A DNA stretch of 64,000 nt, taken from contig JAVHLL010000007.1 in NCBI GenBank assembly GCA_031082155.1, forward strand, positions 1,459 to 65,458. Reading direction: 5' to 3'. The notes below the pieces were generated by a model. It did no database searches and was not told the origin of the DNA. It saw only the letters and a program-made list of their open reading frames with translations. Numbering within the stretch: the stretch's first letter is position 1; each line of letters starts with the position of its first letter. Of the stretch, positions 1-64,000 are shown piece by piece. A program made the position numbers and the translations under genes. The stretch is from Thermodesulfovibrionales bacterium (GTDB taxonomy: Bacteria > Nitrospirota > Thermodesulfovibrionia > Thermodesulfovibrionales > SM23-35).

Positions 1-301
1 ATGAAGTATCGACCAATTTCCAAAATACCAATTCGGTTTTGATCCATATAGGGTTTCTTAAGTGTTATGATTTAACCTCCGTGGGAATAAGCGTGGAATC
101 AGGATTTGACTGCTTTTGAGTCTGTTTTGACAGACGTATTTTTTCTATTCCTATCAGTAATTGAGCCGTTTAAAAGTCATGGCATATAGGGCGCGCCATT
201 CTGTCAGCTTTTTCCGTGGACTGAGGGCATCTTTCCTATATATCTGTTTTTTTCATTTTTAAGTACAATAAGACAAAAAATATCAGAAAAGAACGGTACG
301 G

Positions 302-1198
302 ATGAAAACAGCTATCACAGAGATAAAAATTGAAGGAGACCTACTACTAAATCCAGATGATTATGACTATATGGATAGTCTTCCTATTGAGGGTTGGATA
401 TGGGAATTCATTAGGAGGAATTTAAAATACAGAGAGATTTATTCTGATTTCAGAGAAAGAAAGGTTGAAAAGGCTGGCATCCATCTCAAACTGAAGGAAG
501 TGAGAGAGGAAATAGCTATCAGACCCGTTATTGCTCCCTGTAAAAAACTAAATCCTCAATCATTTCTCAGAGTAAAAATTCCAAATTTTGACAATTGTGC
601 AGGATTACCGAACTATGACCTAAACGCTCACGACTTTGTCCGATCAGCTAGATGTTTGCCTCCTATAATCGGATTGACTCCTATCATCTTATACAAACCG
701 GATAAATATGAAAGGAGAGGCATAAAAATAAAGGGTAGAAGAGTTCCTCTTTCGACAAGGCATTATGTCTCAAAAGAATACTGTGATGAAATAATAAATA
801 ATATACTCCCGCCGGTTGATGTAAGGAACACGCTTTACGTAGGAATTTCAGAATACGCTAACAAAGAGCACGTTCGAAGAGAACTAGAGTCAATAGTTCA
901 CAATTGGGTGGAGCAAAGAGAGGTAAGGCTTAGAGATGAAGCATGGAGGGTCTCACTTTTTATTTATGACCTTTTCGAAAAACTGGAGACTAAATATACA
1001 AAAAGATACATGAAATTTACCGCTGCCTTGGTAGAAGCATATCCGAAATTCGTGATTACACGATATAGAGACGGTAGAAAAAGACGGTTTGTAGTTAATA
1101 GTCGCAATTATTTTGATGAGTCGAAATGTCGCAGATTCTATCACAATGCCAAATCACTGATAGAAGATGATTATAAAAGATTTCTCTACCTTAAATAA
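302..1198 (+). CDS. Hypothetical protein with N-terminal WEFxRRN (DUF6499-like) motif
   Basis: 298-aa ORF with ATG start. 'GWIWEFIRRNLKYRE' resembles the WEFLRRN signature of uncharacterised regulator-like proteins carried on integrative elements. The rest is unrecognised. Confidence 0.55.
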   Translation: MKTAITEIKIEGDLLLNPDDYDYMDSLPIEGWIWEFIRRNLKYREIYSDFRERKVEKAGIHLKLKEVREEIAIRPVIAPCKKLNPQSFLRVKIPNFDNCAGLPNYDLNAHDFVRSARCLPPIIGLTPIILYKPDKYERRGIKIKGRRVPLSTRHYVSKEYCDEIINNILPPVDVRNTLYVGISEYANKEHVRRELESIVHNWVEQREVRLRDEAWRVSLFIYDLFEKLETKYTKRYMKFTAALVEAYPKFVITRYRDGRKRRFVVNSRNYFDESKCRRFYHNAKSLIEDDYKRFLYLK

Positions 1199-1343
1199 TT
1201 TATACACCTAATACCCCTCCTCTTAGCTGTTTCGAATAAAAAGCCCCATTTATGAGAAAATATTAGCATGATAATTTATCATTATATATTTGAATAACTA
1301 ATTGATTAATAAGGCTTCTTAGCCTTAGGAAGGAGGTTAATGA

Positions 1344-1853
1344 ATGAAAAAATATAAGAGAAAAAAGAACAATCGTCTCCCACCTTTTGTTGCACTTACT
1401 TGGGATACCTTGAACAGTCAAGCTTACAAAGCTTTGACTCCTTCAGCTTCTAAGGCTTTGCCCTATTTTCTAGGCAAAGTTAAATTGACCTATAACGACC
1501 CAGACCGCTATGAAAATGCATTTACCTTTTCATATACCGAGGGAAGGAGATTTGGATTTGCATCTTCTACGTTCCATAGCGTTATCTGTGAACTTGTAGA
1601 AAAGGGTTTCATCGACCCTGTCGATAAGGGCGGCCTTAGAAGTGATGGAAAAAGTTTCAATTACTTCAAACTTTCTAAACGCTGGGGGAAATACGGTAAA
1701 GAAGATTTTATCAAAAAAGAGTGGAGCACCTTCTTACCTAAATTGAGAATAAAACCTACCCAAAAAAGTGAAATCAACAGCTTCAAAAAAGGAAATGGAA
1801 TGTCTCCTGTAGAAGAAATCATTTCAATAAATGAACCTGTAGGGGCATTTTAA
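1344..1853 (+). CDS. Hypothetical protein, possible winged-helix DNA-binding protein of the element
   Basis: 169-aa ORF with AGGAGG (1331-1336) 7 nt upstream of the ATG. Basic N-terminus; 'FHSVICELVEKGFIDPV' looks like a wHTH segment. No family recognised. Confidence 0.5.
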   Translation: MKKYKRKKNNRLPPFVALTWDTLNSQAYKALTPSASKALPYFLGKVKLTYNDPDRYENAFTFSYTEGRRFGFASSTFHSVICELVEKGFIDPVDKGGLRSDGKSFNYFKLSKRWGKYGKEDFIKKEWSTFLPKLRIKPTQKSEINSFKKGNGMSPVEEIISINEPVGAF

Positions 1854-1855
1854 GC

Positions 1856-2080
1856 GTGAAATCCATTTCATATTTTAGAGAGTATTCTATATATAGCCAT
1901 ACTCTATTCCTTTTTTTTTATTTCTTTTATCTTTTGTGTGAAACGTATGAAGCAAAGAAAATCATGGGAATGGATTTTAAAGAAATCATAAAAAATATCT
2001 TAAGTCGTACAGAGAATTATTTCATAGGAGTTAAAAAATATTTTCTACAAAATTATCAGAAGGAGAATTTATATACATGA
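1856..2080 (+). CDS. Possible small ORF (start uncertain)
   Basis: It fills the only gap between two genes, and its TGA overlaps the next ATG (ATGA at 2077-2080), which suggests coupling. It has a GTG start, odd Phe/Tyr-rich N-terminus, and an internal Met could be the real start. Confidence 0.3.
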   Translation: MKSISYFREYSIYSHTLFLFFYFFYLLCETYEAKKIMGMDFKEIIKNILSRTENYFIGVKKYFLQNYQKENLYT

Positions 2081-2505
2081 AATGCAAACAATGTAATAAG
2101 GAAGATATAGATAAAAAATATGGCCTGAGGGATTTTCATTCCCTTAAATGTAGGAAGGATTACAGACGCAATTATTTGCGTTTAAAAGCCCAGGAACGAA
2201 GAAATAATGAAAAGATGAAGGTTAGTACTGACCCCTCGAAAATATACAAATCCCAGCCTACAGAATCAACAATCTACAATAGGCAAAATGACGAGTCCGT
2301 GAACTTTTTCGATAGTTATGGAGGGAAGGATTGGTACACCTTAGCAAAGAGGGACTGCTGTAATTTTGATATAAGGCTCAAGGAAGGGTACTGTCTCACC
2401 CTTGCTGAACCTTATCAGGGATTTAGATTTAAATGTAATAATTGCTCACTCGGTCAGGCTTTAATGAATAAAGTCGAGGGAACAAGGCAGAAGAAGGCAG
2501 CTTAG
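2077..2505 (+). CDS. Hypothetical Cys-rich protein (CxxC motifs)
   Basis: 142-aa ORF with N-terminal 'CKQC', C-terminal 'CC...CNNC' and a basic middle region. No family recognised. Confidence 0.5.
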   Translation: MKCKQCNKEDIDKKYGLRDFHSLKCRKDYRRNYLRLKAQERRNNEKMKVSTDPSKIYKSQPTESTIYNRQNDESVNFFDSYGGKDWYTLAKRDCCNFDIRLKEGYCLTLAEPYQGFRFKCNNCSLGQALMNKVEGTRQKKAA

Positions 2506-2511
2506 TTATCA

Positions 2512-3927
2512 ATGCAGTCACAACAAGAGTACCCGGTTGATAAGCAAAAAGCTGTTTCTGTAAAGGAGGTAAAAAAAAGAGAATGTAATCCCGAACGACA
2601 TATCTTGACCGCCAGTTCAAATGGCACTTACAATAAAGCTGAAGCGATACCGCAGGATTTAGAATTAATATCTTATCTTATAGATAGTTCAGGAGAGGAA
2701 AAGATGAAGGGAGCAGTTAGAGCAAAAGGGACATGTCCGATTTGTGAGGGAAAGTTCCAACAAATATTAAAGATTGGATTTATCTGTCCTCGATGCAAAA
2801 CGACACCGAAAAAATTCTATGTCGATATTTCGTATAAGGGACAACGTATAAGGATTTTCTCGGACACAACAGGACAGGTGTTAGATACCTATCAGAGAGC
2901 TTTAACACTCCTCTCACACATCAATCAAGAATTGAAAAACCACAGTTTTGATCCCTCTCGATATGTTCAGGCAGAATTGCAGGGGTTTTATGTTCAGAAT
3001 CTTCTCGATAGATTCCTGAAAGACAAAATCAGCAGCATTTCTCCAAGCCGTATTAATCATTATACCCGTTATACTGACCTTGCAAAAGAGTTCTTTAAGA
3101 CAAAAGATGTTCGAGAAATACGTAGGATAGACATCTCTGATTATAAACGGCATTTGATAGAGAAGTATTATCCGAATCAGCCCAAACAAGGAAAGACCTT
3201 AAAAAATGTCATTGATCATTTCAAAACTTTCTTATTCTATTGCAAAAATGAATATGAAGTTATAGAGGTCGTTCCATCGTTCCCAGATATCGAGGTTCAA
3301 CCGTATCAATTCAAATGGGTATGTCAGCATGATCAAATCAAACTATTTGAGCTTGTTGAAGCTCATGATAAGCCCTTTATTGCTTTTCTTATGTTGCACG
3401 GATGTAGACCTGGTGAGGCAAGAGCTTTAAGATGTAAGGATGTAGATTTAAAACAGCAGACAGTAACAATATCTGCAACCTTCTCTGATGAAGTATATAA
3501 GGAAAGAAGGAAGGGTAGAGGGGCACAAGCAGTTATCGTTCCGATACATCCTGAATTGTATAGCTACTTCGAAGAGAGAATCAAAAACAACTTACCCGAG
3601 GCATACGTTTTCACAAAACGAAACGGACAGCATTACACTAAGGATGATATCCGCAGATTATGGGATAAGGTGAGAGAGAAAGCAGCCATAGGGAAGGATT
3701 TGAGATTATATGATGTGACGCGTCATAGCTTTGCATCTCAGCTTATAAATGCTAATACATCGCTTTACAAAGTCTCTCGTTTGCTGGGGCATAGTTCTGT
3801 AAAGATGACAGAGAAGTATGCTCATCACAATATTACTGATCTAAAAATAGACATAGAGAAAGTGTCATTGAAAATAGAAGAGACTGTCACCAAACTGTCA
3901 CCAGGTCAATCCAAGCATTTAAAATAA
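2512..3927 (+). CDS. Tyrosine recombinase / phage-type integrase with N-terminal zinc ribbon
   Basis: Catalytic signature is present: 'HGCRPGEARAL' (Arg), 'TRHSFASQL' (His-x-x-Arg) and 'LLGHSSVKMTEKYAH' (His...Tyr). 'CPICEG...CPRCK' forms a zinc ribbon upstream. The internal Met65 (nt 2704) has an AGGAG upstream and may be the true start. Confidence 0.9.
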   Translation: MQSQQEYPVDKQKAVSVKEVKKRECNPERHILTASSNGTYNKAEAIPQDLELISYLIDSSGEEKMKGAVRAKGTCPICEGKFQQILKIGFICPRCKTTPKKFYVDISYKGQRIRIFSDTTGQVLDTYQRALTLLSHINQELKNHSFDPSRYVQAELQGFYVQNLLDRFLKDKISSISPSRINHYTRYTDLAKEFFKTKDVREIRRIDISDYKRHLIEKYYPNQPKQGKTLKNVIDHFKTFLFYCKNEYEVIEVVPSFPDIEVQPYQFKWVCQHDQIKLFELVEAHDKPFIAFLMLHGCRPGEARALRCKDVDLKQQTVTISATFSDEVYKERRKGRGAQAVIVPIHPELYSYFEERIKNNLPEAYVFTKRNGQHYTKDDIRRLWDKVREKAAIGKDLRLYDVTRHSFASQLINANTSLYKVSRLLGHSSVKMTEKYAHHNITDLKIDIEKVSLKIEETVTKLSPGQSKHLK

Positions 3928-3959
3928 CACATAATATCAATATGTTAGGCGCGTATAAT

Positions 3960-3996
3960 AGGGGTTCAAAACCCCTCGTGCCTACCATATAATTTT
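3960..3996 (+). repeat. att-like direct repeat, copy 1: tRNA 3'-end fragment (T-arm + acceptor + CCA)
   Basis: AGGGG-TTCAAAA-CCCCT (T stem-loop), then CGTGCCT-A-CCA, then TATAATTTT. No matching 5' tRNA half lies upstream. It matches 8134-8170 at 33 of 37 positions. Confidence 0.7.
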
Positions 3997-4041
3997 TTCT
4001 TGATCTAAGAAGTGTGCCTTTTGTGGTCATTCCCGATCAGA

Positions 4042-4272
4042 CTATTGGTACAGTGCTAAAAATTCCTCTTCTTTCAGACCTGCCTTTTTAATCTGACTTT
4101 TCAATAAGCCCTGCTTGATTGGTTTTCCCTTATGCATTGGAATTGAGAGAATATTCACATTCCCTTCTTTTGCAAGGTGAACATGGCTTCCTGTCTGTCC
4201 TCTTTGTTTCCATCCTGCTCTTTCAAATGCTTTGATAACCCTGTCAGGCTTGAGGTTATTCAGACCGCTCAT
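4042..4272 (-). CDS. hicA: HicA family type II toxin (mRNA interferase)
   Basis: 76 aa. 'KPDRVIKAFERAGWKQRGQTGSHVHL' is the typical HicA/YcfA motif. It has a 4-nt ATGA-type overlap with the upstream antitoxin gene. Confidence 0.85.
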   Translation of the reverse strand: MSGLNNLKPDRVIKAFERAGWKQRGQTGSHVHLAKEGNVNILSIPMHKGKPIKQGLLKSQIKKAGLKEEEFLALYQ

Positions 4273-4904
4273 GAAGCCTTTCTCACATTTTTCCCGTCTT
4301 TTGTCATTATCTCAAGACGCCCCTTTATTGCATCCTTTATCATTTCAAGAGCTTCTTCAACAGTATCACCCTGAGAAGCACAGCCAGGGAGGGAAGGACA
4401 TTCTACCCAGAAGCCTCCGTCTTCTGTATCTGTATGAAGAATAACAGGATATCTCTTGCCACTCACCGTGACTTGATATCTCTTTTCTTGCTGCAAATCA
4501 ACTATTTGACCTTTCAGGCTTTCTACAATCTCCCCTAACGCAATAGAAAATATCAGCTGACCGCTTCTGAGCGTATCAATTATTACTTTCTTGTCTTTGG
4601 TAAGCACAAAGATTGTGTCACTGTCTGTGAGAAATTTGAGTTCCGCGAGTGGTTTCTTTATTTCAGGCATATTCTTTTTAAGATAGTTCAGGGCTTTTCT
4701 TATCTTTTGAAGACTAACCCCTTTATCCATCAAAGTCTTTGCAACCTTTAACTGAACGAGATCGTGAAAAGAATAGAGCCTGACAGAACCATAACCTGAA
4801 GCCTCACTGACAGAAGGTTTTATGAAATGGGTTCTATCCCAGTAATCGATTTGTCTTACGCTTAATCCGGTTATTTCAGAAACTATCTTGGTATTATAAT
4901 TCAC
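4269..4904 (-). CDS. hicB: MerR-type HTH fused to a HicB-like antitoxin domain
   Basis: The N-terminus 'IVSEITGLSVRQIDYWDRTHFIKPS...RLYSFHDLVQLKVAKTL' is a MerR HTH. The C-terminus 'FWVECPSLPGCASQGDTVEEALEMIKDAIKGRLE' is a HicB/UPF0150 fold. Confidence 0.75.
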   Translation of the reverse strand: MNYNTKIVSEITGLSVRQIDYWDRTHFIKPSVSEASGYGSVRLYSFHDLVQLKVAKTLMDKGVSLQKIRKALNYLKKNMPEIKKPLAELKFLTDSDTIFVLTKDKKVIIDTLRSGQLIFSIALGEIVESLKGQIVDLQQEKRYQVTVSGKRYPVILHTDTEDGGFWVECPSLPGCASQGDTVEEALEMIKDAIKGRLEIMTKDGKNVRKAS

Positions 4905-5151
4905 AATAAGCCTCCTTTCGTATTTTAATTACATCTATGTATTTATAATACTTACTATGATCATTGCAGTCAAGAAGCAAATGTCTGGAGATAGGTGTGT
5001 GGTTACTCAACAGGGGACAAGAGAGGAGTCCCCATACAACACAGGAGTTGATATTGCCTAATATAGGCGCTGTCCCTATTTATTACAAAATAGTTCCTTT
5101 TTATTCCTTGTTTTTCGCTGTCTGGAGTAGTCCCTGGCAATGCTTTTCGCT

Positions 5152-6363
5152 TTAAATAGTTATTATTTCGAAGTTTTCACCTGTTAAGCATTTCCCACCA
5201 TTAGTTGTAACCTCAAAAGTGTTTTCGACTCCTACCATTCCAAAGCCTGGAATGCCAATTTTTGGCTCAATAGCGAGAGTCATCCCTTCTTCAAGGGACA
5301 AATCAAAACCATTTGCCAAAACAGGATATTCATCTATCGCAAGTCCAATTCCGTGGCCTATAAAGAATACTTTATTTTTTCCCAACCCCATAAAGCCATC
5401 ACGCCACTCAGAGCGTTCAACTTTAGCAAGGCAATAATTCCATATCTCACTTGGCTGTGTTCCTGGCTTCAGAAATTTTACAATTTGATTCTGCAGGTCG
5501 ATACAAAAGTTATGTGCCTTTATAGCTTCCATTGGTATATTTTCTTTATCTCCAAGCCAGTAAACTTGTGTTTTATCCGTTATGTAACCAGCAAAATTAA
5601 ACCCATTATCTATGGTCAGAGGCTTTCCCGCTGTCCATTTGACCGCTGCTGATCCCATATATGGTGTCGCAGGATGAACACCTCGAAGACCAACAGGACC
5701 GTTAAAGGCACTGGGATGATTGGCGCTTCCTCCAATCGAAACAAATCCGAGAAATACCTCCTCGCCATAATTTTCCATTCGTAAGATTCCAAGATGGCCT
5801 TCGGAAAAAAATAGTTCTGAAATTTTATGACATATCTCAAGTTCACTTATGCCATCGTGAAGAAATGGCGGTAGTAGCTTGGTTAAACATCTTGAATGTT
5901 TGGAACCAGCTTCTCGTAAGATACTGAGTTCCCACTCTGTTTTTTTAGCACGACTCATGCCTATGATTTTATCTGCAGGGATGAACTGATGGGAAGGAAG
6001 ATGTTTCATGAGACTGTTTGAGAGAGCCCACGATAATCCATTCATCTCAGCTGCTACCAATTTTGGCAAAGAAAAACCCAAATCGTTAAGAATTGTTTCA
6101 ATATCGCTATAAGATCTAAATGAGTAAATATGCTTTATAGGTGACTCAATTTTGGCTCTTTCATCTCCACGCCTGCACAAGAGTATAGGTTCACCACTGA
6201 GAGGTAACCAAAAAACTCCGCTGACAAATGAACCGCTGAAATAGTAAATATTTAAACGAGAGAAAACTAATATTCCTTGAGCTTGAGGGATGAATTGCTG
6301 AAGGAGGTTTTTGCACCTATTCCACCGGGAAGCTAACTCCTGTATAGGAATAACGCTGTTCAT
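5152..6363 (-). CDS. M24 family metallopeptidase (Xaa-Pro aminopeptidase/creatinase-like)
   Basis: 403 aa. C-terminal pita-bread motifs are present: 'IGHGIGLAIDEYP', 'GMTLAIEPKIG' and 'GVENTF'. Confidence 0.8.
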   Translation of the reverse strand: MNSVIPIQELASRWNRCKNLLQQFIPQAQGILVFSRLNIYYFSGSFVSGVFWLPLSGEPILLCRRGDERAKIESPIKHIYSFRSYSDIETILNDLGFSLPKLVAAEMNGLSWALSNSLMKHLPSHQFIPADKIIGMSRAKKTEWELSILREAGSKHSRCLTKLLPPFLHDGISELEICHKISELFFSEGHLGILRMENYGEEVFLGFVSIGGSANHPSAFNGPVGLRGVHPATPYMGSAAVKWTAGKPLTIDNGFNFAGYITDKTQVYWLGDKENIPMEAIKAHNFCIDLQNQIVKFLKPGTQPSEIWNYCLAKVERSEWRDGFMGLGKNKVFFIGHGIGLAIDEYPVLANGFDLSLEEGMTLAIEPKIGIPGFGMVGVENTFEVTTNGGKCLTGENFEIITI

Positions 6364-6428
6364 AATTTACAGCTCCTGAAATATTTATAGAGAAGAAAGG
6401 GTTATAAACATGAAGGCTGAAACAATAA

Positions 6429-6614
6429 CTAATTCCGAGATTCTCGCCATAGCATCAATGCAAGTCCTGCCATAATTAGGAAACCGGGGACGCTTATCCA
6501 CAGGGGAATATTCATTCCGTTTATCATAACCTCCCAACCAAAAAACAACCGGAGGAGATGTATGAAAGCGATAATCAAGAAAATGATAATACCAATAGTG
6601 GTAAAAGGTTTCAC
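6429..6614 (-). CDS. Small hydrophobic membrane protein
   Basis: 61 aa with two predicted TM segments. No family recognised. Confidence 0.4.
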   Translation of the reverse strand: MKPFTTIGIIIFLIIAFIHLLRLFFGWEVMINGMNIPLWISVPGFLIMAGLALMLWRESRN

Positions 6615-6823
6615 AATTCTTTCCTTATTTTCTCAGAAATTGGGTATATGTTTTGTTAATTACCATTTGTCCTGTACACAATTATACCAAGTTTAAGAGG
6701 GGAAGAAGTATTGTGTTACTTTTCAGAAAACATATTTGTGAGAATTTCATTTCCATATAGCGTATCTAGAAAACATTCCCACGCTTATAAATGCCTTTTG
6801 CCATGTTTTCTCACCGCTTTCCC

Positions 6824-6991
6824 TCACTCTTTTTCTGTGTCCTTGAGGCTAAAGGCCTCATCTGTGATGAAGCGCATCAAAACAACTGGCTTACCGTTCT
6901 TTGTAATTATCACCTCCTCTCTGGTATCCTCAATCGCTGCAACAATCTGAGTGGCCTTGTTTCTCAATTCTGAAACGGTCACAAATTTCAT
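6824..6991 (-). CDS. Phd/YefM family type II antitoxin (55 aa, absent from the ORF track)
   Basis: Hand translation gives MKFVTVSELRNKATQIVAAIEDTREEVIITKNGKPVVLMRFITDEAFSLKDTEKE*. 'SELRNK...VIITKNGKPVAVL'-type sequence is the Phd/YefM signature. Its ATG overlaps the stop of the upstream gene (ATGA). Confidence 0.7.
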   Translation of the reverse strand: MKFVTVSELRNKATQIVAAIEDTREEVIITKNGKPVVLMRFITDEAFSLKDTEKE

Positions 6992-7215
6992 GCTTGTCCT
7001 CTATGCGTACTTGCCCCTAAAGAAATAGCATTCTTAATACACTCGTGGACAACATCCTCAAGGGTGCATTTCTCATGTGGAGAATGATTATTAATTAATT
7101 TTTGAATATTTTCCAGAAAACTCAACTCTTGCTCCGTTAAGACAATTGATATCGTTTTCACAAAGTCCCCCTCTGTTGACTTGTTGTCTATTATAATAGC
7201 TATTTTATTGTCCAT
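6988..7215 (-). CDS. Hypothetical, possible ribbon-helix-helix protein
   Basis: 75 aa. 'ISIVLTEQELSFLENIQKLI' has a beta-strand/helix pattern like CopG/RHH. It is translationally coupled to the Phd gene. Confidence 0.4.
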   Translation of the reverse strand: MDNKIAIIIDNKSTEGDFVKTISIVLTEQELSFLENIQKLINNHSPHEKCTLEDVVHECIKNAISLGASTHRGQA

Positions 7216-7367
7216 TGTAAAGAAGCCTGTGAAGTATACAATTCACTATACAGCCCCTTGTGAAAGGTCAGTAGCGTCGAATACTCTAATTAGGGTTGCT
7301 CAACAACTGGGAGTAGCTCCCGCTGAGAAGTGAAAATTATGATAAGTAAGATGCATAATGGGGAACT

Positions 7368-8003
7368 TTATTGTTTTTTGTATTTTTCTAATTTTTCCGT
7401 TAATTTTTCAATTTCATTCTTTAATTGTTTCATTCTTAGTTCTCTGCCAACTGCCAAAGCATAAAATTCCTCAAGTTCTTTGACTCTTTGCTTAATCTCC
7501 TTCTCTGATTTCTTACGATCGGTGATGTCACGCGTGAACGAACAACTGTATTGTTCTCCATATAATTCAATATAATTAGCCAAAACCTCAAAAGGAACGA
7601 GCCGACCATCTTTGGTCAGGTGTTCAACTTCGATGGTTTGGATTTTATCTCTGACGGTAACTCCCCAAACTGCATCCCATATCTCCTGTGTTAAGTGAAG
7701 GTTAAAATCCATGACGCGCATGCCGAGCAACTCTTCCTCTGTGTATCCCAGTTGTTTGCAGGCAGCTCGATTTACATAAACAAGACTGGCATCCTTTGCG
7801 ATCAGGAAAGCGCCGTCTGAGAGACTTTCAATGGCGAATGAGGCAAAATCTGATAACAACTTTTGTTTATGATTAAGCGTTTTATTATTATTTTCTATTG
7901 CTGTTTTTGTCTGTAGTTTTTTTTCCAAATCAGCGACGGTTTTACGCAGACGCGATATCTCTTTTAGGAGTGATTGTTTTGTTTGTTGTCGATTACTGAT
8001 CAT
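7368..8003 (-). CDS. PAS domain protein flanked by coiled coils (no output domain)
   Basis: 211 aa. 'DGAFLIAKDASLVYVNRAACKQLGYTEEELLGMRVMDF...TKDGRLVPFEV' is a PAS fold. Both termini are Lys/Glu-rich coiled coils. Confidence 0.7.
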   Translation of the reverse strand: MISNRQQTKQSLLKEISRLRKTVADLEKKLQTKTAIENNNKTLNHKQKLLSDFASFAIESLSDGAFLIAKDASLVYVNRAACKQLGYTEEELLGMRVMDFNLHLTQEIWDAVWGVTVRDKIQTIEVEHLTKDGRLVPFEVLANYIELYGEQYSCSFTRDITDRKKSEKEIKQRVKELEEFYALAVGRELRMKQLKNEIEKLTEKLEKYKKQ

Positions 8004-8133
8004 TTTTTTCGTGATTCTCTGCCATTTGATTTGCCGCCAGGTGTTGCTGACTGATAATTTTATTAACTCTTGCCATATCTTTTGCTGGTTATACTCAGCA
8101 TAATTATATCAATTTTTAATAGGGAGAGTGTTC

Positions 8134-8170
8134 AGGGGTCCAAAACCATTCGTGCCTACCCTATAATTTT
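8134..8170 (+). repeat. att-like direct repeat, copy 2 (degenerate)
   Basis: AGGGGTCCAAAACCATTCGTGCCTACCCTATAATTTT matches 3960-3996 at 33 of 37 positions. The T-stem pairing is lost. The by-eye compositional shift to GC-richer core genes begins just to its right. Confidence 0.6.
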
Positions 8171-8287
8171 CAGCACCTTTCTGATTCTGCCGTCACAAAA
8201 AGACCTTCAGTAAAGAAGTTACGTCGCATACCGCGATTTCATAGAGATTTTTAGTGAGGCAGTCCGAGATATTGCAAATTACCGCAG

Positions 8288-8668
8288 ATGAAATATAATA
8301 AGATGATGAGAGAACGGGTCAGGTTCGTAGAGCACCAAAGCCGCATCCTCCTGCTTCTGGATTTTTCACAGTGCAGTGCTGAAGAAGTGTTGCAACTCAT
8401 CGGCGACGCTGAGAAAATCATCAGGGTACAGCCTCCCCGCTCACTTCTTACCCTCACGGACGTGACCGGCACAAGATATAATCTGGATGTAACACAGGCC
8501 ATGAAAGATTTTACACACGCAAACAAACCACACATTAGAGCGGCTGCGGTTGTCGGGATAGACGGGCTGAAGAAGATCGTCTATGAAGCGGTCATGAGAT
8601 TTTCGGAGAGAAATGTGCCGGTCTTTCCTGACATCGAAACAGCCAAAGACTGGCTCGTTGCACAATAA
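8288..8668 (+). CDS. STAS/SpoIIAA-like domain protein (DUF3478-like)
   Basis: 126 aa. The overall pattern ('ILLLLDFSQCSAEEV...AAAVVGIDGLKKIV') resembles SpoIIAA-like STAS proteins; this is recognised from memory only. Confidence 0.4.
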   Translation: MKYNKMMRERVRFVEHQSRILLLLDFSQCSAEEVLQLIGDAEKIIRVQPPRSLLTLTDVTGTRYNLDVTQAMKDFTHANKPHIRAAAVVGIDGLKKIVYEAVMRFSERNVPVFPDIETAKDWLVAQ

Positions 8669-8680
8669 AAGGAGAAGAGA

Positions 8681-9118
8681 ATGAAAAAACTGTTTCTTAT
8701 CAGTGCGGTTCTTATGATGTTCACTGCCTCTTTCGTTTTCGCCGGAACTCCAGATGCCATTCTCGGCGAATGGGTTACAGAAGGAGACAAATCATTTGTC
8801 GATATTTATAAATGCGATGAGCTGTATTGCGGGAAGATTGTATGGCTTAAGAATCCGAAAGACGAAGAGGGCAAAGAGAAATTCGACAAGAAAAACCCTG
8901 ATGAAACGATGAGAAGCCGGAAGCTTTTAGGACTTCCGATTCTCTGGGGTTTCAGGTACACCGGGGACAGCGAGTGGAAAGAGGGAAAGATATATGATCC
9001 CCAGAATGGAAAAACATATTCCTGCAAGATAAAACTCGAAGGGGAAAAGCTGAAAGTGCGTGGTTTCATCGGTTTTTCCCTTCTGGGGAGAACTGCGATA
9101 TGGACAAAGAAGAGCTGA
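8681..9118 (+). CDS. DUF2147 domain-containing secreted protein
   Basis: Signal peptide present. 'GKIVWLKNP...KKNPDETMRSRKLLGLPIL...GKIYDPQNGKTYSCKIKLEGEKLKVRGFIG' matches the DUF2147 pattern. AAAGGAG SD upstream. Confidence 0.8.
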   Translation: MKKLFLISAVLMMFTASFVFAGTPDAILGEWVTEGDKSFVDIYKCDELYCGKIVWLKNPKDEEGKEKFDKKNPDETMRSRKLLGLPILWGFRYTGDSEWKEGKIYDPQNGKTYSCKIKLEGEKLKVRGFIGFSLLGRTAIWTKKS

Positions 9119-9312
9119 AGAATCAACCCTGAAAGTGCAGCGAATGCTCAAAAATTGTTCAGTGCTCTCCATAAAGTGAGGGTTTGTCATCCTCCGGCAC
9201 CTGTCGTTCCAGCTTGTCTGGAGTCCTTCCTGAAAAAAGATACTGGACAAGCCAGCAGGACAGAATAATTTGATTCATAACTTTATTGGTTTTCTATGAT
9301 AAGGAGGCAAGT

Positions 9313-10218
9313 ATGGACAGGAGAACGTTTCTCAAGTCAGCAGCAATAGCAGGATGCGGGCTGCTCGCCGGTGAACGGTTCTCTAACCTGACACCTGTTT
9401 GGGCAGCAGAACAGTTTGACCTCGTAGTCGCGCAGGGCACCGGAAAATCACCGGAAGCCATCACAAAGGCTGCGCTTAATGCAATCGGTGGCATAAAGAA
9501 ATTCATCTCCCGTGGGGATGTGGTCGTCGTCAAACCGAATATAGGCTGGGACAGACTGCCGGAGCAGGCAGCCAATACAAATCCTGAAGTCGTCGCAGCA
9601 ATCGTGAAGCTCTGCTTCGACGCAGGGGCAAAAAAGGTCAAGGTATTCGACAGGACATGCAATGATCCGAGGAGGTGTTATAAACAGAGCGGGATAGCAG
9701 ATGCCGTGTCAGCCCTCGGTGCAGAAGTCAGTTTCATTGACGACAGGAGGTTCAGGGACATCCCGATAAAAGGACAGGTGCTGAAAACATGGCCGCTCTA
9801 CAGGGATATTTTTGAAACAGACAAGATCATTAATGTTCCCATTGCGAAACACCATGGTCTCGCAAGACTCACCATGGCAATGAAGAACTGGATGGGCGTC
9901 ATGGGCGGGAACCGCGGGAGCATCCACCAGAAGATCGGAGAAAGTCTTGCAGATATTTGTCTGGTGATCAAACCAACACTGACGGTCCTTGATGCCGTCC
10001 GTATTCTTACGGCAGACGGTCCGCAGGGAGGGAACCTGAAAGATGTAAAGAGACTCGACACAGTGATTGCGGGAGTCGATCAGGTCGCAGTGGATACTTA
10101 CGGCGCCACCCTTTTCGGCATGCAGGGTTCTGATCTCTCATACGTTAAGGCGGGAGCCTCCATAGGCATAGGGAATATGGACCTTTCCAGAATGAAGATC
10201 AGGAAACTGAATGTCTAA
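9313..10218 (+). CDS. DUF362 domain protein with Tat signal
   Basis: Start reset to the ATG at 9313 (AAGGAGG 5 nt upstream). 'MDRRTFLKSAAIAG' is a twin-arginine signal, and 'VVVKPNIGW' is the DUF362 core. Confidence 0.75.
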   Translation: MDRRTFLKSAAIAGCGLLAGERFSNLTPVWAAEQFDLVVAQGTGKSPEAITKAALNAIGGIKKFISRGDVVVVKPNIGWDRLPEQAANTNPEVVAAIVKLCFDAGAKKVKVFDRTCNDPRRCYKQSGIADAVSALGAEVSFIDDRRFRDIPIKGQVLKTWPLYRDIFETDKIINVPIAKHHGLARLTMAMKNWMGVMGGNRGSIHQKIGESLADICLVIKPTLTVLDAVRILTADGPQGGNLKDVKRLDTVIAGVDQVAVDTYGATLFGMQGSDLSYVKAGASIGIGNMDLSRMKIRKLNV

Positions 10219-11761
10219 AAAATATCTCAGGAAGATTTCGCAGGGGGTTTTCCTCTTCCTGTTCCTCTTTCTTTTCATCCAGACTGAATCAAAGGGTAAC
10301 GATATCCTCGGCTATCCCGTCAGGCTGTTCCTCGACTTCGATCCGCTCATTTTTCTCGCAACGCTCTTTGCTTCGCACGGGGGGGAAATACCTGCGGCAT
10401 TTTTTCTCTCTCTTGTCACGGTCTTCGTGACTGTTGTCCTCGGCAGGGTGTTCTGCGGGTGGATCTGTCCTCTCGGAACGCTCAATACCGTTGCAGGATC
10501 ATTCAAAAAACGGCATCCCGGTCCGATGCATCCCCATTGGCACAAGATAAAGTATTTTATCCTTATTGTGCTTCTCGCATCCTCGGTCTTTACCCTTCAG
10601 CTCGCCGGGATTATGGACCCCCTCTCACTCCTGATCAGATCCTTCTCTTTAAGCGTCTATCCAATGCTGAATTATGGAATCAGGGGAGTATTCGATGCAA
10701 TTTACCATACGGATATCCCCGCAGTGGTGAATCCCTCTGAAGCGGTATATGGATTTCTGAAGAGGACGCTGCTCGCGTTTCAGCAGCCATATTTTCTGCA
10801 GGCTTTTTTTATCGGCAGCATATTATTCCTCATCCTGGGACTGAACCTGATCGAGAGAAGATTCTGGTGTAAATACCTTTGCCCTCTCGGGGCACTGCTC
10901 GGTCTCTGTTCCCGGTATTCCCTGCTGAAACGGGAGGTGAGTGAAGGATGCACGGGTTGCGGAATATGCTCGAATGCCTGTCAGGGAGGTGCCCTGTCCG
11001 AAAAAAGCGAGACCTGGAAGCATACTGAATGCCTTGCCTGTTTTCACTGTGATGATATCTGTCCCCAGAACGCCGTCAGTTTTGGATTCGGGCGGCCGGA
11101 AACACAGTCCCTGGATCTCGGCAGGAGGCAGGTCTTAGTCTCAGTGCTCTCGGGGGTTCTTGCTGTCCCGTTATTCAGGTCAGCGCCTTTTTCAAAATCC
11201 GGGTATTCTGATCCCCACCTGCTAAGGCCGCCCGGAGCGCTTGAGGAGAAAGAATTCCTCAGGAGATGTGTAAAATGCGGCGAGTGCATGAAGGTATGTA
11301 TAACCAACGGCCTTCAGCCAACTCTTGTTGAATCAGGAATTGAAGGCATCTGGTCTCCAAGGCTTATCCCAAGAATCGGACACTGCGAATATCGCTGCAC
11401 CCTCTGCGGCCAGGTCTGTCCTTCCGGTGCGATCAGAGAACTGCCTCTTGAGGAAAAGATGAAAGTGAAGATAGGGCTGGCTATGATCGACAAGGGCCGT
11501 TGCCTTCCTTACGCTCACGCGGTCCCCTGCATTGTCTGCGAAGAGATGTGCCCTACATCTCCCAAAGCCATATGGCTGGAGGAAATCGCAGTGAAAGGAA
11601 GAGACGGGAAAACCCTGCTTGTCAAACAGCCGCATATAGACCTCGATCTCTGCATAGGATGCGGGATCTGCGAAGCGAAATGCCCTGTCGGCAGCCGGGC
11701 GGCGATCTATGTGACGAACATCGGGGAATCAAGATCGAGAGAGAACCAGCTGCTTATTTAA
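10211..11761 (+). CDS. Membrane polyferredoxin (NapH/MauN-like 4Fe-4S binding protein)
   Basis: 516 aa with TM helices carrying 'CGWICPLGT' and 'CKYLCPLGA'. Several CxxCxxCxxxCP ferredoxin motifs. It overlaps the DUF362 gene by 8 nt. Confidence 0.8.
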   Translation: MSKKYLRKISQGVFLFLFLFLFIQTESKGNDILGYPVRLFLDFDPLIFLATLFASHGGEIPAAFFLSLVTVFVTVVLGRVFCGWICPLGTLNTVAGSFKKRHPGPMHPHWHKIKYFILIVLLASSVFTLQLAGIMDPLSLLIRSFSLSVYPMLNYGIRGVFDAIYHTDIPAVVNPSEAVYGFLKRTLLAFQQPYFLQAFFIGSILFLILGLNLIERRFWCKYLCPLGALLGLCSRYSLLKREVSEGCTGCGICSNACQGGALSEKSETWKHTECLACFHCDDICPQNAVSFGFGRPETQSLDLGRRQVLVSVLSGVLAVPLFRSAPFSKSGYSDPHLLRPPGALEEKEFLRRCVKCGECMKVCITNGLQPTLVESGIEGIWSPRLIPRIGHCEYRCTLCGQVCPSGAIRELPLEEKMKVKIGLAMIDKGRCLPYAHAVPCIVCEEMCPTSPKAIWLEEIAVKGRDGKTLLVKQPHIDLDLCIGCGICEAKCPVGSRAAIYVTNIGESRSRENQLLI

Positions 11762-11791
11762 TTTCACCTTGAACACATTCCTGTCCAACAG

Positions 11792-11956
11792 AGGGTTATA
11801 GCTCCATTTCTGAAGACAGCTCACGGGTAACTTCGATAAGGCTGAAGACGAAGCGGAAGCCTCAAGTTTGGATTGAATGAAAACATTGCAGTCAGATACC
11901 AGCAGGGACAGAGACAAAGGTAGTTTAGCTGGCTTCAGAAATGGAGCTATAACCCT
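11792..11956. repeat. Structured repeat element, copy 1 (candidate ncRNA of unknown class)
   Basis: A 29-bp closing stem (11792-11820 / 11928-11956, one A/G mismatch) encloses 107 nt. The interior shares a 44-nt core (39/44 identical) and the same architecture as 35919-36086, with compensatory changes. Confidence 0.6.
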
Positions 11957-11974
11957 ACTTTTCAGACTGCAATA

Positions 11975-12601
11975 CTATCCCTCTTTTTTCTCCCGTTTCA
12001 TCATCCGTTCCCTGAACCACCGCATGATATCGTCGTATGATGGCGGGGTGATGAGAAAGACCTCTATGTCCCTGGGGAATTGCAGTTTAGCCCTGTCTTC
12101 GTCCTTCAGGATCAGCAGGCCTGCTTCAGCTTCGGAAAGGTTTTTATCGATCACTTCGATCATATGATCGAGCCTTCTGGTCGCACTCTCCGTATAATAT
12201 TCAATAATTTTCGTAAAAACCTCATGGGTATATATCACTCTGAGGCAATTCCCCCAGTCGGTAAACGGCCCCAGGATATCCTGATCCTCAAGGGGGATGA
12301 GAACCCCTCCCTCCTCGCTTTTCTTTTTGATAATCTGAGGTATCCGTTCATTTATCCGGGACAGGACAGCGAGGGAATCGTCATCAGTCCCGGTGATGAT
12401 TTCACAGAATATCTTCTTTATCTTCCCGGCTGTCTCCATCTTCTCAATCTGCGCTATCGCCTGATCCCAGTATTTCCGGACAAGATCAGTGTATTCCTCC
12501 GGAGCATCTTCAAGGGAATACATGTTTGCGACACAATAGAGTTTTCTCTTACCGGCAAAGTTCCCGGCTTCCGGTTTATGAATCTGTCCGATTTCAACCA
12601 T
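11975..12601 (-). CDS. Hypothetical protein, last gene of the EPS operon
   Basis: 208-aa ORF with normal charged composition, 22 nt downstream of the ligase gene. The antisense ORF 12080-12727 has Phe/Leu/Ser-rich shadow composition. Confidence 0.55.
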   Translation of the reverse strand: MVEIGQIHKPEAGNFAGKRKLYCVANMYSLEDAPEEYTDLVRKYWDQAIAQIEKMETAGKIKKIFCEIITGTDDDSLAVLSRINERIPQIIKKKSEEGGVLIPLEDQDILGPFTDWGNCLRVIYTHEVFTKIIEYYTESATRRLDHMIEVIDKNLSEAEAGLLILKDEDRAKLQFPRDIEVFLITPPSYDDIMRWFRERMMKREKKEG

Positions 12602-12623
12602 TACCGCACCTCCTGTTGTATAT

Positions 12624-14987
12624 TCATGGTTTATCGTCGCTGGTTAAAAGTGCATCAAGTTTTTTCTTCGCTTCTTTGTTTTTCGGGTCGAGAGAAAGTG
12701 CAGCACTGTATTCATCAATGGCTTTAGTCCTGATGCCGGCCTTCTCATACGCAGTGCCGGTTGCAATCCGTATCCTTGCATCGTTCGGAAAGATTTGCTT
12801 CGCTTTCAGCATAACTTCGAGAGCACGTTCGAACTGGTTTTTCCCCATATGAAAAGCGTATATCTCCTGAAAAAAATTTTTTCTTGCCGGTTTTTCGCCA
12901 AGCGCATATTCAAATGCGCGATGATAAGCCCACTCTGCCATAACGTCGTTATGGGTCTTGTGGAGATACCTGGCAAACAGGACATAGGCCTCAGCGCTTA
13001 CCGGGAATGCCTGTTCAATTTCACCGTCTTGCAGGCCGGCGAGGACCATGAGGGCTATATTGTCTCTCGTTTTCTGTGGTTCAAGCGTAATTGCCTGCTT
13101 CATTCTGCTGATCCCTTTCCCTTTCTCCCCCCGTGCAAAAAGCCAGAGTGCGTAGCGTTTATACCTCTCCGGGTTGTTGATGTCATAAGTTATCCCTGAC
13201 CTAAGCAGGGCGTCAGCTACGCTGTATTCCCCTTTCTCCGCCAGAAGAAGACCGAGCCGCTGCAGATACTCACCATTCGTCGGATTCAGGGACACTGCCC
13301 TTTTATAGTACTCAAATGCCGTGTCTTTATTTAAGAGCAGTCTTTCGGTATTTGCAAGCGCATACTGATATTCAGCATCGAGAGGATCCAGAAAACTCGC
13401 TGTTCTTGCCTTGTTCCTGACTGACTCGATTCCATTCAGATCCGTTTGCATATTGAGCTTTTTATCTTTTGCCGCTGAGAAATATACCTTGCCGGCAACA
13501 ACACCTGATTGGTATACGAGACATGAAAAAAGCAAAAACACCGCTATCACTACCCCGATGCGAACAGGAAATTTCCCCCTCTGCAGATACGTATCGTTCA
13601 GCCCTTCATGCATCCTCGTATTGGCGGCCGATACAGCCAGCCCTGTTAGGAATGCGAGATATAACCCATTTGCTCCGATCTGTAGGTTAAAATCAGTAAT
13701 GCTGTGAATGAGGATTGCGATGATCCCGGTAAGGGAAGCGATGAAAAGATAGAGGCAATAGAGTTCATGCCTTTTGCGAAAAACGGCAAAAGACCGGGAC
13801 ACAACCGCGAGGAAAAACCATCCGGCGAGGAGAAGCGCGAGGACACCCCCGTTGGAAAAAAGCTCGATATAATCATTATGGGCATGATCTGCAAGCGCCT
13901 CGCCTTTGAGGGTACGGTATTTTGGATAGATATACCGGAAAGTGCCGAAACCTGTGCCAAATACAGGGTAATCCCTGATGATATTCCCGCTGTCCTTCCA
14001 GACGATAAGCCTCTGTTCGGTGATATCACCCTGAGGGTTTCTGACCTTCTCAAACCGTTCGAATATCGGGTCCCATCCGAACCATCCGACCGAGAGCACC
14101 ACAAGGATACAGATCGCGATAATGATAATACCCCGTTTCTTATCCGCGCCTCTGAACAGGAACATTACTCCGAAAAATATCAGAGATACGCTGAGGCTCA
14201 CGATTCCGGTCCTTGAAAGAGTGAGAAAAACTGAAGTGGCAACGAGCACCGCAACAAACCCAAGGAGAAGATAACTATTCGTCTTCTGAAGATTGAACAT
14301 TCTGGTAATCTTTTCACGGAGAGTCCTGTATCTGACCTGCGGTTTATAGAAGAGGAAAAGGCTCAGGATGAGGGGAAAGACCATCTCCATGAGTCCGGCA
14401 TAATGGTTCCGGTTGACATAGGGGCCGAAAAGCGACCCGCCAAGGGTCAGTTTCCTGATCCAGTATATCTTGTTGTTGGAGAGGATATGCTGGAGAATGC
14501 TGAAGAACGAGAGTATCGAAGCGAAAATCACGACTATCATAATAGTTCTTGTGAGGTACTCTCTCCTGGCAAGGAGCTGTATAGTCAGAATGTAAAATGC
14601 TCCATAGGACGCTATCCGGAAGAACTCTGCAAGCGTCGCTTTTTTGTTAATGGAGAGGGATATCCACTCGACTGGGGTAAATGGGGAAAGGGTATTGGCA
14701 TAAAGGTCATATGTGGAAGGAGCAATAACCCTGATAAGTCCTGACGGAAGAGGGATCAGTTGCACCGCAATAAAGAGCACCAAGAGACAGAACGGGACAA
14801 TCCCTGGTATCTGATACAGAGGCGCCTTATTGTTCCTGATGCTCCTGAACAGGAGCAGAACTAACGCAGAGAATGAAACAGTTTCCATAACGGCAAGAGA
14901 CCAAGGCTCGACAGCACCGAAGGCGAGAGGGGAAAAAATCAGGAGGAAAACAAAGAGGGGAAAGCCTTTCATATCCGTTCTCTGCAT
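12624..14987 (-). CDS. O-antigen ligase (Wzy_C) family membrane protein fused to C-terminal TPR repeats
   Basis: 787 aa with a polytopic N-terminal half carrying 'HAHNDYIELFSNGGV' (Wzy_C motif). The C-terminal third is TPR-like ('AFEYYKRAVSLNPTNGEYLQRLG', 'EYSAALSLDPKNKEAKKKL'). Confidence 0.8.
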   Translation of the reverse strand: MQRTDMKGFPLFVFLLIFSPLAFGAVEPWSLAVMETVSFSALVLLLFRSIRNNKAPLYQIPGIVPFCLLVLFIAVQLIPLPSGLIRVIAPSTYDLYANTLSPFTPVEWISLSINKKATLAEFFRIASYGAFYILTIQLLARREYLTRTIMIVVIFASILSFFSILQHILSNNKIYWIRKLTLGGSLFGPYVNRNHYAGLMEMVFPLILSLFLFYKPQVRYRTLREKITRMFNLQKTNSYLLLGFVAVLVATSVFLTLSRTGIVSLSVSLIFFGVMFLFRGADKKRGIIIIAICILVVLSVGWFGWDPIFERFEKVRNPQGDITEQRLIVWKDSGNIIRDYPVFGTGFGTFRYIYPKYRTLKGEALADHAHNDYIELFSNGGVLALLLAGWFFLAVVSRSFAVFRKRHELYCLYLFIASLTGIIAILIHSITDFNLQIGANGLYLAFLTGLAVSAANTRMHEGLNDTYLQRGKFPVRIGVVIAVFLLFSCLVYQSGVVAGKVYFSAAKDKKLNMQTDLNGIESVRNKARTASFLDPLDAEYQYALANTERLLLNKDTAFEYYKRAVSLNPTNGEYLQRLGLLLAEKGEYSVADALLRSGITYDINNPERYKRYALWLFARGEKGKGISRMKQAITLEPQKTRDNIALMVLAGLQDGEIEQAFPVSAEAYVLFARYLHKTHNDVMAEWAYHRAFEYALGEKPARKNFFQEIYAFHMGKNQFERALEVMLKAKQIFPNDARIRIATGTAYEKAGIRTKAIDEYSAALSLDPKNKEAKKKLDALLTSDDKP

Positions 14988-15053
14988 TTTCTCTCCTTCA
15001 TCATTTCGTTCTTTGCAGAAGAGAAGTGCCGGGATGCACTTGCGAAGAGAGAT

Positions 15054-17168
15054 CTACTGTTTGACTTCGCCTGATTCTCGAGGAGCAGGATAGGTATTAT
15101 AGTACTTGTAATAGACGTGCTCGCTGTTCCTGATATCGAATCCATTAATGACGACTCCGAGCAAACGAGACGTGGAATCGTCTGCGCGTCTTCCTCTCAG
15201 GTAGCTGAGTCCCCGCATCACGGTATCATACGTTGTCTTGCCTGCTCTCACTACAATGATAGTACCGTCGAGAACTCTGCTGAGAATAAGCCCGTCCGTC
15301 ACCGTCATAAGGGGAGGAGAATCCCAGATAATCATATCGAACCTTTCGCTCAGAATCCCCAGCAATTCCTGCATCCTGTTTGAGCCGAGGAGTTCTGACG
15401 GATTCGGGGGAACAGGCCCGGAAGGGATAACGCTCAGGTTCATGGCTGGGCTTTTGACTAATGTCTCAATATCAGAAGTAGTACCGGCAAGATACGTGCT
15501 CAGGCCGCTCAGGTTGTTCAGGTTGAAGACACTGTGAACCCTCGGTTTTCTGAGATCACTGTCTATCAGAAGCACCGAATACCCTAAACGGGCAATCGTG
15601 ATCGCAAGGTTCACAGAGGTTACGGTCTTGCCCTCTTCCGTCCCCATACTGGTGATAAGGATGTGCTTGGGCGGTCTATTGGCAGACGACAGCAGTATCG
15701 CTGTTCGGATTGTCTTATAACTCTCCGCGAAAATGTTTTGCGGCTCTTTAAAGACGATTTCCTCTATGTTCTCGTCTTTCGTTTCCATGAGGGGAACTGT
15801 TCCGAGAACCGGTACCCCGAGCCGATCCTCAACATCCTCGGGTGTCTTGATGGTATTGTCGAGGTATTCGAAAAAGAAGGCAAGGCCAACCCCGCCGAAA
15901 AGTCCGACGATGATGCCGAGGAGGATATTAAGGGCTTTTCTCGGTTTTACAGGGAAGACCGGTTTTTCCGCTTTTTCCACGACCCATACATTCACTGTCT
16001 GTATCTCTTCGGTAACACTCTGTTCTTTTATTTTCTTGATAAGCGCATCGTACAGCTGTCTGTTCGTTTCAACTTCTCTGGTCAGTACGCCGAACTCGAT
16101 AAACTTTTCATTGAGGCTCTGCGCCTCTGATTTCGTGCCCGCCAGAGTCCTCCGGAGACTTGATTCATTCGCTTTTGCCAGTTCATATTCATTCCTGATC
16201 GAATTGATGACCCTTCTGATCTCCTGTTCACGCTTTTGCTGGAGGACTCTCAACTCTTCCTCAGCCTTTATCATGGCAGGATGCTTCTTCCCGTATTTCT
16301 TCGTGAGTTCTTCGATATTCTGTTCTGCCTTGAGGATCTGCCCGCGGAGCGACTGGACGGTCGGATCTGAAGCAATGGCAGGAAGTGTTTCTGCCTCTCT
16401 GGGGTTTTTGGTAACACTCAGCACCTGATTATACAGTGATTCGATCTCTTTCCGTTTTGTCTCCGACCTGATCAGCTGTGTGTTGAACTCGGACAGTTTC
16501 TCGGGAGTAATAGCAACCTTGTCCTGGAGGGTCACAATATCATGCGCTCTCATATATTCCTGCAGGGCCCTCTCTGACTTTTCAAGCTTTGCCTTCTCCT
16601 CTTCCGCTTTTTTAGTCATCCACTCCAGGGAATATCGTGATGCGCTCATTTTCATATCCAGAATTTCCCCAATATATGCTTTGGCAACGGTATTGACGAT
16701 CAGTGTTGCAAATTCCGGGTTCGTCGAGAGATAACTGACGTCAACGATCTTGCTGTTCTTGACAGGGGCGACGACAATGCCTCCGCTAACGGTATCGGCA
16801 AGTATGTCCGCTGCGTTACTCCCGTTACTGCCAAGCAGTTTTTCGCTATCCTTGAAATAGGATGCATAGGTGGTTTCGAGCGAAAGCATGGAGACGACCT
16901 TCTGGGCCACAGCCTTGCTCTTTATCAGTTGATACTGTGTTTCATAGTATTCGGGGTCGTAGGGTGAGTAATACGGGGACATCATGGTCAGGTTATAGGG
17001 CTCCACCTTTTCGATAAGCACCTTAGTTGTCGCCCTATAGACCGGAGTCGTCGAGAGGGTGCCGATAATGACAATTGCGCACACGATGAGAAAAAACACA
17101 AACGCAGTGTATCTTCTCTTATAGATGATCTTCAGGTAATCCCGCAGGTGTATTTCCCGTTCTTCCAT
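15054..17168 (-). CDS. Polysaccharide co-polymerase / BY-kinase (Wzc/GumC-like tyrosine autokinase)
   Basis: 704 aa with a Wzz-type N-terminal domain and coiled coil. The C-terminal P-loop domain has 'SMGTEEGKT', 'LLIDSDLRKP' and 'MIIWDSPP'. Confidence 0.85.
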   Translation of the reverse strand: MEEREIHLRDYLKIIYKRRYTAFVFFLIVCAIVIIGTLSTTPVYRATTKVLIEKVEPYNLTMMSPYYSPYDPEYYETQYQLIKSKAVAQKVVSMLSLETTYASYFKDSEKLLGSNGSNAADILADTVSGGIVVAPVKNSKIVDVSYLSTNPEFATLIVNTVAKAYIGEILDMKMSASRYSLEWMTKKAEEEKAKLEKSERALQEYMRAHDIVTLQDKVAITPEKLSEFNTQLIRSETKRKEIESLYNQVLSVTKNPREAETLPAIASDPTVQSLRGQILKAEQNIEELTKKYGKKHPAMIKAEEELRVLQQKREQEIRRVINSIRNEYELAKANESSLRRTLAGTKSEAQSLNEKFIEFGVLTREVETNRQLYDALIKKIKEQSVTEEIQTVNVWVVEKAEKPVFPVKPRKALNILLGIIVGLFGGVGLAFFFEYLDNTIKTPEDVEDRLGVPVLGTVPLMETKDENIEEIVFKEPQNIFAESYKTIRTAILLSSANRPPKHILITSMGTEEGKTVTSVNLAITIARLGYSVLLIDSDLRKPRVHSVFNLNNLSGLSTYLAGTTSDIETLVKSPAMNLSVIPSGPVPPNPSELLGSNRMQELLGILSERFDMIIWDSPPLMTVTDGLILSRVLDGTIIVVRAGKTTYDTVMRGLSYLRGRRADDSTSRLLGVVINGFDIRNSEHVYYKYYNTYPAPRESGEVKQ

Positions 17169-17171
17169 GCC

Positions 17172-17966
17172 TTAAAAGAAACTCTCCGGGACAATAATTA
17201 CATCATCGGGTAGCACCGGTTCATCCATTTTCACTTTTTCGAGCACCTCTTCTTTCCCGTCCACTTTTCTGACAATTTTTACTTTACCTTTCGAAGCTTT
17301 ATCGCTGAATCCGCCCGCCATGGTTATGGCCTTGATAACGGTAGTTCCCTCCTCGCACTTATAGGCGTCGGGTTTTTTCACTTCTCCTGTTACATAGAAA
17401 ACTCCGGCCTTTGTCACATAGACACTATCGCCATCCGCAATCATGACGTCCAAGGATGTGTCCCCTTTTTCAATAAGGTCTTTGAGGTCGACCGTGATAA
17501 TATCTTCCTGATTGTCTGATACACCTGCTTTTCTCTTGATAATCGCTTTATCACCCGCATCCTTGTTCAGGCCGCCCGCTTCAGAAAGCAGCGCAAGGAA
17601 TGTAGTCTGTCCCGGAAGGACATAGAGCCCGGGGTTCTTGACTTCTCCGATGATAAATGCTTTCTTGCTCTTGAATTCCTGAATGAATATCGTAACCTGG
17701 GGTTTCACAACATATCCGTCAGAAAGGAGTAAGGATATTCTGTCTGTAATTTGAGTTATTGTTTGTCCCTTGACCTCAATGTGGCCTATGAGAGGAAAGT
17801 CAATAAACCCGTCACCGCTCACCCGGGATGTTGTGGTCAAATCGTCATGGTCGTATACTGTAACTTTCAGGACATCTCCTTCCCCTACCCGGTAATCCTG
17901 GGCAAATACATTTCCACCCGCCAAAATATTCAGAATCAGGCAGAAGATCAACGCATACTTGTTCAT
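17172..17966 (-). CDS. Polysaccharide export protein (Wza-like, Poly_export + SLBB)
   Basis: 264 aa with a signal peptide. 'YRVGEGDVLKVTVYDHDDL' and repeated SLBB-like segments are present. Confidence 0.8.
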   Translation of the reverse strand: MNKYALIFCLILNILAGGNVFAQDYRVGEGDVLKVTVYDHDDLTTTSRVSGDGFIDFPLIGHIEVKGQTITQITDRISLLLSDGYVVKPQVTIFIQEFKSKKAFIIGEVKNPGLYVLPGQTTFLALLSEAGGLNKDAGDKAIIKRKAGVSDNQEDIITVDLKDLIEKGDTSLDVMIADGDSVYVTKAGVFYVTGEVKKPDAYKCEEGTTVIKAITMAGGFSDKASKGKVKIVRKVDGKEEVLEKVKMDEPVLPDDVIIVPESFF

Positions 17967-18064
17967 ATTCTCATTATAATATAAGGCGAGCGAAAGTGAA
18001 ACAAATGAATGCCTTTATCTGAAGCCACTTCAGAAAAGTGCGGTTGTATTCTCATGTCCGGAGG

Positions 18065-19987
18065 CTATAATGATCCGGTAATTCTGACAAACATAACATT
18101 TGTAGTATAGTCGAAATCGGAGAAGCTCGAATCTCTCTTCATGAAAATATATCCTGCATCAGCGAACAACCATTCCCTGAACTTATATTGCAGCGCAAAG
18201 GCTCCATAGTAATAATCATCGTCAAGTGGAGCGGTTCTCCCGCCATAGGTAAATTCATCCTTGTATGCATCACGGGTGTACGATAGCTTGATATCAGCGG
18301 TTACCTTTGCAGTAATTCTCTGAAGATACTCAAGTTCAATGGTGTCAGAGACAACAAAATCCGTCGTGGAAATGTCAGTCTCGGTCGTTCTTCTGGACGC
18401 CTTCAGTATTAGAGACGTCTTGGGGGTGAAGTGGTGGTCGATCTGTGCCTCGAAGATAAAATCATTGCTCGTCTCTGTCGCCGATGCAAAATCCTTCGTT
18501 CCATATCCTGCTTTTATGCTTCCTTTCGACTTTGCAGTGATATCCCACTGTATCCCGCCGAAATAGTGATGTTCCTGACTGTCTGAAACTATATTCTTAT
18601 CATAGGTTATATCGATATATTCATATTCTATGAAGAACCGCATCTTCGGCGTGGCCTTATAAAACGTATAGGCTGACAGGGACCAGTCATGACGATCCCG
18701 GTAATTATTTCGTGCCTTGGCATAATTGACGAGGAAGTAAGAAGAATCGACTCTGAGTTCGAGCCGTTCGCTTATGGCATATTTCACAATAAAATTTGCG
18801 AGGTTCGTCCTGAACTTGTCGAGCTCAGCGTAAATGCCGCTTCCCCTGTCATCGTGTGAATCTATATACTGGTCCATAACTTCGAACGAGAGTCCGCCGC
18901 GCAGGTTGTATTGAAAGAATCCCTCAAACTTATGGTTTACGGCGTCTTCTGATGAATGTTTTGCGAATTTCTCGATATCGGCATTATAAAAGAGATATGC
19001 CTGATATCGCTTAAATTCTTCCGGCTTGTATCTGCTGAGGGAAAAACCACCAGGGGAAATATCAGATGTTTCGACCCTGAGCAGTTTTTCATACACATGA
19101 GGGACCGCCAGCCAGATACCAGGCGAAAGGACAGTGATAAAGTCATCGTCCTTCCTGTCATTGCTGTAAAAGACGTTGTCAATATAGTACTCGGTAATCG
19201 AGAGGAAAGGATGCACAAACCCCCCTCTTTTCCCCAAGACGTCTTTCGACACCCTTTCCTTTGGCGTCCCGACCGGCAACTCCTCCGGGACTGCTTTCCC
19301 GGGAGTTTCCCGAATTATGTCAGGTGAAGGGGGAGGAGGCTCAGCTTTTGTGGTTATAACAGGTTGAGAGGTCTTGTCAATCTCCCCGGAAAGAACAGTA
19401 CTGCCCGATTGCACCTGGGGTTTTTCCGCAGAGACAACATAGATGGGTTGCCCGTTCCCGGTGGGCACTTCTCTCATCATCACCAGATATCCGGCTTTTT
19501 CCATATTCCCTGAAAATTCTTCTCCTTCTGCCTTACTGGAGAAGTTCCTCAGAACCAGGAGCAGGTCCTCTTCCTGTACGGCCCGATCCTGTGCGAGTTG
19601 CCGGGGTGTTTCCGGAGGGAGTGAATCTTGCGCCTCCTCTGCCACTATATTTTCTGCAAATTTTCGAGGCAGTTTGTCCTTGTGTGTCGCCCCTCCCTGC
19701 TTACGGATATATACTTTGTATATTGTCTGATTTTCATTGGTAACGACTGCCAAAACAACAGGTTCCATCCCGTCCCGTTCAAGTTTCTCTGCAAGCCGCT
19801 CTGCATTCTTCCTGATCTGAAAAGCCCCCATCTGTTTCAGGGTATTTCCCGGAGGGGCATCTTTTCTCTCCATAACGATTTCCTGATCAGTGGCGTCAGC
19901 AGTCCGGATTGCAAAAAGATCGGCAGAATATAAAACCGTAGAGGGGAAAAGCAGGAATACCATCAACAATATAATGCTTTGTGCCAT
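18065..19987 (-). CDS. SPOR-like repeats fused to an outer-membrane beta-barrel (EPS-associated OMP)
   Basis: Start reset to ATG 19987 ('MAQSIILLMVFLLFPS' signal). The N-terminal 'QMGAFQIRKNAERLAEKL...YKVYI' is SPOR-like. The C-terminal ~400 aa has alternating aromatic/hydrophilic beta-strand pattern. Confidence 0.6.
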   Translation of the reverse strand: MAQSIILLMVFLLFPSTVLYSADLFAIRTADATDQEIVMERKDAPPGNTLKQMGAFQIRKNAERLAEKLERDGMEPVVLAVVTNENQTIYKVYIRKQGGATHKDKLPRKFAENIVAEEAQDSLPPETPRQLAQDRAVQEEDLLLVLRNFSSKAEGEEFSGNMEKAGYLVMMREVPTGNGQPIYVVSAEKPQVQSGSTVLSGEIDKTSQPVITTKAEPPPPSPDIIRETPGKAVPEELPVGTPKERVSKDVLGKRGGFVHPFLSITEYYIDNVFYSNDRKDDDFITVLSPGIWLAVPHVYEKLLRVETSDISPGGFSLSRYKPEEFKRYQAYLFYNADIEKFAKHSSEDAVNHKFEGFFQYNLRGGLSFEVMDQYIDSHDDRGSGIYAELDKFRTNLANFIVKYAISERLELRVDSSYFLVNYAKARNNYRDRHDWSLSAYTFYKATPKMRFFIEYEYIDITYDKNIVSDSQEHHYFGGIQWDITAKSKGSIKAGYGTKDFASATETSNDFIFEAQIDHHFTPKTSLILKASRRTTETDISTTDFVVSDTIELEYLQRITAKVTADIKLSYTRDAYKDEFTYGGRTAPLDDDYYYGAFALQYKFREWLFADAGYIFMKRDSSFSDFDYTTNVMFVRITGSL

Positions 19988-20381
19988 AATCCTTATAAAA
20001 TAATTATTTAATGATATTTTTACAGTAAAAATATTAACATACACATTAAAAAAAATCCACTATAAAGTCAATTAAATAATAGAATATACAGATAGTTGCG
20101 TCATTAAATTGCAACTTTTTCTTGAGTATTTTCTTTAATGAGTTTCTGTTTATAAAGTGCGCTTCCAATAAAAAAGCCCCTTTTCTCGAAGGCGGGAATT
20201 CAGTTTTCTCAATAGCTCCGGGTTGTCCGGTAAATCCGGACCACGACGATTTTAAAGTATTTTCTTGACGGGTTGCTACCATACGGAACTCCATTGAGTA
20301 AATTTCGCATCACCAGTCCGATTATCCCGTTTTTTATGACTTTTCCGGGCCTCCCTGATATACTTGTAAGAGAGGTGCTAT

Positions 20382-21125
20382 ATGCGGTATATCTACTATA
20401 TCCTTGCCATCGTTCTGGTTCTTTCCGCAATCATCGCATATGAGTTGAAGAGCAAACCTCGTACACCGCAGGACACCGCGCTTACGGTAAATGAGAGGGT
20501 TATCTCGGTTGATGAATACAACAAGCTCTATGCCGCTCGTCCTTACGGTGCAGAATCGAAGAGTGAATTCATCAATGACCTCATCGTAAAAGCGTTGCTC
20601 ATACAGGAAGCCCAGAAACAGGGCATAGACAAAGAAGAATCTTTCAGAAGATCTATACAGAATTTCTATGAGCAATCTCTGACCAAGATACTTATTGACA
20701 GAAAATTCTCTTCCCTTGATTTCTCCATAAGTGATGAGGATTTCAACCGGCAACTTGCATTGCTCACGAAGCGCTTTCACATAACCATCACTACATCCGG
20801 CACCGCGGAAGAAGCACAGCAGGGGAAATACCGGAAAAGCGAAAAAAAGGTGGTATATTTCGACGATCTTTCACAGAACCTGAAGGACGCTGTCGTTTCC
20901 CTGTCCGAGGGCAAAACTTCTGCACCGATAAGCGCCGGGGAGCAGTATCTGGTGATCAGGCTTGATAAGGTCGAACCTGGCCCTTCCCGTACGATTTCTG
21001 AATCAGAAAAAGAAAAGATAAAGGCCCTGCTTGTTGAAGAGAAAAAAGAAACATTGATCAATGAATGGATTGCTGACTTGAAGAGCAAAGCAACGATAAA
21101 AATTCCGGGCGCAGGGGAAAAATAG
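20382..21125 (+). CDS. SurA N-terminal-domain-like periplasmic chaperone/PPIase-related protein
   Basis: 247 aa with an N-terminal TM anchor. 'FINDLIVKALLIQEAQKQGI' is typical of the SurA_N/PpiD-like chaperone domain. Confidence 0.5.
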   Translation: MRYIYYILAIVLVLSAIIAYELKSKPRTPQDTALTVNERVISVDEYNKLYAARPYGAESKSEFINDLIVKALLIQEAQKQGIDKEESFRRSIQNFYEQSLTKILIDRKFSSLDFSISDEDFNRQLALLTKRFHITITTSGTAEEAQQGKYRKSEKKVVYFDDLSQNLKDAVVSLSEGKTSAPISAGEQYLVIRLDKVEPGPSRTISESEKEKIKALLVEEKKETLINEWIADLKSKATIKIPGAGEK

Positions 21126-21135
21126 GGGGTCTTCC

Positions 21136-21738
21136 ATGAAGAGAACATGGAGAAGAAGAAACTATTTCATCAAAAAAGACCTGCAGGGGAAGTACATATT
21201 CAGTTTTTTTATCTTTGTCGTTCTGGGAAGCATTCTGTTCACGGCAATCTTCAGCTTCCTTTCATCGGATACGCTGACCATCGTATATGACAACTACAAT
21301 GTCAGGATCGGGCAAACCCCATTGGTGCTCCTGAAAGAGATCCTGAGCGCCCACTGGATATTCATAGTTACCGGAGGATTTCTTGTCGTGATCCTGTCGA
21401 TGTTCCTTACCCATCGTTTCGCAGGTCCCCTCTACCGGTTCGAGAAATCTGTGGAAGAAATGATCGGCGGAAATTTCGCTTTCCAGATATGGCTGCGGAA
21501 CAAAGACGAAGGCAAGGACCTTGCCGAAAAAATGAACCGGCTCATCATGATGCTTTCCTCATCCCTGAAAGATTTAAAACAAATGAATGCGGACATGGAG
21601 AATACCCTGTCAGACACCTCCCGAATCCTGGACGAGACAGATTGCGGCAAGGAGGCATCCGGCAATCTGACGAAGGCTCAGGGGTTAAACAGACAGATGA
21701 ACGAAATACTGGACCGTTTCAAGGTGAAACAAGAATGA
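21136..21738 (+). CDS. Two-TM membrane protein with HAMP-like domain
   Basis: 200 aa. Two TM segments are followed by 'HRFAGPLYRFEKSVEEMIGGNF' (HAMP-like) and a coiled coil. Confidence 0.5.
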   Translation: MKRTWRRRNYFIKKDLQGKYIFSFFIFVVLGSILFTAIFSFLSSDTLTIVYDNYNVRIGQTPLVLLKEILSAHWIFIVTGGFLVVILSMFLTHRFAGPLYRFEKSVEEMIGGNFAFQIWLRNKDEGKDLAEKMNRLIMMLSSSLKDLKQMNADMENTLSDTSRILDETDCGKEASGNLTKAQGLNRQMNEILDRFKVKQE

Positions 21739-21758
21739 TGTTTCCAAGATGATATCCC

Positions 21759-22292
21759 ATGCACGGAAACATCTGCAGAGTAGTAGTGATAATCCTCTTC
21801 ATTTCTTCGCTCTCCTCAATCTCATGGGCCCATGAACTGAAATCGCGCTTTACCACGATCGTCTATAACAGTGAAGACCTGGTCCGTAAATTCAACAAAG
21901 AACTTTCACTTGGCCGTCTCTCCTATCTCCTGAAAAACAGACCCGGCATCACCGTTGAAGACGAGGTGGGGAATAAAGTAGATGTGATCATTGAACGGGT
22001 AGAAACCATTCTCGAGATGTTCCCCAGAGACGTCAAATTCACGATCATCCTTTTGCCTTCCGAAGACGAAGTTCAGGCGGTATACAAAAATAAATACGGG
22101 AGAAGTGTTGACTATATCGCGTTCTACGCGCCAAAAGACAGGATTCTGTATATCTCGGTAAGGGACGTGGACATCGGCGTCCTAGCCCATGAAATAGCTC
22201 ATGTTATCATAGATTTCTATTACGGCATATCCACGCCGACGAAAATCCACGAGGTTCTGGCCCAATACGTGGAAACACATCTGAAAGACTAG
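21759..22292 (+). CDS. Secreted hypothetical protein with HExxH motif
   Basis: 177 aa with a signal peptide. 'LAHEIAHVIIDFYY' suggests a metallopeptidase-like fold. Confidence 0.45.
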   Translation: MHGNICRVVVIILFISSLSSISWAHELKSRFTTIVYNSEDLVRKFNKELSLGRLSYLLKNRPGITVEDEVGNKVDVIIERVETILEMFPRDVKFTIILLPSEDEVQAVYKNKYGRSVDYIAFYAPKDRILYISVRDVDIGVLAHEIAHVIIDFYYGISTPTKIHEVLAQYVETHLKD

Positions 22293-22332
22293 CCTGCTTC
22301 ATTCATGGCGAATGCTATTCCAATGGCTGTCC

Positions 22333-22368
22333 TTATCCGGCTTGACCGGATAATCCGGTTCTTTTCTT
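22333..22368 (+). terminator. Putative intrinsic terminator
   Basis: A TTATCCGG-CTTGA-CCGGATAA 8-bp hairpin is followed by a T-rich tract (TTCTTTTCTT), 41 nt after the stop of 21759-22292. Confidence 0.45.
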
Positions 22369-22511
22369 GAAAACTTTGGATACTGGCTCCCATCCTCTGA
22401 CTTGATCGGGGAATGACGGAAAAAGAGCTTACATAACTTTTAAGGATAAATAGCATAAATTATTTGTTACCTATGACGAAGAGAGGGAAATGAGTGAGAT
22501 ATTGAGTGGAA

Positions 22512-23042
22512 CTAAAAGGTAGCCGGGCTTATTACTCCACCGCCCCTCGCATCACCGGGCAGCCCTATCTCAATGCTCGGCAGCCCGGCAGCAAGTGGTG
22601 GTGAATAACCCAGTCCGGTCTCGAGGGCTTTTGCAACCTCTGCCGGACTTGCTCCTGCTTGAATCGCACACCGGGAACAGACGTCAGAAGTTGCACCGGC
22701 GGCAAGTGCCCCAACAATGACCTGTTCGATATTGCCGCCACCTTCGATTGCGCAGCGTACGACGAGACAGGCATCGTGACCCAGTTCAATACTGGATTTC
22801 ACGGTCTCTTTTGTATCCAGGCCATTTTTCAAGACCTGTTTCACGGCCGGGCAAATATCCTTGGTTTCCTTGTATTCTTTCGAGACGGTATCTTTGACCG
22901 TTCCCGTCTCCTGAGCACTCACTGCAGATACTGCTCCAAAAGCAGTAATACCCAATACCACAATAAGAAGCATCGCGAGTTTTCTTATGCGCAGAACACT
23001 ATTCATACTTAATTTTGTAACAAAAAGGGTATCCATTGTCAA
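22512..23042 (-). CDS. Secreted Ala/Gly/Cys-containing hypothetical protein
   Basis: 176-aa ORF; Met13 (nt 23006) is the likelier start, just before the signal-like 'LAMLLIVVLGITAFGAVSAVSA'. It has an internal duplication-like pattern 'DAC.VVRCAIEGGG' / 'DVCSRCAIQAGAS'. Confidence 0.45.
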   Translation of the reverse strand: MTMDTLFVTKLSMNSVLRIRKLAMLLIVVLGITAFGAVSAVSAQETGTVKDTVSKEYKETKDICPAVKQVLKNGLDTKETVKSSIELGHDACLVVRCAIEGGGNIEQVIVGALAAGATSDVCSRCAIQAGASPAEVAKALETGLGYSPPLAAGLPSIEIGLPGDARGGGVISPATF

Positions 23043-23056
23043 GGGAAAACGACAGG

Positions 23057-23932
23057 TTATGGGATAACCTTATTCAGTGGATATTCGACAATACCCGATG
23101 CCCCTGCCTTTTTGAGTTTCGGAATGAGGTCTCTGACGGTCTTTTCGTTGATCATCACCTCAAGCGCATACCACCCCTTGTCAGAAAGTGCAGAGATTGT
23201 CGGTGAATGCAACGCTGATAAAAGGCTCATGACCCGTTTCAGTGACTTGTCCGATACATTCATTTTCAGTCCGACCTGTTCTTCTGCTGCGAGGGCTCCT
23301 TTCAGGAGCATTACGATGTTCTCCATCTTCTGTTTTTTCCACTTGTCCTGCCAGCTCTGCTTATTCGCAATGAACCGGGTACTTGACAGCAGGATGGTTT
23401 CGAGCACCCTGAGATTATTCGCCCTGAGCGATGCCCCTGTTTCTGTCAGTTCCACGATCGCATCGGCAAGGTGGGGAGGTTTGACTTCTGTTGCTCCCCA
23501 GGAGAAATCCACCTCCGCTTTCACTCCTTTTGATTTCAGGTAACGTTTTGTGAACCCGACGAGCTCTGTTGCAATGCGTTTGCCGTTCAGGTCTTTGACG
23601 GTATTTATTCTGGAATCGTTCGGAACGGCGATGACCCATTTGACCGGCCTGAGCCCCTCTTTTGCGTAGATAAGTTCAGCGACTTCAAACACAGAGGCAT
23701 TCTGCTCGAGTATCCAGTCCTTCCCCGTAAGTCCGCAATCAATGATACCGGCCTCGACATATCCTGCCACTTCCTGTGCCCTGATCAGCATCGCCTCAAT
23801 CTCGGGATCGTCGAAAGACGGATAATAAGACCGGCTTGAGACGTTGATATGATATCCTGCCTTGCGAAAAAGTTTTAATGTTGATTCTTGCAGGCTTCCC
23901 TTGGGAAGGCCCAGTTTTAATATCTTGCTCAT
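23057..23932 (-). CDS. hisG: ATP phosphoribosyltransferase, long form
   Basis: 291 aa. '[12 protein letters not shown]', 'DCGLTGKDW' and '[16 protein letters not shown]' are present, plus the C-terminal regulatory domain. Confidence 0.9.
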
Positions 23933-24072
23933 TGTTCCGTCCTTTCGAACCTGTATGTACGGGTTTACGCTATGATATAATAAATTAAATCTTTTGAAAA
24001 TAGCTGAGGTTTCACCTGCAGAAATACAGTGTACAGCAGTTGATATTTTAGCATATCGCAGATATTGTTACA

Positions 24073-27000
24073 ATGCCGGCAGACCTTACCTTTCTGAAAA
24101 ATAGTATCAGTCAGCTCAATGTCCGGAACCGTATTTATAATCTCACCGGTTCTTCCCTCGCGCTGTTTCTCGCTCTCTGTGAGGATCCCTTTCTTGCGGT
24201 AGAACCGACCGAAGAGAACGCCCGGGAACTCCATGGAGATATCATCTTTTTCAGGGAAGCGCTGCAAAGGGCCCCTGTCCTTTTCCTTCCTGAACCAGAT
24301 GGCTCTCCGGTCTCCGGTGAACGTGCGCGAACGGTCTTTTCCCTCAGTGAAGTTCATTCCCTCGTGACTTCTTTCCCAAACCTTGAGACATCACTCTGGT
24401 CCGGGGAACAGGTTCGGGAGAGCATCATCCATCTTTCCCTGGGTCAGGAGATGGGAAGAGCAGAGATCGAGCTGAAACTGGAGAAGACAGGGTACAGGAA
24501 AGTTCCGCTCGTTACGGAACAGGGGGAATACAGCCGCCACGGATGGCTTATCGACATCTTCCCCTCCACGGCAGAAGCCCCGCTCCGGATAGAGTTCTTC
24601 GGGGATGTGATCGAACATATAAGAACCTTCGATATCGATACGCAGCGGTCCGGCGAAGAGGTGCCTCACTCCCTGATTTTCCCGTCAGAAGACACACTTG
24701 ATGGGTTTCCTCTTCTTGAAACGATGAAAGGAACCCGTTCCTTTTTTTCCGATTCACTCCAGGAGAGAGAGGATCTCCCGGACAACAGCGTTTTTCTTTC
24801 ACGGTACTCTATAGCCGGCCCCGGTCATGATGCAGGAACACTCTCCCTGCAAGGGCTGGGGATTCTGCCCCGTGAGAGAAAGAATTTAGAGGAACTGCAC
24901 CGCGGCATCGACTCCCTTATGCGAGAAAACAGAATTATTCTCGTTGCTTCTTCACAGGGCCAGGCTGACCGGACGAGAGAGATCCTACAGGAAGGCGGCA
25001 TCATAGCGCCCCTTATTGCTCATAGTGAAATATTTTCATACGAAGGTGTTGTGTCCGTATCCGTCGGCTGCCTCTCCTCCGGGTTTTTTGCCCCGGGATT
25101 GGTGGTTCTTACTGAGAAAGAACTCTTCGGGGAAAGACCAGGATACCGGCCAATCAAAAAATCAAGAGTTTCAAAACTGCTTACTGTACTCGATGACCTG
25201 AGACCGGGCGACTTCGTGGTCCATAAAGACCATGGCATAGGCAAATTTCACGGTTTATACACTCAGACTACGGAAGGGGTCAAAGAAGACCTTTTGCTTA
25301 TCTCATACGAAGGCGGAAGACTGTATATTCCCCTGCAAAGCATCAACCATATCCACAAATTCCATACTGAGGAAGGTATCGTCCCCAAAATTGACAGGCT
25401 TGGCGGCAAAACATGGCAGCATACCAGAGAAAAGGTAAAAAAGAAGATACGCGAGATGGCAGAGAAGCTCGTCACGCTCTATGCGGCACGGGAGGTGATT
25501 AAAGGGGTTTCGTTCAGTTCCGACACTGAACTCCATAAGGAATTCGACAGTTTTTTCCCCTATGAAGAAACACCCGATCAGATAAAGTCCATAGAGGATA
25601 TTAAACAGGACATGGAATCGGAAAAACCGATGGACAGACTCATCTGCGGCGATGTCGGATACGGGAAGACAGAAGTTGCTATGAGAGCTGCATTCAAGGC
25701 AGTATATGACGGATGCCAGGTAGCAGTCCTTGTTCCCACAACCATACTCTGCGAACAACATTACAGAACCTTTAAGTCACGGTTCACGGCATTCCCTGTG
25801 AAGGTCGACTACCTCAGCAGGTTCAAGCCCGGGAAGGAACAGAAAGAAACAGGGAAATCCCTCGCAAACGGGGATATCGACATTCTCATCGGGACACAGA
25901 GCCTGCTCGGCAGGGACATCCTGTTCCACAGGCTTGGGCTCCTTGTCATCGATGAAGAACACCGCTTCGGAGTGAGACAGAAAGAAAAGATTAAGGAGCT
26001 GAAAAAAGGAGTCGACGTGATCACACTCACTGCAACTCCGATACCCCGGACACTCTCCATGGCGCTCTCGGATATCAGAGATATGAGTCTTATCGAGACG
26101 CCTCCTGAAGAAAGGCTCGCAGTCAAAAGCGTCATTTCTCGCTTTCAGGAAGAACTCATCAGGGACGCAGTAAGCAGAGAGCTCGCACGGAACGGGCAGG
26201 TATTTTTTGTCCATAACAGAATAAAGGATATCGATAAAATTTCCGGTCACCTTAGAAAGCTGCTCCCTGCAGCACGGATAGCCGTCGCACACGGACAGAT
26301 GACGGAGAAGGAACTTGAAAAGGTCATGCTCGCATTCTATGAACATACTCTCGATGTGCTCGTCTCAACCGCAATCATAGGCTCGGGGCTCGATATCCCG
26401 ACAGCAAACACTATCATTATCAACAGGGCTGATGCCATGGGGCTTGCGGACCTTTATCAGCTCAGGGGACGCGTTGGTAGAGGCAATGTGAAGGCATATG
26501 CCTATTTTCTCATTCCCGGCGAGGACAGCATCACTGAGGTCGCAAGGAAAAGGCTGCAGGCGTTGCAGGAGATGAGCTATCTCGGCGCAGGGTTCAGGCT
26601 TGCACTGAAGGACCTTGAAATCAGAGGGGCAGGGAACCTGCTCGGTGCTGAACAGTCAGGACATATTCATGCCGTTGGGTTTGACCTTTACATGGAGATG
26701 CTCGAAAAAGCGGTCGCAGAACTGAAGGGAGTTCCAATAGAAGAAGAGTTCGACCCGTCAATCAATCTCAGGGTCGACGCTTTTATTCCGGAAGAGTATA
26801 TTGATGACATGACGGTTCGGCTAAGCACCTACCGGAAAATCGCTTCGTGCAGGACTGAAGAGTCGGTGAAATCTGTTGCCACGGAACTTGAGGACCGCTT
26901 CGGTAAGATACCGAAAGAGGCGGGGAACCTCGTTGCCATCATGAGCCTGAAAATTATCGCCAGAAAACTGCTCATCACAAAAATTCTGGAAGCAAATGAA

Positions 27001-27201
27001 AAAATAAGGATTCTCTTCTCTCCTGAAACAAGTGTTGAGCCCGGAGAAATATTCGCACTGCAAGAGAACAGTGAGAGGACGATTCGGTTTCTTCCGGACG
27101 GTTTCGAAGTAACCCTGAAAGGCATGGCGCGCAAGGATATTCTCTGTGCAGTTTCGGCAATTCTGTTTGAACTCGATACAAAACGTCCTTTACTTGTATA
27201 A
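24073..27201 (+). CDS. mfd: Transcription-repair coupling factor
   Basis: 1042 aa. CarD-like 'GDFVVHKDHGIGKF', helicase motifs 'DRLICGDVGYGKTEVA', 'VIDEEHRFG' and 'QLRGRVGRG', and a TRCF C-terminal domain. Confidence 0.9.
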   Translation: MPADLTFLKNSISQLNVRNRIYNLTGSSLALFLALCEDPFLAVEPTEENARELHGDIIFFREALQRAPVLFLPEPDGSPVSGERARTVFSLSEVHSLVTSFPNLETSLWSGEQVRESIIHLSLGQEMGRAEIELKLEKTGYRKVPLVTEQGEYSRHGWLIDIFPSTAEAPLRIEFFGDVIEHIRTFDIDTQRSGEEVPHSLIFPSEDTLDGFPLLETMKGTRSFFSDSLQEREDLPDNSVFLSRYSIAGPGHDAGTLSLQGLGILPRERKNLEELHRGIDSLMRENRIILVASSQGQADRTREILQEGGIIAPLIAHSEIFSYEGVVSVSVGCLSSGFFAPGLVVLTEKELFGERPGYRPIKKSRVSKLLTVLDDLRPGDFVVHKDHGIGKFHGLYTQTTEGVKEDLLLISYEGGRLYIPLQSINHIHKFHTEEGIVPKIDRLGGKTWQHTREKVKKKIREMAEKLVTLYAAREVIKGVSFSSDTELHKEFDSFFPYEETPDQIKSIEDIKQDMESEKPMDRLICGDVGYGKTEVAMRAAFKAVYDGCQVAVLVPTTILCEQHYRTFKSRFTAFPVKVDYLSRFKPGKEQKETGKSLANGDIDILIGTQSLLGRDILFHRLGLLVIDEEHRFGVRQKEKIKELKKGVDVITLTATPIPRTLSMALSDIRDMSLIETPPEERLAVKSVISRFQEELIRDAVSRELARNGQVFFVHNRIKDIDKISGHLRKLLPAARIAVAHGQMTEKELEKVMLAFYEHTLDVLVSTAIIGSGLDIPTANTIIINRADAMGLADLYQLRGRVGRGNVKAYAYFLIPGEDSITEVARKRLQALQEMSYLGAGFRLALKDLEIRGAGNLLGAEQSGHIHAVGFDLYMEMLEKAVAELKGVPIEEEFDPSINLRVDAFIPEEYIDDMTVRLSTYRKIASCRTEESVKSVATELEDRFGKIPKEAGNLVAIMSLKIIARKLLITKILEANEKIRILFSPETSVEPGEIFALQENSERTIRFLPDGFEVTLKGMARKDILCAVSAILFELDTKRPLLV

Positions 27202-27240
27202 TGGTTTCTGATACCTTTTAAGAGATATGCAAGAAGGAGA

Positions 27241-27960
27241 ATGGAAGGGATGAACAAAAAAATCATTCTGATTTTTTTTCTGATCACTCTGCTCTGTGCC
27301 TGCGCTTCCGTCTCGCAGGAAGACCAGAAACAGGCAAACTTTCATTATCAGATCGGCATGTCATATTTCCATGACAACAATATCCAGCCTGCGTATGTCG
27401 AACTTCAGAAAGCCCTGGAATTGAATCCCTATGACAAACAGATCCATAACGCGCTGGGCATCATATATCTTTCGAAACTCGAAGATTATCCAAAGGCTGT
27501 GGAACATTTCAAGAAGGCACTGAAGTACGACGAGGACTATGCAGAAGCTTATACAAACATCGGGAATGCATATGCGAAGATGGGGGAATTCAACAAGGCC
27601 ATTGAATCATACAGGACGGCAATATCAAATCCCTTCTACCGGAATCAGGCCATGGCATTATATAATCTCGGCATGGTATATTATAAATTAGCACGATACG
27701 ACTTGGCCCTTGATGCCTTCAAAGATTCATTACGGCGCTTTTCATCCTTTCACCTGCCGTATTACGGCATGGCGCTTACCTATAATGCACAGGGCATGTA
27801 TGGTGATGCAGCCACTGCGATGACCTCTGCGATAGAATTCGATCCTCTTTATAATGGGGACAGGGAAAAGGCAAGCCAGGACTTTAAAAACAAAAAAATA
27901 CAGGTAAAAGGCCAGGAAGAAAAAGATATCGCCAGTTATCTGGATATCCTTAAATATTAA
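27241..27960 (+). CDS. TPR lipoprotein, PilW/PilF-like type IV pilus biogenesis/stability protein
   Basis: 239 aa with lipobox 'LLCAC' and six or so TPR repeats. Sits next to the pilT locus. Confidence 0.6.
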   Translation: MEGMNKKIILIFFLITLLCACASVSQEDQKQANFHYQIGMSYFHDNNIQPAYVELQKALELNPYDKQIHNALGIIYLSKLEDYPKAVEHFKKALKYDEDYAEAYTNIGNAYAKMGEFNKAIESYRTAISNPFYRNQAMALYNLGMVYYKLARYDLALDAFKDSLRRFSSFHLPYYGMALTYNAQGMYGDAATAMTSAIEFDPLYNGDREKASQDFKNKKIQVKGQEEKDIASYLDILKY

Positions 27961-27970
27961 ACCGCATATT

Positions 27971-28049
<79 letters not shown>

Positions 28050-28144
28050 AATAAAATCATCTGAGATCAACAGGGGCATCCGGAATAAGTGTCGTATCCG
28101 GTGACCCCTGGCTGCAATGGAATGTATTTCCCTTGACCAATTTC

Positions 28145-28173
28145 TTGACAGTCTTCCTCATGCTCTATATTAT
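28145..28173 (+). promoter_or_regulatory. Putative sigma70-type promoter of the MshEN-pilT operon
   Basis: TTGACA (28145-28150), 17-nt spacer, TATTAT (28168-28173), about 20 nt upstream of the GTG start at 28194. Confidence 0.35.
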
Positions 28174-28193
28174 TATCGGAAAAGGTTGCGGAA

Positions 28194-29276
28194 GTGTATA
28201 AGAAAAAAAATATAGGCGAACTTCTCATCGATTTCGGGAAAATAAGCAAGGATGATCTTGAAGAAGGCCTTGCGCTCCAGAAAGAGTTCAACCTGCGTCT
28301 CGGCGAAACATTAATTAAACTCGGCAAAGTAACGAGAGACGACATTGAATGGGTCCTGAGCAAGCAGCTTGACATCCCGTTTGTCATTGTTGAGAACATC
28401 TCCCTGGATGCAAGCCTGATCCATAAATTTTCTGAAGAACTCCTGTTAAAAAATAGGATTCTGCCTTTATATGAGACAAACGATGAGATTGCAGTAGTCA
28501 CTGATGACCCGCTGAACAGAGAGGTAATTGAATCCCTCGAGGCATCGAGCAGTAAAAAAATAAGCCTTTCATCCGGGAACGGGGAGCAGATTGAAGAAAC
28601 ACTGAAGCAATTTTTCAGGAGAGCAGGCATCCCGTCGCTGATTCAGCATATCAAAGACCTGTTGGAAAAAATAGAGGGCACCTGTTTCTACCGTCTCGAT
28701 TTTTTGCTCGGTGAACATGCATGCGAGATGAACGTATTTGGATATGGGATTGTAAAGAATATTGGGGTCCTCAGGGACACCTACACAAAAGAGCAGATCT
28801 TCGAGGCATTCGAATCTCTCGGTATCGCTTTTCTCTTTGATCTGTATACCAATGAAACCAGCATGATGTTCTCAATTTATCCCCTCATACACAGGCTTGA
28901 AACCTTGAAAGGTCCCGCAGTCCTGGGAACCTTTGGATTATTCCATCCGGATGATACTGCATTTACTGACTCTCAAATGCAAGGCCTTCCCTTGATGTTT
29001 CATTCTCCTGTCCCTGTACGGGGCTATCCGTTTATCGCAACAAAAAAAACTTTCTCATATTCTGAAAACACAATATTTACAACGGATTCGGCACCGGAGG
29101 ATTTTAGCAACTACTATGTCAGGATAGCTGTTCCCCGGATATGCAGAAACTGTAACGGAGCAGGCTGTATCACCTGCAATGAACTCGGGTACGAGTTTCC
29201 TGAAAAACTGGAAGGTATGCATTCCTCCGATGAGCTGAAACAGCGAACTGAGAAGGACATCCCATGGCCAAAATAG
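28194..29276 (+). CDS. MshEN/T2SSE_N-domain protein without ATPase domain (putative c-di-GMP receptor)
   Basis: 360 aa. Tandem motifs 'IGELLIDFGKISKDDLEEGLALQ' and 'RLGETLIKLGKVTRDDIEWVLSKQ' are followed by a GspE-N-like region. There is no Walker motif. C-terminal 'CRNCNGAGCITC' is a Cys cluster. Confidence 0.7.
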   Translation: MYKKKNIGELLIDFGKISKDDLEEGLALQKEFNLRLGETLIKLGKVTRDDIEWVLSKQLDIPFVIVENISLDASLIHKFSEELLLKNRILPLYETNDEIAVVTDDPLNREVIESLEASSSKKISLSSGNGEQIEETLKQFFRRAGIPSLIQHIKDLLEKIEGTCFYRLDFLLGEHACEMNVFGYGIVKNIGVLRDTYTKEQIFEAFESLGIAFLFDLYTNETSMMFSIYPLIHRLETLKGPAVLGTFGLFHPDDTAFTDSQMQGLPLMFHSPVPVRGYPFIATKKTFSYSENTIFTTDSAPEDFSNYYVRIAVPRICRNCNGAGCITCNELGYEFPEKLEGMHSSDELKQRTEKDIPWPK

Positions 29277-30322
29277 ACGCTTTTTTTAAGTATATGATCG
29301 ATAAAAATGCGAGTGATCTGCATTTAAGTGTCGGGGCCAAACCATTGATAAGAAAACACGGTGAACTTGAGGAGATGCCGTATCAGGTTCTCACTGATGA
29401 TATCTTAAAGGCTCTTCTCTTCGAATTACTCTCTGATGATCAGAAGAATTATTTTTTGGAGACCAGGGACCTGGACTTTGCGTATGAAATCCCTTCGCTG
29501 GCACGATTCAGAGCGAATTACTTCGTTCAAAAAAGAGGGTTGGGTGCGGTTTTCAGGGTAATCCCCACTACTATTCTCAGCGTTGAAGAGCTGGCATTGC
29601 CGAAACAGCTGCTCAGGTTTGCAAACCTGAGCAGGGGGCTGGTTCTCGTAACAGGTCCGACAGGAAGCGGGAAATCCACCACGCTCGCCGCCCTCGTTGA
29701 TTTTATCAACCAGAACAGAAAGGACCATATCCTCACTGTCGAAGATCCCATCGAATTTGTGCACCACAATAAGGGCTGCCTCGTAAATCAGAGGGAAATA
29801 TCCAGTCACACCGCTTCTTTCACTGCCGCATTGAGAGCTGCCCTGAGAGAGGACCCCGATGTCATCCTTGTCGGGGAAATGAGGGACCTCGAAACCATCG
29901 AGCTCGCTATTACCGCAGCAGAGACCGGACACCTTGTATTCGGAACGCTTCACACAAGCTCTGCAGCGAAAACCGTGGACAGGGTCATCGATGCCTTTCC
30001 CGCAGGCCAACAGTCACAAATACGGGCCATGCTTTCAGAGTCTCTGAAAGGGGTCATTGCCCAGCAACTTCTGAAAAGGGCCGACAAACCCGGAAGAATA
30101 GCAGCGATTGAGATTCTTTTTGTGAATGTGGCAATTGCCAATCTGATCAGGGAAGGAAAGACGTTTCAGATGCCTTCGGTCATGCAGATGTCAAAAGCCG
30201 GCGGCATGCAGCTGCTTGACCAGGCCATCATGGATCTTCTCATGCAGAAAATTGTTTCCCCTGAAGAAGCATATATAAAAGCAAATGACAAAAAGACGTT
30301 TGAAAAATTTCTTAAAACTTGA
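29264..30322 (+). CDS. pilT: Type IV pilus retraction ATPase PilT
   Basis: 352 aa. 'ASDLHLSVGAKPLIR', Walker A 'GPTGSGKST', 'ILVGEMRD' and 'GHLVFGTLHT' are present. It overlaps the upstream gene by 13 nt. Confidence 0.9.
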   Translation: MAKIDAFFKYMIDKNASDLHLSVGAKPLIRKHGELEEMPYQVLTDDILKALLFELLSDDQKNYFLETRDLDFAYEIPSLARFRANYFVQKRGLGAVFRVIPTTILSVEELALPKQLLRFANLSRGLVLVTGPTGSGKSTTLAALVDFINQNRKDHILTVEDPIEFVHHNKGCLVNQREISSHTASFTAALRAALREDPDVILVGEMRDLETIELAITAAETGHLVFGTLHTSSAAKTVDRVIDAFPAGQQSQIRAMLSESLKGVIAQQLLKRADKPGRIAAIEILFVNVAIANLIREGKTFQMPSVMQMSKAGGMQLLDQAIMDLLMQKIVSPEEAYIKANDKKTFEKFLKT

Positions 30323-30400
30323 GTGGTCTCACCGGAGAATTCGTCTCTGCCTGTTCTATACCTGAAGCTGAGCTTCAAGGAATTCTTTGATTGAGATTAC

Positions 30401-31306
30401 TCACAGTTCCTGATTCCTGCTCTCGTCACTCTCTTCCTCGTCAACATATGCCTTTTTCCGTTTCAGGAAACGGAAAAACCCGTAAACCATAACGAAAGTT
30501 GCAAAAACAAAAAGTATCGTATAAAGATGAGAGCTCAAATACGAAACCCATGTGTACTTCGTTTTCAGAGAAGCATGCCACCGGGATTCAAGTTCAAACA
30601 TTGAGAGGTCAAGGGCTCCCTGGATTGATTCGTCGATCGGACGTCTCTCCTTCAAATGTCTTAATAGAGATACAATTCCCTCCTTCCCGAAAGTACTCTC
30701 TATGAATTCAATGAAACTTTTACTCTCTTCATAGGCGAGCACCAGATTGCGGTCATCCTGCGGGAAACTTTCGAGCGCTCTTATAGTGATTAACCTGCCG
30801 GATATGACAGCATTTGCAAGTCCCCTGCCCCCAGGCTCAGCCATAAGTTCTGATATCCCCCCGCTTGCCCACTGGCAGACCCCTTCATCCAGCCACCGGG
30901 GCAGATTCCCGGATTCAATATGCCGGTGCAGAAGAAGATGACAGACTTCATGCTTGAGTGTCGTTTTCAGAGTAAAAGGCTTGGTATACACCCTTGCAGT
31001 ATCAAGAACAATAAGGTTCCTGCCGGGGTCTGCAAGGGCGATCACCACATCACTTCCTGTCATGCTCCTGAACCTTTCAGTGTTGTCAGCGAGAACTACC
31101 ACAGGCCTGAAATCTATTGTCCACCCGAAATCCAGTTCAAGTTCATACCGGACAATGGGGTATAACGCTGCCACCTCCTGCGATATACGGTTTTGAGACT
31201 CCAGGTACAGTACCTCTACCTCATTGGTCTGCAGGGACCGTGTTTCATCGGCAAAGAGAAAATGCACCCATGAAAAGAGAAGAAACAGAGCAAGGAGTAT
31301 TTTCAT
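30401..31306 (-). CDS. Peptidase MA-like (HExxH) protein with C-terminal TM anchor
   Basis: 301 aa with a signal peptide, 'LKHEVCHLLLHRH', and a C-terminal hydrophobic helix plus acidic tail. Confidence 0.5.
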   Translation of the reverse strand: MKILLALFLLFSWVHFLFADETRSLQTNEVEVLYLESQNRISQEVAALYPIVRYELELDFGWTIDFRPVVVLADNTERFRSMTGSDVVIALADPGRNLIVLDTARVYTKPFTLKTTLKHEVCHLLLHRHIESGNLPRWLDEGVCQWASGGISELMAEPGGRGLANAVISGRLITIRALESFPQDDRNLVLAYEESKSFIEFIESTFGKEGIVSLLRHLKERRPIDESIQGALDLSMFELESRWHASLKTKYTWVSYLSSHLYTILFVFATFVMVYGFFRFLKRKKAYVDEEESDESRNQEL

Positions 31307-31448
31307 AATACTCTATTTTTGCCCACAGAGGCATGATTAGGCAATGCACATTTGTTTCGCGCATCTTATTCGTATACGGTAGAGAAAAATATTTGCAGTG
31401 CAAATCTTTTTTTGCCCTTCTCTGCTAAAGTTTTCTATAATTATTCCG

Positions 31449-33979
<2,531 letters not shown>

Positions 33980-34208
33980 AGAAAATTATGGATATAGAGA
34001 CCTTTGCCATCGTAGCAGCAGTAATGTTCTTGGTTTATATTATCATCCGGCTGTTGACCCGAAGATAGCGGGCAGGCTGTGCGGGATATCCCAGATGTTT
34101 TTTTATATCCTGAAAAATTTCTGTCCGTAAGTGCACCCGTTGCCCGAGCAATTTGTGTTCAAACATCTGCTCTTTTCAATTGCATTCGGATTGCCCTGAT
34201 ACCTGCAA

Positions 34209-34964
34209 CTACTTTAGAATCCGCCTCTGCATGAGCCTGAACGGATACGGGGCAAGCAGAATCACTACCGCGATAATCCACACGATGTCCCAGACACAGC
34301 ATTGCAGATTGCCGAAAGAGAGCCCACGGCAGATGTTCACCAGATGATAGAGTGGGGTAAAAAAAGCGATCTTTGACACAACCGGCGGTAAATTATCAAG
34401 AGGGAAGAATATCCCGGAGAACAGGAACATAGGGGTCATAAAGAGTGTATAGAAATAATTGAATGAATCTATGCCCGGAACAACAGCGGTAAACATGACC
34501 GATATCTCGGCAAAGATCAGCCCTGTGATGAAGAGCAGGGGGATAACCAGAATAATCAGGGGTGACTCGACAAGGCCGAATATCGAAATCACAATGATTA
34601 TGATCGTCCCGTAGAGCAGGCTCTTCGTAGCTCCCCACATAAGCTCTCCTGCGACAAGGTCATTGAGATTGATCGGCGTTGCGAGTATAGCATCAAATGT
34701 CTTCTGAAATGTCATCCTCACATAAGTGGCATACGTGCATTCATAAATCGCGGCAAACATGGAAGAAGATGCGATAATCCCAGGGGCTATGAACTGAATA
34801 TAGGGAACACCGTTTATTTCTTTTACGAACGCACCGAGGCCAAGACCAAGGGCTGCGAGATACAGAGCCGGCTCGACAAAATTGAGCGCTATGCTCGATT
34901 TATACAATTTTGTATAGACCGAGAGGTGTCGTTGCCATACTCTGAATGCCCGTTTCAAATTCAT
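34209..34964 (-). CDS. ABC-2 type transporter permease
   Basis: 251 aa with six TM segments and an ABC-2 (NodJ/DrrB-like) pattern. Lies downstream of the ATPase gene. Confidence 0.8.
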   Translation of the reverse strand: MNLKRAFRVWQRHLSVYTKLYKSSIALNFVEPALYLAALGLGLGAFVKEINGVPYIQFIAPGIIASSSMFAAIYECTYATYVRMTFQKTFDAILATPINLNDLVAGELMWGATKSLLYGTIIIIVISIFGLVESPLIILVIPLLFITGLIFAEISVMFTAVVPGIDSFNYFYTLFMTPMFLFSGIFFPLDNLPPVVSKIAFFTPLYHLVNICRGLSFGNLQCCVWDIVWIIAVVILLAPYPFRLMQRRILK

Positions 34965-34986
34965 TTTACCCTTGCAGCTAACGAAA

Positions 34987-35116
34987 GGCAGGATATAGTA
35001 TTATCGCGGTTTCTTTTTGACAATAGTCGAAGACAGTAATTGAAAATAAAGAGGCGAAAGCCTCGGAGTCCCGAAAGCTTTCGGGACGAGAATGAGCGAC
35101 AATACCCTATCCTGCC
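34987..35116 (-). promoter_or_regulatory. Structured intercistronic element between the ABC ATPase and permease genes
   Basis: A 21-nt imperfect inverted repeat (34987-35007 / 35096-35116, 18/21 complementary) encloses two hairpins: GAGGC-GAAA-GCCTC (35051-35064) and GTCCCGAAAGCTTTCGGGAC (35068-35087). Confidence 0.45.
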
Positions 35117-35127
35117 TTGATAAAATC

Positions 35128-35865
35128 TCACAATTGCTCCTTCAACATCCTTCCCGTGAGTTTCAAATATACCTCTTCGAGATTTCCCCCGTGCATACTC
35201 ATGAGCTTTTGTGGTGAATCGATTGTTATTATCTTTCCCGAGTCCATAATTGCTACCCTGTCGCAGAGCACTTCCGCTTCTTCCATATAGTGTGTGGTAA
35301 GTATGAGAGTTGTATTGTTTGCCTTGAGATGATTCAACTTTTCCCATACAGACCGCCTGCTGTGAGGGTCCAGACCAGTCGTAGGTTCGTCGAGGATCAG
35401 CAGTTCGGGATTATTGACCAGGGACCGTGCAAGAATCAGTCTCCGCTTCATACCTCCCGAGAGCTGCTCTATTTTTACGTCTGACTTCTCCTTCAGATCA
35501 ACGAAAGAAAGAAGTTCCCCTGCACGGTGAGTCGCAGACTGTTTCCCGATATCAAAATATCGTGCATAAACAATCAGGTTCTCGAATACGGTGAGATCAG
35601 GGTCGAGATTGTCTTCCTGCGGCATGACCCCGACCCGCGCTTTTATTGAACTCGGCTTTTCAGTCACATTCAGCCCGAAAACAGTCACTTCACCTGAAGT
35701 CGGAGGCATAAAACACGAAATAATTCTCATTACAGTCGTCTTCCCGGCCCCGTTCGGCCCAAGAAAACCGAAGCATTCACCCTTCTGTATCTGACAATCT
35801 ATGGCATCAACAGCCGTCAGGGAACCATATGCTTTCGTCAAATTTTTTATGGCAACAATGTTCAT
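35128..35865 (-). CDS. ABC transporter ATP-binding protein (DrrA/NodI-like)
   Basis: 245 aa. Walker A 'GPNGAGKTT', signature 'LSGGMKRRL' and Walker B 'LLILDEPT' are present. Confidence 0.9.
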   Translation of the reverse strand: MNIVAIKNLTKAYGSLTAVDAIDCQIQKGECFGFLGPNGAGKTTVMRIISCFMPPTSGEVTVFGLNVTEKPSSIKARVGVMPQEDNLDPDLTVFENLIVYARYFDIGKQSATHRAGELLSFVDLKEKSDVKIEQLSGGMKRRLILARSLVNNPELLILDEPTTGLDPHSRRSVWEKLNHLKANNTTLILTTHYMEEAEVLCDRVAIMDSGKIITIDSPQKLMSMHGGNLEEVYLKLTGRMLKEQL

Positions 35866-35918
35866 ATTATCAATTGTACTCTAAATTATAGTATCCATCC
35901 CATTCAAAATATTAGATA

Positions 35919-36086
35919 TAAGGGTATAGCTGGGTTTCCAAATCGAAATCACGGGTAACTTCGATGAGACCGAAGACGAAGCGGAGGTCTCATCCCCGGA
36001 TATTTCAATACCATTGAAAGTCAGCAAAAGTTTTACAGAGAAATAAAGGGAGTTTATTTCGATTTGGAAACCCAGCTATACCCTTA
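35919..36086. repeat. Structured repeat element, copy 2 (candidate ncRNA of unknown class)
   Basis: A perfect 31-bp closing stem (35919-35949 / 36056-36086) encloses 106 nt. It carries the same conserved core and hairpins as 11792-11956. Confidence 0.6.
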
Positions 36087-36222
36087 GTTTCTCCCAGGTT
36101 GAAATACTTGTTTTTAACAGGTCTGATAAAATTTATACCAATCATCCGAAAATTCAAAAGTGATTCAGTCACTTCAACAGAATATTTTGACAAAGATATC
36201 GCATGAGGAGTATTTTTACAGT

Positions 36223-37095
36223 ATGAATAAGTCATTCCGCCTCTTGCTTCTTTTGTTCGTCTTCGCCTTTGCATTTTCCTGCGCCAGGGGAATACAGCCT
36301 CCGCAAAAACCTGCGAAAATTGCAGTGGTTCTCGGTGCGGGAGCTGCAAGGGGCTTCGCCCATATCGGTGTGTTGAAGGTGCTTGAGGTAAATCAGATTC
36401 CGGTGCATATGATTGTCGGGACAAGTGCAGGCAGTTTTGTCGGTTCACTTTATTCTTACGGATTTAATGCATTCCAGCTCCAGAAGCTGTCTTTCGATCT
36501 GCAGAAAGACGATATCCTAGACCTGACAGTTCCCGATAACGGGTTTATCAAGGGTGAAAAACTCGGAAAGTATATAAATCACATGACAGGCAATACTCCC
36601 CTGGAAAAGCTGAGGATTCCTTTCTATGCAGTTGCAACAAATATTCAGACCGGGAAGGAAGTAGTATTCGGAAGCGGCGATACAGGGACCGCGGTGAGGG
36701 CAAGCTGTGCAATTCCCGGCATCTTCAGGTCTGTGGAGATTTCGAATAAATTCTATGTCGACGGAGGTGTCTCAAGTCCTGTTGCGGTCGATGCAGCGAG
36801 ACGGCTTGGAGCAGATATTGTCATCGCTGTCGATATCTCAGGAGAGTTAGATTCGACAGTACCTAAGGGCACGATCGAGACTATCATCCACTCGGTCAGC
36901 ATCATATATGCAAAACTTGCGGCGATACAGGTTGCGAAAGCTGACGTGGTAATAAGACCAAAGGTAGGTTCTCTCGGAGGAGCCGATTTCACAAAAAGAC
37001 ATGAGGCAGTCCTTGAGGGAGAAAAAGCAGCACTGGCCGTCCTCCCGAAAATCCAGGAGACCGTCAACAAATTAAGAAGCGAGGGCAGGCTGTAA
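36223..37095 (+). CDS. Patatin-like phospholipase (lipoprotein)
   Basis: Start reset to ATG 36223 with lipobox 'FAFSC'. 'GAGAARGFAHIGVL' and 'GTSAGS' are the patatin motifs; 'DGG' is downstream. Confidence 0.85.
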   Translation: MNKSFRLLLLLFVFAFAFSCARGIQPPQKPAKIAVVLGAGAARGFAHIGVLKVLEVNQIPVHMIVGTSAGSFVGSLYSYGFNAFQLQKLSFDLQKDDILDLTVPDNGFIKGEKLGKYINHMTGNTPLEKLRIPFYAVATNIQTGKEVVFGSGDTGTAVRASCAIPGIFRSVEISNKFYVDGGVSSPVAVDAARRLGADIVIAVDISGELDSTVPKGTIETIIHSVSIIYAKLAAIQVAKADVVIRPKVGSLGGADFTKRHEAVLEGEKAALAVLPKIQETVNKLRSEGRL

Positions 37096-37104
37096 AGGTC
37101 TTCT

Positions 37105-38163
37105 TTATTGTTTTCCCGCCGGCATTGCAAGTTTTTTCAGCTGCTCTTGTGTAAGCGGTGAACCGTATCCCACATACTGAAGTTTCGGCGGCGCAGGGTT
37201 GTCAATAGGTATCCATTTCCCGTCCTGGTAATTCTGATACACCGCCTCGTATGTCACTCCGTCCACAACAGGGACAACTCCTTTGGTATTTCTCACTTCA
37301 CCATTTTCAAACCAGGTGAGTCGTATCTTCCCTTCCTGAACTTCCTTCACAATCTCGGTTGCATGGCAATCACCGCATTTCCTCGCATCCCTCATGACCG
37401 AATGACTGTTCTGCGGGGCAAATATGAGGAATGTTTTATCGTCGGATGCAACAAAATTCTGCATATTGGCCGAGGTGACTTTTCCGTTATAGTTCATGAG
37501 AAAAACCCAGTCGGTGAGTTTAATATCAACCCGTTTTTTCTCATTAACGATAGTGTCGAAATGGCAGTTCGTGCAGCTGACAACACGGCGGATATGGCAT
37601 GCTTTGCATTCAAGCTTGTCTCCATGGATCTTGTGTGAAGCGCTCGGTGCAATTGGGTCATGGCATTTCTCACACTGAGCGTCTATCGCCCCCTTCTGTT
37701 TCATGGAAGAATATTCCCTGCCGTCCCCATGCACATCTCTTGCGGTATGACAACTGACACAGCCCATATTTCTCGAAAAATGGACGTCTTCCTGTTTTGC
37801 CTCTTTATCGATCTTCATGATAGTCCGTGCGCGCTTGTGACAGCGGAGACAGACGTCCTGATCTCTTGCCGCCTGAATCGAGTATGACAGTACTCCCTCT
37901 TTGTCCACTGTATGACATGCGTCACAGGATGCGACATGACAGTTGTAGCAATCGAGTTTCGTGTCATGGTAAGAAATGCCAGTAAGCGCCTCCAGCCCGC
38001 CGTTTTGTTTGTCATACCAGTATGCCATCCCCCCTGTGGTGGAATGGAGACTTTTGTGGAAAAATCCGTCTTCTTGCTTTGTATCTTCCGCGTAAGCGTG
38101 CATGAATATCAATGCAACAAAAAGAAAGGCGCCAAACAGGATGGAGAGGCTGCGTTTTTTCAT
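37105..38163 (-). CDS. Octahaem c-type cytochrome
   Basis: 352 aa with a signal peptide. Eight CxxCH motifs: CYNCH, CDACH, CLRCH, CVSCH, CEKCH, CKACH, CTNCH, CGDCH. Confidence 0.85.
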   Translation of the reverse strand: MKKRSLSILFGAFLFVALIFMHAYAEDTKQEDGFFHKSLHSTTGGMAYWYDKQNGGLEALTGISYHDTKLDCYNCHVASCDACHTVDKEGVLSYSIQAARDQDVCLRCHKRARTIMKIDKEAKQEDVHFSRNMGCVSCHTARDVHGDGREYSSMKQKGAIDAQCEKCHDPIAPSASHKIHGDKLECKACHIRRVVSCTNCHFDTIVNEKKRVDIKLTDWVFLMNYNGKVTSANMQNFVASDDKTFLIFAPQNSHSVMRDARKCGDCHATEIVKEVQEGKIRLTWFENGEVRNTKGVVPVVDGVTYEAVYQNYQDGKWIPIDNPAPPKLQYVGYGSPLTQEQLKKLAMPAGKQ

Positions 38164-38258
38164 GAGACCTCCTCAATGCCAAGGTTAAAAATACAGAATT
38201 GCTCTTAAAAATTATGATAATTGTACTTCGAATTCCTGAGAAGGTCAAGGGAACTGGC

Positions 38259-38427
38259 GTTACGCCCTGTCACTGGAGCGGAGGGATATCCACTCCCACG
38301 TTTTTTCATCTATCTTATCCATATAGTCCTGGATATTAAATGCTTTCCCGCAGTCCATGCAGGTAAAAATAATCGTCTTTCAGCCTATACAGAGCCGCAA
38401 TTCACCACTGCAATTTTTACATTTCAT
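38259..38427 (-). pseudogene. Small double-CxxC zinc-ribbon gene interrupted by a 1-nt frameshift in a T5 run
   Basis: ATG 38427 gives MKCKNCSGEIAALYRLKDDYFYLHGLRESI*. The +1 frame continues as ..TCMDCGKAFNIQDYMDKIDEKTWEWISLRSSDRA*. Removing one T from TATTTTTACC restores a 55-aa CxxC-x16-CxxC protein. Confidence 0.4.
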
Positions 38428-38519
38428 ACATATAGTATACTCTAAACATATGCCGTAGATTCAAGCTATCCTGCGGTGTTTTATGTCATATTTCATTCAC
38501 CCTTCCCAAACATTTCCTT

Positions 38520-39167
38520 ATGGGAGAACTGAAGCTGGGATACTCTCCTGTGGTATTATCTTATATGCCCTCTTCCGGAGTAGAAAAAGCCTGGGAAACC
38601 CTGAGCAGCCTCAAACCCTCCGCTGTATGCAGAAACGGCAATGTATCCCTTGATCAGGCCGGCGGACATTACCGGGCAAGATCGTTCTGTACCGAGTTTT
38701 CTATTGATCCCCGGGGAAAAACCATCAAAAGCCTTGACGGAACAGGAGAGGATCTTGTTCAGCGATACGGTTACTTTTTCATCCACTCCTGCCTGTGGTA
38801 TCTCATCCATGCGAAGGACATCCCGTTTTCGGGAAGACTCGTGAAGCCGGCAAACATACAAGGCGGGGAACTTTTTTTCAGGGGGAGTCACACCCTCCCT
38901 CTCGAAAATCTCTCTAAAAAATACGCGGAAGATGCCTCATCTTTCCTTCAAAAAGGCAGGGATCTCTGCGCAGAGGTTGACACACATGGAGACGCCTCGG
39001 TCAGACTCTTCCCCCTGCCCAGGATACCGGTAACCCTCATCCTCTGGCTGAAGGACGAAGAATTCCCTGCAAGGGCTGACCTTCTTTTCGATTCGACCGC
39101 AGGAATCCATCTCCCCCTCGATATGCTCTGGTCACTCGCCATGCTGAGCATACTGGTGATGCTGTGA
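38520..39167 (+). CDS. DUF3786-like protein
   Basis: 215 aa. Overall resemblance to DUF3786 proteins, recognised from memory only. Its stop overlaps the start of the next gene (GTGA). Confidence 0.35.
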   Translation: MGELKLGYSPVVLSYMPSSGVEKAWETLSSLKPSAVCRNGNVSLDQAGGHYRARSFCTEFSIDPRGKTIKSLDGTGEDLVQRYGYFFIHSCLWYLIHAKDIPFSGRLVKPANIQGGELFFRGSHTLPLENLSKKYAEDASSFLQKGRDLCAEVDTHGDASVRLFPLPRIPVTLILWLKDEEFPARADLLFDSTAGIHLPLDMLWSLAMLSILVML

Positions 39168-40798
39168 GCTATAGGCTGAAGGAAAAAACAGATTCCTTGC
39201 TCTCCAGGGAAAAAGGGACTGTTCACAAAGATCCGGGCGGAAGGATTAATATCGTCCTCGTATATCCGAACACATATTCTGTCGGCATGTCGAACCTCGG
39301 TTTTCAGGGAATTTATGGCCTCCTGAATGGCCTGCATGATGTGGTCTGTGAACGGGCATTTCTCCCGGATGACGGAGATATCGACGAATACACAAGGACA
39401 CGCACTGAACTCTTTTCTCTGGAGTCGAAACGGCCTTTGAACCGGTTCGATATCATCGCCTTTTCCCTCTCTTTCGAAAATGACTACCCAAATGTTGCAA
39501 AAATCCTCCAACTGGCCAACCTGCCGCTGCGCAGGGTCGAGCGGAATGCACGTCATCCGCTGCTCATTGCGGGAGGCGTCTGCGCTTTTTTTAATCCCGA
39601 ACCGGTTGCTGATTTTTTTGACGTCTGTTTTGTCGGCGAAGCAGATGAAATGCTCCCCGATTTCATAACCATCTACAAATCCGTCCCTGCAAGAGATGAA
39701 ATGCTCGGTAAGGCGCTAAAAACAGACGGTATCTATGTTCCCGGGTTCTACAAGGTTTCCTATGATACAGCGGGGACTATCGCAGCGCGGACCGGAAAAG
39801 ACGCCGTGCCTGCAAGAGTCAGGAGACAGTATCTGAAGAACTTGTCGCCACCGAAGATCACCACATCAATCATTACTCCTGAGACAGAATTTTCCGACAT
39901 GCATCTCATCGAGGCTATGAGAGGATGCCCGTGGAGCTGCAGGTTCTGTGTCACCGGGAGGGTATATAATCCGCCAAGGAAAAAAGCTCTTGAAGACATG
40001 AAAGACGAAATCCGGGCAGCGCTTGTTCACACAAAAAGGATCGGGCTTATCGGTCCCTCGTTGTCGGATTACCCGCACATACGGGAGGTTCTCAACATCC
40101 CTGAAGTGGATTTTTCTATCACCTCCCTGAGGGCAAGCGCAAAGAGCGCTGAAATCATCGGCCTGATGAAGGGACACCAGAGTGTTTCTATCGCTCCGGA
40201 GGCCGGGACTGAACGGTTGAGAAAAGTCATCAATAAAAAGGTGTCTGAGGAGGACATCCTTTGCACCTCGGAACGTTTGTTTCAGCAAGGCATCGATATC
40301 CTGAGACTCTATTTTATGGTCGGACTTCCAACCGAAACCAGGGAAGACATCCAGGGGATCATTCACCTTGCCGAAAAGATCCGGAAAGGTTCACCAAAGG
40401 GGACCGTCACCCTGAGCATAAGCACCTTTGTACCAAAGCCGTTCACTCCATTTCAGTGGCATCCGATGGAGACCCTAGGAGAGGTCAAGGAAAGGCTGAA
40501 GATAATCAAGAACGGGCTGAAAAACCTCAGGGGGGTGAGAGTGTTCCACGATGTTCCGAAATATGCATATATGCAGGGTCTCTTTGCCCTTGGAGACAGG
40601 CGTGTATCAAGTGCAATCGAGAAGATGCTGACTGTCCGGGACTGGATGAAGGCTGCAGAGGCCGCAGGAGTCAATAAGGATTTTTTTATTTTCAGGCAGA
40701 AACAGTTCTCAGAAATCTTCCCGTGGGATTTCATCGATTCCGGCGTGGACAAAGAAAAATTGTGGGCAGAATATCAGGAAGCCATGTCGAATGCGTGA
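39164..40798 (+). CDS. B12-binding-domain radical SAM protein
   Basis: 544 aa with an N-terminal Rossmann-like B12-binding-type region. The radical SAM cluster motif is 'MRGCPWSCRFC'. Confidence 0.75.
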   Translation: MSYRLKEKTDSLLSREKGTVHKDPGGRINIVLVYPNTYSVGMSNLGFQGIYGLLNGLHDVVCERAFLPDDGDIDEYTRTRTELFSLESKRPLNRFDIIAFSLSFENDYPNVAKILQLANLPLRRVERNARHPLLIAGGVCAFFNPEPVADFFDVCFVGEADEMLPDFITIYKSVPARDEMLGKALKTDGIYVPGFYKVSYDTAGTIAARTGKDAVPARVRRQYLKNLSPPKITTSIITPETEFSDMHLIEAMRGCPWSCRFCVTGRVYNPPRKKALEDMKDEIRAALVHTKRIGLIGPSLSDYPHIREVLNIPEVDFSITSLRASAKSAEIIGLMKGHQSVSIAPEAGTERLRKVINKKVSEEDILCTSERLFQQGIDILRLYFMVGLPTETREDIQGIIHLAEKIRKGSPKGTVTLSISTFVPKPFTPFQWHPMETLGEVKERLKIIKNGLKNLRGVRVFHDVPKYAYMQGLFALGDRRVSSAIEKMLTVRDWMKAAEAAGVNKDFFIFRQKQFSEIFPWDFIDSGVDKEKLWAEYQEAMSNA

Positions 40799-40879
40799 CC
40801 GCCAACACTTCCCTTGATGACTTCATAACAACCCTGTGATACTATATTCTATGGCACGGTTCTCCCGGTCTTTACTGGC

Positions 40880-41602
40880 ATGGACGAAATCAGAAACCAG
40901 ATAGAATATTCCGTTCTGCTTGAAAGGATAAAGAATGTCTATCGGAAAATCTCATCGGCAGCAATCCGGTCAGGGAGAAGTCCGTTCGACGTAACACTCG
41001 TGGCAGTAACAAAAACCGTTCCCTATGAGAGAATAAAGGAGGGAGTCGATCTGGGATTAAGGGTCCTTGGCGAAAACCGGGTGCAGGAGGCGCAGGGAAA
41101 GATCGAAGCATGTAAGCTGCAATGTGCAGATTATGAGCTCGAATGGCATCTGGTCGGTCATCTTCAGAAAAACAAGGCAAAGGCCGCTGTTCACCTGTTT
41201 CACCTCATCCACTCGCTCGATTCAATCAGCCTTGCTCAGGAGGTGAACAAGCATGCAAGAAAGGCCGGGAAAATTCAGAGGGTCCTTATCCAGGTAAACC
41301 TGTCGGAAGAAGAGACAAAGCACGGCGTTCCGAGAAAAGATCTTATGGATACAATAAAAGCGGTTTTCGGAATGAAGAACCTGAAGCTGGAAGGCCTCAT
41401 GACAATGCCTCCCTATTTTGAAAATCCGGAAACGGCCCGTCCTTTTTTCCGTGAACTGCGTGAATGCCGTGATCAGGCAGAAAAGAAAGGATATCACCTC
41501 CCTGAACTGTCAATGGGCATGACAAATGATTATGAAGCTGCGATTCTGGAAGGGGCGACAATAGTAAGAATCGGTACCGCAATTTTTGGTGAAAGGAGTT
41601 AG
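40880..41602 (+). CDS. yggS: YggS family pyridoxal-phosphate homeostasis protein
   Basis: 240 aa. 'VTLVAVTKTV', 'LGENRVQEA', 'WHLVGHLQKNK' and 'MGMTNDYE' are present. Confidence 0.9.
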   Translation: MDEIRNQIEYSVLLERIKNVYRKISSAAIRSGRSPFDVTLVAVTKTVPYERIKEGVDLGLRVLGENRVQEAQGKIEACKLQCADYELEWHLVGHLQKNKAKAAVHLFHLIHSLDSISLAQEVNKHARKAGKIQRVLIQVNLSEEETKHGVPRKDLMDTIKAVFGMKNLKLEGLMTMPPYFENPETARPFFRELRECRDQAEKKGYHLPELSMGMTNDYEAAILEGATIVRIGTAIFGERS

Positions 41603-41606
41603 AGAA

Positions 41607-42395
41607 ATGATAGGTTTCATAGGCGGGGGAAACATGGCAGAAGCCCTGATAAAAGGAATGACGCAGAACAGGATGAAAGATATCATTGTGTCGGAACCCA
41701 GAACAGACAGGTGCGCCTATCTGGAAAAAACATACGGGGTGAAAACAACACGGGACAACAAAGACGTCGCCGCACAGAGTTCGCTCATCATCCTTGCAGT
41801 AAAACCACAGAATATGGATGAAGTCACGGTAGAACTCGCAGGGTTACTCACTAAAGATCACATGGTAGTGTCTATCGCTGCGGGGATAACGTTATCCTAT
41901 CTTTCCGCGCGCCTCAGGATTGAAAAAATCATCCGGGCAATGCCGAATACCCCGGCACTCGTGCTGGAAGGCATGACGGTCATGTCCATGTGTGAGTGCA
42001 TTCATGACAGAGAAATGGGGACTGTAAGGGACATCTTCATGTCCATAGGAAGAGTTATGGTACTGCCTGAAAAATACATGGATGCAGTGACAGCGGTATC
42101 CGGCAGCGGCCCTGCCTATTTTGCCTGGTTTGTCGAAGCGCTGACCGAGGCAGGGGAAAAGGCCGGACTCTCAAAAGAAAACGCTGCTGAACTTTCTATT
42201 GCAACCATGATCGGCACGGCAAAGATGCTTGAGACAGGCATGCCGCCTGCTCAACTCAGGGAAATGGTTACCTCACCCGGGGGCACGACTGCGGCTGGGC
42301 TAAAGGTTTTTGAAGAGAAAAGGATGAAGGGCCTCGTCGCTGAGGTGATCGGGGCGGCAAAAAACAGGTCTCAGGAGTTAGGGAGGAAAGAATAG
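41607..42395 (+). CDS. proC: Pyrroline-5-carboxylate reductase
   Basis: Start reset to ATG 41607 (AAAGGAG upstream). 'IGFIGGGNMAEAL', 'RAMPNTPALV' and 'VTSPGGTTAAGL' are present. Confidence 0.9.
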   Translation: MIGFIGGGNMAEALIKGMTQNRMKDIIVSEPRTDRCAYLEKTYGVKTTRDNKDVAAQSSLIILAVKPQNMDEVTVELAGLLTKDHMVVSIAAGITLSYLSARLRIEKIIRAMPNTPALVLEGMTVMSMCECIHDREMGTVRDIFMSIGRVMVLPEKYMDAVTAVSGSGPAYFAWFVEALTEAGEKAGLSKENAAELSIATMIGTAKMLETGMPPAQLREMVTSPGGTTAAGLKVFEEKRMKGLVAEVIGAAKNRSQELGRKE

Positions 42396-42710
42396 ATGTT
42401 TATTTTTGCTAATCTTATTTTGGCGATAGCTTACATAGCAAACACGTTGCTCACCGTGTATATGTGGATCATCATCATTTCGGCGTTGATCAGCTGGGTG
42501 AACCCCGACCCCTATAATCCGATTGTGAGGTTCCTGTATACCGTCACTGATCCTGTCCTGCGCCGTATCAGAAAGCTTATCGGGTCTCGGCTGGGGGTCA
42601 TTGATATTTCTCCCATGATTGCTATCCTCATCATATTATTTGTAAAGTATTTCCTGATCCAGTCTTTATTGGAATTTGCCTATAAATTGAAAGGAGGCAT
42701 GCATCTATGA
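42396..42710 (+). CDS. yggT: YggT family membrane protein
   Basis: 104 aa. 'ISWVNPDPYNPIVRFLYTVTDPVLRRIR' is the YggT signature. Confidence 0.85.
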   Translation: MFIFANLILAIAYIANTLLTVYMWIIIISALISWVNPDPYNPIVRFLYTVTDPVLRRIRKLIGSRLGVIDISPMIAILIILFVKYFLIQSLLEFAYKLKGGMHL

Positions 42711-43189
42711 GGATAACGCCGCTTGATATCCAGCAAAAACAATTCCCCATGAAACTGAGGGGCTTTGATGTAGAAGAAGTATACGCGTTCCTTGAGATTG
42801 TACGGGAGGAGATGGAAGACCTGCTCAGGGAAAACGCTTCACTCAAAGAGAACGTCCAGAGGATTGAAAACCAGATCAAGGAATACAGAGATATGGAGAC
42901 CACACTCCGGGAAACACTTATGACGGCACAGCAGATGGTCGAAGACTATAAAACAAATGCCCGGAAAGAGGCTGAACTCCTTCTGAAGGAAGCGGAGCTC
43001 AAATCAGACTCGATCATGAAAGAAGCGCAGGAGAAAGTCATCAAGATCCATGAGGATGTCGTTGACCTGAAAGGCATCAGGCGTCATTTCAAGGAAGAGG
43101 TCAAGAGGCTTGTCGAAAGCCATCTGAAGATGCTCGATTTCGACAGGGAACGGGAGGAGGAGGAAGCGGGGGGCATAAAACAGGAATGA
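42707..43189 (+). CDS. divIVA: DivIVA domain-containing protein
   Basis: 160 aa. N-terminal 'ITPLDIQQKQFPMKLRGFDVEEVYAFLE' is followed by a coiled coil. Confidence 0.85.
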   Translation: MRITPLDIQQKQFPMKLRGFDVEEVYAFLEIVREEMEDLLRENASLKENVQRIENQIKEYRDMETTLRETLMTAQQMVEDYKTNARKEAELLLKEAELKSDSIMKEAQEKVIKIHEDVVDLKGIRRHFKEEVKRLVESHLKMLDFDREREEEEAGGIKQE

Positions 43190-44430
43190 AGTACAATGCC
43201 CTGAAGGGTATCCATGATATCTACCCTCCTGACATCTCTCTATGGCAGCATATCGAGAAAGTTGCAGCGGACATCTTCACGGTATTCGGCTTTCAGGAAA
43301 TCCGTGCGCCGATCATCGAGTCAACCGATATTTTCGTGAGGAGCATCGGAGAGACAACCGATATCGTCGAGAAAGAGATGTACACCTTTACCGACAAAGG
43401 CGGGAGGCGTATTACCCTCCGTCCGGAGGGCACAGCGCCCGTTGTAAGATGTTATGTGGAAAATTATCTGTACAATCTGCCGTCGCCCCAGAAATATTTT
43501 TATGCAGGACCGATGTTCCGCTATGAAAGGCCCCAGGCAGGCCGCTTCAGACAGTTCTTTCAGATCGGCGCTGAAGCATTTGGTGTGGCAGAACCGAAGA
43601 TTGACGCAGAAATACTCTCCATGCTCAAACTGCTCTTCGAAAGACTCGGCCTCAGGGAACTCTGTTTCCAGGTCAATTCCATAGGATGCGAACAATGCAG
43701 GCCTGGTTACCGGAAAGCCCTCGTCAGTTTTTTTTCAGACAAACTTGAAGGGCTGTGTCCTGATTGCACGAGAAGATACGAACTGAACCCTCTCAGGATA
43801 CTCGATTGCAAGGTGGATTCCTGCAAGAGGGTACGGCAGGACGCTCCGCGTGTGACTGAGCATCTCTGCAGTGATTGTGAGAATCATTTCGGTTCCCTTC
43901 TGTCCCTCCTGGAATTACTGGAGGTCCCCCATAGCATAAATCCTGATATGGTGAGAGGGCTTGATTACTACACAAGGACCACCTTTGAGGTCACCTGCGA
44001 GCATCTCGGCGCACAGAATGCAGTAGCTGCAGGAGGACGCTACGACAGGCTGGTTCAGGAATTCGGCGGACCCCCGATCCCTGCCATCGGGTTCGCGGTC
44101 GGGATGGAACGGCTCGTATCGTTGCTGAAATCATCGGGAGAACAGAACATCCCGGCTCCCAGAACCTTCATCGCAGTGCTCGGCGAGGATGCAGGGAAAC
44201 AGGGCCTTGCTCTGGCCAACAGACTTCGGGAACAGGGTATATGGACCGAAATCGGGTATACGGGTAACTCCCTTAAGAGCCAGATGAGAAGGGCTGACAG
44301 ATTGTCAGCCGAATACGTGCTGATAATCGGCGATGAAGAAATCGCATCAGGCAACTGCAAGTGGAAAAAACTCTCGGACGGAAGCCAGGGGGAAATAGCG
44401 CTCTCGGGGGTTCTTGCTTTTTTCCAATGA
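43186..44430 (+). CDS. hisS: Histidine--tRNA ligase
   Basis: 414 aa. 'LRPEGTAPVVR', 'YAGPMFRYERPQAGRFRQF' and 'AAGGRYD' class II motifs are present. Confidence 0.95.
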   Translation: MKYNALKGIHDIYPPDISLWQHIEKVAADIFTVFGFQEIRAPIIESTDIFVRSIGETTDIVEKEMYTFTDKGGRRITLRPEGTAPVVRCYVENYLYNLPSPQKYFYAGPMFRYERPQAGRFRQFFQIGAEAFGVAEPKIDAEILSMLKLLFERLGLRELCFQVNSIGCEQCRPGYRKALVSFFSDKLEGLCPDCTRRYELNPLRILDCKVDSCKRVRQDAPRVTEHLCSDCENHFGSLLSLLELLEVPHSINPDMVRGLDYYTRTTFEVTCEHLGAQNAVAAGGRYDRLVQEFGGPPIPAIGFAVGMERLVSLLKSSGEQNIPAPRTFIAVLGEDAGKQGLALANRLREQGIWTEIGYTGNSLKSQMRRADRLSAEYVLIIGDEEIASGNCKWKKLSDGSQGEIALSGVLAFFQ

Positions 44431-44435
44431 GGACC

Positions 44436-45890
44436 CTACCCCACAACATCAAGGTTTCGCACCCTGAATCCCACCCCTAATTCCCCGGCAGTACTTCTGC
44501 ACTGTTCTATATCAATCCCCTTGGCGGTGACAACGGTGACAGAGACCTCGGGGATCACTTTCTTTGCCTCCCTTATGAAATTCAGGACTTCGTGATAGGC
44601 ATTCCCGAATTCAGGCTTGCAGATCCTATTATAGGTCTCCTCGTCCTGTGCATCGAGGCTTATCGAGATACGGTCGACTATGCCACGGAGTTCGGGAATG
44701 ATATTTCTCTTGTAGATAAGATTTCCATGCCCGTTTGTGTTGATCCTGACTTTCCCTCCCTGTTGTTTTATCCACCGGGCAACATTCTTGATCAGGTCGA
44801 GCCTGAGCATCGGTTCTCCATATCCGCAGAACACAATCTCCTGGTATTGTGCAGGATCTCCTATCGCCTGAATAACTTCTTCTTCGGTCGGTTCGTGCGA
44901 AAGGCGCAGTTTGTGCCCCTTTACGTAATCTGAGTGGAACCGTATGCAGAACGCGCATCTGTTGGTGCATCTGTTGGTGATATTCAGGTAAAGGCTGTCT
45001 CTGATTTTATATGCAATCTCTCCCTGTTCCGGCATTTCACCAATATGGAAAAGACGTCTCGCGTTGAGCGTGGTAATACGCGCAATATCTTCCAGGGTGA
45101 CATTTCTGATTTTTGCGATCACCTGTGCGGTGTGCACGATATATGCAGGTTCGTTCCTCCGCCCCCTGAAAGGCTCCGGAGTCAGGTATGGCGCGTCAGT
45201 TTCTATGAGAAGATATTCATCCGGGATGGCCTTAGCGACCTCCTGCAGTGTGAGGGATTTCCTGAAGGTCACCGGACCTGCAATCGAGATGTGGAAACCC
45301 ATTGCAATGACTCTTTTTGCCATTTTGAGGTCTCCGGAAAAGCAGTGGAACACCCCTGTCCTGACCCCCGATTCTTCTACGATGTCGAGGGTATCCTTTT
45401 GTGCTTCCCTGCTGTGGATAATAACAGGAAGATTACTCTCTTTCGCCAGAAGAAGCTGCTTCCTGAATACTTCCCGCTGAATGTCTCTCGGAGAATTATC
45501 GTAATGATAGTCGAGGCCGATCTCTCCAATAGCAACAATCTTACCCCCCTTAGTGAGTGCAGAATACCGGGATGTTGCCCATCCTTTTATCTTATCAAAT
45601 ATTTCTCCGGTGAAATCCTTTGCATCATGCGGATGGAAACCGACAGATGAATAAATAAAATCATATTTTTCCGCAAGATCAATGCCTCCGATATTCCCTG
45701 CCATATCGGAGCCTATAGTGATGAGTGCGGCAATCCCGGAATCCTTTGCCCGCTGGATGACAGCTTCCCTGTCAGGATCAAAAGCGTCCATTTCGAGATG
45801 GCAGTGGGTATCAATGAAATTCAGAACTGAAGGCTGAAAGCTAATGGCGGTATTACGCTCCAAACTTCCTGAGTCTTCCTGCGTTCGCAA
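44436..45890 (-). CDS. TatD family hydrolase fused to a TatD-associated radical SAM domain
   Basis: 484 aa. The N-terminus has 'FIDTHCHL...' TatD motifs. The C-terminus has 'LNITNRCTNRCAFC' (CxxxCxxC) and 'EIVFCGYGEP'. The start is uncertain: TTG 45890 overlaps apgM by 38 nt. Confidence 0.75.
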   Translation of the reverse strand: MRTQEDSGSLERNTAISFQPSVLNFIDTHCHLEMDAFDPDREAVIQRAKDSGIAALITIGSDMAGNIGGIDLAEKYDFIYSSVGFHPHDAKDFTGEIFDKIKGWATSRYSALTKGGKIVAIGEIGLDYHYDNSPRDIQREVFRKQLLLAKESNLPVIIHSREAQKDTLDIVEESGVRTGVFHCFSGDLKMAKRVIAMGFHISIAGPVTFRKSLTLQEVAKAIPDEYLLIETDAPYLTPEPFRGRRNEPAYIVHTAQVIAKIRNVTLEDIARITTLNARRLFHIGEMPEQGEIAYKIRDSLYLNITNRCTNRCAFCIRFHSDYVKGHKLRLSHEPTEEEVIQAIGDPAQYQEIVFCGYGEPMLRLDLIKNVARWIKQQGGKVRINTNGHGNLIYKRNIIPELRGIVDRISISLDAQDEETYNRICKPEFGNAYHEVLNFIREAKKVIPEVSVTVVTAKGIDIEQCRSTAGELGVGFRVRNLDVVG

Positions 45891-47061
45891 GGGCCAGAGG
45901 CATGAGATTCACGGTGGGGAAGATGCCGAGTTCGCCCTTCAGGCACTCCCGTTCTGTGAATACCTGTGAGGTCTTGCCCAGCACATAGGGTGATTTGAGC
46001 ATGACAGGCACAGGGTGCCAGCTATGGCTTTTCATGACCGACGGGGTTGAATGATCACCGGTGATGATCAGCACTTCAGGGTTCAGGGCAAGTATGTCCG
46101 GGAGAGCCCGGTCAAATTCTTCAATCTTATGGACTTTGCCGTCAAAATTTCCGTCCTCGCCATAGGAGTCAATCTTTTTGATATGCATGAAGAAGAAATC
46201 GTAGTCGTGATAATTCTTTTTCAGAAAATCGATTTCTTCCTGGATATCACCCTGCAGCGCAGGGGCTTCCATGCCGATCAATGTCGCAAGCCCCCGGTAC
46301 ATCGGGTAGGCCGCGATGCAGAGAGGCTTGAGGCCATAGGCGTCATTGAAATGAGGGATATCAGGGACCTGCGCAAATCCCCTGAGCAGAACGTAATTCG
46401 CCCTGGGTTCGTTCTTTATGATTTCCGCAATATTCGCTATCAGTTTTACAGCGACTTGTGCAACCCGTTCCGCCTGTGGTGTCTCCGGAGTAACCGCGAC
46501 AGGGGTTTTGCCTTCGTTCTGCGGGTCTGTATCCTTGATCGCAGCCGAACCTCCGGGCAACGGTTCAGGGAACCTGAACACAACCGCAAATCTGTGTTCC
46601 ATGCCAGGGGAGAAAATTATTTCAACATCATCTATCTTGCTGATCTCTCTCTGCAGCCTCTCGGTAAGCTTTCGGCTTTCTTCTGTGGGAGGCCTCCCTG
46701 CCCGCCTGTCCTTTACGATGCCTTTTTCCAGAGTAGCGTAATTCACACGGATGGCTACATCGGTTTTTTTCAATTCCACGCCGAGGCCGAGGGCTTCAAG
46801 CACCCCTCTTCCTATCTGCCACTCAACAGGGTCGTATCCGAAAAGCGAAAGGTGCCCGGGTCCACTCCCTGGTGTTATTCCCAGGGCGACGGGGATATGC
46901 AGCCCGCAGGCAGACTCTTGGGCAAGCAGGTCGAGATTTGGCTTCTTTGCAGCATCAAGTTCAGTCCGGCCGTTGACCGGGAGTCCGCCTAGTCCGTCAA
47001 GCACGATGAGGAGGATCTTCGCACTATTTTGCTGTATCAGGTCCTTGATGAATGCTTGCAT
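45853..47061 (-). CDS. apgM: Cofactor-independent phosphoglycerate mutase, archaeal-type (ApgM family)
   Basis: 402 aa. 'ILLIVLDGLGG', 'TPGSGPGHLSLFGYDP' and 'ITGDHSTP' are present. Confidence 0.8.
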   Translation of the reverse strand: MQAFIKDLIQQNSAKILLIVLDGLGGLPVNGRTELDAAKKPNLDLLAQESACGLHIPVALGITPGSGPGHLSLFGYDPVEWQIGRGVLEALGLGVELKKTDVAIRVNYATLEKGIVKDRRAGRPPTEESRKLTERLQREISKIDDVEIIFSPGMEHRFAVVFRFPEPLPGGSAAIKDTDPQNEGKTPVAVTPETPQAERVAQVAVKLIANIAEIIKNEPRANYVLLRGFAQVPDIPHFNDAYGLKPLCIAAYPMYRGLATLIGMEAPALQGDIQEEIDFLKKNYHDYDFFFMHIKKIDSYGEDGNFDGKVHKIEEFDRALPDILALNPEVLIITGDHSTPSVMKSHSWHPVPVMLKSPYVLGKTSQVFTERECLKGELGIFPTVNLMPLALANAGRLRKFGA

Positions 47062-47071
47062 GCCTGAATAA

Positions 47072-49240
47072 CTATACCTTAAAGCGTGCTACCGTTTCCT
47101 GGAGAATTTCAGCGGTATGCGAGAGTTCAGCGGCCGAGGCCGAAAGTTCTTCCATCGCCGCAGTCTGCTCTTCAGAAGAAGCAGACGCTTCTTCTGCCGA
47201 CGAAGCCGTCTCTGCAGCTGACGACGCTATGCTTTCTATCTGTTTGGCAATATTCCTTACCTGTTCCGCAATGCCGGTGAACTGCATACCGATCTCCCCG
47301 ATGAGCACAGCGCCTGATTCCATATCTTTCTTGCCGTCCTGCACAATATTCATGGTGCCGCCTGTCTCCTGCTGGACTTCTTTGACAATTCGCGCGATCT
47401 CCCGTGCAGAGTTCGCTGAACTTTCCGCGAGTTTTCTCACTTCATCAGCAACGACTGCAAACCCGTGTCCGGACTCACCAGCACGGGCAGCTTCTATCGC
47501 TGCATTCAGTGAGAGCAGGTTTGTCTGGAAGGCTATTTTTGTGATTACATTCACGATATTGCCGATCTCGGATGACCGCGTAGAAAGACTTTTCATGGCT
47601 TCCACCGATCTTTCGGTTGCGCTCTGGAGGATTTTTGTATTTTCTGAAAGTTTCCTCATCAGATCATTCCCCTTCTCTGTAGAGGAATCAGCAGACTGCG
47701 ACGATCTCGTCGCCCCCTGTGAATTCTCTGCAACCGTCCCTGTGGCTGAAGAGATGAGCCCAAGCGCCGAAGACAGTTCAGACAGGCCGCGGGTTGACTG
47801 TTTTGTAACCGCAGCAATGGAATTCGCAGAAGTCGCGAGGAGGTCTGCCTGTTCGCGGATCCTTATTGTCATATCCCTGATTGAGGCAATCATTGCATTG
47901 GTGGCCTTACCGAGCTGATTGAGCAAGTCATCCCCGGTATCCTCGTTTGCGGATACGGTTAAATCGCCGGCTGCAACCTGCTGGAGCATCATGAAGTATT
48001 CAGTGAGACCCATTGCCAGATTCATGGAAGTGGAATGGAGTTCGTCCGAGGTAACGCGGAGATGTTCAAGCATGTGGTCAAACCCAATGCCGAGTATATC
48101 TTTTGCAGACCGCACATGGATCTTGACGTCCATATTGCCCTGTTTCACTTCCTCAACGCATCCCGCAAGCTTCCTGGATTCCTCAATCATTTCGTTGGTG
48201 ACTCTGCCCAGTTGGTTCAGGAGATCGTCTCCGGTTTTCTCATTCGCATGCACATCGAGATTGCCCTGGGCCAGTTCTGAAATGACTGCGAAATAATCGC
48301 TCATGCCAAGCGCAAGGTTCATTGAATTTGTATGGAGTTCCTCCATACTCTGTTTCAGGTTCTCTACCATCTTCTCAATGGCTTTACCAAGCACATCCCT
48401 GTCTGATCTTGGTTTTACCGAAGCTTCAAGATCCCCTGATGCAATCTTTTCAGCAGTTTTTGATAATTCACTCAGAGATAGAGCCATGTCTGAAAACGCA
48501 CTCTCGAGTTCCGTAATTTCATTCTCGCTTTTCTGCGCAAAGCGTTTCTGCATTAGCTCGGGGATTTCTCCTTCGGCAATTTTGCGGGCTATATTTGTTA
48601 CTTTTCGCAGCGGTTTCGCAATATCTCCTGTGAGGTAAACAGCAAGCATTATCACAGCGATCAGTGAGAAAAAGATGATGCTTTTGGAGAGGATGCCCTG
48701 ATGTCTCACAGATTGTTCCGCTTCAAGTTTGTATTTGGCATATACCTCACCGATGCCAGAGATGAAAGGATCATAAATCCCCATCAATTTGGGAAGGACG
48801 ACCTGCCGGACATTAAGAGAGAGCCTTTCGGCTTCTGCATAATCCCCGCGCTGGACCGCTTGGGTGACCAGTTTCCCCGATTCATGCAGTTTTTTATGGG
48901 GCTCATCCAGGGACCTGAAGAGATTTTCCAGTCCGGGATATGGCTGCTGATAGCTATAGTACCATTTACCAAAAAAACATTGCGCGGGATCAAGTTCGCC
49001 TCCAAAATGCTCCCGTTTTCTTACCGATTCCCTGAGATCGTCTACCCACTTATAATGGTTCACCTGCATCTCCCTCAGCTTGTCCTTCAGCTCAATCAGT
49101 TCATTCTGTTTCTTATTAACAGACTGGAGCGTGACAATCCCGCGCTGCCAGAAAATACCAAGGACCAGAATGACAAGAAACAGAAGACCAAAGCTCAGGA
49201 ATAATTTTTTCCCTATTGACAGGTTTTTCAATAATTTCAT
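47072..49240 (-). CDS. Methyl-accepting chemotaxis protein with extracytoplasmic CZB-like sensor and repeated HAMP-like modules
   Basis: 722 aa with two TMs (about residues 11-31 and 187-204). The CZB motif is H62..W65..C88FFG..W93..H115xxxH119. The C-terminal signalling domain has '[37 protein letters not shown]'. Confidence 0.85.
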
Positions 49241-49268
49241 GGGTTATCCCCCTGATAGGTCCGGACGA

Positions 49269-49493
49269 TTAAAACTGTATCTGACAGCGTTTCTTACCGC
49301 CGCCCTCGTCTTTGACCCACATCAGCGTTTTCTTCGTCCTCTCGCACCACTGGCGAACGTCTTTTTCGAAGGTGGGACAGTCTGCGGTCACTTCAAGAAT
49401 ATCACTGGGCTTCAATTCTGCAGACTTTGCTGCGATCTTGAGTATCGGTTGAGGACACCTCAGTCCTACGCAATCTAATGTTACTGTTGCCAT
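49269..49493 (-). CDS. tusA: TusA/SirA family sulfurtransferase-like protein
   Basis: 74 aa starting at ATG 49493. 'LDCVGLRCPQPILK' carries the Cys-Pro-x-Pro motif. The longer ORF-track version (to 49778) overlaps mvhA and is not credible. Confidence 0.8.
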   Translation of the reverse strand: MATVTLDCVGLRCPQPILKIAAKSAELKPSDILEVTADCPTFEKDVRQWCERTKKTLMWVKDEGGGKKRCQIQF

Positions 49494-49560
49494 ACACTCC
49501 TCCTCTTTCTTGAAAGATATTGTTTTTAAAATTCCATCGGGTCTGTACCCCCGGTTTACT

Positions 49561-51024
49561 TCATGTCCGTTGCAGGGTCTGAACGATTTCCCCTCCATTG
49601 TTACGGATATGAATACGCAATGAACCGCCGCCGGGCACGGTGTGTGTCGCACAGGCAAAACACGGGTCATAAGCCCTGAATGCCATCTCGACCATATTGA
49701 GCAGACCGTCAGAGACCTTTCCTCCCTTGATAAGGCTCCGCGCAGCTTTCTCGATTGACATACAGATTGCCGCTGCATTATTCACCGTTGCGACTATAAG
49801 GTTGACCTCTGTGAGTATTCCTTTCTTATCCGTTTTATAATGGTGAATCAGGGTCCCCCGGGGGGCTTCTACGATACCAATCCCCTCTTCCGGTGTTGCC
49901 TGAGGGAGGTTCCTTATATGGGGATCGGTAATTGTTCTGTCCTGAGCGAGTTCGAGCAGCCGCTCTGCTGCGTACAGGGCTTCGATAAGCCGCGCCCAGT
50001 GGAAAGCAAGCGTATTGTGCGCAGGTTTTCCACCGAGGGTCTGGTACATCCTCTCATATTCGGCCTGCGCAAGAGGCGTTGCCATCCCGTCTGCAACATT
50101 CAAACGTGCAAGGGGAGCTACCCGGTATACACCGCTGTCAACGCCGTCAACAAAACCTTTCCATCCAACCTTTTTCAGGTAGGGGAATTTCACATAAGTC
50201 CAGGGTTCAACCCGCTCAGTGATATGGTCGAGGTACTCATCCGGTCTGAATTTTGCGAATTTCTTCCCTTCAGGAGTAATAACCTTCACGTCACCGTCAT
50301 AAAAATTCACCTTGTTGTTTTTATCAACTAACCCCATGTAATAGGTGACATGTTTATACACATCACCGAGTATCAGATCCACATATTCTTTGTTTTTAAG
50401 GACAACGTCGTTGAATATCTGCAGGGCAAACTGCGCAAATTCAACACCGTACTCTGCCACTTCCACCATTTTCAGGCGGTCTTCCTCGGTCAGCGGCTTT
50501 GATACTCCTCCAGGGAGGCCGCAAACCGGATGTATTACCCTTCCCCCGATATGGGTAATGATCTCGCGGCACCCTTTCCTGAGTTTGATTACCTTCCCTG
50601 CGATCTCCAATCCAACCTTTGCAATAACTCCCAGGATATTCCTTTCACCGGGAGCAGCGGACGGGCCGACTACAAAATCCGGGCCGCCGAGGAAAAAGAA
50701 ATGGAGCATATGGTCTTCGAGCATGAATGCAGAGTACATCAGTTCCCTGATCTTCTTTGCAGCAGGAGGAGGTTCAACCTTGAACAGGGAGTCCAGGGCC
50801 TTGGCTGAACACAGGTGATGTGTCGTAGGGCAAACCCCGCAGATCTTCGGGGTAATCCGCGGCATCTCCTCAGCAGGACGCCCGACGGAGAAGACTTCAA
50901 ACCCCCTCAGTTCAGGAACCTGGAAATAGGCCCTCTCCACGTCACCCTGTCCGTCGAGAAATATCTCTATCTTGCCGTGTCCTTCAAGTCTTGTGATCGG
51001 GTCTATGGTTATACGGTTCTTCAT
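49561..51024 (-). CDS. mvhA: [NiFe] hydrogenase large subunit, MvhA/Vhu-type (group 3c-like)
   Basis: 487 aa. N-terminal 'RLEGHGKI...CGVCP' and C-terminal 'DPCFACATH' are the Ni-Fe ligand motifs. Confidence 0.85.
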   Translation of the reverse strand: MKNRITIDPITRLEGHGKIEIFLDGQGDVERAYFQVPELRGFEVFSVGRPAEEMPRITPKICGVCPTTHHLCSAKALDSLFKVEPPPAAKKIRELMYSAFMLEDHMLHFFFLGGPDFVVGPSAAPGERNILGVIAKVGLEIAGKVIKLRKGCREIITHIGGRVIHPVCGLPGGVSKPLTEEDRLKMVEVAEYGVEFAQFALQIFNDVVLKNKEYVDLILGDVYKHVTYYMGLVDKNNKVNFYDGDVKVITPEGKKFAKFRPDEYLDHITERVEPWTYVKFPYLKKVGWKGFVDGVDSGVYRVAPLARLNVADGMATPLAQAEYERMYQTLGGKPAHNTLAFHWARLIEALYAAERLLELAQDRTITDPHIRNLPQATPEEGIGIVEAPRGTLIHHYKTDKKGILTEVNLIVATVNNAAAICMSIEKAARSLIKGGKVSDGLLNMVEMAFRAYDPCFACATHTVPGGGSLRIHIRNNGGEIVQTLQRT

Positions 51025-51028
51025 AATG

Positions 51029-51994
51029 TTAGATATCCAGTCTTCTCCTCAGCATGGATGCAGGCAATGAATAGAAGTAAAAAATTCCTGCAGGATCAAC
51101 AATGGAATCTATGATGCGTTTTATTTCTTCCTCTTCATTCATATCGATAATTGATGCGAGTGCAGAGAGAAATTTTGCCCCCTGATCTTCAATCCTGCTT
51201 GTGGAGCCAAAACAGCCCCTGCACGGCATATTTGCGTTGATGCACCGCTCACCGCATCCGTCGCGCGTGGCAGGCCCAAGACAGATGATCCCCTGATCCA
51301 GGAAACATCTCTCAGGATCGAGCATCACTTCATGTACTCTCCTGATCTCTTTTATGCTCGCACGTTCAGGTTTTGTCGTCTTCCTCTTGCAGGTATCGCA
51401 CAACGCCTTGTCCGGGGCGAGGACACTCCCTTTCTCCGGAAGGTTTCCGGAAAGTATTGCCTCCACTGCCTTCATGATGAGATCAGGAGGAGGAGCACAG
51501 CCGGGGAGATAGTAATCCACGTCGATAACCTGGTCCAATGTATACACAGTATCATAAAATTCCGGTAAAGTTAACTCTCCAACCTCGACCTTCGTCTTCT
51601 CCTGCGGGATAATTTTCCCGGGATTGTCATTAGACGGCGCATTGAAATATACCCAGTCGAATATTTTTTTACGGTTTACAAAATTCGCAAGTCCTGGGGT
51701 ACCGCCAATGTGCGCACAGGCGCCGAAGGCCACGACAAGCCCCGATTTCTTTCTGAGCAGTTTTGCCATATGTTCCTGCTCTCCCGTCCTGATTGCCCCA
51801 TTGATGAAACTGACCGCGATCTCGCCGTCACCCAGGGACTCCACATCCTTGACCTTGAAGTCCATGGCTACCGGCCAGAATACAAACTCCACGGCTTCCA
51901 CAACCTTGAGGATGTCTTCAGCAAGGTCGACTACCGCCTCTTCACAGCCTCCGCATGATGCGCACCAGTAGAACGCGACTTTTGGTTTACCCAA
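51029..51994 (-). CDS. mvhG: [NiFe] hydrogenase small subunit, MvhG-type
   Basis: 321 aa. '[12 protein letters not shown]' (proximal cluster) and further Cys clusters are present. It lies between mvhD and mvhA. Confidence 0.8.
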
Positions 51995-52415
51995 CCCGCA
52001 GTTTCTCCTTGTCAGTCATGAGCGGACCCAGTTTTTTTACTGTTGCAACCATATCCCTGATCACCTCAACGAACTTTTCTCCTTCACTTGCAGAGACCCA
52101 GTCAAGGCGAAACCGTCCTTCATCGACGCCAAACTGTTTCAGCATGCGCTTCAGGAGATGAAATCTTCTGAGCGCTTTATAATTGCCCTCTTTATAATGG
52201 CAATCCCCGGGATGACATCCGAGGATGAGGACTCCGTCAGCTCCCGACTGGAACGCTTTCAGAACAAACTGGGGGTCGATTCTTCCGGTACACATGACAC
52301 GAATTACCCGCACATTGGGCGGATAGGTCTTCCGTGCGCTTCCGGCAGCATCCGCACCTGCGTAGGAACACCAGTTACAGAGAAATCCTACAATCTTTGG
52401 TTCGAAGTCCTTTAT
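51987..52415 (-). CDS. mvhD: MvhD (hydrogenase delta / FlpD-type 2Fe-2S subunit), non-canonical start
   Basis: Conserved '[39 protein letters not shown]...GCHPGDCHY'. The frame is open from TGA 52434-52436 with no ATG/GTG/TTG before GTG 52313. GGAGG lies 7 nt upstream of ATA 52415. Confidence 0.65.
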
Positions 52416-54442
52416 TTCAGAACCTCCTCGATTTCAGCGAATATCTGTTCTTCAGTGAAATGTTTGCCCTTGAGACATCCGCTCGGGCATGCTGCGACAC
52501 AGGTACCGCACCCTTTGCAGAGGACGGTATTCACCACCGCGATCTTTTTCTCTTTATCGAACATGATCGCTTTATACGGACACAATCCTATACAGGTCAT
52601 GCACCCTGCACAACTGTTTTCGTCTGCCTCCGCGGTTATCACATCGAGTTCCAGTTTTCTTCCCGGGACGAGGACTGACAGCACCTGTCCTGCTGCGGCA
52701 GCGCCCTGGGCAACTGAACTCTGGATATCTTTTGGCCCCTGACAGCATCCTGCGATAAAAATCCCTTCAATATTGGTCGAAACCGGGGCGAGTTTTGTAT
52801 GTCCTTCTGCAAAGAACCCGTCCCTTCCGCTCGTAATGAGGAGCATTTCCGATAACCGCGAGGTATCCCGCGCAGGGATTATGGCGGGGCAGAGGACTAC
52901 CATGTCAGCGGCGAGAGGATTTTCTTTCCCCAACACATCGACACAGGAGACTGAGAGGGAGTCTTTGTTCTGTTTCACCGCAACACTCAGGGGAAGGTTG
53001 GTATGGATAAAGTAAATATTTTTCTTCTCCTTCAGAGAATCCAGAAATTCCTGATTATCCTTGCCCGGCACGCACCAGTCAGCGTATATGTCGTATATCT
53101 TTGCCCCAGGGGCATGTTTCTCGGCGAGACGGGCAAATTTCAGGGCATAGAGACAGCATACACTCGAACAGTATTCCTTATGCTTCTTGTTGCGGCTGCC
53201 CACACAATGAATGATTGCCAGAGACCTGGGCTCCTGTCCGTTCTTCATGAGCAGTTTTCCGCCTGTGGGTCCTGTCTGAGAGAGTATCCGTTCAAACTCC
53301 AGACCGGTATATACCTCGGGAATCTTGCCGTATCCGAATTGCGGAATGACCGAGGGATCGAAAAGCTCGAAGCCGATTGCCACAATTATGCTGCCGATAT
53401 TCCTTTCGAGGATTTCATCCTGTTTGTCATAGGTAATCGCATCGAACATACAGGCTTCCTGACAGGCTGTACAATCCTGCTTCTTGTAATTCTCAAATTC
53501 TTCCTGTGTGATAAGACCAAGATTGAGCGCTTCCTGCACCATGCCTGAATCAGTTTTCGCAAACCTCAAGCAATGCCCCTGGTCGAGAACCGGCACGTTC
53601 GGGAGGGCGCCGGTATACGGGATATGGATTGCTTTGCGGTCGCTCAGATGATAGTCAAACTCATTCCTGACCGAAACCGGGCAGGGTTCATAACAGGCGC
53701 CACAGCCAATGCATTTCTCTTTATCAACACAGGTGGCTCTCCTTTTTATTTTCACCGAAAAATTTCCGAGATATCCGAGGACCTCCACCACTTCGCTGCT
53801 GGTGATCAGCTCAATGTTCTCATCATGGAGGATCTCGTCCATCTTCGGTTCGAGCATACAGGAAGCACATTCCATCTTCGGGAAGACTTCTTCATATCGT
53901 GCAACCTTGCCCCCCACAAAAGAGTTCTTCTCGACGAGGTATACTTTTCTCCCGGCTTTTGCAAGAAGCAGCGCGGCTTCCATGCCTGCAGGTCCGGCTC
54001 CAATGACAAGCACGTCGGTATTGCATTCGATCTCTTTTTTCTCGAGCGGTTCATGGAGGGTTACCCGTTTCACCGCAGCGCGTATGTAGGCCTTTGCCTT
54101 TTCCGTGGCTGCTGCTTTATCAGCAGTCACCCAGGCTACCTGTTCCCTGATGTTCACCATCTGGAAGAGATAAGGATTAAAGCTCGCCCTGAGAAGTGTA
54201 TTCCTGAATGTCTTCTCGTGTTCCTTTGGTGTGCATGCAACGATCACGACCCGCTCAGGCTTTTCCTGAGCTACATCCGAGGCCAGGAAATTTTTTCCGT
54301 CCTCTGAACAGAGAAGGGGCTGATCCTTTACATACGCGACATTTTCAAGGCGGGATGAAAATTGAATAAGATCGTCAATATCTATATTTTCGGAAATATT
54401 TGTTCCGCACCTGCAAATATAGACACCGACCCTAACCTGCAT
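52412..54442 (-). CDS. hdrA: Heterodisulfide reductase subunit A-like flavoprotein
   Basis: 676 aa. FAD motif '[15 protein letters not shown]', multiple 4Fe-4S motifs ('[12 protein letters not shown]', '[12 protein letters not shown]') and N-terminal 'CRCGTNIS' are present. Confidence 0.9.
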
Positions 54443-54647
54443 GGATCCTGCTTCGGTTCTCAGAATATTTTTTAATCCTTATTATTCCCCCAAGAACCAT
54501 CTTGGCATATTATAAACCTATTCTGCATTGCTCTGTCAATAAATATAGCGTAATATTAGCACGTTTTGCAATTTTCCTGAAGCAATAATTGCATGACAAC
54601 AGAACGTGTAAATTTTTTCTGCAGTGACAAGAGCGCGTAAGTATTAC

Positions 54648-54677
54648 TTGTTTCCGGTGACATGATAGCTTTATAAT
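54648..54677 (+). promoter_or_regulatory. Possible promoter of tRNA-Ala
   Basis: TTGTTT (54648-54653), 18-nt spacer, TATAAT (54672-54677), 31 nt upstream of the tRNA. Confidence 0.3.
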
Positions 54678-54708
54678 TAGAAACACGCAGGAATATATAT
54701 ATCATAAC

Positions 54709-54784
54709 GGGCGGTTAGCTCAGTTGGGAGAGCGCCACGTTCGCAACGTGGAAGTCGGGGGTTCAAGTCCCCTACCGTCCACCA
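54709..54784 (+). tRNA. tRNA-Ala (anticodon CGC), CCA encoded
   Basis: Hand-folded: acceptor GGGCGGT/ACCGTCC with the G3:U70 Ala identity pair, D arm GCTC-AGTTGGGA-GAGC, anticodon arm CCACG-TTCGCAA-CGTGG, T arm GGGGG-TTCAAGT-CCCCT. Confidence 0.9.
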
Positions 54785-54850
54785 TATTTTCCCTTATGTT
54801 CCAAAGGATGTCCTTGATAATACAGAAAAACCAAGCAAACAGGGGGAACA

Positions 54851-56842
54851 ATGGCTGTTTTATGGGCAGATAATAAAATTAATAAGACAGAAATTCAGAC
54901 TATTCAGATCAATCTTGGGAACAAGTGCAATCAGAGATGTTCCCATTGCCATATCGGCGCTTCACCAAATGGCAAAAAGAACATGGAGGAATCCGTAGCA
55001 AGAAAAATTCTCTCGAAGCTCCTGGATATAAGTGCTGGAGTTATTGAGTTCACAGGTGGAGCTCCCGAACTTAATCCCAATCTTGAGCTGTTTCTCACCG
55101 AACTCGGAAAACACGGCAGACAAACAGTGGTGAGAACGAATCTGACGCTCCTTGATACACCTGAATATTCTTTTTACATGGATTTATACAGGCGCAACAA
55201 TGTGAAAATCATAGCCTCACTGCCAAGCTGCTTTAAGGATATTACAGATCGTCAGAGGGGCAAAGGGGGTTTCGACAAAAGCATAAAGGTCCTTCAGAAA
55301 CTTAACTCCATCGGCTATGGATTTGGAGATTTGGGTCTGGAACTGGTCTATAATCCCGAAGGGATATATCTGCCTCCGTCTGAGAAAGAATTAGAAAAGG
55401 ATTATAGAAAGCTCCTGAATGAAATGTACGGCATCACCTTTAACAGGCTCGTTACTATTACAAACTCCCCCATAGGCGGTTTCAGAAGATACCTCCTCAA
55501 TCAGAGCAAATTCGATGATTACATGAAGATGCTCGTGAATAATTTCAATCCCGAGACGTTGAATAACATCATGTGCAGACGTCTGCTCTCGATAGATTAT
55601 CAGGGATTTGTGTACGACTGCGATTTTAACCTTGCCCTCGAAATACGGGTGAAAGACTATGAAGAAAAGAAATTCTGGGAGATGGATTTTGAAAACTTCA
55701 ATCCGGAGATAACCTGCGGAGAGCACTGCTATGCCTGTACCGTAAACCAGGGAAGCAGTTGTCACGGGGCATTGATAAAAGATGAGACGGATTTTGACGT
55801 TACGGGGACAGTGAAACAGTATTATGGTTCGGAATTGAAAAGCAGATCAGATCTGAAGACTGGTGCATGCTGTACAACAGAAACGCTTCCCTCGCATATA
55901 ACAGAAGTAATGCCTTACATAGCTGATGAAATCAAGCAACGATACTATGGCTGCGGTTCTCCCGTTCCTCTCGTGCTCAATGGTTTGAGAGTCCTTGACA
56001 TCGGGTGCGGCACCGGAAAAGACTGCTATATTTTTTCAAAGCTGGTGGGAGAAGAAGGTTTTGTACACGGGATTGACATGACAGAAAACCAGATAGAAGT
56101 CGCCATAAGGTATCAAAATGAACAGACAGCACGATTCGGTTACAAAAAACCGAATGTGCACTTCATCCATGATTATATAGAAAATCTTGAAAAGCATTTT
56201 TCTGAAAATTCCCTCGACCTCATTGTTTCAAATTGCGTAGTAAATCTCATTGAAAAAAAAGAAAAGTTCATGAATCAGATATCCAGGATTCTCAAAAATT
56301 GCGGGGAGTTTTACTTTTCGGATATCTATGCCGACAGGAGAGCACCTGAACATATCAGAAAGAACCCTGTTCTTTACAGTGAATGTCTTGGAGGCGCCCT
56401 TTACTGGAAGGATTTCGAAAGAATTGCAAGAAAGGCAGGTTTTATCGATCCCCGGATAGTCTCAAAAAGAGTCGTCGATATATCAAATGAAGAAATTAAG
56501 AAACTCATAGGGAATATCACCTTCTACTCCATTACCTATAGACTCTGGAAAATCAAAGGACTTGAAGACGCCTGTGAAGATTACGGTCATGTTGCCATTT
56601 ACAGGGGAGGGATCCCGGAATCACCCTTTAAGTTGGCACTCGACGGTGAGCATGTCTTTGAAAAAGACAAGCCGGAGAGAGTATGCGGTAATACAGCGCT
56701 CATGCTTTCTGAGACCAGGGTTTCTCCATACATCGAGATTATCGGCAGCTTCGCACAGCACTTCGGGTTATTCACATATTGCAACACTACAACAAGCACT
56801 GAGCAGAGGAAAGATAGCCAAGATGGCTGTTCGTGCCGTTAG
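54851..56842 (+). CDS. Fusion of ArsS-like radical SAM/Cys-rich domain and ArsM-like As(III) SAM-methyltransferase
   Basis: 663 aa. The N-terminus has 'QINLGNKCNQRCSHCH' (Cx3Cx2C) and 'IDYQGFVYDCDFN...CYACTVNQGSSCHG' (DUF3641-like). The C-terminus has 'ACCTTE...YYGCGSPVP...VLDIGCGTGKDCY' (ArsM pattern). Confidence 0.7.
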   Translation: MAVLWADNKINKTEIQTIQINLGNKCNQRCSHCHIGASPNGKKNMEESVARKILSKLLDISAGVIEFTGGAPELNPNLELFLTELGKHGRQTVVRTNLTLLDTPEYSFYMDLYRRNNVKIIASLPSCFKDITDRQRGKGGFDKSIKVLQKLNSIGYGFGDLGLELVYNPEGIYLPPSEKELEKDYRKLLNEMYGITFNRLVTITNSPIGGFRRYLLNQSKFDDYMKMLVNNFNPETLNNIMCRRLLSIDYQGFVYDCDFNLALEIRVKDYEEKKFWEMDFENFNPEITCGEHCYACTVNQGSSCHGALIKDETDFDVTGTVKQYYGSELKSRSDLKTGACCTTETLPSHITEVMPYIADEIKQRYYGCGSPVPLVLNGLRVLDIGCGTGKDCYIFSKLVGEEGFVHGIDMTENQIEVAIRYQNEQTARFGYKKPNVHFIHDYIENLEKHFSENSLDLIVSNCVVNLIEKKEKFMNQISRILKNCGEFYFSDIYADRRAPEHIRKNPVLYSECLGGALYWKDFERIARKAGFIDPRIVSKRVVDISNEEIKKLIGNITFYSITYRLWKIKGLEDACEDYGHVAIYRGGIPESPFKLALDGEHVFEKDKPERVCGNTALMLSETRVSPYIEIIGSFAQHFGLFTYCNTTTSTEQRKDSQDGCSCR

Positions 56843-56949
56843 GCACAAATTATATAGATAAAATATAATAAAATATGACATGACTTGACAGTAGCAGAGT
56901 AGCAGTAGCAGGGTCTTGTTTATTGCAATATACGGACACAAATAAAATT

Positions 56950-57537
56950 CTAGTAGTGTTTCTTTAATTCAAATAAGACTTGCCTTGCAACTGATTTCAG
57001 GGTTTCGAAGACGCCTTTTCCTGTGACAGCCACGCCCTCAAACCATTGGACATTGCGGGGATTGAGAACCCTGTCCATATCCTCGACAGGGACAATACTG
57101 GGAAGGTCTCTCTTGTTGTACTGTATGGTAAACGGGAGTTTGTCAAGCTCATACCCCTGTTCTGCAAGGTTAATCCGGAGATCATCGATGCTCTCCATGT
57201 TGGATTCCATCCTCTCCAGCTGGCTGTCGGCAACAAACACAATTCCATCAACGCCTTTGAGAATAAGCTTCCTGCTCGCCGCATAAAACACCTGGCCGGG
57301 GACGGTATAGAGATGAAACCGGATCTTGAATCCTTTGATTTCACCGAGCGCCAGGGGAAGGAAATCAAAGAAGAGAGTTCTTTCGGTCTCCGTTGCGAGG
57401 GAGATAAGCTTCCCTTTCTGGTCGGGGTTGGTCCTCCTGTAGATAAACTGCAGATTCGTCGTCTTGCCGCAGAGACCCGGACCGTAATAAACAATCTTTA
57501 CATTGATTTCACGGGAAGAATAATTAATAAAGGACAC
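56950..57537 (-). CDS. mglA: Ras-like GTPase MglA
   Basis: 195 aa. 'KIVYYGPGLCGKTTNLQ', 'TLFFDFLP', 'LYTVPGQ' and 'NKRD' are present. Confidence 0.9.
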   Translation of the reverse strand: MSFINYSSREINVKIVYYGPGLCGKTTNLQFIYRRTNPDQKGKLISLATETERTLFFDFLPLALGEIKGFKIRFHLYTVPGQVFYAASRKLILKGVDGIVFVADSQLERMESNMESIDDLRINLAEQGYELDKLPFTIQYNKRDLPSIVPVEDMDRVLNPRNVQWFEGVAVTGKGVFETLKSVARQVLFELKKHY

Positions 57538-57548
57538 GGAATCCGCAC

Positions 57549-58043
57549 CTACTTGAAGAGGTTATCGATGTCTTCGTCACTGATCTCTGCAAAGAACGAT
57601 TCCTCCAGTTTACCTGTTCCCTTTTCTTTTTCAACCTTTTCGACAATCTCATCGAATATCTTTGCGAGCGCATCAGATGCCTTCTTCACGCGCAGTCTCA
57701 CAAGACCGAGAGAAGTTCTGCTATCGAAAATGACCACGAGGATGATCCTCTGTCCGATCAGGGAAATATGGATATTGTCCTTTTCCCCTTCATGGAAGAG
57801 AATGGTGAACTCTTTTTCACCGAGGAGCCGGGCGATGCCGCCGGTCGCTGCAATATTCCCTGCGGTGAGAGACGCCAGTGAAGTAGTATCTATATCATGG
57901 GTCTCACCGGCTGACGCAATAAGCTGGCCGTTTTTATCAACGAGGAAAACGACCTTCGCGTTCGACTGCTGATGGAGTTTCTGGAGTTCAGCGTCGATCC
58001 TGCTGAACTCCTCCTCATACATTATGAGGTCAGAACCCATCAT
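57549..58043 (-). CDS. mglB: Roadblock/LC7 protein MglB (MglA GAP)
   Basis: 164 aa with a Roadblock/LC7-like core ('VVFLVDKNGQLIASAG'), immediately upstream of mglA. Confidence 0.75.
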   Translation of the reverse strand: MMGSDLIMYEEEFSRIDAELQKLHQQSNAKVVFLVDKNGQLIASAGETHDIDTTSLASLTAGNIAATGGIARLLGEKEFTILFHEGEKDNIHISLIGQRIILVVIFDSRTSLGLVRLRVKKASDALAKIFDEIVEKVEKEKGTGKLEESFFAEISDEDIDNLFK

Positions 58044-58076
58044 GGTTGTAACCCTATCATATTTTATTGTCTCATA

Positions 58077-59015
58077 TCAAGAGGCAAAACACGCTTCTTC
58101 TTTCTGAAGCTTTTCCCATTCCCTGTCGATAGACTCCTGAATCTTTCCTATTAACACCTCGTTCTCCGGTTTGAAAAGGTGCTTGAACCTTCCCTGTGTC
58201 TTGAGAAAATCTGCTATCGGTTTCTTCTCCCTCGGCCTGAAGGTTATTTTCGTAACCCCGTTCTCTATCTCATAGAGCGGCCAATAACAGGTATCAACCG
58301 CAAGCCTGCTCAGGGTAATTGCGTCGTCAGTCCTCGACCTCCATCCCCTGTTACAGGGCGTTACGATATTCATGAACTTTGGTCCGGTTATCTCAAGGGC
58401 TTTCCTGACTTTCCTGACAAGGTCAGCCCAGTGGCTGGGGGATGCCTGCGCTACATAAGGGATGTTATGGGCAGCCATGATCTTGGTCAGGTTTTTTCTC
58501 TGTTCGGTTTTGCCGGGCACAACACTCCCCGCAGGTCTGGTTGTGGTATCCGCTCCAAACGGCGTGGCGCTTGAGCGCTGGATCCCCGTGTTCATGTATG
58601 CGCCGTTGTCGTAACAGATATAGAGCATATCATGACCACGCTCCATCGCCCCCGAAAGGCTCTGAAACCCGATGTCATACGTTCCCCCGTCACCGCCGAA
58701 TGCGATAAACTTTATCTCCTTGTCGATTTTCCCCTGTTTTTTCAATGAACGGTACATGGTTTCAACCCCTGATAAAGTGGCGGCAGCGTTTTCGAACGCA
58801 TTGTGAATCCAGGGGATCTTCCATGCAGTATAGTCAGAGATACAACTTGATACCTCGAGACAACCTGTAGCGTTTGCTGCAACAAGGTGATAATCAGACG
58901 CAAGGAGAACCATTTTTACCACTATGGGAGCGCCACAGCCTGCGCAGAGCCGGTGCCCTGGCGCAAATAACAGTTCTTTCTTTGAAAGCTCTTTTAGGGT
59001 AACTGCCTTTGCCAT
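58077..59015 (-). CDS. porB: 2-oxoacid (pyruvate-type):ferredoxin oxidoreductase beta subunit
   Basis: 312 aa. 'GHRLCAGCGAP' and TPP-binding 'GGDGGTYDIG' are present. Confidence 0.85.
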   Translation of the reverse strand: MAKAVTLKELSKKELLFAPGHRLCAGCGAPIVVKMVLLASDYHLVAANATGCLEVSSCISDYTAWKIPWIHNAFENAAATLSGVETMYRSLKKQGKIDKEIKFIAFGGDGGTYDIGFQSLSGAMERGHDMLYICYDNGAYMNTGIQRSSATPFGADTTTRPAGSVVPGKTEQRKNLTKIMAAHNIPYVAQASPSHWADLVRKVRKALEITGPKFMNIVTPCNRGWRSRTDDAITLSRLAVDTCYWPLYEIENGVTKITFRPREKKPIADFLKTQGRFKHLFKPENEVLIGKIQESIDREWEKLQKEEACFAS

Positions 59016-59017
59016 AA

Positions 59018-60199
59018 TTATTCCCTCACTCCTATATATTCCTTGTAACTCTTCACTGTCCCATTCCCGACAAGTTCCACAAGTTCGTTGAGCACAAGCT
59101 TCGCGTGATCGGGGAGATAATCCCTGCCGCCAAGTCCGTATATTTTATTAATAAGCACAGGTCTCTCCTTATAGGGATAGAGACTTGTTGCTATGTCCAT
59201 ATAGACCGGACCGAAAGAACCTCCGAAGGCGTCTGCCCTGTCGAGGACACATACTGCCTTGAGATGCTTCAAAGCTTCTCCGATCTCCTTATACGGGAAT
59301 GGCCGGTACAGTCTCGGTTTCAGGAGGCCGGCCTTGATCCCTTTATCCCTGAATTCGTCAACTACATCCTTTGAAGTGCCTGCCGCAGAATTCAGGATAA
59401 TGAGGGCTATTTCTGCATCGTCCAGCCGGTACGTCTCGAAAAGACCGTAGGTCCTTCCGGAGAGTTTCTCAAAATCCTTTGCAACATCAAGTACTACTCC
59501 CGGTACTTTTGACTCAACATCATCCTGAGCCTTTCTGAATTCCATATAGTAATCCGTAAGTATCAGTGGCCCGTAGCTGACCGGATGCTCAAGATCGAGG
59601 AGCGGATTCAATGATTTGAATTCTCCGACAAAATTCTGCACCTGATCATCGTCAAGGTATTCCATTCTCTCGATGGAATGGCTGATAATAAATCCGTCCA
59701 TGTTAATCATAATAGGCAATCTTATATCCATATGCTCTGCGATGCGGAATGCCTGTATGGTATTGTCATAAGCCTCCTGTGCATTCTCAGACCAGAGCTG
59801 AATCCATCCGGTATCTCTTGCCCCCATTGAATCAGAGTGGTCGCCGTGGATATTGAGAGGCGCCGATAAAGCCCTGTTCACTACAGGCATGACTATGGGA
59901 AGTCTTGTACCGGAGGCAATGTATAATATTTCATACATGAGCGCCAGTCCCTGTGAGGATGTGGCGGTGATGACCCTTCCGCCTGCTGCGCAAGCGCCGA
60001 CACAGGCGCTCATGGAGCTGTGTTCACTCTCAACAAGAATTATCTCTGTCTTGACCTTTCCGTCAGACACAAAGCTTGAAAATCTCTGCATCATTTCGGT
60101 CTGAGGAGTGATGGGGTAAGCTGCACAGACATCGGGATTTACCTGTTTCAGCGCATTGGCTACTGCTTCATTTCCGGTAACAGCAACAATTTTTGCCAT
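59018..60199 (-). CDS. porA: 2-oxoacid:ferredoxin oxidoreductase alpha subunit
   Basis: 393 aa. 'GNEAVANA...AAYPITPQTE' is the typical PorA N-terminus. Confidence 0.85.
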   Translation of the reverse strand: MAKIVAVTGNEAVANALKQVNPDVCAAYPITPQTEMMQRFSSFVSDGKVKTEIILVESEHSSMSACVGACAAGGRVITATSSQGLALMYEILYIASGTRLPIVMPVVNRALSAPLNIHGDHSDSMGARDTGWIQLWSENAQEAYDNTIQAFRIAEHMDIRLPIMINMDGFIISHSIERMEYLDDDQVQNFVGEFKSLNPLLDLEHPVSYGPLILTDYYMEFRKAQDDVESKVPGVVLDVAKDFEKLSGRTYGLFETYRLDDAEIALIILNSAAGTSKDVVDEFRDKGIKAGLLKPRLYRPFPYKEIGEALKHLKAVCVLDRADAFGGSFGPVYMDIATSLYPYKERPVLINKIYGLGGRDYLPDHAKLVLNELVELVGNGTVKSYKEYIGVRE

Positions 60200-60492
60200 T
60201 ACTTCTCCTCCTCAACCATAAGAATCGCTTTATTGCCTTTTTTACCGGGGCATTCAAGAGCACATATGCCACATCCTTTACAGTAGTCATAATCGAACTC
60301 AGTACGCTTTCCGTCTTTTACCTTGACTGCCATATCAGGGCAATAGATCCAGCAGAATAGGCACTGGATACAGTTTTCTTCTATCCATACCGGCTTTAAG
60401 GATCGCCATGAGCCTGTTTTAAATTTTACTGAACTGCCTGCCTCAGTTATTACTGCCCCAGGGGTAACCTCTTTCCAGTTTTTGAGTTTCAT
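60199..60492 (-). CDS. porD: 2-oxoacid:ferredoxin oxidoreductase delta subunit (2x4Fe-4S)
   Basis: 97 aa with 'CIQCLFCWIYCP' and 'CKGCGICALECP'. Confidence 0.85.
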   Translation of the reverse strand: MKLKNWKEVTPGAVITEAGSSVKFKTGSWRSLKPVWIEENCIQCLFCWIYCPDMAVKVKDGKRTEFDYDYCKGCGICALECPGKKGNKAILMVEEEK

Positions 60493-61064
60493 CCTTCCCT
60501 GACCTCCTCATACCCGCGTCTCGCTGCCTCCAGGTTGCCGTCGATGATCTTTTGTGAAAATTTTTTCCCGAAACTCTTCCTGACATCTTCAAGGAGGTGT
60601 TCGAGGGTCACGAGACCTGTCACTTTACAGATCGCTCCAAGCATGGGTGCGTTCGGAAGCGCCCTTCCAATACACTCTACCGCAATTTTTGTGGCGTCTA
60701 TGGTAAATACCTTTTGTCCCTGCGGCGCCTTCAGCTTGGTCCTTATTTCCCCCGGTTCTTTGGACGTGTTCACGACAAAAATTGCAGACTCGGTAGAACC
60801 TTCGGCAACATCAATTGCATCAATCAACGTAGCATCAACAACACTGACAACCTGGGGCTTGAGAACCGGACAATGCATTCTGAGCTCATGTGAACTGATT
60901 CTATTGTATGCCCTTAACGGAGCCCCGGCCCTTTCCGGCCCATATTCGGGGAATGCCTGGACATGTCTGCCCCCGCTCAGGCAGGCATCGGCGAGCACCT
61001 TCGCAGCAGTCACAGTGCCTTGCCCCCCTCTTCCATGCCATCTAATTTCTAACGTATCAGCCAT
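60489..61064 (-). CDS. porG: 2-oxoacid:ferredoxin oxidoreductase gamma subunit
   Basis: Start reset to ATG 61064 (GGAGG 6 nt upstream). 'IRWHGRGGQGTVTAAKVLA' is the gamma-subunit signature. Confidence 0.85.
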   Translation of the reverse strand: MADTLEIRWHGRGGQGTVTAAKVLADACLSGGRHVQAFPEYGPERAGAPLRAYNRISSHELRMHCPVLKPQVVSVVDATLIDAIDVAEGSTESAIFVVNTSKEPGEIRTKLKAPQGQKVFTIDATKIAVECIGRALPNAPMLGAICKVTGLVTLEHLLEDVRKSFGKKFSQKIIDGNLEAARRGYEEVREG

Positions 61065-61416
61065 TATTATCCTCCGCAATTCTAGAGAAAGTCTTATATT
61101 TTAGCATAAACAGCATCCGGATTCGCTGAATTTTCTGTTTTTAGGAAAAACGCACTTTACTATACACAAAAACCTTTACTTATTCAATACAAGGGGTTAC
61201 TTCTGTAAAACATTTCAATGAGGAGTGGTAATCGAAAAATTCCAGCCAAGATACGGTGTATTAATTGGGGTTCCTGTTATTTCGGTGTCGATCCTTTTTC
61301 TGAGGAGAACCGTTCAATGCCGATTGATAGAAACAACAGTGTATAAAAAGAATACACCATTTTGCTGGCACAGTTTCTGTATTCAAATCAGCGGTACTGG
61401 CAGAATATTCACACCG

Positions 61417-63438
61417 CTATACCGCTACCGCTGCCACCGCCTCTTTAAGCCATGAGAGCCTTCTCCCTTTCAGGACAGAGGCATTCACCGACTCTATGAA
61501 ATCATGGGGAGATAGCTCCAACCCTTCTTTCCTCGCAAACGGGCTGAATGTGAGTTTCGGTTTTCCTTTGGATAACTTTTTAATTTCCGCATCGGTCGGT
61601 TTTTTTATCGCAGGTTTTATTATCTTCGAAAGGGCAATAAGAATATCTCTGTGGCTTTTTGTAAGTCCAATGGGATCAATTGCCTGATGGACGTGTTTGA
61701 ATCTTCCAAGATAGTCTATCATGGTGCCTTCGGTCTCGAAGGAAGTTGTTGAGGGAAGCACAATATCTGCCTGTTCCGCAAGGTCAGTAAAATGAGAATT
61801 TTGAACGACGAGGAATTCTGCAGCCGGTCTTCTGCTGAGGGGCACTTCTCCGATAGCGTACAGAACTTTCATACGGTCATTCACCATTTCTTGGTAGGAT
61901 TTCCCTTCTGTTGACACCCCGGCCAGGGCTATACCCCTTGCGTTGCTTTCCAGGCCAACCGCAATTACTTTCCCCTTGATCTGGGCGATATTCGCAGTTG
62001 CATCAAAAAGTGAGGGGGATGCAAACAGGCGGGGACTCTCGGCCTCTGCAATCAATTTGGCTGCCTTCTCCATATCTTCTGTAACTTCTGTATCTCTGAC
62101 TGCGGATTTCAGCTGTTTTTCCGCTTTGAGTCCCCTGTCAATCAGTGCCTTTGCGATTCCCTTCAGAATTTGGATTTCATCCCCTTTCAGGCTTAGCACC
62201 GCTGCTTCTTCGATTCTGGTATCCAAGGAATTAATTACGATGAGTTTCCCCCCTCTGTTCACCCTCTTTCTTATGGAAGCATCGAGCGCAGGTAATACCC
62301 TGTTCCATTGGGACGGATTCAGCCCCACGAGGACGACGAGGTCAGAATTCGTAATAAGGGCTGACTGCGAATCCCTGAGGGAACGGACGTCGGCATAAAG
62401 GCTCAAGGTTGTATCGAAGTTCCTGGTTTTCACTACATTTTTTGCGAATTTCTTAAGGGTCAACGCATCTTCATTCAAGATCCCTGCGGTACTGATGAAC
62501 CCTATATTCTTGCCTGCTTCCTTAAGCTTCCCTGCAACTATGCCGAGGGCATCTTTCCATGTCGTCTCCCTCAGTTCACCCTTCACCCTTTTCAGCGGTT
62601 TGGTAAGTTTTGTCCTTTCCTCAATGTAGTCATACCCGAATCTTCCATACGCGCAGATATATTTTTTTGAAGAACCCGGTTTCTCACCGGCATTGATTTT
62701 CTGGATACTGTCGTCTTTCACGCTTACGAGGATATCACAGCCGTTGCCGCAAAGAAGGCATACAGACTGTATCTTTTTATATTCCCACTCGCGTCCCTTC
62801 CTCCATCTGTCCGCCTCAGGGAGGGCGTTCACAGGGCATGCGTCTATACAGCTTCCACAGAACGTACATCCGGACTCTCTGAGAGACTTGTTGTATGCGG
62901 TACCGATTTCGGCGTTGATGCCCCTGCCGATAAAATCAAGGACATTCGTCCCCTGCTCTTTGCACATCCGGACACAGCGTCCGCAGAGTATGCAGTATTC
63001 CGGGTCCCTCCTGATAAAAGGATTGATCTGATCGATCGGGTACCCCATCTTTTTCCTTGTGAATGAGGTCCCTTTCAGTTCATATTCATATGCATATTCC
63101 TGAAGCTTGCAGATTCCCGCTTTTGTGCATGTCATGCAATCAAGCGGGTGAATGGCAAGGATTAAATCGAGGATGAATCTTCGGATATCACGTACTTTTT
63201 CGGTCTGTGTATGCACAACCATCCCTTCTCTGACCTTGGTATTGCACGAGATGACGGGTGCCTTCATCCCCTCCACTTCCACAAGGCACAGTCTGCATGC
63301 TCCGAACCCCTTCATGCCCTTGAGGTAACAGAGGTTAGGGATGAAAATATTGACGAGATGACCTGCATCGATGAGGTTCATACCTGATGATGCGTGCACC
63401 TCTTTCCCGTCTATCTGAAGCTTCACCAGTTTTTCCAT
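61417..63438 (-). CDS. NuoG-like Fe-S / molybdopterin-fold oxidoreductase subunit
   Basis: 673 aa. N-terminal 2Fe-2S ('CRLCLVEV'), His-ligated cluster region ('HPLDCMTC'), two ferredoxin motifs, then 'CLLCGNGC' and 'ICAYGRFGYDY' resembling NuoG rather than formate dehydrogenase. Confidence 0.7.
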   Translation of the reverse strand: MEKLVKLQIDGKEVHASSGMNLIDAGHLVNIFIPNLCYLKGMKGFGACRLCLVEVEGMKAPVISCNTKVREGMVVHTQTEKVRDIRRFILDLILAIHPLDCMTCTKAGICKLQEYAYEYELKGTSFTRKKMGYPIDQINPFIRRDPEYCILCGRCVRMCKEQGTNVLDFIGRGINAEIGTAYNKSLRESGCTFCGSCIDACPVNALPEADRWRKGREWEYKKIQSVCLLCGNGCDILVSVKDDSIQKINAGEKPGSSKKYICAYGRFGYDYIEERTKLTKPLKRVKGELRETTWKDALGIVAGKLKEAGKNIGFISTAGILNEDALTLKKFAKNVVKTRNFDTTLSLYADVRSLRDSQSALITNSDLVVLVGLNPSQWNRVLPALDASIRKRVNRGGKLIVINSLDTRIEEAAVLSLKGDEIQILKGIAKALIDRGLKAEKQLKSAVRDTEVTEDMEKAAKLIAEAESPRLFASPSLFDATANIAQIKGKVIAVGLESNARGIALAGVSTEGKSYQEMVNDRMKVLYAIGEVPLSRRPAAEFLVVQNSHFTDLAEQADIVLPSTTSFETEGTMIDYLGRFKHVHQAIDPIGLTKSHRDILIALSKIIKPAIKKPTDAEIKKLSKGKPKLTFSPFARKEGLELSPHDFIESVNASVLKGRRLSWLKEAVAAVAV

Positions 63439-63468
63439 TCTCTCCTCCTGACACTAAGCAAGAAACTA

Positions 63469-64000
63469 TTATTTCCGAATGAATTCTTCTTGTACCTTTG
63501 AGATGAGTTCAATCGCCCCTGTTGGGCAGATTTTGATACACTCCCCGCACCGCACGCATCCTCTCTGCCTGATTTCAAAATAGATATATTTCGAGGAATC
63601 AGATTCTGCTGTTTCACCATGTATTGCATCAAATTTGCACCTGTGTGCACATTCCCCGCATTTGATGCACAAATCCTGGTTTATCAGATATGAGAGAGAA
63701 CTGATGCATTCTCTTTTCGGACAGATGCCGGCAAGATGCATTCTGAATTCCTCTTCCGCAGAAGTCAGCTTCTCAAGAAGAAACCTACCGGTGTCCCTTC
63801 CCTTTTTGCAGTAAGAAGACTCTCTCATATGCGAAGCGATACTTCTGAGCGCAAGGATGTCTGCTTCTCCTGCTTCTTCGAGATGTTGGTTTATCCTGAG
63901 CAGTCTAATTTTTGCTTCTTCAGTCCCTAATGAACAGGGATAGCACCTGCCGCACATCGGTCCTGCAATGAATTCCTCGATAAAGGTGAGAGATTTCTGG
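63469..64000 (-). CDS. NuoF-like C-terminal Fe-S region plus 2x4Fe-4S ferredoxin domain (5' end beyond the window)
   Basis: The frame stays open to the window edge (..QKSLTFIEEFIAGPMCGRCYPCSLGTEE..). 'CGRCYPC' resembles the NuoF N3 cluster motif. 'CIKCGECAHRC' and 'CVRCGECIKICP' are ferredoxin motifs. Confidence 0.6.
   Translation of the reverse strand, partial: QKSLTFIEEFIAGPMCGRCYPCSLGTEEAKIRLLRINQHLEEAGEADILALRSIASHMRESSYCKKGRDTGRFLLEKLTSAEEEFRMHLAGICPKRECISSLSYLINQDLCIKCGECAHRCKFDAIHGETAESDSSKYIYFEIRQRGCVRCGECIKICPTGAIELISKVQEEFIRK

Follow-up and report, generated by a model that had tools for sequence, protein, structure and literature searches.

Two structured repeats in a Thermodesulfovibrionales genome are very probably inner modules of a previously undescribed MITE family

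CREE of Neisseria are 100–155 bp long and carry a TA duplication. These CREE/NEMIS elements consist of TIRs around a conserved core, lie in intergenic DNA and give rise to transcripts that fold into long hairpins; promoters at the element ends, binding of IHF and cutting or protection by RNase III have all been described for CREE (PMC2649163). QMITE2 of Coxiella burnetii has direct repeats of 7–9 bp, TIRs of 23–29 bp and a core of 113–145 bp, and a very stable stem-loop is predicted for its transcript (PMC10969869). MITEAba12 of Acinetobacter is a 113-bp, AT-rich, non-coding element with imperfect TIRs and 9-bp duplications, for which ISAba12 has been proposed as the parent (PMC6382973). Within the IS4 family, the IS231 and ISH8 subgroups have ends of the form CAT and the IS4Sa subgroup CA------T, with direct repeats of 8–12 bp (PMC2266710). 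The prokaryotic MITE review that covers QMITE2 does not mention Nitrospirota or Thermodesulfovibrio (PMC10969869), and our literature searches on MITEs and ISs of Thermodesulfovibrio or Nitrospirae turned up no report of the family described below.

Here we analysed a stretch of 64,000 nucleotides from a Thermodesulfovibrionales genome (the window), in which an initial annotation had recognised two structured copies of an element of about 165 nt with a long closing stem and a common core. We found that these 165-nt features represent only the inner part of a larger element of about 230 bp, present in two old copies, and that both copies very probably belong to a non-autonomous MITE specific to Thermodesulfovibrionia. 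The arms and core are thus present as first described, within coordinates that span the inner module and leave out the larger element around it. The arms of copy 1 (11792–11821 and 11927–11956) are 30 nt long and 97% complementary, with one mismatch, and enclose 105 nt; those of copy 2 (35919–35949 and 36056–36086) are 31 nt long and 100% complementary, and enclose 106 nt. Both copies fold far more stably than shuffled sequence on either strand (z = −7.6 to −10.9), and the blocks TCACGGGTAACTTCGAT and GAAGACGAAGCGGA, for which 0.14 and 0.5 matches, respectively, are expected by chance in 64 kb, are confined to these two copies within the window. Arms, z-scores and block uniqueness thus agree with the recognition of two structured copies. 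A search of the window with covariance model R1 found no third copy. The inner part of the closing stem had been called completely different between the copies; about half of the arm positions do align, and the differences are, as reported, compensated. The parts of the two copies are as follows.

11776–11789, + strand: left-type TIR remnant of copy 1, CATTCCTGTCCAAC, which resembles the family TIR CATACCTGTCCAAAATA and is missing from the empty site in L157
11792–11821, + strand: 5′ arm of the internal inverted repeat, copy 1; its stem pairs covary in 87 copies
11824–11835, + strand: P1a hairpin CGGG[UAAC]UUCG, copy 1 (predicted fold), with C↔U exchange opposite G on the 3′ strand
11837–11864, + strand: P2 hairpin AGGCU/AGCCU, copy 1, closing the 14-nt loop GAAGACGAAGCGGA at 11844–11857
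11865–11926, + strand: 3′ half of the core, copy 1, with a variable middle in the conservation profile
11891–11895 and 11916–11926, + strand: conserved blocks GUCAG and AAAGGUAGUUU, respectively, in the 3′ core of copy 1
11927–11956, + strand: 3′ arm of the internal inverted repeat, copy 1, with no right TIR after it
11957–11975, no strand assigned: degraded host palindrome ACTTTTCAGACTGCAATAC, outside the element, adjoining the stop codon of the 208-aa gene
35895–36125, + strand: whole 231-bp probable MITE, copy 2, with degenerate TIRs and an orthologous filled site in L017
35895–35914, + strand: right-type TIR CCATCCCATTCAAAATATTA, copy 2
35919–35949, + strand: 5′ arm, copy 2, 31 nt and perfect
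35952–35963, + strand: P1a hairpin CGGG[UAAC]UUCG, copy 2
35964–35993, + strand: P2 hairpin AUGAGACC/GGUCUCAU, copy 2, closing the loop GAAGACGAAGCGGA at 35972–35985
36056–36086, + strand: 3′ arm, copy 2
36106–36125, − strand: left-type TIR CAGACCTGTTAAAAACAAGT (read on the − strand), copy 2

Related copies proved to be numerous and confined in their host range. An exact-pattern scan of one genome per species yielded 26 copies in which the spacing was the same, with as many as 7 in a single MAG, all of them in Nitrospirota (Thermodesulfovibrionales or Dissulfurispiraceae MAGs); a further 9 hits differed in spacing, fell in GC-rich coding DNA and appear to be chance matches. A second pattern, run on metagenome contigs, gave at least 120 loci. 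A profile search of 155 loci and the window identified at least 102 full-length modules, at least 94–95 of them unique. No match to copy 1 was found by BLAST against plasmid and phage collections or in a scan of viral contigs. All copies are intergenic, in unrelated contexts and in any orientation. Within the inner module, the longest ATG-initiated ORF reaches 55 aa at most (median over copies, 28 aa), and indels between copies are not multiples of three. A small ORF in the core of copy 2 (MRPKTKRR...) was set aside, as it is not conserved and copy 1 has no ATG at this place.

Aligning the copies with wide flanks revealed their ends. In 43 copies with both TIRs, the left TIR CATACCTGTCCAAAATAAAT lies about 22 nt ahead of the 5′ arm, and the right end ATTATTTTGGACAGCAGTG, which reads CAYTGSTGTCCAAAATAATA inward, lies 8–9 nt past the 3′ arm. 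The TIRs are about 20 bp long and bear an outward-facing, −35-like TGGACA. The complete unit measures 222–236 bp and is laid out as a 20-bp TIR, a linker, a 30-bp arm, the core of about 105 nt, a second 30-bp arm, a linker and a second 20-bp TIR. It is flanked by 9-bp target-site duplications, which are perfect (9/9) in 11 of the 43 copies and match at 8/9 or better in 17; the mean match is 6.1/9, compared with 3.0/9 for shuffled partners (maximum shuffled mean 3.9).

The TIR-bounded unit is what moves, as derivatives confirm. A 54-bp derivative consists of the TIRs only and has a perfect duplication, TAACAGATT; another copy has lost the 5′ arm and core. In a composite subfamily of 380–393 bp, the 3′ core contains a second element of 155 bp, always inserted at the same point; these composites were found at several loci and have duplications of their own at each (9/9 at L084). 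Alternatively, the inner module might be an independent element that inserted into a carrier made of TIRs only. We rejected this, as a direct repeat flanking the module occurs in one subfamily only; the 54-bp TIR-only element is more likely a deletion derivative than a carrier of the nested module. The initial annotation had seen no target-site duplication and had not assigned the repeats to a MITE, a view that the TIRs of about 20 bp, the 9-bp duplications and the empty site of copy 1 described below contradict. It had also held that a match to a known IS or MITE with TIRs and duplications would count against its own interpretation; what we found has both of these features, in a MITE family that had not previously been catalogued.

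Like CREE, this element is small and non-coding, has TIRs and a conserved core and is dispersed in intergenic DNA. It differs in having no sequence similarity to CREE, a length of about 230 bp, a 9-bp duplication and, between its TIRs, a second, internal 30-bp inverted repeat with a core that inverts. Its 9-bp duplication, TIRs of about 20 bp and core plus arms of about 165 bp resemble the dimensions of QMITE2, although the host phylum is another one and no sequence is shared. The non-coding character, TIRs and 9-bp duplications are also those of MITEAba12, but the Nitrospirota element is twice as long and has a conserved structured core, and no parent IS was found in the 155 loci. The TIR starts with CATACCTGTCC, and these CAT ends, together with the 9-bp duplication, are reminiscent of the IS4 family, including MIC231-type derivatives, but a DDE/YREK transposase with such ends did not turn up in the 155 loci.

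The 155 loci contain no transposase with matching ends, nor does one lie beside any copy, and, as the initial annotation had noted for the window, no transposase, RT or Cas gene adjoins the copies. When all 155 loci were scanned for TIRs that might bound a parent IS, solo ends and deletion derivatives were recovered and no distant TIR pairs, and the proteins recurring in the neighbourhood belong to housekeeping families only, such as ABC ATPases and Lon-like proteins. Mobilisation in trans and the assignment to IS4 are therefore inferred. The similarity to the IS4 family is one of resemblance, in three end positions and in the length of the duplication.

Copy 1 lies between convergent genes, a Fer4-domain gene (10211–11761, +) and a gene for a 208-aa protein (11975–12601, −) that has no Pfam hit and ends a cluster with a Wzy_C gene and a GNVR tyrosine-kinase gene. 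To find a site without the insertion, we collected homologues of the 208-aa protein and then compared the gene order on their contigs. L157 and L158 have the same gene order as the window (GNVR, Wzy, 208-aa gene, convergent Fer4 gene, DUF362), and the 208-aa homologue in the MAG with the empty site is 85% identical to the window protein. Between the convergent stop codons there are 32 nt in L157/L158, compared with 213 nt in the window, and the additional DNA of the window consists of the left TIR remnant (11776–11789), the arms and the core. Since a related genome in which the genes are arranged alike lacks this additional DNA, copy 1 is an insertion, in truncated form, and not an ancestral operon tail; the initial annotation had suggested that, on one reading, it would be the 3′ tail of the EPS operon.

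On one side of the insertion point is the Fer4 stop codon; on the other is an ancestral palindrome located past the end of the 208-aa gene. This palindrome, GCATTTCAGACTGAAATGC in the empty site of L157/L158, stands where the window has 11957–11975; a reading of the latter as the right TIR of copy 1 was rejected, as the empty site contains this host sequence too. The TIR remnant of copy 1 is separated from the 5′ arm by 2 nt, compared with the usual linker of 22 nt, the right TIR is absent, and a target-site duplication is not recognisable. The insertion is also present in L156, a closer relative with a 97% identical protein (the 208-aa protein of the window has a 97% identical homologue, P0001, in a Thermodesulfovibrionales MAG). 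The L156 copy has in addition a 16-nt insert that disturbs P2, which argues against strong constraint in that lineage.

Copy 2 has both TIRs and lies between divergent genes for an ABC ATPase and a patatin-like protein, at a locus to which L017, from a Thermodesulfovibrionales MAG, is orthologous; together with P0001, this match places the window in that order. Its flanks show a weak 5/9 direct repeat and no clear target-site duplication. Because the TIRs of the window copies are degenerate or missing and their duplications unclear, their mobility rests on membership of the family and on the empty site of copy 1.

The core and arms of copy 2 are inverted relative to its TIRs, with linkers of 6 and 22 nt rather than 22 and 8–9 nt. 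Swapped linkers of this kind, with arms and core inverted relative to the ends, occur in 7 of the 43 TIR-defined copies, copy 2 included. At an orthologous locus, the core of L099 is reversed exactly between the arms relative to L024, L006 and L031, with flanks that are 93–95% identical to L024/L006 and 84–90% identical to L031; L056 and L141 form a second pair of opposite orientation at an orthologous locus. Six copies scored as core-inverted have 24–26 of 27 Watson–Crick pairs in the stem and no G·U. No pairs of opposite orientation were found within the same sample; the flips seen are between different genomes only. No dedicated enzyme is needed for inversion between 30-bp inverted repeats at a distance of about 105 bp. 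Thus the arms demonstrably recombine, and because they do, changes that look compensatory could arise without selection on RNA. The initial annotation had concluded that selection acts on secondary structure; pairing is indeed maintained, and recombination of the arms offers another reading of it. Copies of the family resemble invertons in that a short segment between inverted repeats occurs in both orientations at one locus, and differ from them in that no promoter was detected in the segment, no invertase lies nearby and no switching within a population was seen.

We next consider the core and its structure in an alignment of 87 copies, using 500 column shuffles and slid partners as controls. 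Paired cells amount to 89.2%, compared with 78.4% after shuffling and 28–47% with slid partners, and double-sided changes to 363 cells where 93 are expected; none of the 500 shuffles attained the observed values. Both sides change in 23 of the 27 stem pairs. Consistent with the initial annotation, the closing stem and the loop hairpin have therefore stayed paired through many double-sided changes across the 87 copies. At the stem centre, the sequence itself (ATTTC/GAAAT) is fixed, and not just its pairing. P2 has two forms, GAGACC/GGUCUC and GAGGCU/AGCCUC, between which it changes as a whole, with pair counts of GC:54/AU:32 and UA:53/CG:31 across the 87 copies, so that the pair change around the 14-nt loop noted between the two window copies (AGGCT/AGCCT and GAGACC/GGTCTC) is the main split of the whole family. 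P1a has the family form CGGG[UAAC]CYYG and varies almost only by C↔U opposite G (GC:61/GU:20 and GC:71/GU:12). Mutual-information analysis (MI/APC) detected the long stem and P2 only, and no covarying helix was found in the 3′ half of the core, which tolerates the nested 155-bp insertion in a subfamily that still transposes. A third hairpin proposed earlier (TGAATG.../TTTCAAT...) folds in both window copies and is neither conserved nor covarying in the 87 copies.

The 5′ core is about 90% conserved, including stretches that the search patterns left unconstrained and six copies that lie outside both patterns, and P1a is about 90% conserved in the copies for which the pattern did not constrain it. 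Each of the six copies selected by no pattern matches the 14-nt loop at 13 of 14 positions; core conservation is partly imposed by the search patterns, and for the loop these six copies are the ones free of that bias. In orthologous copies with decayed TIRs, the arms are intact and the 5′ core is 91–96% identical, compared with 62–68% for the adjacent 40-nt flanks, a comparison that is inflated by the pattern-based finding of the copies.

At gathering thresholds, a search of the whole window against Rfam returned two tRNAs only, and at E ≤ 10 both copies gave only chance hits to miRNA and snoRNA models, so that the earlier statement that the element belongs to no Rfam family holds at gathering and permissive thresholds alike. 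A hammerhead reading of UCGAUGAG...stem...CUCAG was rejected, as inspection by eye found no GAAA after stem II and Rfam gave no match. Also rejected were attC sites, retrons, omega-RNA/HEARO, Y RNA and 6S RNA: no RT, integrase, TnpB or IscB gene is adjacent, Rfam gave no hit, and the TIRs with duplications speak against them as well.

To judge the strand on which the fold may form, we oriented the copies by their core and counted wobble pairs in the stem. On the + strand, G·U exceeds A·C by 151 to 27 cells and, counted as parsimony events on a UPGMA tree, by 95 to 24. Several pairs show G·U intermediates without A·C intermediates (AU:33/GU:21/GC:27 and GC:38/GU:19/AU:24). Judged from these sequence comparisons, the G·U excess favours a fold of the single-stranded + strand, with RNA the likeliest form and ssDNA a possible one. 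The A·C beside the loop hairpin of copy 1, which had been read as a weak hint of − strand transcription, results from the secondary loss of a pair found as G–C in 82 of 87 copies, and the strand preference across the family is the reverse of that suggestion. No positionally conserved σ70-like promoter was found (the best was shared by 8 of 81 copies), nor was a T-run terminator signature, and the orientation of the core is random with respect to flanking genes (−−, 18; +−, 12; ++, 11; −+, 11). Random orientation and the lack of a conserved promoter and of a terminator speak against a dedicated transcript.

The pairing could have been kept by DNA processes alone, in a MITE with no RNA role: arm recombination, gene conversion or quasipalindrome template switching would produce the compensation, and the core with its P2 palindrome would be DNA bound by proteins, for instance by the transposase at subterminal sites or by host factors. 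We give this explanation, the main rival to selection at the RNA level, a substantial chance, short of even. The core inverts repeatedly between the arms among close relatives, six core-inverted copies have nearly perfect arms with no wobble pairs, the stem centre is fixed in sequence as well as in pairing, and orientation is random with respect to neighbouring genes, with no conserved promoter; in addition, symmetric half-sites of a dimer-binding operator would be expected to covary like base pairs. By contrast, a 4–5:1 excess of G·U over A·C that is tied to the orientation of the core would be unexpected if both strands were treated alike, and the passage of pairs through G·U but never A·C intermediates and the limitation of P1a variation to C↔U opposite G also count against it. 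The strong covariation and G·U bias, together with a conserved core with hairpin loops that would be new to Rfam, might instead point to a free-standing, non-mobile family of structured RNA genes (or ssDNA elements), of which the two window loci would be paralogues. This we consider highly improbable in view of the TIRs, the 9-bp duplications and the empty site of copy 1, the deletion and composite derivatives with duplications of their own, the scatter of exact-pattern copies, as many as 7 in one MAG, over unrelated intergenic sites and in any orientation, and the lack of a conserved promoter or terminator; the claim of immobility is already contradicted.

Two further explanations assign the copies a role for the host or its neighbouring genes. 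A site-specific recombinase acting in trans might flip the core between the 30-bp arms and so alter the expression of neighbours, in the manner of a mobile inverton. Both orientations do occur, including at orthologous loci with flanks up to 95% identical, the arms contain invariant sequence blocks, and the window copies lie between divergent genes (copy 2) and at the end of a surface-polysaccharide cluster (copy 1). However, no recombinase gene recurs near the copies, the core has no conserved promoter, flips are seen between different genomes and not within one sample, and repeats as short as 30 bp can flip without a dedicated enzyme, so we regard this possibility as improbable. Single copies may also have been exapted by their hosts as bidirectional terminators, mRNA 3′-end stabilisers or RNase III sites, as Correia elements have in Neisseria (PMC2649163). 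We think this unlikely for the present family: copy 1 and the L024/L031 copy do lie between convergent genes, but a convergent context holds for only 12 of 52 scorable copies, no T-run terminator signature was found, and the site of copy 1 had a palindrome of its own before the insertion. Orthologues with decayed TIRs that keep their arms, with a 5′ core 91–96% and flanks 62–68% identical, would fit such use, although that figure is inflated by pattern ascertainment. Somewhat less unlikely, in our judgement, is that the core itself (P1a, P2 with its nearly invariant 14-nt loop, and the closing stem of about 30 bp) is selected, either as a structured RNA with a function or as a regulatory cassette that can be flipped, with the MITE as its vehicle.

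Returning to the MITE interpretation that we prefer, the movement and upkeep of the element can be pictured as follows. A DDE transposase would cut and paste the element in trans, recognising the TIRs only; CA(T) ends and a duplication of about one helical turn would fit a member of the IS4 family. The core would be dispensable for movement, as is suggested by the derivatives, TIR-only or composite, that have duplications of their own. Complementarity of the arms may be upheld by arm recombination or template switching, which would also flip the core, and a second route of upkeep may be selection on a hairpin of the single-stranded + strand, most likely RNA. Such RNA could come from read-through or weak promoters, and in a transcript the 27–30-bp stem may act as a stabilising hairpin or one processed in the manner of RNase III. 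The conserved 5′ core, with P1a and P2 and its 14-nt loop, probably binds a factor.

The family is newly described; its kind of element is ordinary, and its core is unusually well conserved. What began as a candidate novel structured RNA has thus become a previously undescribed and mostly ordinary MITE family in a poorly studied phylum, whose anatomy of TIRs, 9-bp duplication, internal arms and core can be used to annotate Nitrospirota genomes and metagenomes. It also carries a caution for the discovery of RNAs by covariation, as recombining palindromic mobile DNA can leave compensatory changes of textbook quality. Three features are out of the ordinary: the strand-specific excess of G·U, the retention of the 5′ core in immobile copies and the repeated inversion of the core. 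They make this MITE family a tractable case in which to ask whether the cargo of bacterial MITEs includes RNA or regulatory sequence under selection. If the core is itself selected, the element would amount to a mobile, orientation-switching non-coding RNA gene distributed across Thermodesulfovibrionia genomes.

A second MITE-like element of approximately 155 bp, with the ends TAAAATAGCC... and ...GGCTATTTTA, is nested inside the 3′ core of several copies of the MITE family, and its insertion point is identical across these composites:

L015:3939-4331, composite with the nested element
L015:60-415, minus strand, composite with the nested element
L082, L084, L045, L094 (two copies), L105, L039, L152 and L064, composites with the nested element

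The composites are 380-393 bp long and lie at different loci, each with its own 9-bp duplication, which indicates that the composite has moved as a whole. A different insertion of approximately 110 nt breaks the core of two copies that come from a single MAG (L019:1350-1612 and L029:5219-5320), at different points and in opposite orientations. This insertion includes CCCTGCGG...CCGCAGGG and CCCCGTCGGCTTGCCGCGG and is probably another small mobile element.

The 54-bp element at L045:9973-10027 contains only the two TIRs plus a portion of the left linker, and its flanking 9-bp duplication (TAACAGATT) is perfect. The duplication of one complete copy is immediately followed by a lone left TIR, TATACCTGTCCAAACTAAAT, at L025:840-870 (minus strand), an arrangement suggesting that an older remnant received a tandem or nested insertion.

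Rfam matches within the window were limited to two tRNA genes:

27971-28046, tRNA gene
54709-54781, tRNA gene

Copy 1 adjoins the following gene, which ends a Wzy/GNVR polysaccharide cluster:

11978-12601, minus strand, gene for a 208-aa protein

This protein had no match in Pfam and 466 homologues (E ≤ 1e-10); the few named organisms among the 120 matches listed were all Nitrospirota or Thermodesulfovibrionales. In the related genome L157, where the 208-aa gene and the Fer4 gene likewise converge, the corresponding empty site between them (L157:3628-3659) holds a perfect 19-nt palindrome (GCATTTCAGACTGAAATGC); it lacks a T-run and may be a shared terminator. A degraded version of this palindrome persists at window positions 11957-11975. 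A closely related MAG carries the copy 1 orthologue (L156:3628-3860) with a 16-nt insertion that forms an extra AGGCU/AGCCU hairpin between the core hairpins P1a and P2; the DNA downstream differs from that of the window. In the more distant relatives L159 and L160, the neighbourhood of the 208-aa homologue is different.

In both family TIRs, a −35-like hexamer (TGGACA) faces outward at a distance of 6 nt from the tip, with this counterpart in copy 2:

36114-36119, TTAACA

No hybrid TIR/flank promoter was detected at window copies 1 and 2. Across the family, 7 of 81 copies have a −10-like hexamer in the adjoining DNA that pairs with the TIR hexamer, suggesting that insertion of the MITE could create hybrid promoters.

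What the first reader, a model, noticed from the sequence alone, without database searches (positions are those of the whole stretch)
35919..36086. Copy 2 of the structured element sits in a divergent promoter region (ABC exporter / patatin)
Seen: the perfect 31-bp closing stem ends 53 nt upstream of the ABC ATPase start (35865, - strand) and 136 nt upstream of the patatin start (36223, + strand). Both copies lie in the same orientation on the + strand.

In this copy the inner end of the left arm (ATCGAA) can also pair with the conserved TTCGAT of the core. In copy 1 the corresponding GAAG can pair with CTTC of the same conserved segment. So both copies allow two mutually exclusive foldings.

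Inference: the genomic contexts differ (3' of operons for copy 1, 5' leader region for copy 2). That argues against a gene-specific riboswitch. It favours an autonomous small RNA, a protein-binding/processing site, or a mobile structured repeat. The alternative pairing could be a switch, but that is speculative.
Basis: partly seen in the sequence, partly recalled or inferred. Interest (0 to 1): 0.65.

Follow-up and report, generated by a model that had tools for sequence, protein, structure and literature searches.

The report
Small mobile hairpin repeat (MITE-like) in Nitrospirota
The structured element between the ABC-transporter and patatin genes is most likely a 164-bp non-coding mobile DNA repeat that inserted at a TA site in this lineage only, not a regulator built for those genes; it resembles the Correia elements of Neisseria in design but belongs to an undescribed family.

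Summary
A perfect 31-bp inverted repeat (35919-35949 / 36056-36086) encloses a 106-nt core, and a second copy lies at 11792-11956. I found 11 full and 2 truncated copies, in this window, a Nitrospirota MAG and sediment metagenomes. All are intergenic, next to unrelated housekeeping genes. At the patatin/ABC site, close relatives with the same gene order lack the element. The closest relative with an intact site has a single TA, where the window has TA-[164 bp]-TA. A sister lineage keeps only one arm plus about 10 nt of core, in flipped orientation. This is a MITE-like element with Correia-like architecture: long terminal inverted repeats, a directional conserved core and a TA duplication. It matches no Rfam family and nothing in the plasmid, phage or viral collections. 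Two features are unusual. The arms differ between copies yet stay complementary (19 of 27 pairs changed on both sides). The 5' core, with a small covarying hairpin and a nearly invariant 14-nt loop, is almost invariant. The proposed alternative-pairing switch is not conserved. What the core does, which enzyme moves the element and whether it is transcribed all remain unknown.

The parts
35919..35920 (.). TA, left copy of the target-site duplication (also the outermost pair of the 31-bp palindrome)
   Evidence: The empty site in L016 reads GAAAC-TA-TGCC. The window (reverse complement) reads GAAAC-TA-AGGG...CCCT-TA-TATC.
35921..36084 (+). Copy 2 of the element proper (164 bp, AGGG...CCCT)
   Evidence: Covariance-model hit of 175 bits. 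Boundaries come from comparing filled and empty sites.
35919..35949 (+). Left arm (terminal inverted repeat)
   Evidence: The outer part AGGGTATAGC is semi-conserved across copies; the inner part varies, and its partner changes to match.
35949..35965 (+). Nearly invariant 5' core, TCACGGGTAACTTCGAT
   Evidence: The overlapping 19-mer CACGGGTAACTTCGATGAG (35950-35968) is identical in 9 of 12 instances; the other three differ at 1-2 positions.
35963..35994 (+). Hairpin P2: stem GATGAGACC/GGTCTCATC around the 14-nt loop GAAGACGAAGCGGA (35972-35985)
   Evidence: Two stem pairs change on both sides across copies and there is one G.U intermediate. The loop is identical in 9 of 12 instances, each of the others differing at 1 position.
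35995..36055 (+). A-rich 3' half of the core, less conserved, with small conserved blocks (CATT, AGTC, AGTTTA)
   Evidence: Alignments A3/A6. No supported secondary structure.
36056..36086 (+). Right arm (terminal inverted repeat)
36085..36086 (.). TA, right copy of the target-site duplication
11792..11956 (+). Copy 1 of the same family, between the convergent 3' ends of a polyferredoxin gene (10211-11761, +) and a 208-aa ORF (11975-12601, -)
   Evidence: 187 bits. The same site is occupied in L013 and L015 and lacks the element in L014.
35128..35865 (-). ABC transporter ATPase gene (context only, not part of the element)
   Evidence: Pfam ABC_tran, E = 6e-35.
36223..37095 (+). Patatin-like phospholipase gene (context only, not part of the element)
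   Evidence: Pfam Patatin, E = 3e-26.

Best explanation
Copy 2 is one member of a previously uncatalogued family of miniature, non-coding mobile elements (MITE-like) found in a narrow clade of Nitrospirota. Each unit is about 164 bp. It has arms of about 30 bp forming terminal inverted repeats, around a directional 105-nt core. The family spreads to unrelated intergenic sites. At this site it inserted at a TA dinucleotide and duplicated it, which is the footprint of IS630/Tc1-mariner-type (or IS5/IS427-type) DDE transposases acting in trans. The enzyme is inferred, not shown. The insertion landed between the two divergent core promoters of the ABC ATPase and patatin genes in this lineage only, so it is not an ancestral regulatory part of those genes. 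Once inserted, the long arms make the element prone to DNA rearrangements. These include inversion of the core between the arms, internal deletion to a single arm, and precise loss across the hairpin base. The observed states fit all three. The complementarity of the arms is actively maintained. My preferred mechanism, which is inferred, is DNA-level concerted evolution: recombination or heteroduplex repair between the two arms, the same process that flips the core. The nearly invariant 5' core and the small covarying hairpin P2 point to a selected function in single-stranded form. This could be a site needed for the element's own propagation or a host-factor or RNA-level signal, but that function is unknown. 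Any transcript reading through would form a duplex of about 30 bp. Such a duplex is a plausible RNase III substrate, as shown for Correia elements, so an effect on neighbouring genes would be a side effect of insertion.
For: Eleven full and two truncated copies exist. None shares flanking genes with the window copies. The neighbours are unrelated housekeeping genes and no partner gene recurs. At the copy-2 site the gene order patatin<->ABC-ABC2-LigA-CinA is conserved, but the element is absent in L008, L009, L010, L011, L016, L017 and L018. L016 shows a clean empty site with a single TA against TA-element-TA in the window. L012 keeps one arm plus about 10 nt of core in inverted orientation. 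L012 and L016 are each other's closest relatives in both flanking genes, so L016 has lost the element precisely. At the copy-1 site the element is present in L013 and L015 and absent in L014. L002 is truncated and has no right arm. L005b is also flanked by TA on both sides. The closing stem has 19 of 27 pairs with changes on both sides and 97% of cells paired; 0 of 500 shuffles reach this. Mismatches in the arms show no strand bias: 6 G.U, 3 A.C and 6 other. That fits DNA-level maintenance. A second hairpin-enclosed family in the same genomes shows clear core inversion at an orthologous site, and two assemblies agree on it. The published Correia element has the same architecture and behaviour: inverted repeats plus a conserved directional core, a TA target, single-repeat fragments carrying partial core, RNase III substrate activity and inversion (PMC2649163, PMC10969869, PMC2229807).
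Against: No parent insertion sequence or transposase with matching ends was found in the 256 kb held. The TA duplication rests on one clean filled/empty pair. TA is its own reverse complement, so in other copies it cannot be separated from the palindrome. The ACAGAGGG...CCCTCTGT subfamily, which includes copy 1, shows no clear duplication. The arms are less conserved than the core, the reverse of a typical MITE, in which the transposase-binding ends are the conserved part. The covarying P2 hairpin and G.U-preserving changes in a small 5' helix hint at an RNA-level constraint that a purely selfish DNA element does not require. Copy number per genome is unknown: two in 64 kb here, and none in about 41 kb sampled from a MAG whose neighbouring proteins are 84-85% identical.
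Confidence: 0.7

Rival explanations
1. It is a family of structured small-RNA genes (trans-acting or protein-binding) that happens to be multi-copy. The long stem is a processing or stability helix, and the nearly invariant 5' core and P2 loop are the functional site.
For: The 5' core is nearly invariant while the arms and the 3' core differ by 20-25% between copies. P2 covaries at two pairs, giving four allele combinations and a G.U intermediate on the + strand. A 4-bp helix keeps pairing through G-C/G.U changes that work only on the + strand. Variable cells in helices 1-3 show 10 G.U against 4 A.C.
Against: There is no Rfam match. No promoter or terminator consensus lies in or next to either window copy. 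The element is absent from the same site in relatives whose neighbouring ABC protein is 84-94% identical, with a TA-duplication footprint. Truncated copies exist. The core orientation is flipped in L012. The G.U/A.C bias is not significant, and within the long stem alone it is 6 against 3. This reading can also coexist with the MITE reading, as a MITE-borne RNA.
Confidence: 0.13
2. It is an inverton: a DNA switch flipped by a site-specific recombinase. It would turn the divergent ABC and patatin genes (and other neighbours) on or off by reorienting a promoter or terminator in the core.
For: The core is flanked by long inverted repeats. It is inverted in L012 relative to the window at the same site. 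Four of ten sites are divergent promoter regions. A sister family shows inversion at an orthologous site. A tyrosine recombinase gene is present in the window at 2512-3927.
Against: The arm sequences differ at many positions between the two copies in one genome, so a dedicated invertase would have no common site. No promoter consensus was found in the core. At least three copies lie between convergent 3' ends, where a switch has nothing to drive. No recombinase gene lies next to any copy. Precise presence/absence with a TA duplication is a transposition signature, not an inverton signature. The three orthologous copies at the copy-1 site all share one orientation.
Confidence: 0.07
3. It is a cis-regulatory leader (riboswitch or attenuator) for the patatin or ABC gene that works by switching between two foldings.
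For: It lies 136 nt upstream of patatin on the same strand. In copy 2 a 6-bp alternative helix can be drawn.
Against: The element is absent from this leader region in all close relatives with the same genes. The same element lies 3' of genes elsewhere. The alternative helices are not conserved and do not covary. There is no Rfam match.
Confidence: 0.02

Closest known systems
Correia repeat enclosed elements (CREE / NEMIS) of Neisseria
   Same: Both are non-coding units of about 155-165 bp. Both have terminal inverted repeats of 26-31 bp around a conserved, directional core. Both insert at TA with duplication and are scattered in intergenic regions, often 5' of genes. Both show strain-level presence/absence, decay to single repeats carrying partial core, and inversion of the element. 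The transcript hairpin is a (here potential) RNase III substrate (PMC2649163, PMC10969869).
   Different: There is no sequence relationship: the CREE core-end motifs CCGGTACGG and TCAGGACAA are absent from the element sequence read. The host phylum differs (Nitrospirota against Neisseria only). Here the arms vary between copies and covary, while the core is the most conserved part, whereas in CREE the repeats themselves are the conserved hallmark. No IHF site or end-generated promoter was identified here.
IS630-mobilised bacterial MITEs such as RUP of Streptococcus pneumoniae
   Same: Both are small TIR elements that insert at a TA target, presumably mobilised in trans by a DDE transposase (PMC2229807).
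   Different: For RUP, the similarity of its ends to IS630-Spn1 is documented. No parent IS has been found for this element.
REPINs (paired REP sequences mobilised by RAYT transposases)
   Different: In REPINs the arms (REPs) are the conserved part and the loop is short and variable. No RAYT (Y1 transposase) gene lies next to any copy here. REPINs make no TA duplication.
Invertons (invertible promoters flanked by inverted repeats)
   Same: Both have inverted repeats flanking a segment of about 100-200 bp that is found in both orientations.
   Different: Here there is no conserved recombinase site, no adjacent invertase, no promoter consensus, and transposon-like insertion polymorphism.

Membership tests
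Bacterial MITE (non-autonomous TIR element) | Small (<300 bp) and non-coding | tested here: met
   The unit is 164 bp. The only ORF that starts in the core (copy 1, 11877-12167) has no start codon at the same position in copy 2.
Bacterial MITE (non-autonomous TIR element) | Terminal inverted repeats | tested here: met
   Arms of 29-31 bp, at least 90% complementary where measured; 97% of closing-stem cells paired across all 11 full copies.
Bacterial MITE (non-autonomous TIR element) | Target-site duplication seen by comparing filled and empty sites | tested here: met
   A TA duplication at copy 2 against the empty site in L016. Only one clean pair is available. The copy-1 comparison with L014 is not clean.
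Bacterial MITE (non-autonomous TIR element) | Multiple dispersed copies in unrelated genomic contexts, with insertion polymorphism | tested here: met
Bacterial MITE (non-autonomous TIR element) | A cognate autonomous IS with matching ends that supplies the transposase | not testable with these tools
   None was found in the 256 kb held.
Bacterial MITE (non-autonomous TIR element) | Ends conserved among family members (transposase binding site) | tested here: inconclusive
   The outer AGGGATAyrGC is semi-conserved. The rest of the arm varies, with compensating changes in the partner arm.
Correia element (CREE) | Sequence homology to the 26-bp Correia repeat and the CREE core; restricted to Neisseria | tested here: not met
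   The core-end motifs named in PMC2649163 are absent from the sequence read, and the host is Nitrospirota. Architecture only, not membership.
Curated RNA family (Rfam 15), including riboswitches and ribozymes | A covariance-model match at or near the gathering score | tested here: not met
   No hit at gathering threshold. In E-value mode only chance-level miRNA-model hits to the long hairpin appear.
Inverton | The segment is found in both orientations between its inverted repeats | tested here: inconclusive
   There is one case, between lineages (L012 against the window). It was not tested within a population.
Inverton | A dedicated invertase and a shared recombinase site in the repeats; an orientation-dependent promoter | tested here: not met
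   No adjacent recombinase. The arms differ between copies. No promoter consensus.
REPIN / REP-RAYT | Conserved REP arms and an associated RAYT gene | tested here: not met
   The arms are variable, and the neighbouring genes checked with Pfam show no Y1 transposase.

The most novel reading that the evidence does not exclude
The element is more than selfish DNA. It would be a mobile cassette carrying a selected functional RNA (or single-stranded DNA) module: the nearly invariant 45-nt 5' core with the covarying P2 hairpin and its 14-nt loop. Its long arms would also serve as recombination substrates that flip the module. That would make a transposable, orientation-switchable regulatory unit, a 'mobile inverton' or MITE-borne riboregulator, in Nitrospirota.
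Probability: 0.18. Interest if true: 0.7.

Novelty: new member of a known kind. Interest (0 to 1): 0.38.

Why it matters
It removes a false lead. The structure upstream of the patatin and ABC genes is a lineage-specific insertion, not a conserved regulator. It also documents a mobile-element family in Thermodesulfovibrionia-like Nitrospirota. I found no MITE reports for these largely uncultured organisms in the literature searched. The family offers a natural test case for how long inverted repeats stay complementary, by selection on a hairpin or by recombination-driven concerted evolution. It also shows how such elements invert, decay and are lost precisely. Practically, these roughly 30-bp perfect palindromes could break or mis-orient metagenome assemblies, and could be mistaken for structured RNAs in motif screens.

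Tried and rejected
- **Rfam:** gathering-threshold and permissive scans found nothing meaningful.
- **Viral contigs:** exact and degenerate core patterns gave 0 hits.
- **Plasmid and phage collections:** distant blastn gave no match.
- **The window's own contig:** three look-ups to extend sampling found nothing on record.
- **Synteny among copies:** none.
- **Conservation beyond the hairpin:** the flanks do not align across copies. A GGTTGAAATA-like motif to the right of a few copies also occurs at the L014 site that lacks the element, so it is flank, not element.
- **Partner gene (transposase, RAYT, reverse transcriptase, recombinase) next to copies:** none.
- **Small ORF in the core:** the ATG in copy 1 is not conserved in copy 2.
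- **Sigma-70 promoter or intrinsic terminator in or next to the element:** none above the shuffle expectation.
- **Alternative-pairing switch:** not conserved and no covariation.
- **Solitary arms or a larger element with the same ends in 256 kb:** none.
- **Interruption of the L002 copy by an insertion:** rejected, because no right arm lies downstream.
- **Target duplication at the copy-1 site:** the comparison with L014 is not clean.
- **Strand assignment from G.U against A.C counts:** 10 against 4 overall and 6 against 3 in the long stem, which is not decisive.

Full report
**1. The observation**

The region holds a perfect 31-nt inverted repeat, 35919-35949 paired with 36056-36086, around 106 nt. 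As RNA the + strand folds at -75.8 kcal/mol, z = -10.9 against dinucleotide shuffles. The - strand folds at -74.9 kcal/mol, z = -9.9. So the fold energy comes almost entirely from the palindrome and does not identify a strand.

The ABC ATPase gene (35128-35865, -) starts 53 nt from the left arm. The patatin gene (ATG at 36223, +) starts 136 nt from the right arm. A second copy lies at 11792-11956 in the same orientation. Its 30-nt stem has a different sequence, but it shares the core.

**2. The family**

No Rfam family matches, either at gathering score or in permissive mode.

I scanned for the conserved core (GGTAACTTCGAT, a gap of 3-12 nt, then GAAGACGAAGCGG):
- Two places in one Nitrospirota MAG (JBFLXP01; L001 is a full copy, L002 is truncated).
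- Five places in sediment metagenomes (L003-L007).
- Nothing in viral contigs.

A covariance model built from eight copies scores full copies at 151-205 bits. It added a second, inverted copy in L005, and orthologous copies in L013 and L015. The window itself holds only the two copies, even with the filters off. The total is 11 full and 2 truncated copies.

Homologs of the flanking proteins are annotated as Nitrospirota or Thermodesulfovibrionales. That places the window in this group.

**3. Anatomy (alignment A6)**

- **Closing stem.** It has 27 pairs. Nineteen show changes on both sides, 97% of cells are paired, and 0 of 500 shuffles reach the observed values. Sliding the partner by one column drops pairing to 47-48%.
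- **5' core.** This block, TCACGGGTAACTTCGAT, is nearly invariant.
- **Hairpin P2.** It has a 7-9 bp stem in which two pairs covary. The allele combinations seen are G-C/U-A, A-U/C-G, G-C/C-G, and an A-U/U.G intermediate. The stem encloses the 14-nt loop GAAGACGAAGCGGA, which is identical in 9 of 12 instances; the other three each differ at one position.
- **3' core.** This A-rich half is 20-25% divergent between copies. It has small conserved blocks and no supported structure.
- **Boundaries.** The flanks do not align across copies, so the unit ends at the base of the hairpin.

**4. Context**

No copy shares flanking genes with the window copies. The neighbours checked include MFS transporters, Smr, a thioesterase, RtcA, NamZ, Fe-S proteins, a molybdate transporter, a TOBE-domain protein and NadC. 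No transposase, reverse transcriptase or recombinase lies next to any copy.

All copies are intergenic. Four lie between divergent starts and at least three between convergent ends. In both of these settings, orientation relative to the genes carries no information.

**5. Orthologous-site tests, the decisive evidence**

*Copy-2 site.* The gene order patatin<->ABC ATPase-ABC2-LigA-CinA is conserved in relatives whose ABC ATPase is 84-94% identical. Their spacer is 73-191 nt against 357 nt in the window, and the model finds no copy there.

L016 is the relative with the most similar ABC protein (94%). It gives a clean empty site, GAAAC-TA-TGCCTAATATT. The window, read as the reverse complement, has GAAAC-TA-[AGGG...CCCT]-TA-TATCTAATATT. 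This is a 164-bp insertion (35921-36084) with a TA target-site duplication.

L012 retains the left arm followed by AAACTCCCT, the reverse complement of the last ~10 nt of the core, and then the right flank. That equals a core-flipped element that later suffered a deletion between CCCT repeats.

L012 and L016 are each other's closest relatives in both flanking genes, at 91.7% and 96.3% nucleotide identity. The window and L012 share the insertion. L016 must therefore have lost it precisely, or acquired an empty allele. Slippage between the two TA copies at the base of a perfect hairpin would produce exactly this result (inference).

*Copy-1 site.* The element is present in L013 (neighbouring protein 92% identical) and L015 (83%). 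It is absent in L014 (85%), which has a 32-nt spacer. L014 and L010 come from the same MAG, which lacks the element at both sites and throughout the roughly 41 kb sampled.

*Decay.* L002 is a truncated copy with no right arm downstream.

These are the properties of a mobile, dispensable element. They do not fit a conserved regulatory part of the neighbouring genes.

**6. How the arms stay complementary**

The window's copy 1 and L013 are orthologous. They have the same flanks and share a derived 3' core signature. Yet they differ by three double, pair-preserving changes in the long stem and two in P2. With 11-14% divergence in the core and flanks, neutral decay would give about 0.1 such pairs (my estimate). 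So pairing is actively maintained.

Mismatches within the long stem show no strand bias: 6 G.U, 3 A.C and 6 other. This gives no sign of selection on one RNA strand.

A second hairpin-enclosed family in the same genomes lies at window 34985-35118. At an orthologous site its core is unmistakably inverted between its arms in L010/L011, compared with the window and L017/L018 (alignment score 109 inverted against 35 direct). Two independent assemblies agree on this.

Recombination between the arms would both flip the core and, through heteroduplex repair, homogenise the arms. That is my preferred explanation for the "covariation" of the long stem, but it is inferred. It does not easily explain P2, whose covariation points to a genuine single-strand hairpin under selection.

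**7.

The ATCGAA/TTCGAT helix exists only in copy 2. The GAAG/CTTC helix is in a different register, is broken in 4 of 11 copies, and scores exactly like the shuffled controls. There is no sigma-70 promoter or intrinsic-terminator consensus in or next to either copy above the shuffle expectation. The switch idea is not supported.

**8. Comparison with what is known**

The closest analogue is the Correia repeat enclosed element of Neisseria. It has:
- 26-bp inverted repeats around a conserved directional core, commonly 153-157 bp in total;
- insertion at TA with duplication;
- presence/absence between strains;
- single repeats with partial core that arise by deletion;
- RNase III binding or cleavage of the transcript hairpin;
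- documented inversion (PMC2649163, PMC10969869, PMC2229807).

The element here works like a CREE in architecture and behaviour. It is not a member: there is no sequence relationship and the host phylum differs. It also differs in that its arms are the variable part and its core the conserved part.

A TA target also characterises IS630-mobilised MITEs such as RUP, but no parent IS was found here. I found no report of MITEs in this group: two literature searches were empty or irrelevant, and the 2024 MITE review does not mention Nitrospirota.

**9. Verdict**

This is a new MITE-like family of Correia-type design (confidence about 0.7). Copy 2 is a lineage-specific TA insertion between two divergent promoters.

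What is shown:
- dispersal to unrelated sites;
- insertion polymorphism;
- one TA duplication;
- decay to truncated copies;
- one core inversion;
- maintained arm pairing;
- a small covarying internal hairpin.

What is inferred:
- the type of transposase;
- the recombination-based maintenance of the arms;
- RNase III sensitivity of read-through transcripts.

What is unknown:
- the function of the nearly invariant 5' core;
- whether the element is transcribed.

Noticed in passing
window 34985-35118 (spacer between the ABC ATPase and ABC-2 permease genes); L010 10729-10895, L017 1770-1922, L016 1352-1462, L012 4528-4638: A second, different hairpin-enclosed element family. It has 23-nt arms (AAGGCAGGATAGGGTATTGTCGC) around a core with two GC-rich hairpins. 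The second hairpin is followed by a T-run, so it looks like a terminator in the sense of the ABC operon. The fold is -61 kcal/mol, z = -7.3. At the orthologous site the core is inverted in L010/L011 and internally deleted in L016/L012. It could act as an orientation-dependent terminator between the two ABC genes.
   Followed up: partly
L015 4252-4365: Another member of that second family (25-nt arms AACAGAGCAGATGCAGTATCAGCGC, core TCATTCTCG...CTCCGAGG...). It sits about 20 nt upstream of the family-1 copy at the copy-1 site, so these elements cluster. The outer arms of the two families share a GGATAGGG-like motif, which hints at related mobilising enzymes.
   Followed up: partly
L005 4159-4330 (+) and 5611-5782 (-): Two family-1 copies in inverted orientation, 1.3 kb apart, bracket an Smr-domain gene and a 4HBT thioesterase gene. 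This is a composite-transposon-like arrangement. The second copy lies 40 nt downstream of rtcA (RNA 3'-phosphate cyclase).
   Followed up: no
window 2512-3927, 3960-3996 and 8134-8170: A 471-aa tyrosine recombinase (Phage_integrase domain) is followed directly by a 37-nt sequence resembling a tRNA 3' end (GGGGTTCAAAACCCCTCGTGCCTACCA). That sequence recurs at 89% identity 4.2 kb downstream. ARAGORN calls no tRNA at either place. The repeats may be attachment-site remnants of an integrated element carrying MerR/HicB-like, M24 peptidase and PAS-domain genes.
   Followed up: partly
window 36160-36222: The longest patatin ORF starts at GTG 36160, and some relatives are annotated that way. However, more distant homologs and a GAGGAG ribosome-binding site support the ATG at 36223. 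The 63-nt difference explains the apparent spacer discrepancies between loci.
   Followed up: yes
window 35866-35918 (- strand): A perfect TATAAT hexamer lies about 22 nt upstream of the ABC ATPase ATG. The element inserted just upstream of the expected -35 position. The core promoters of both divergent genes therefore seem to have been spared.
   Followed up: no
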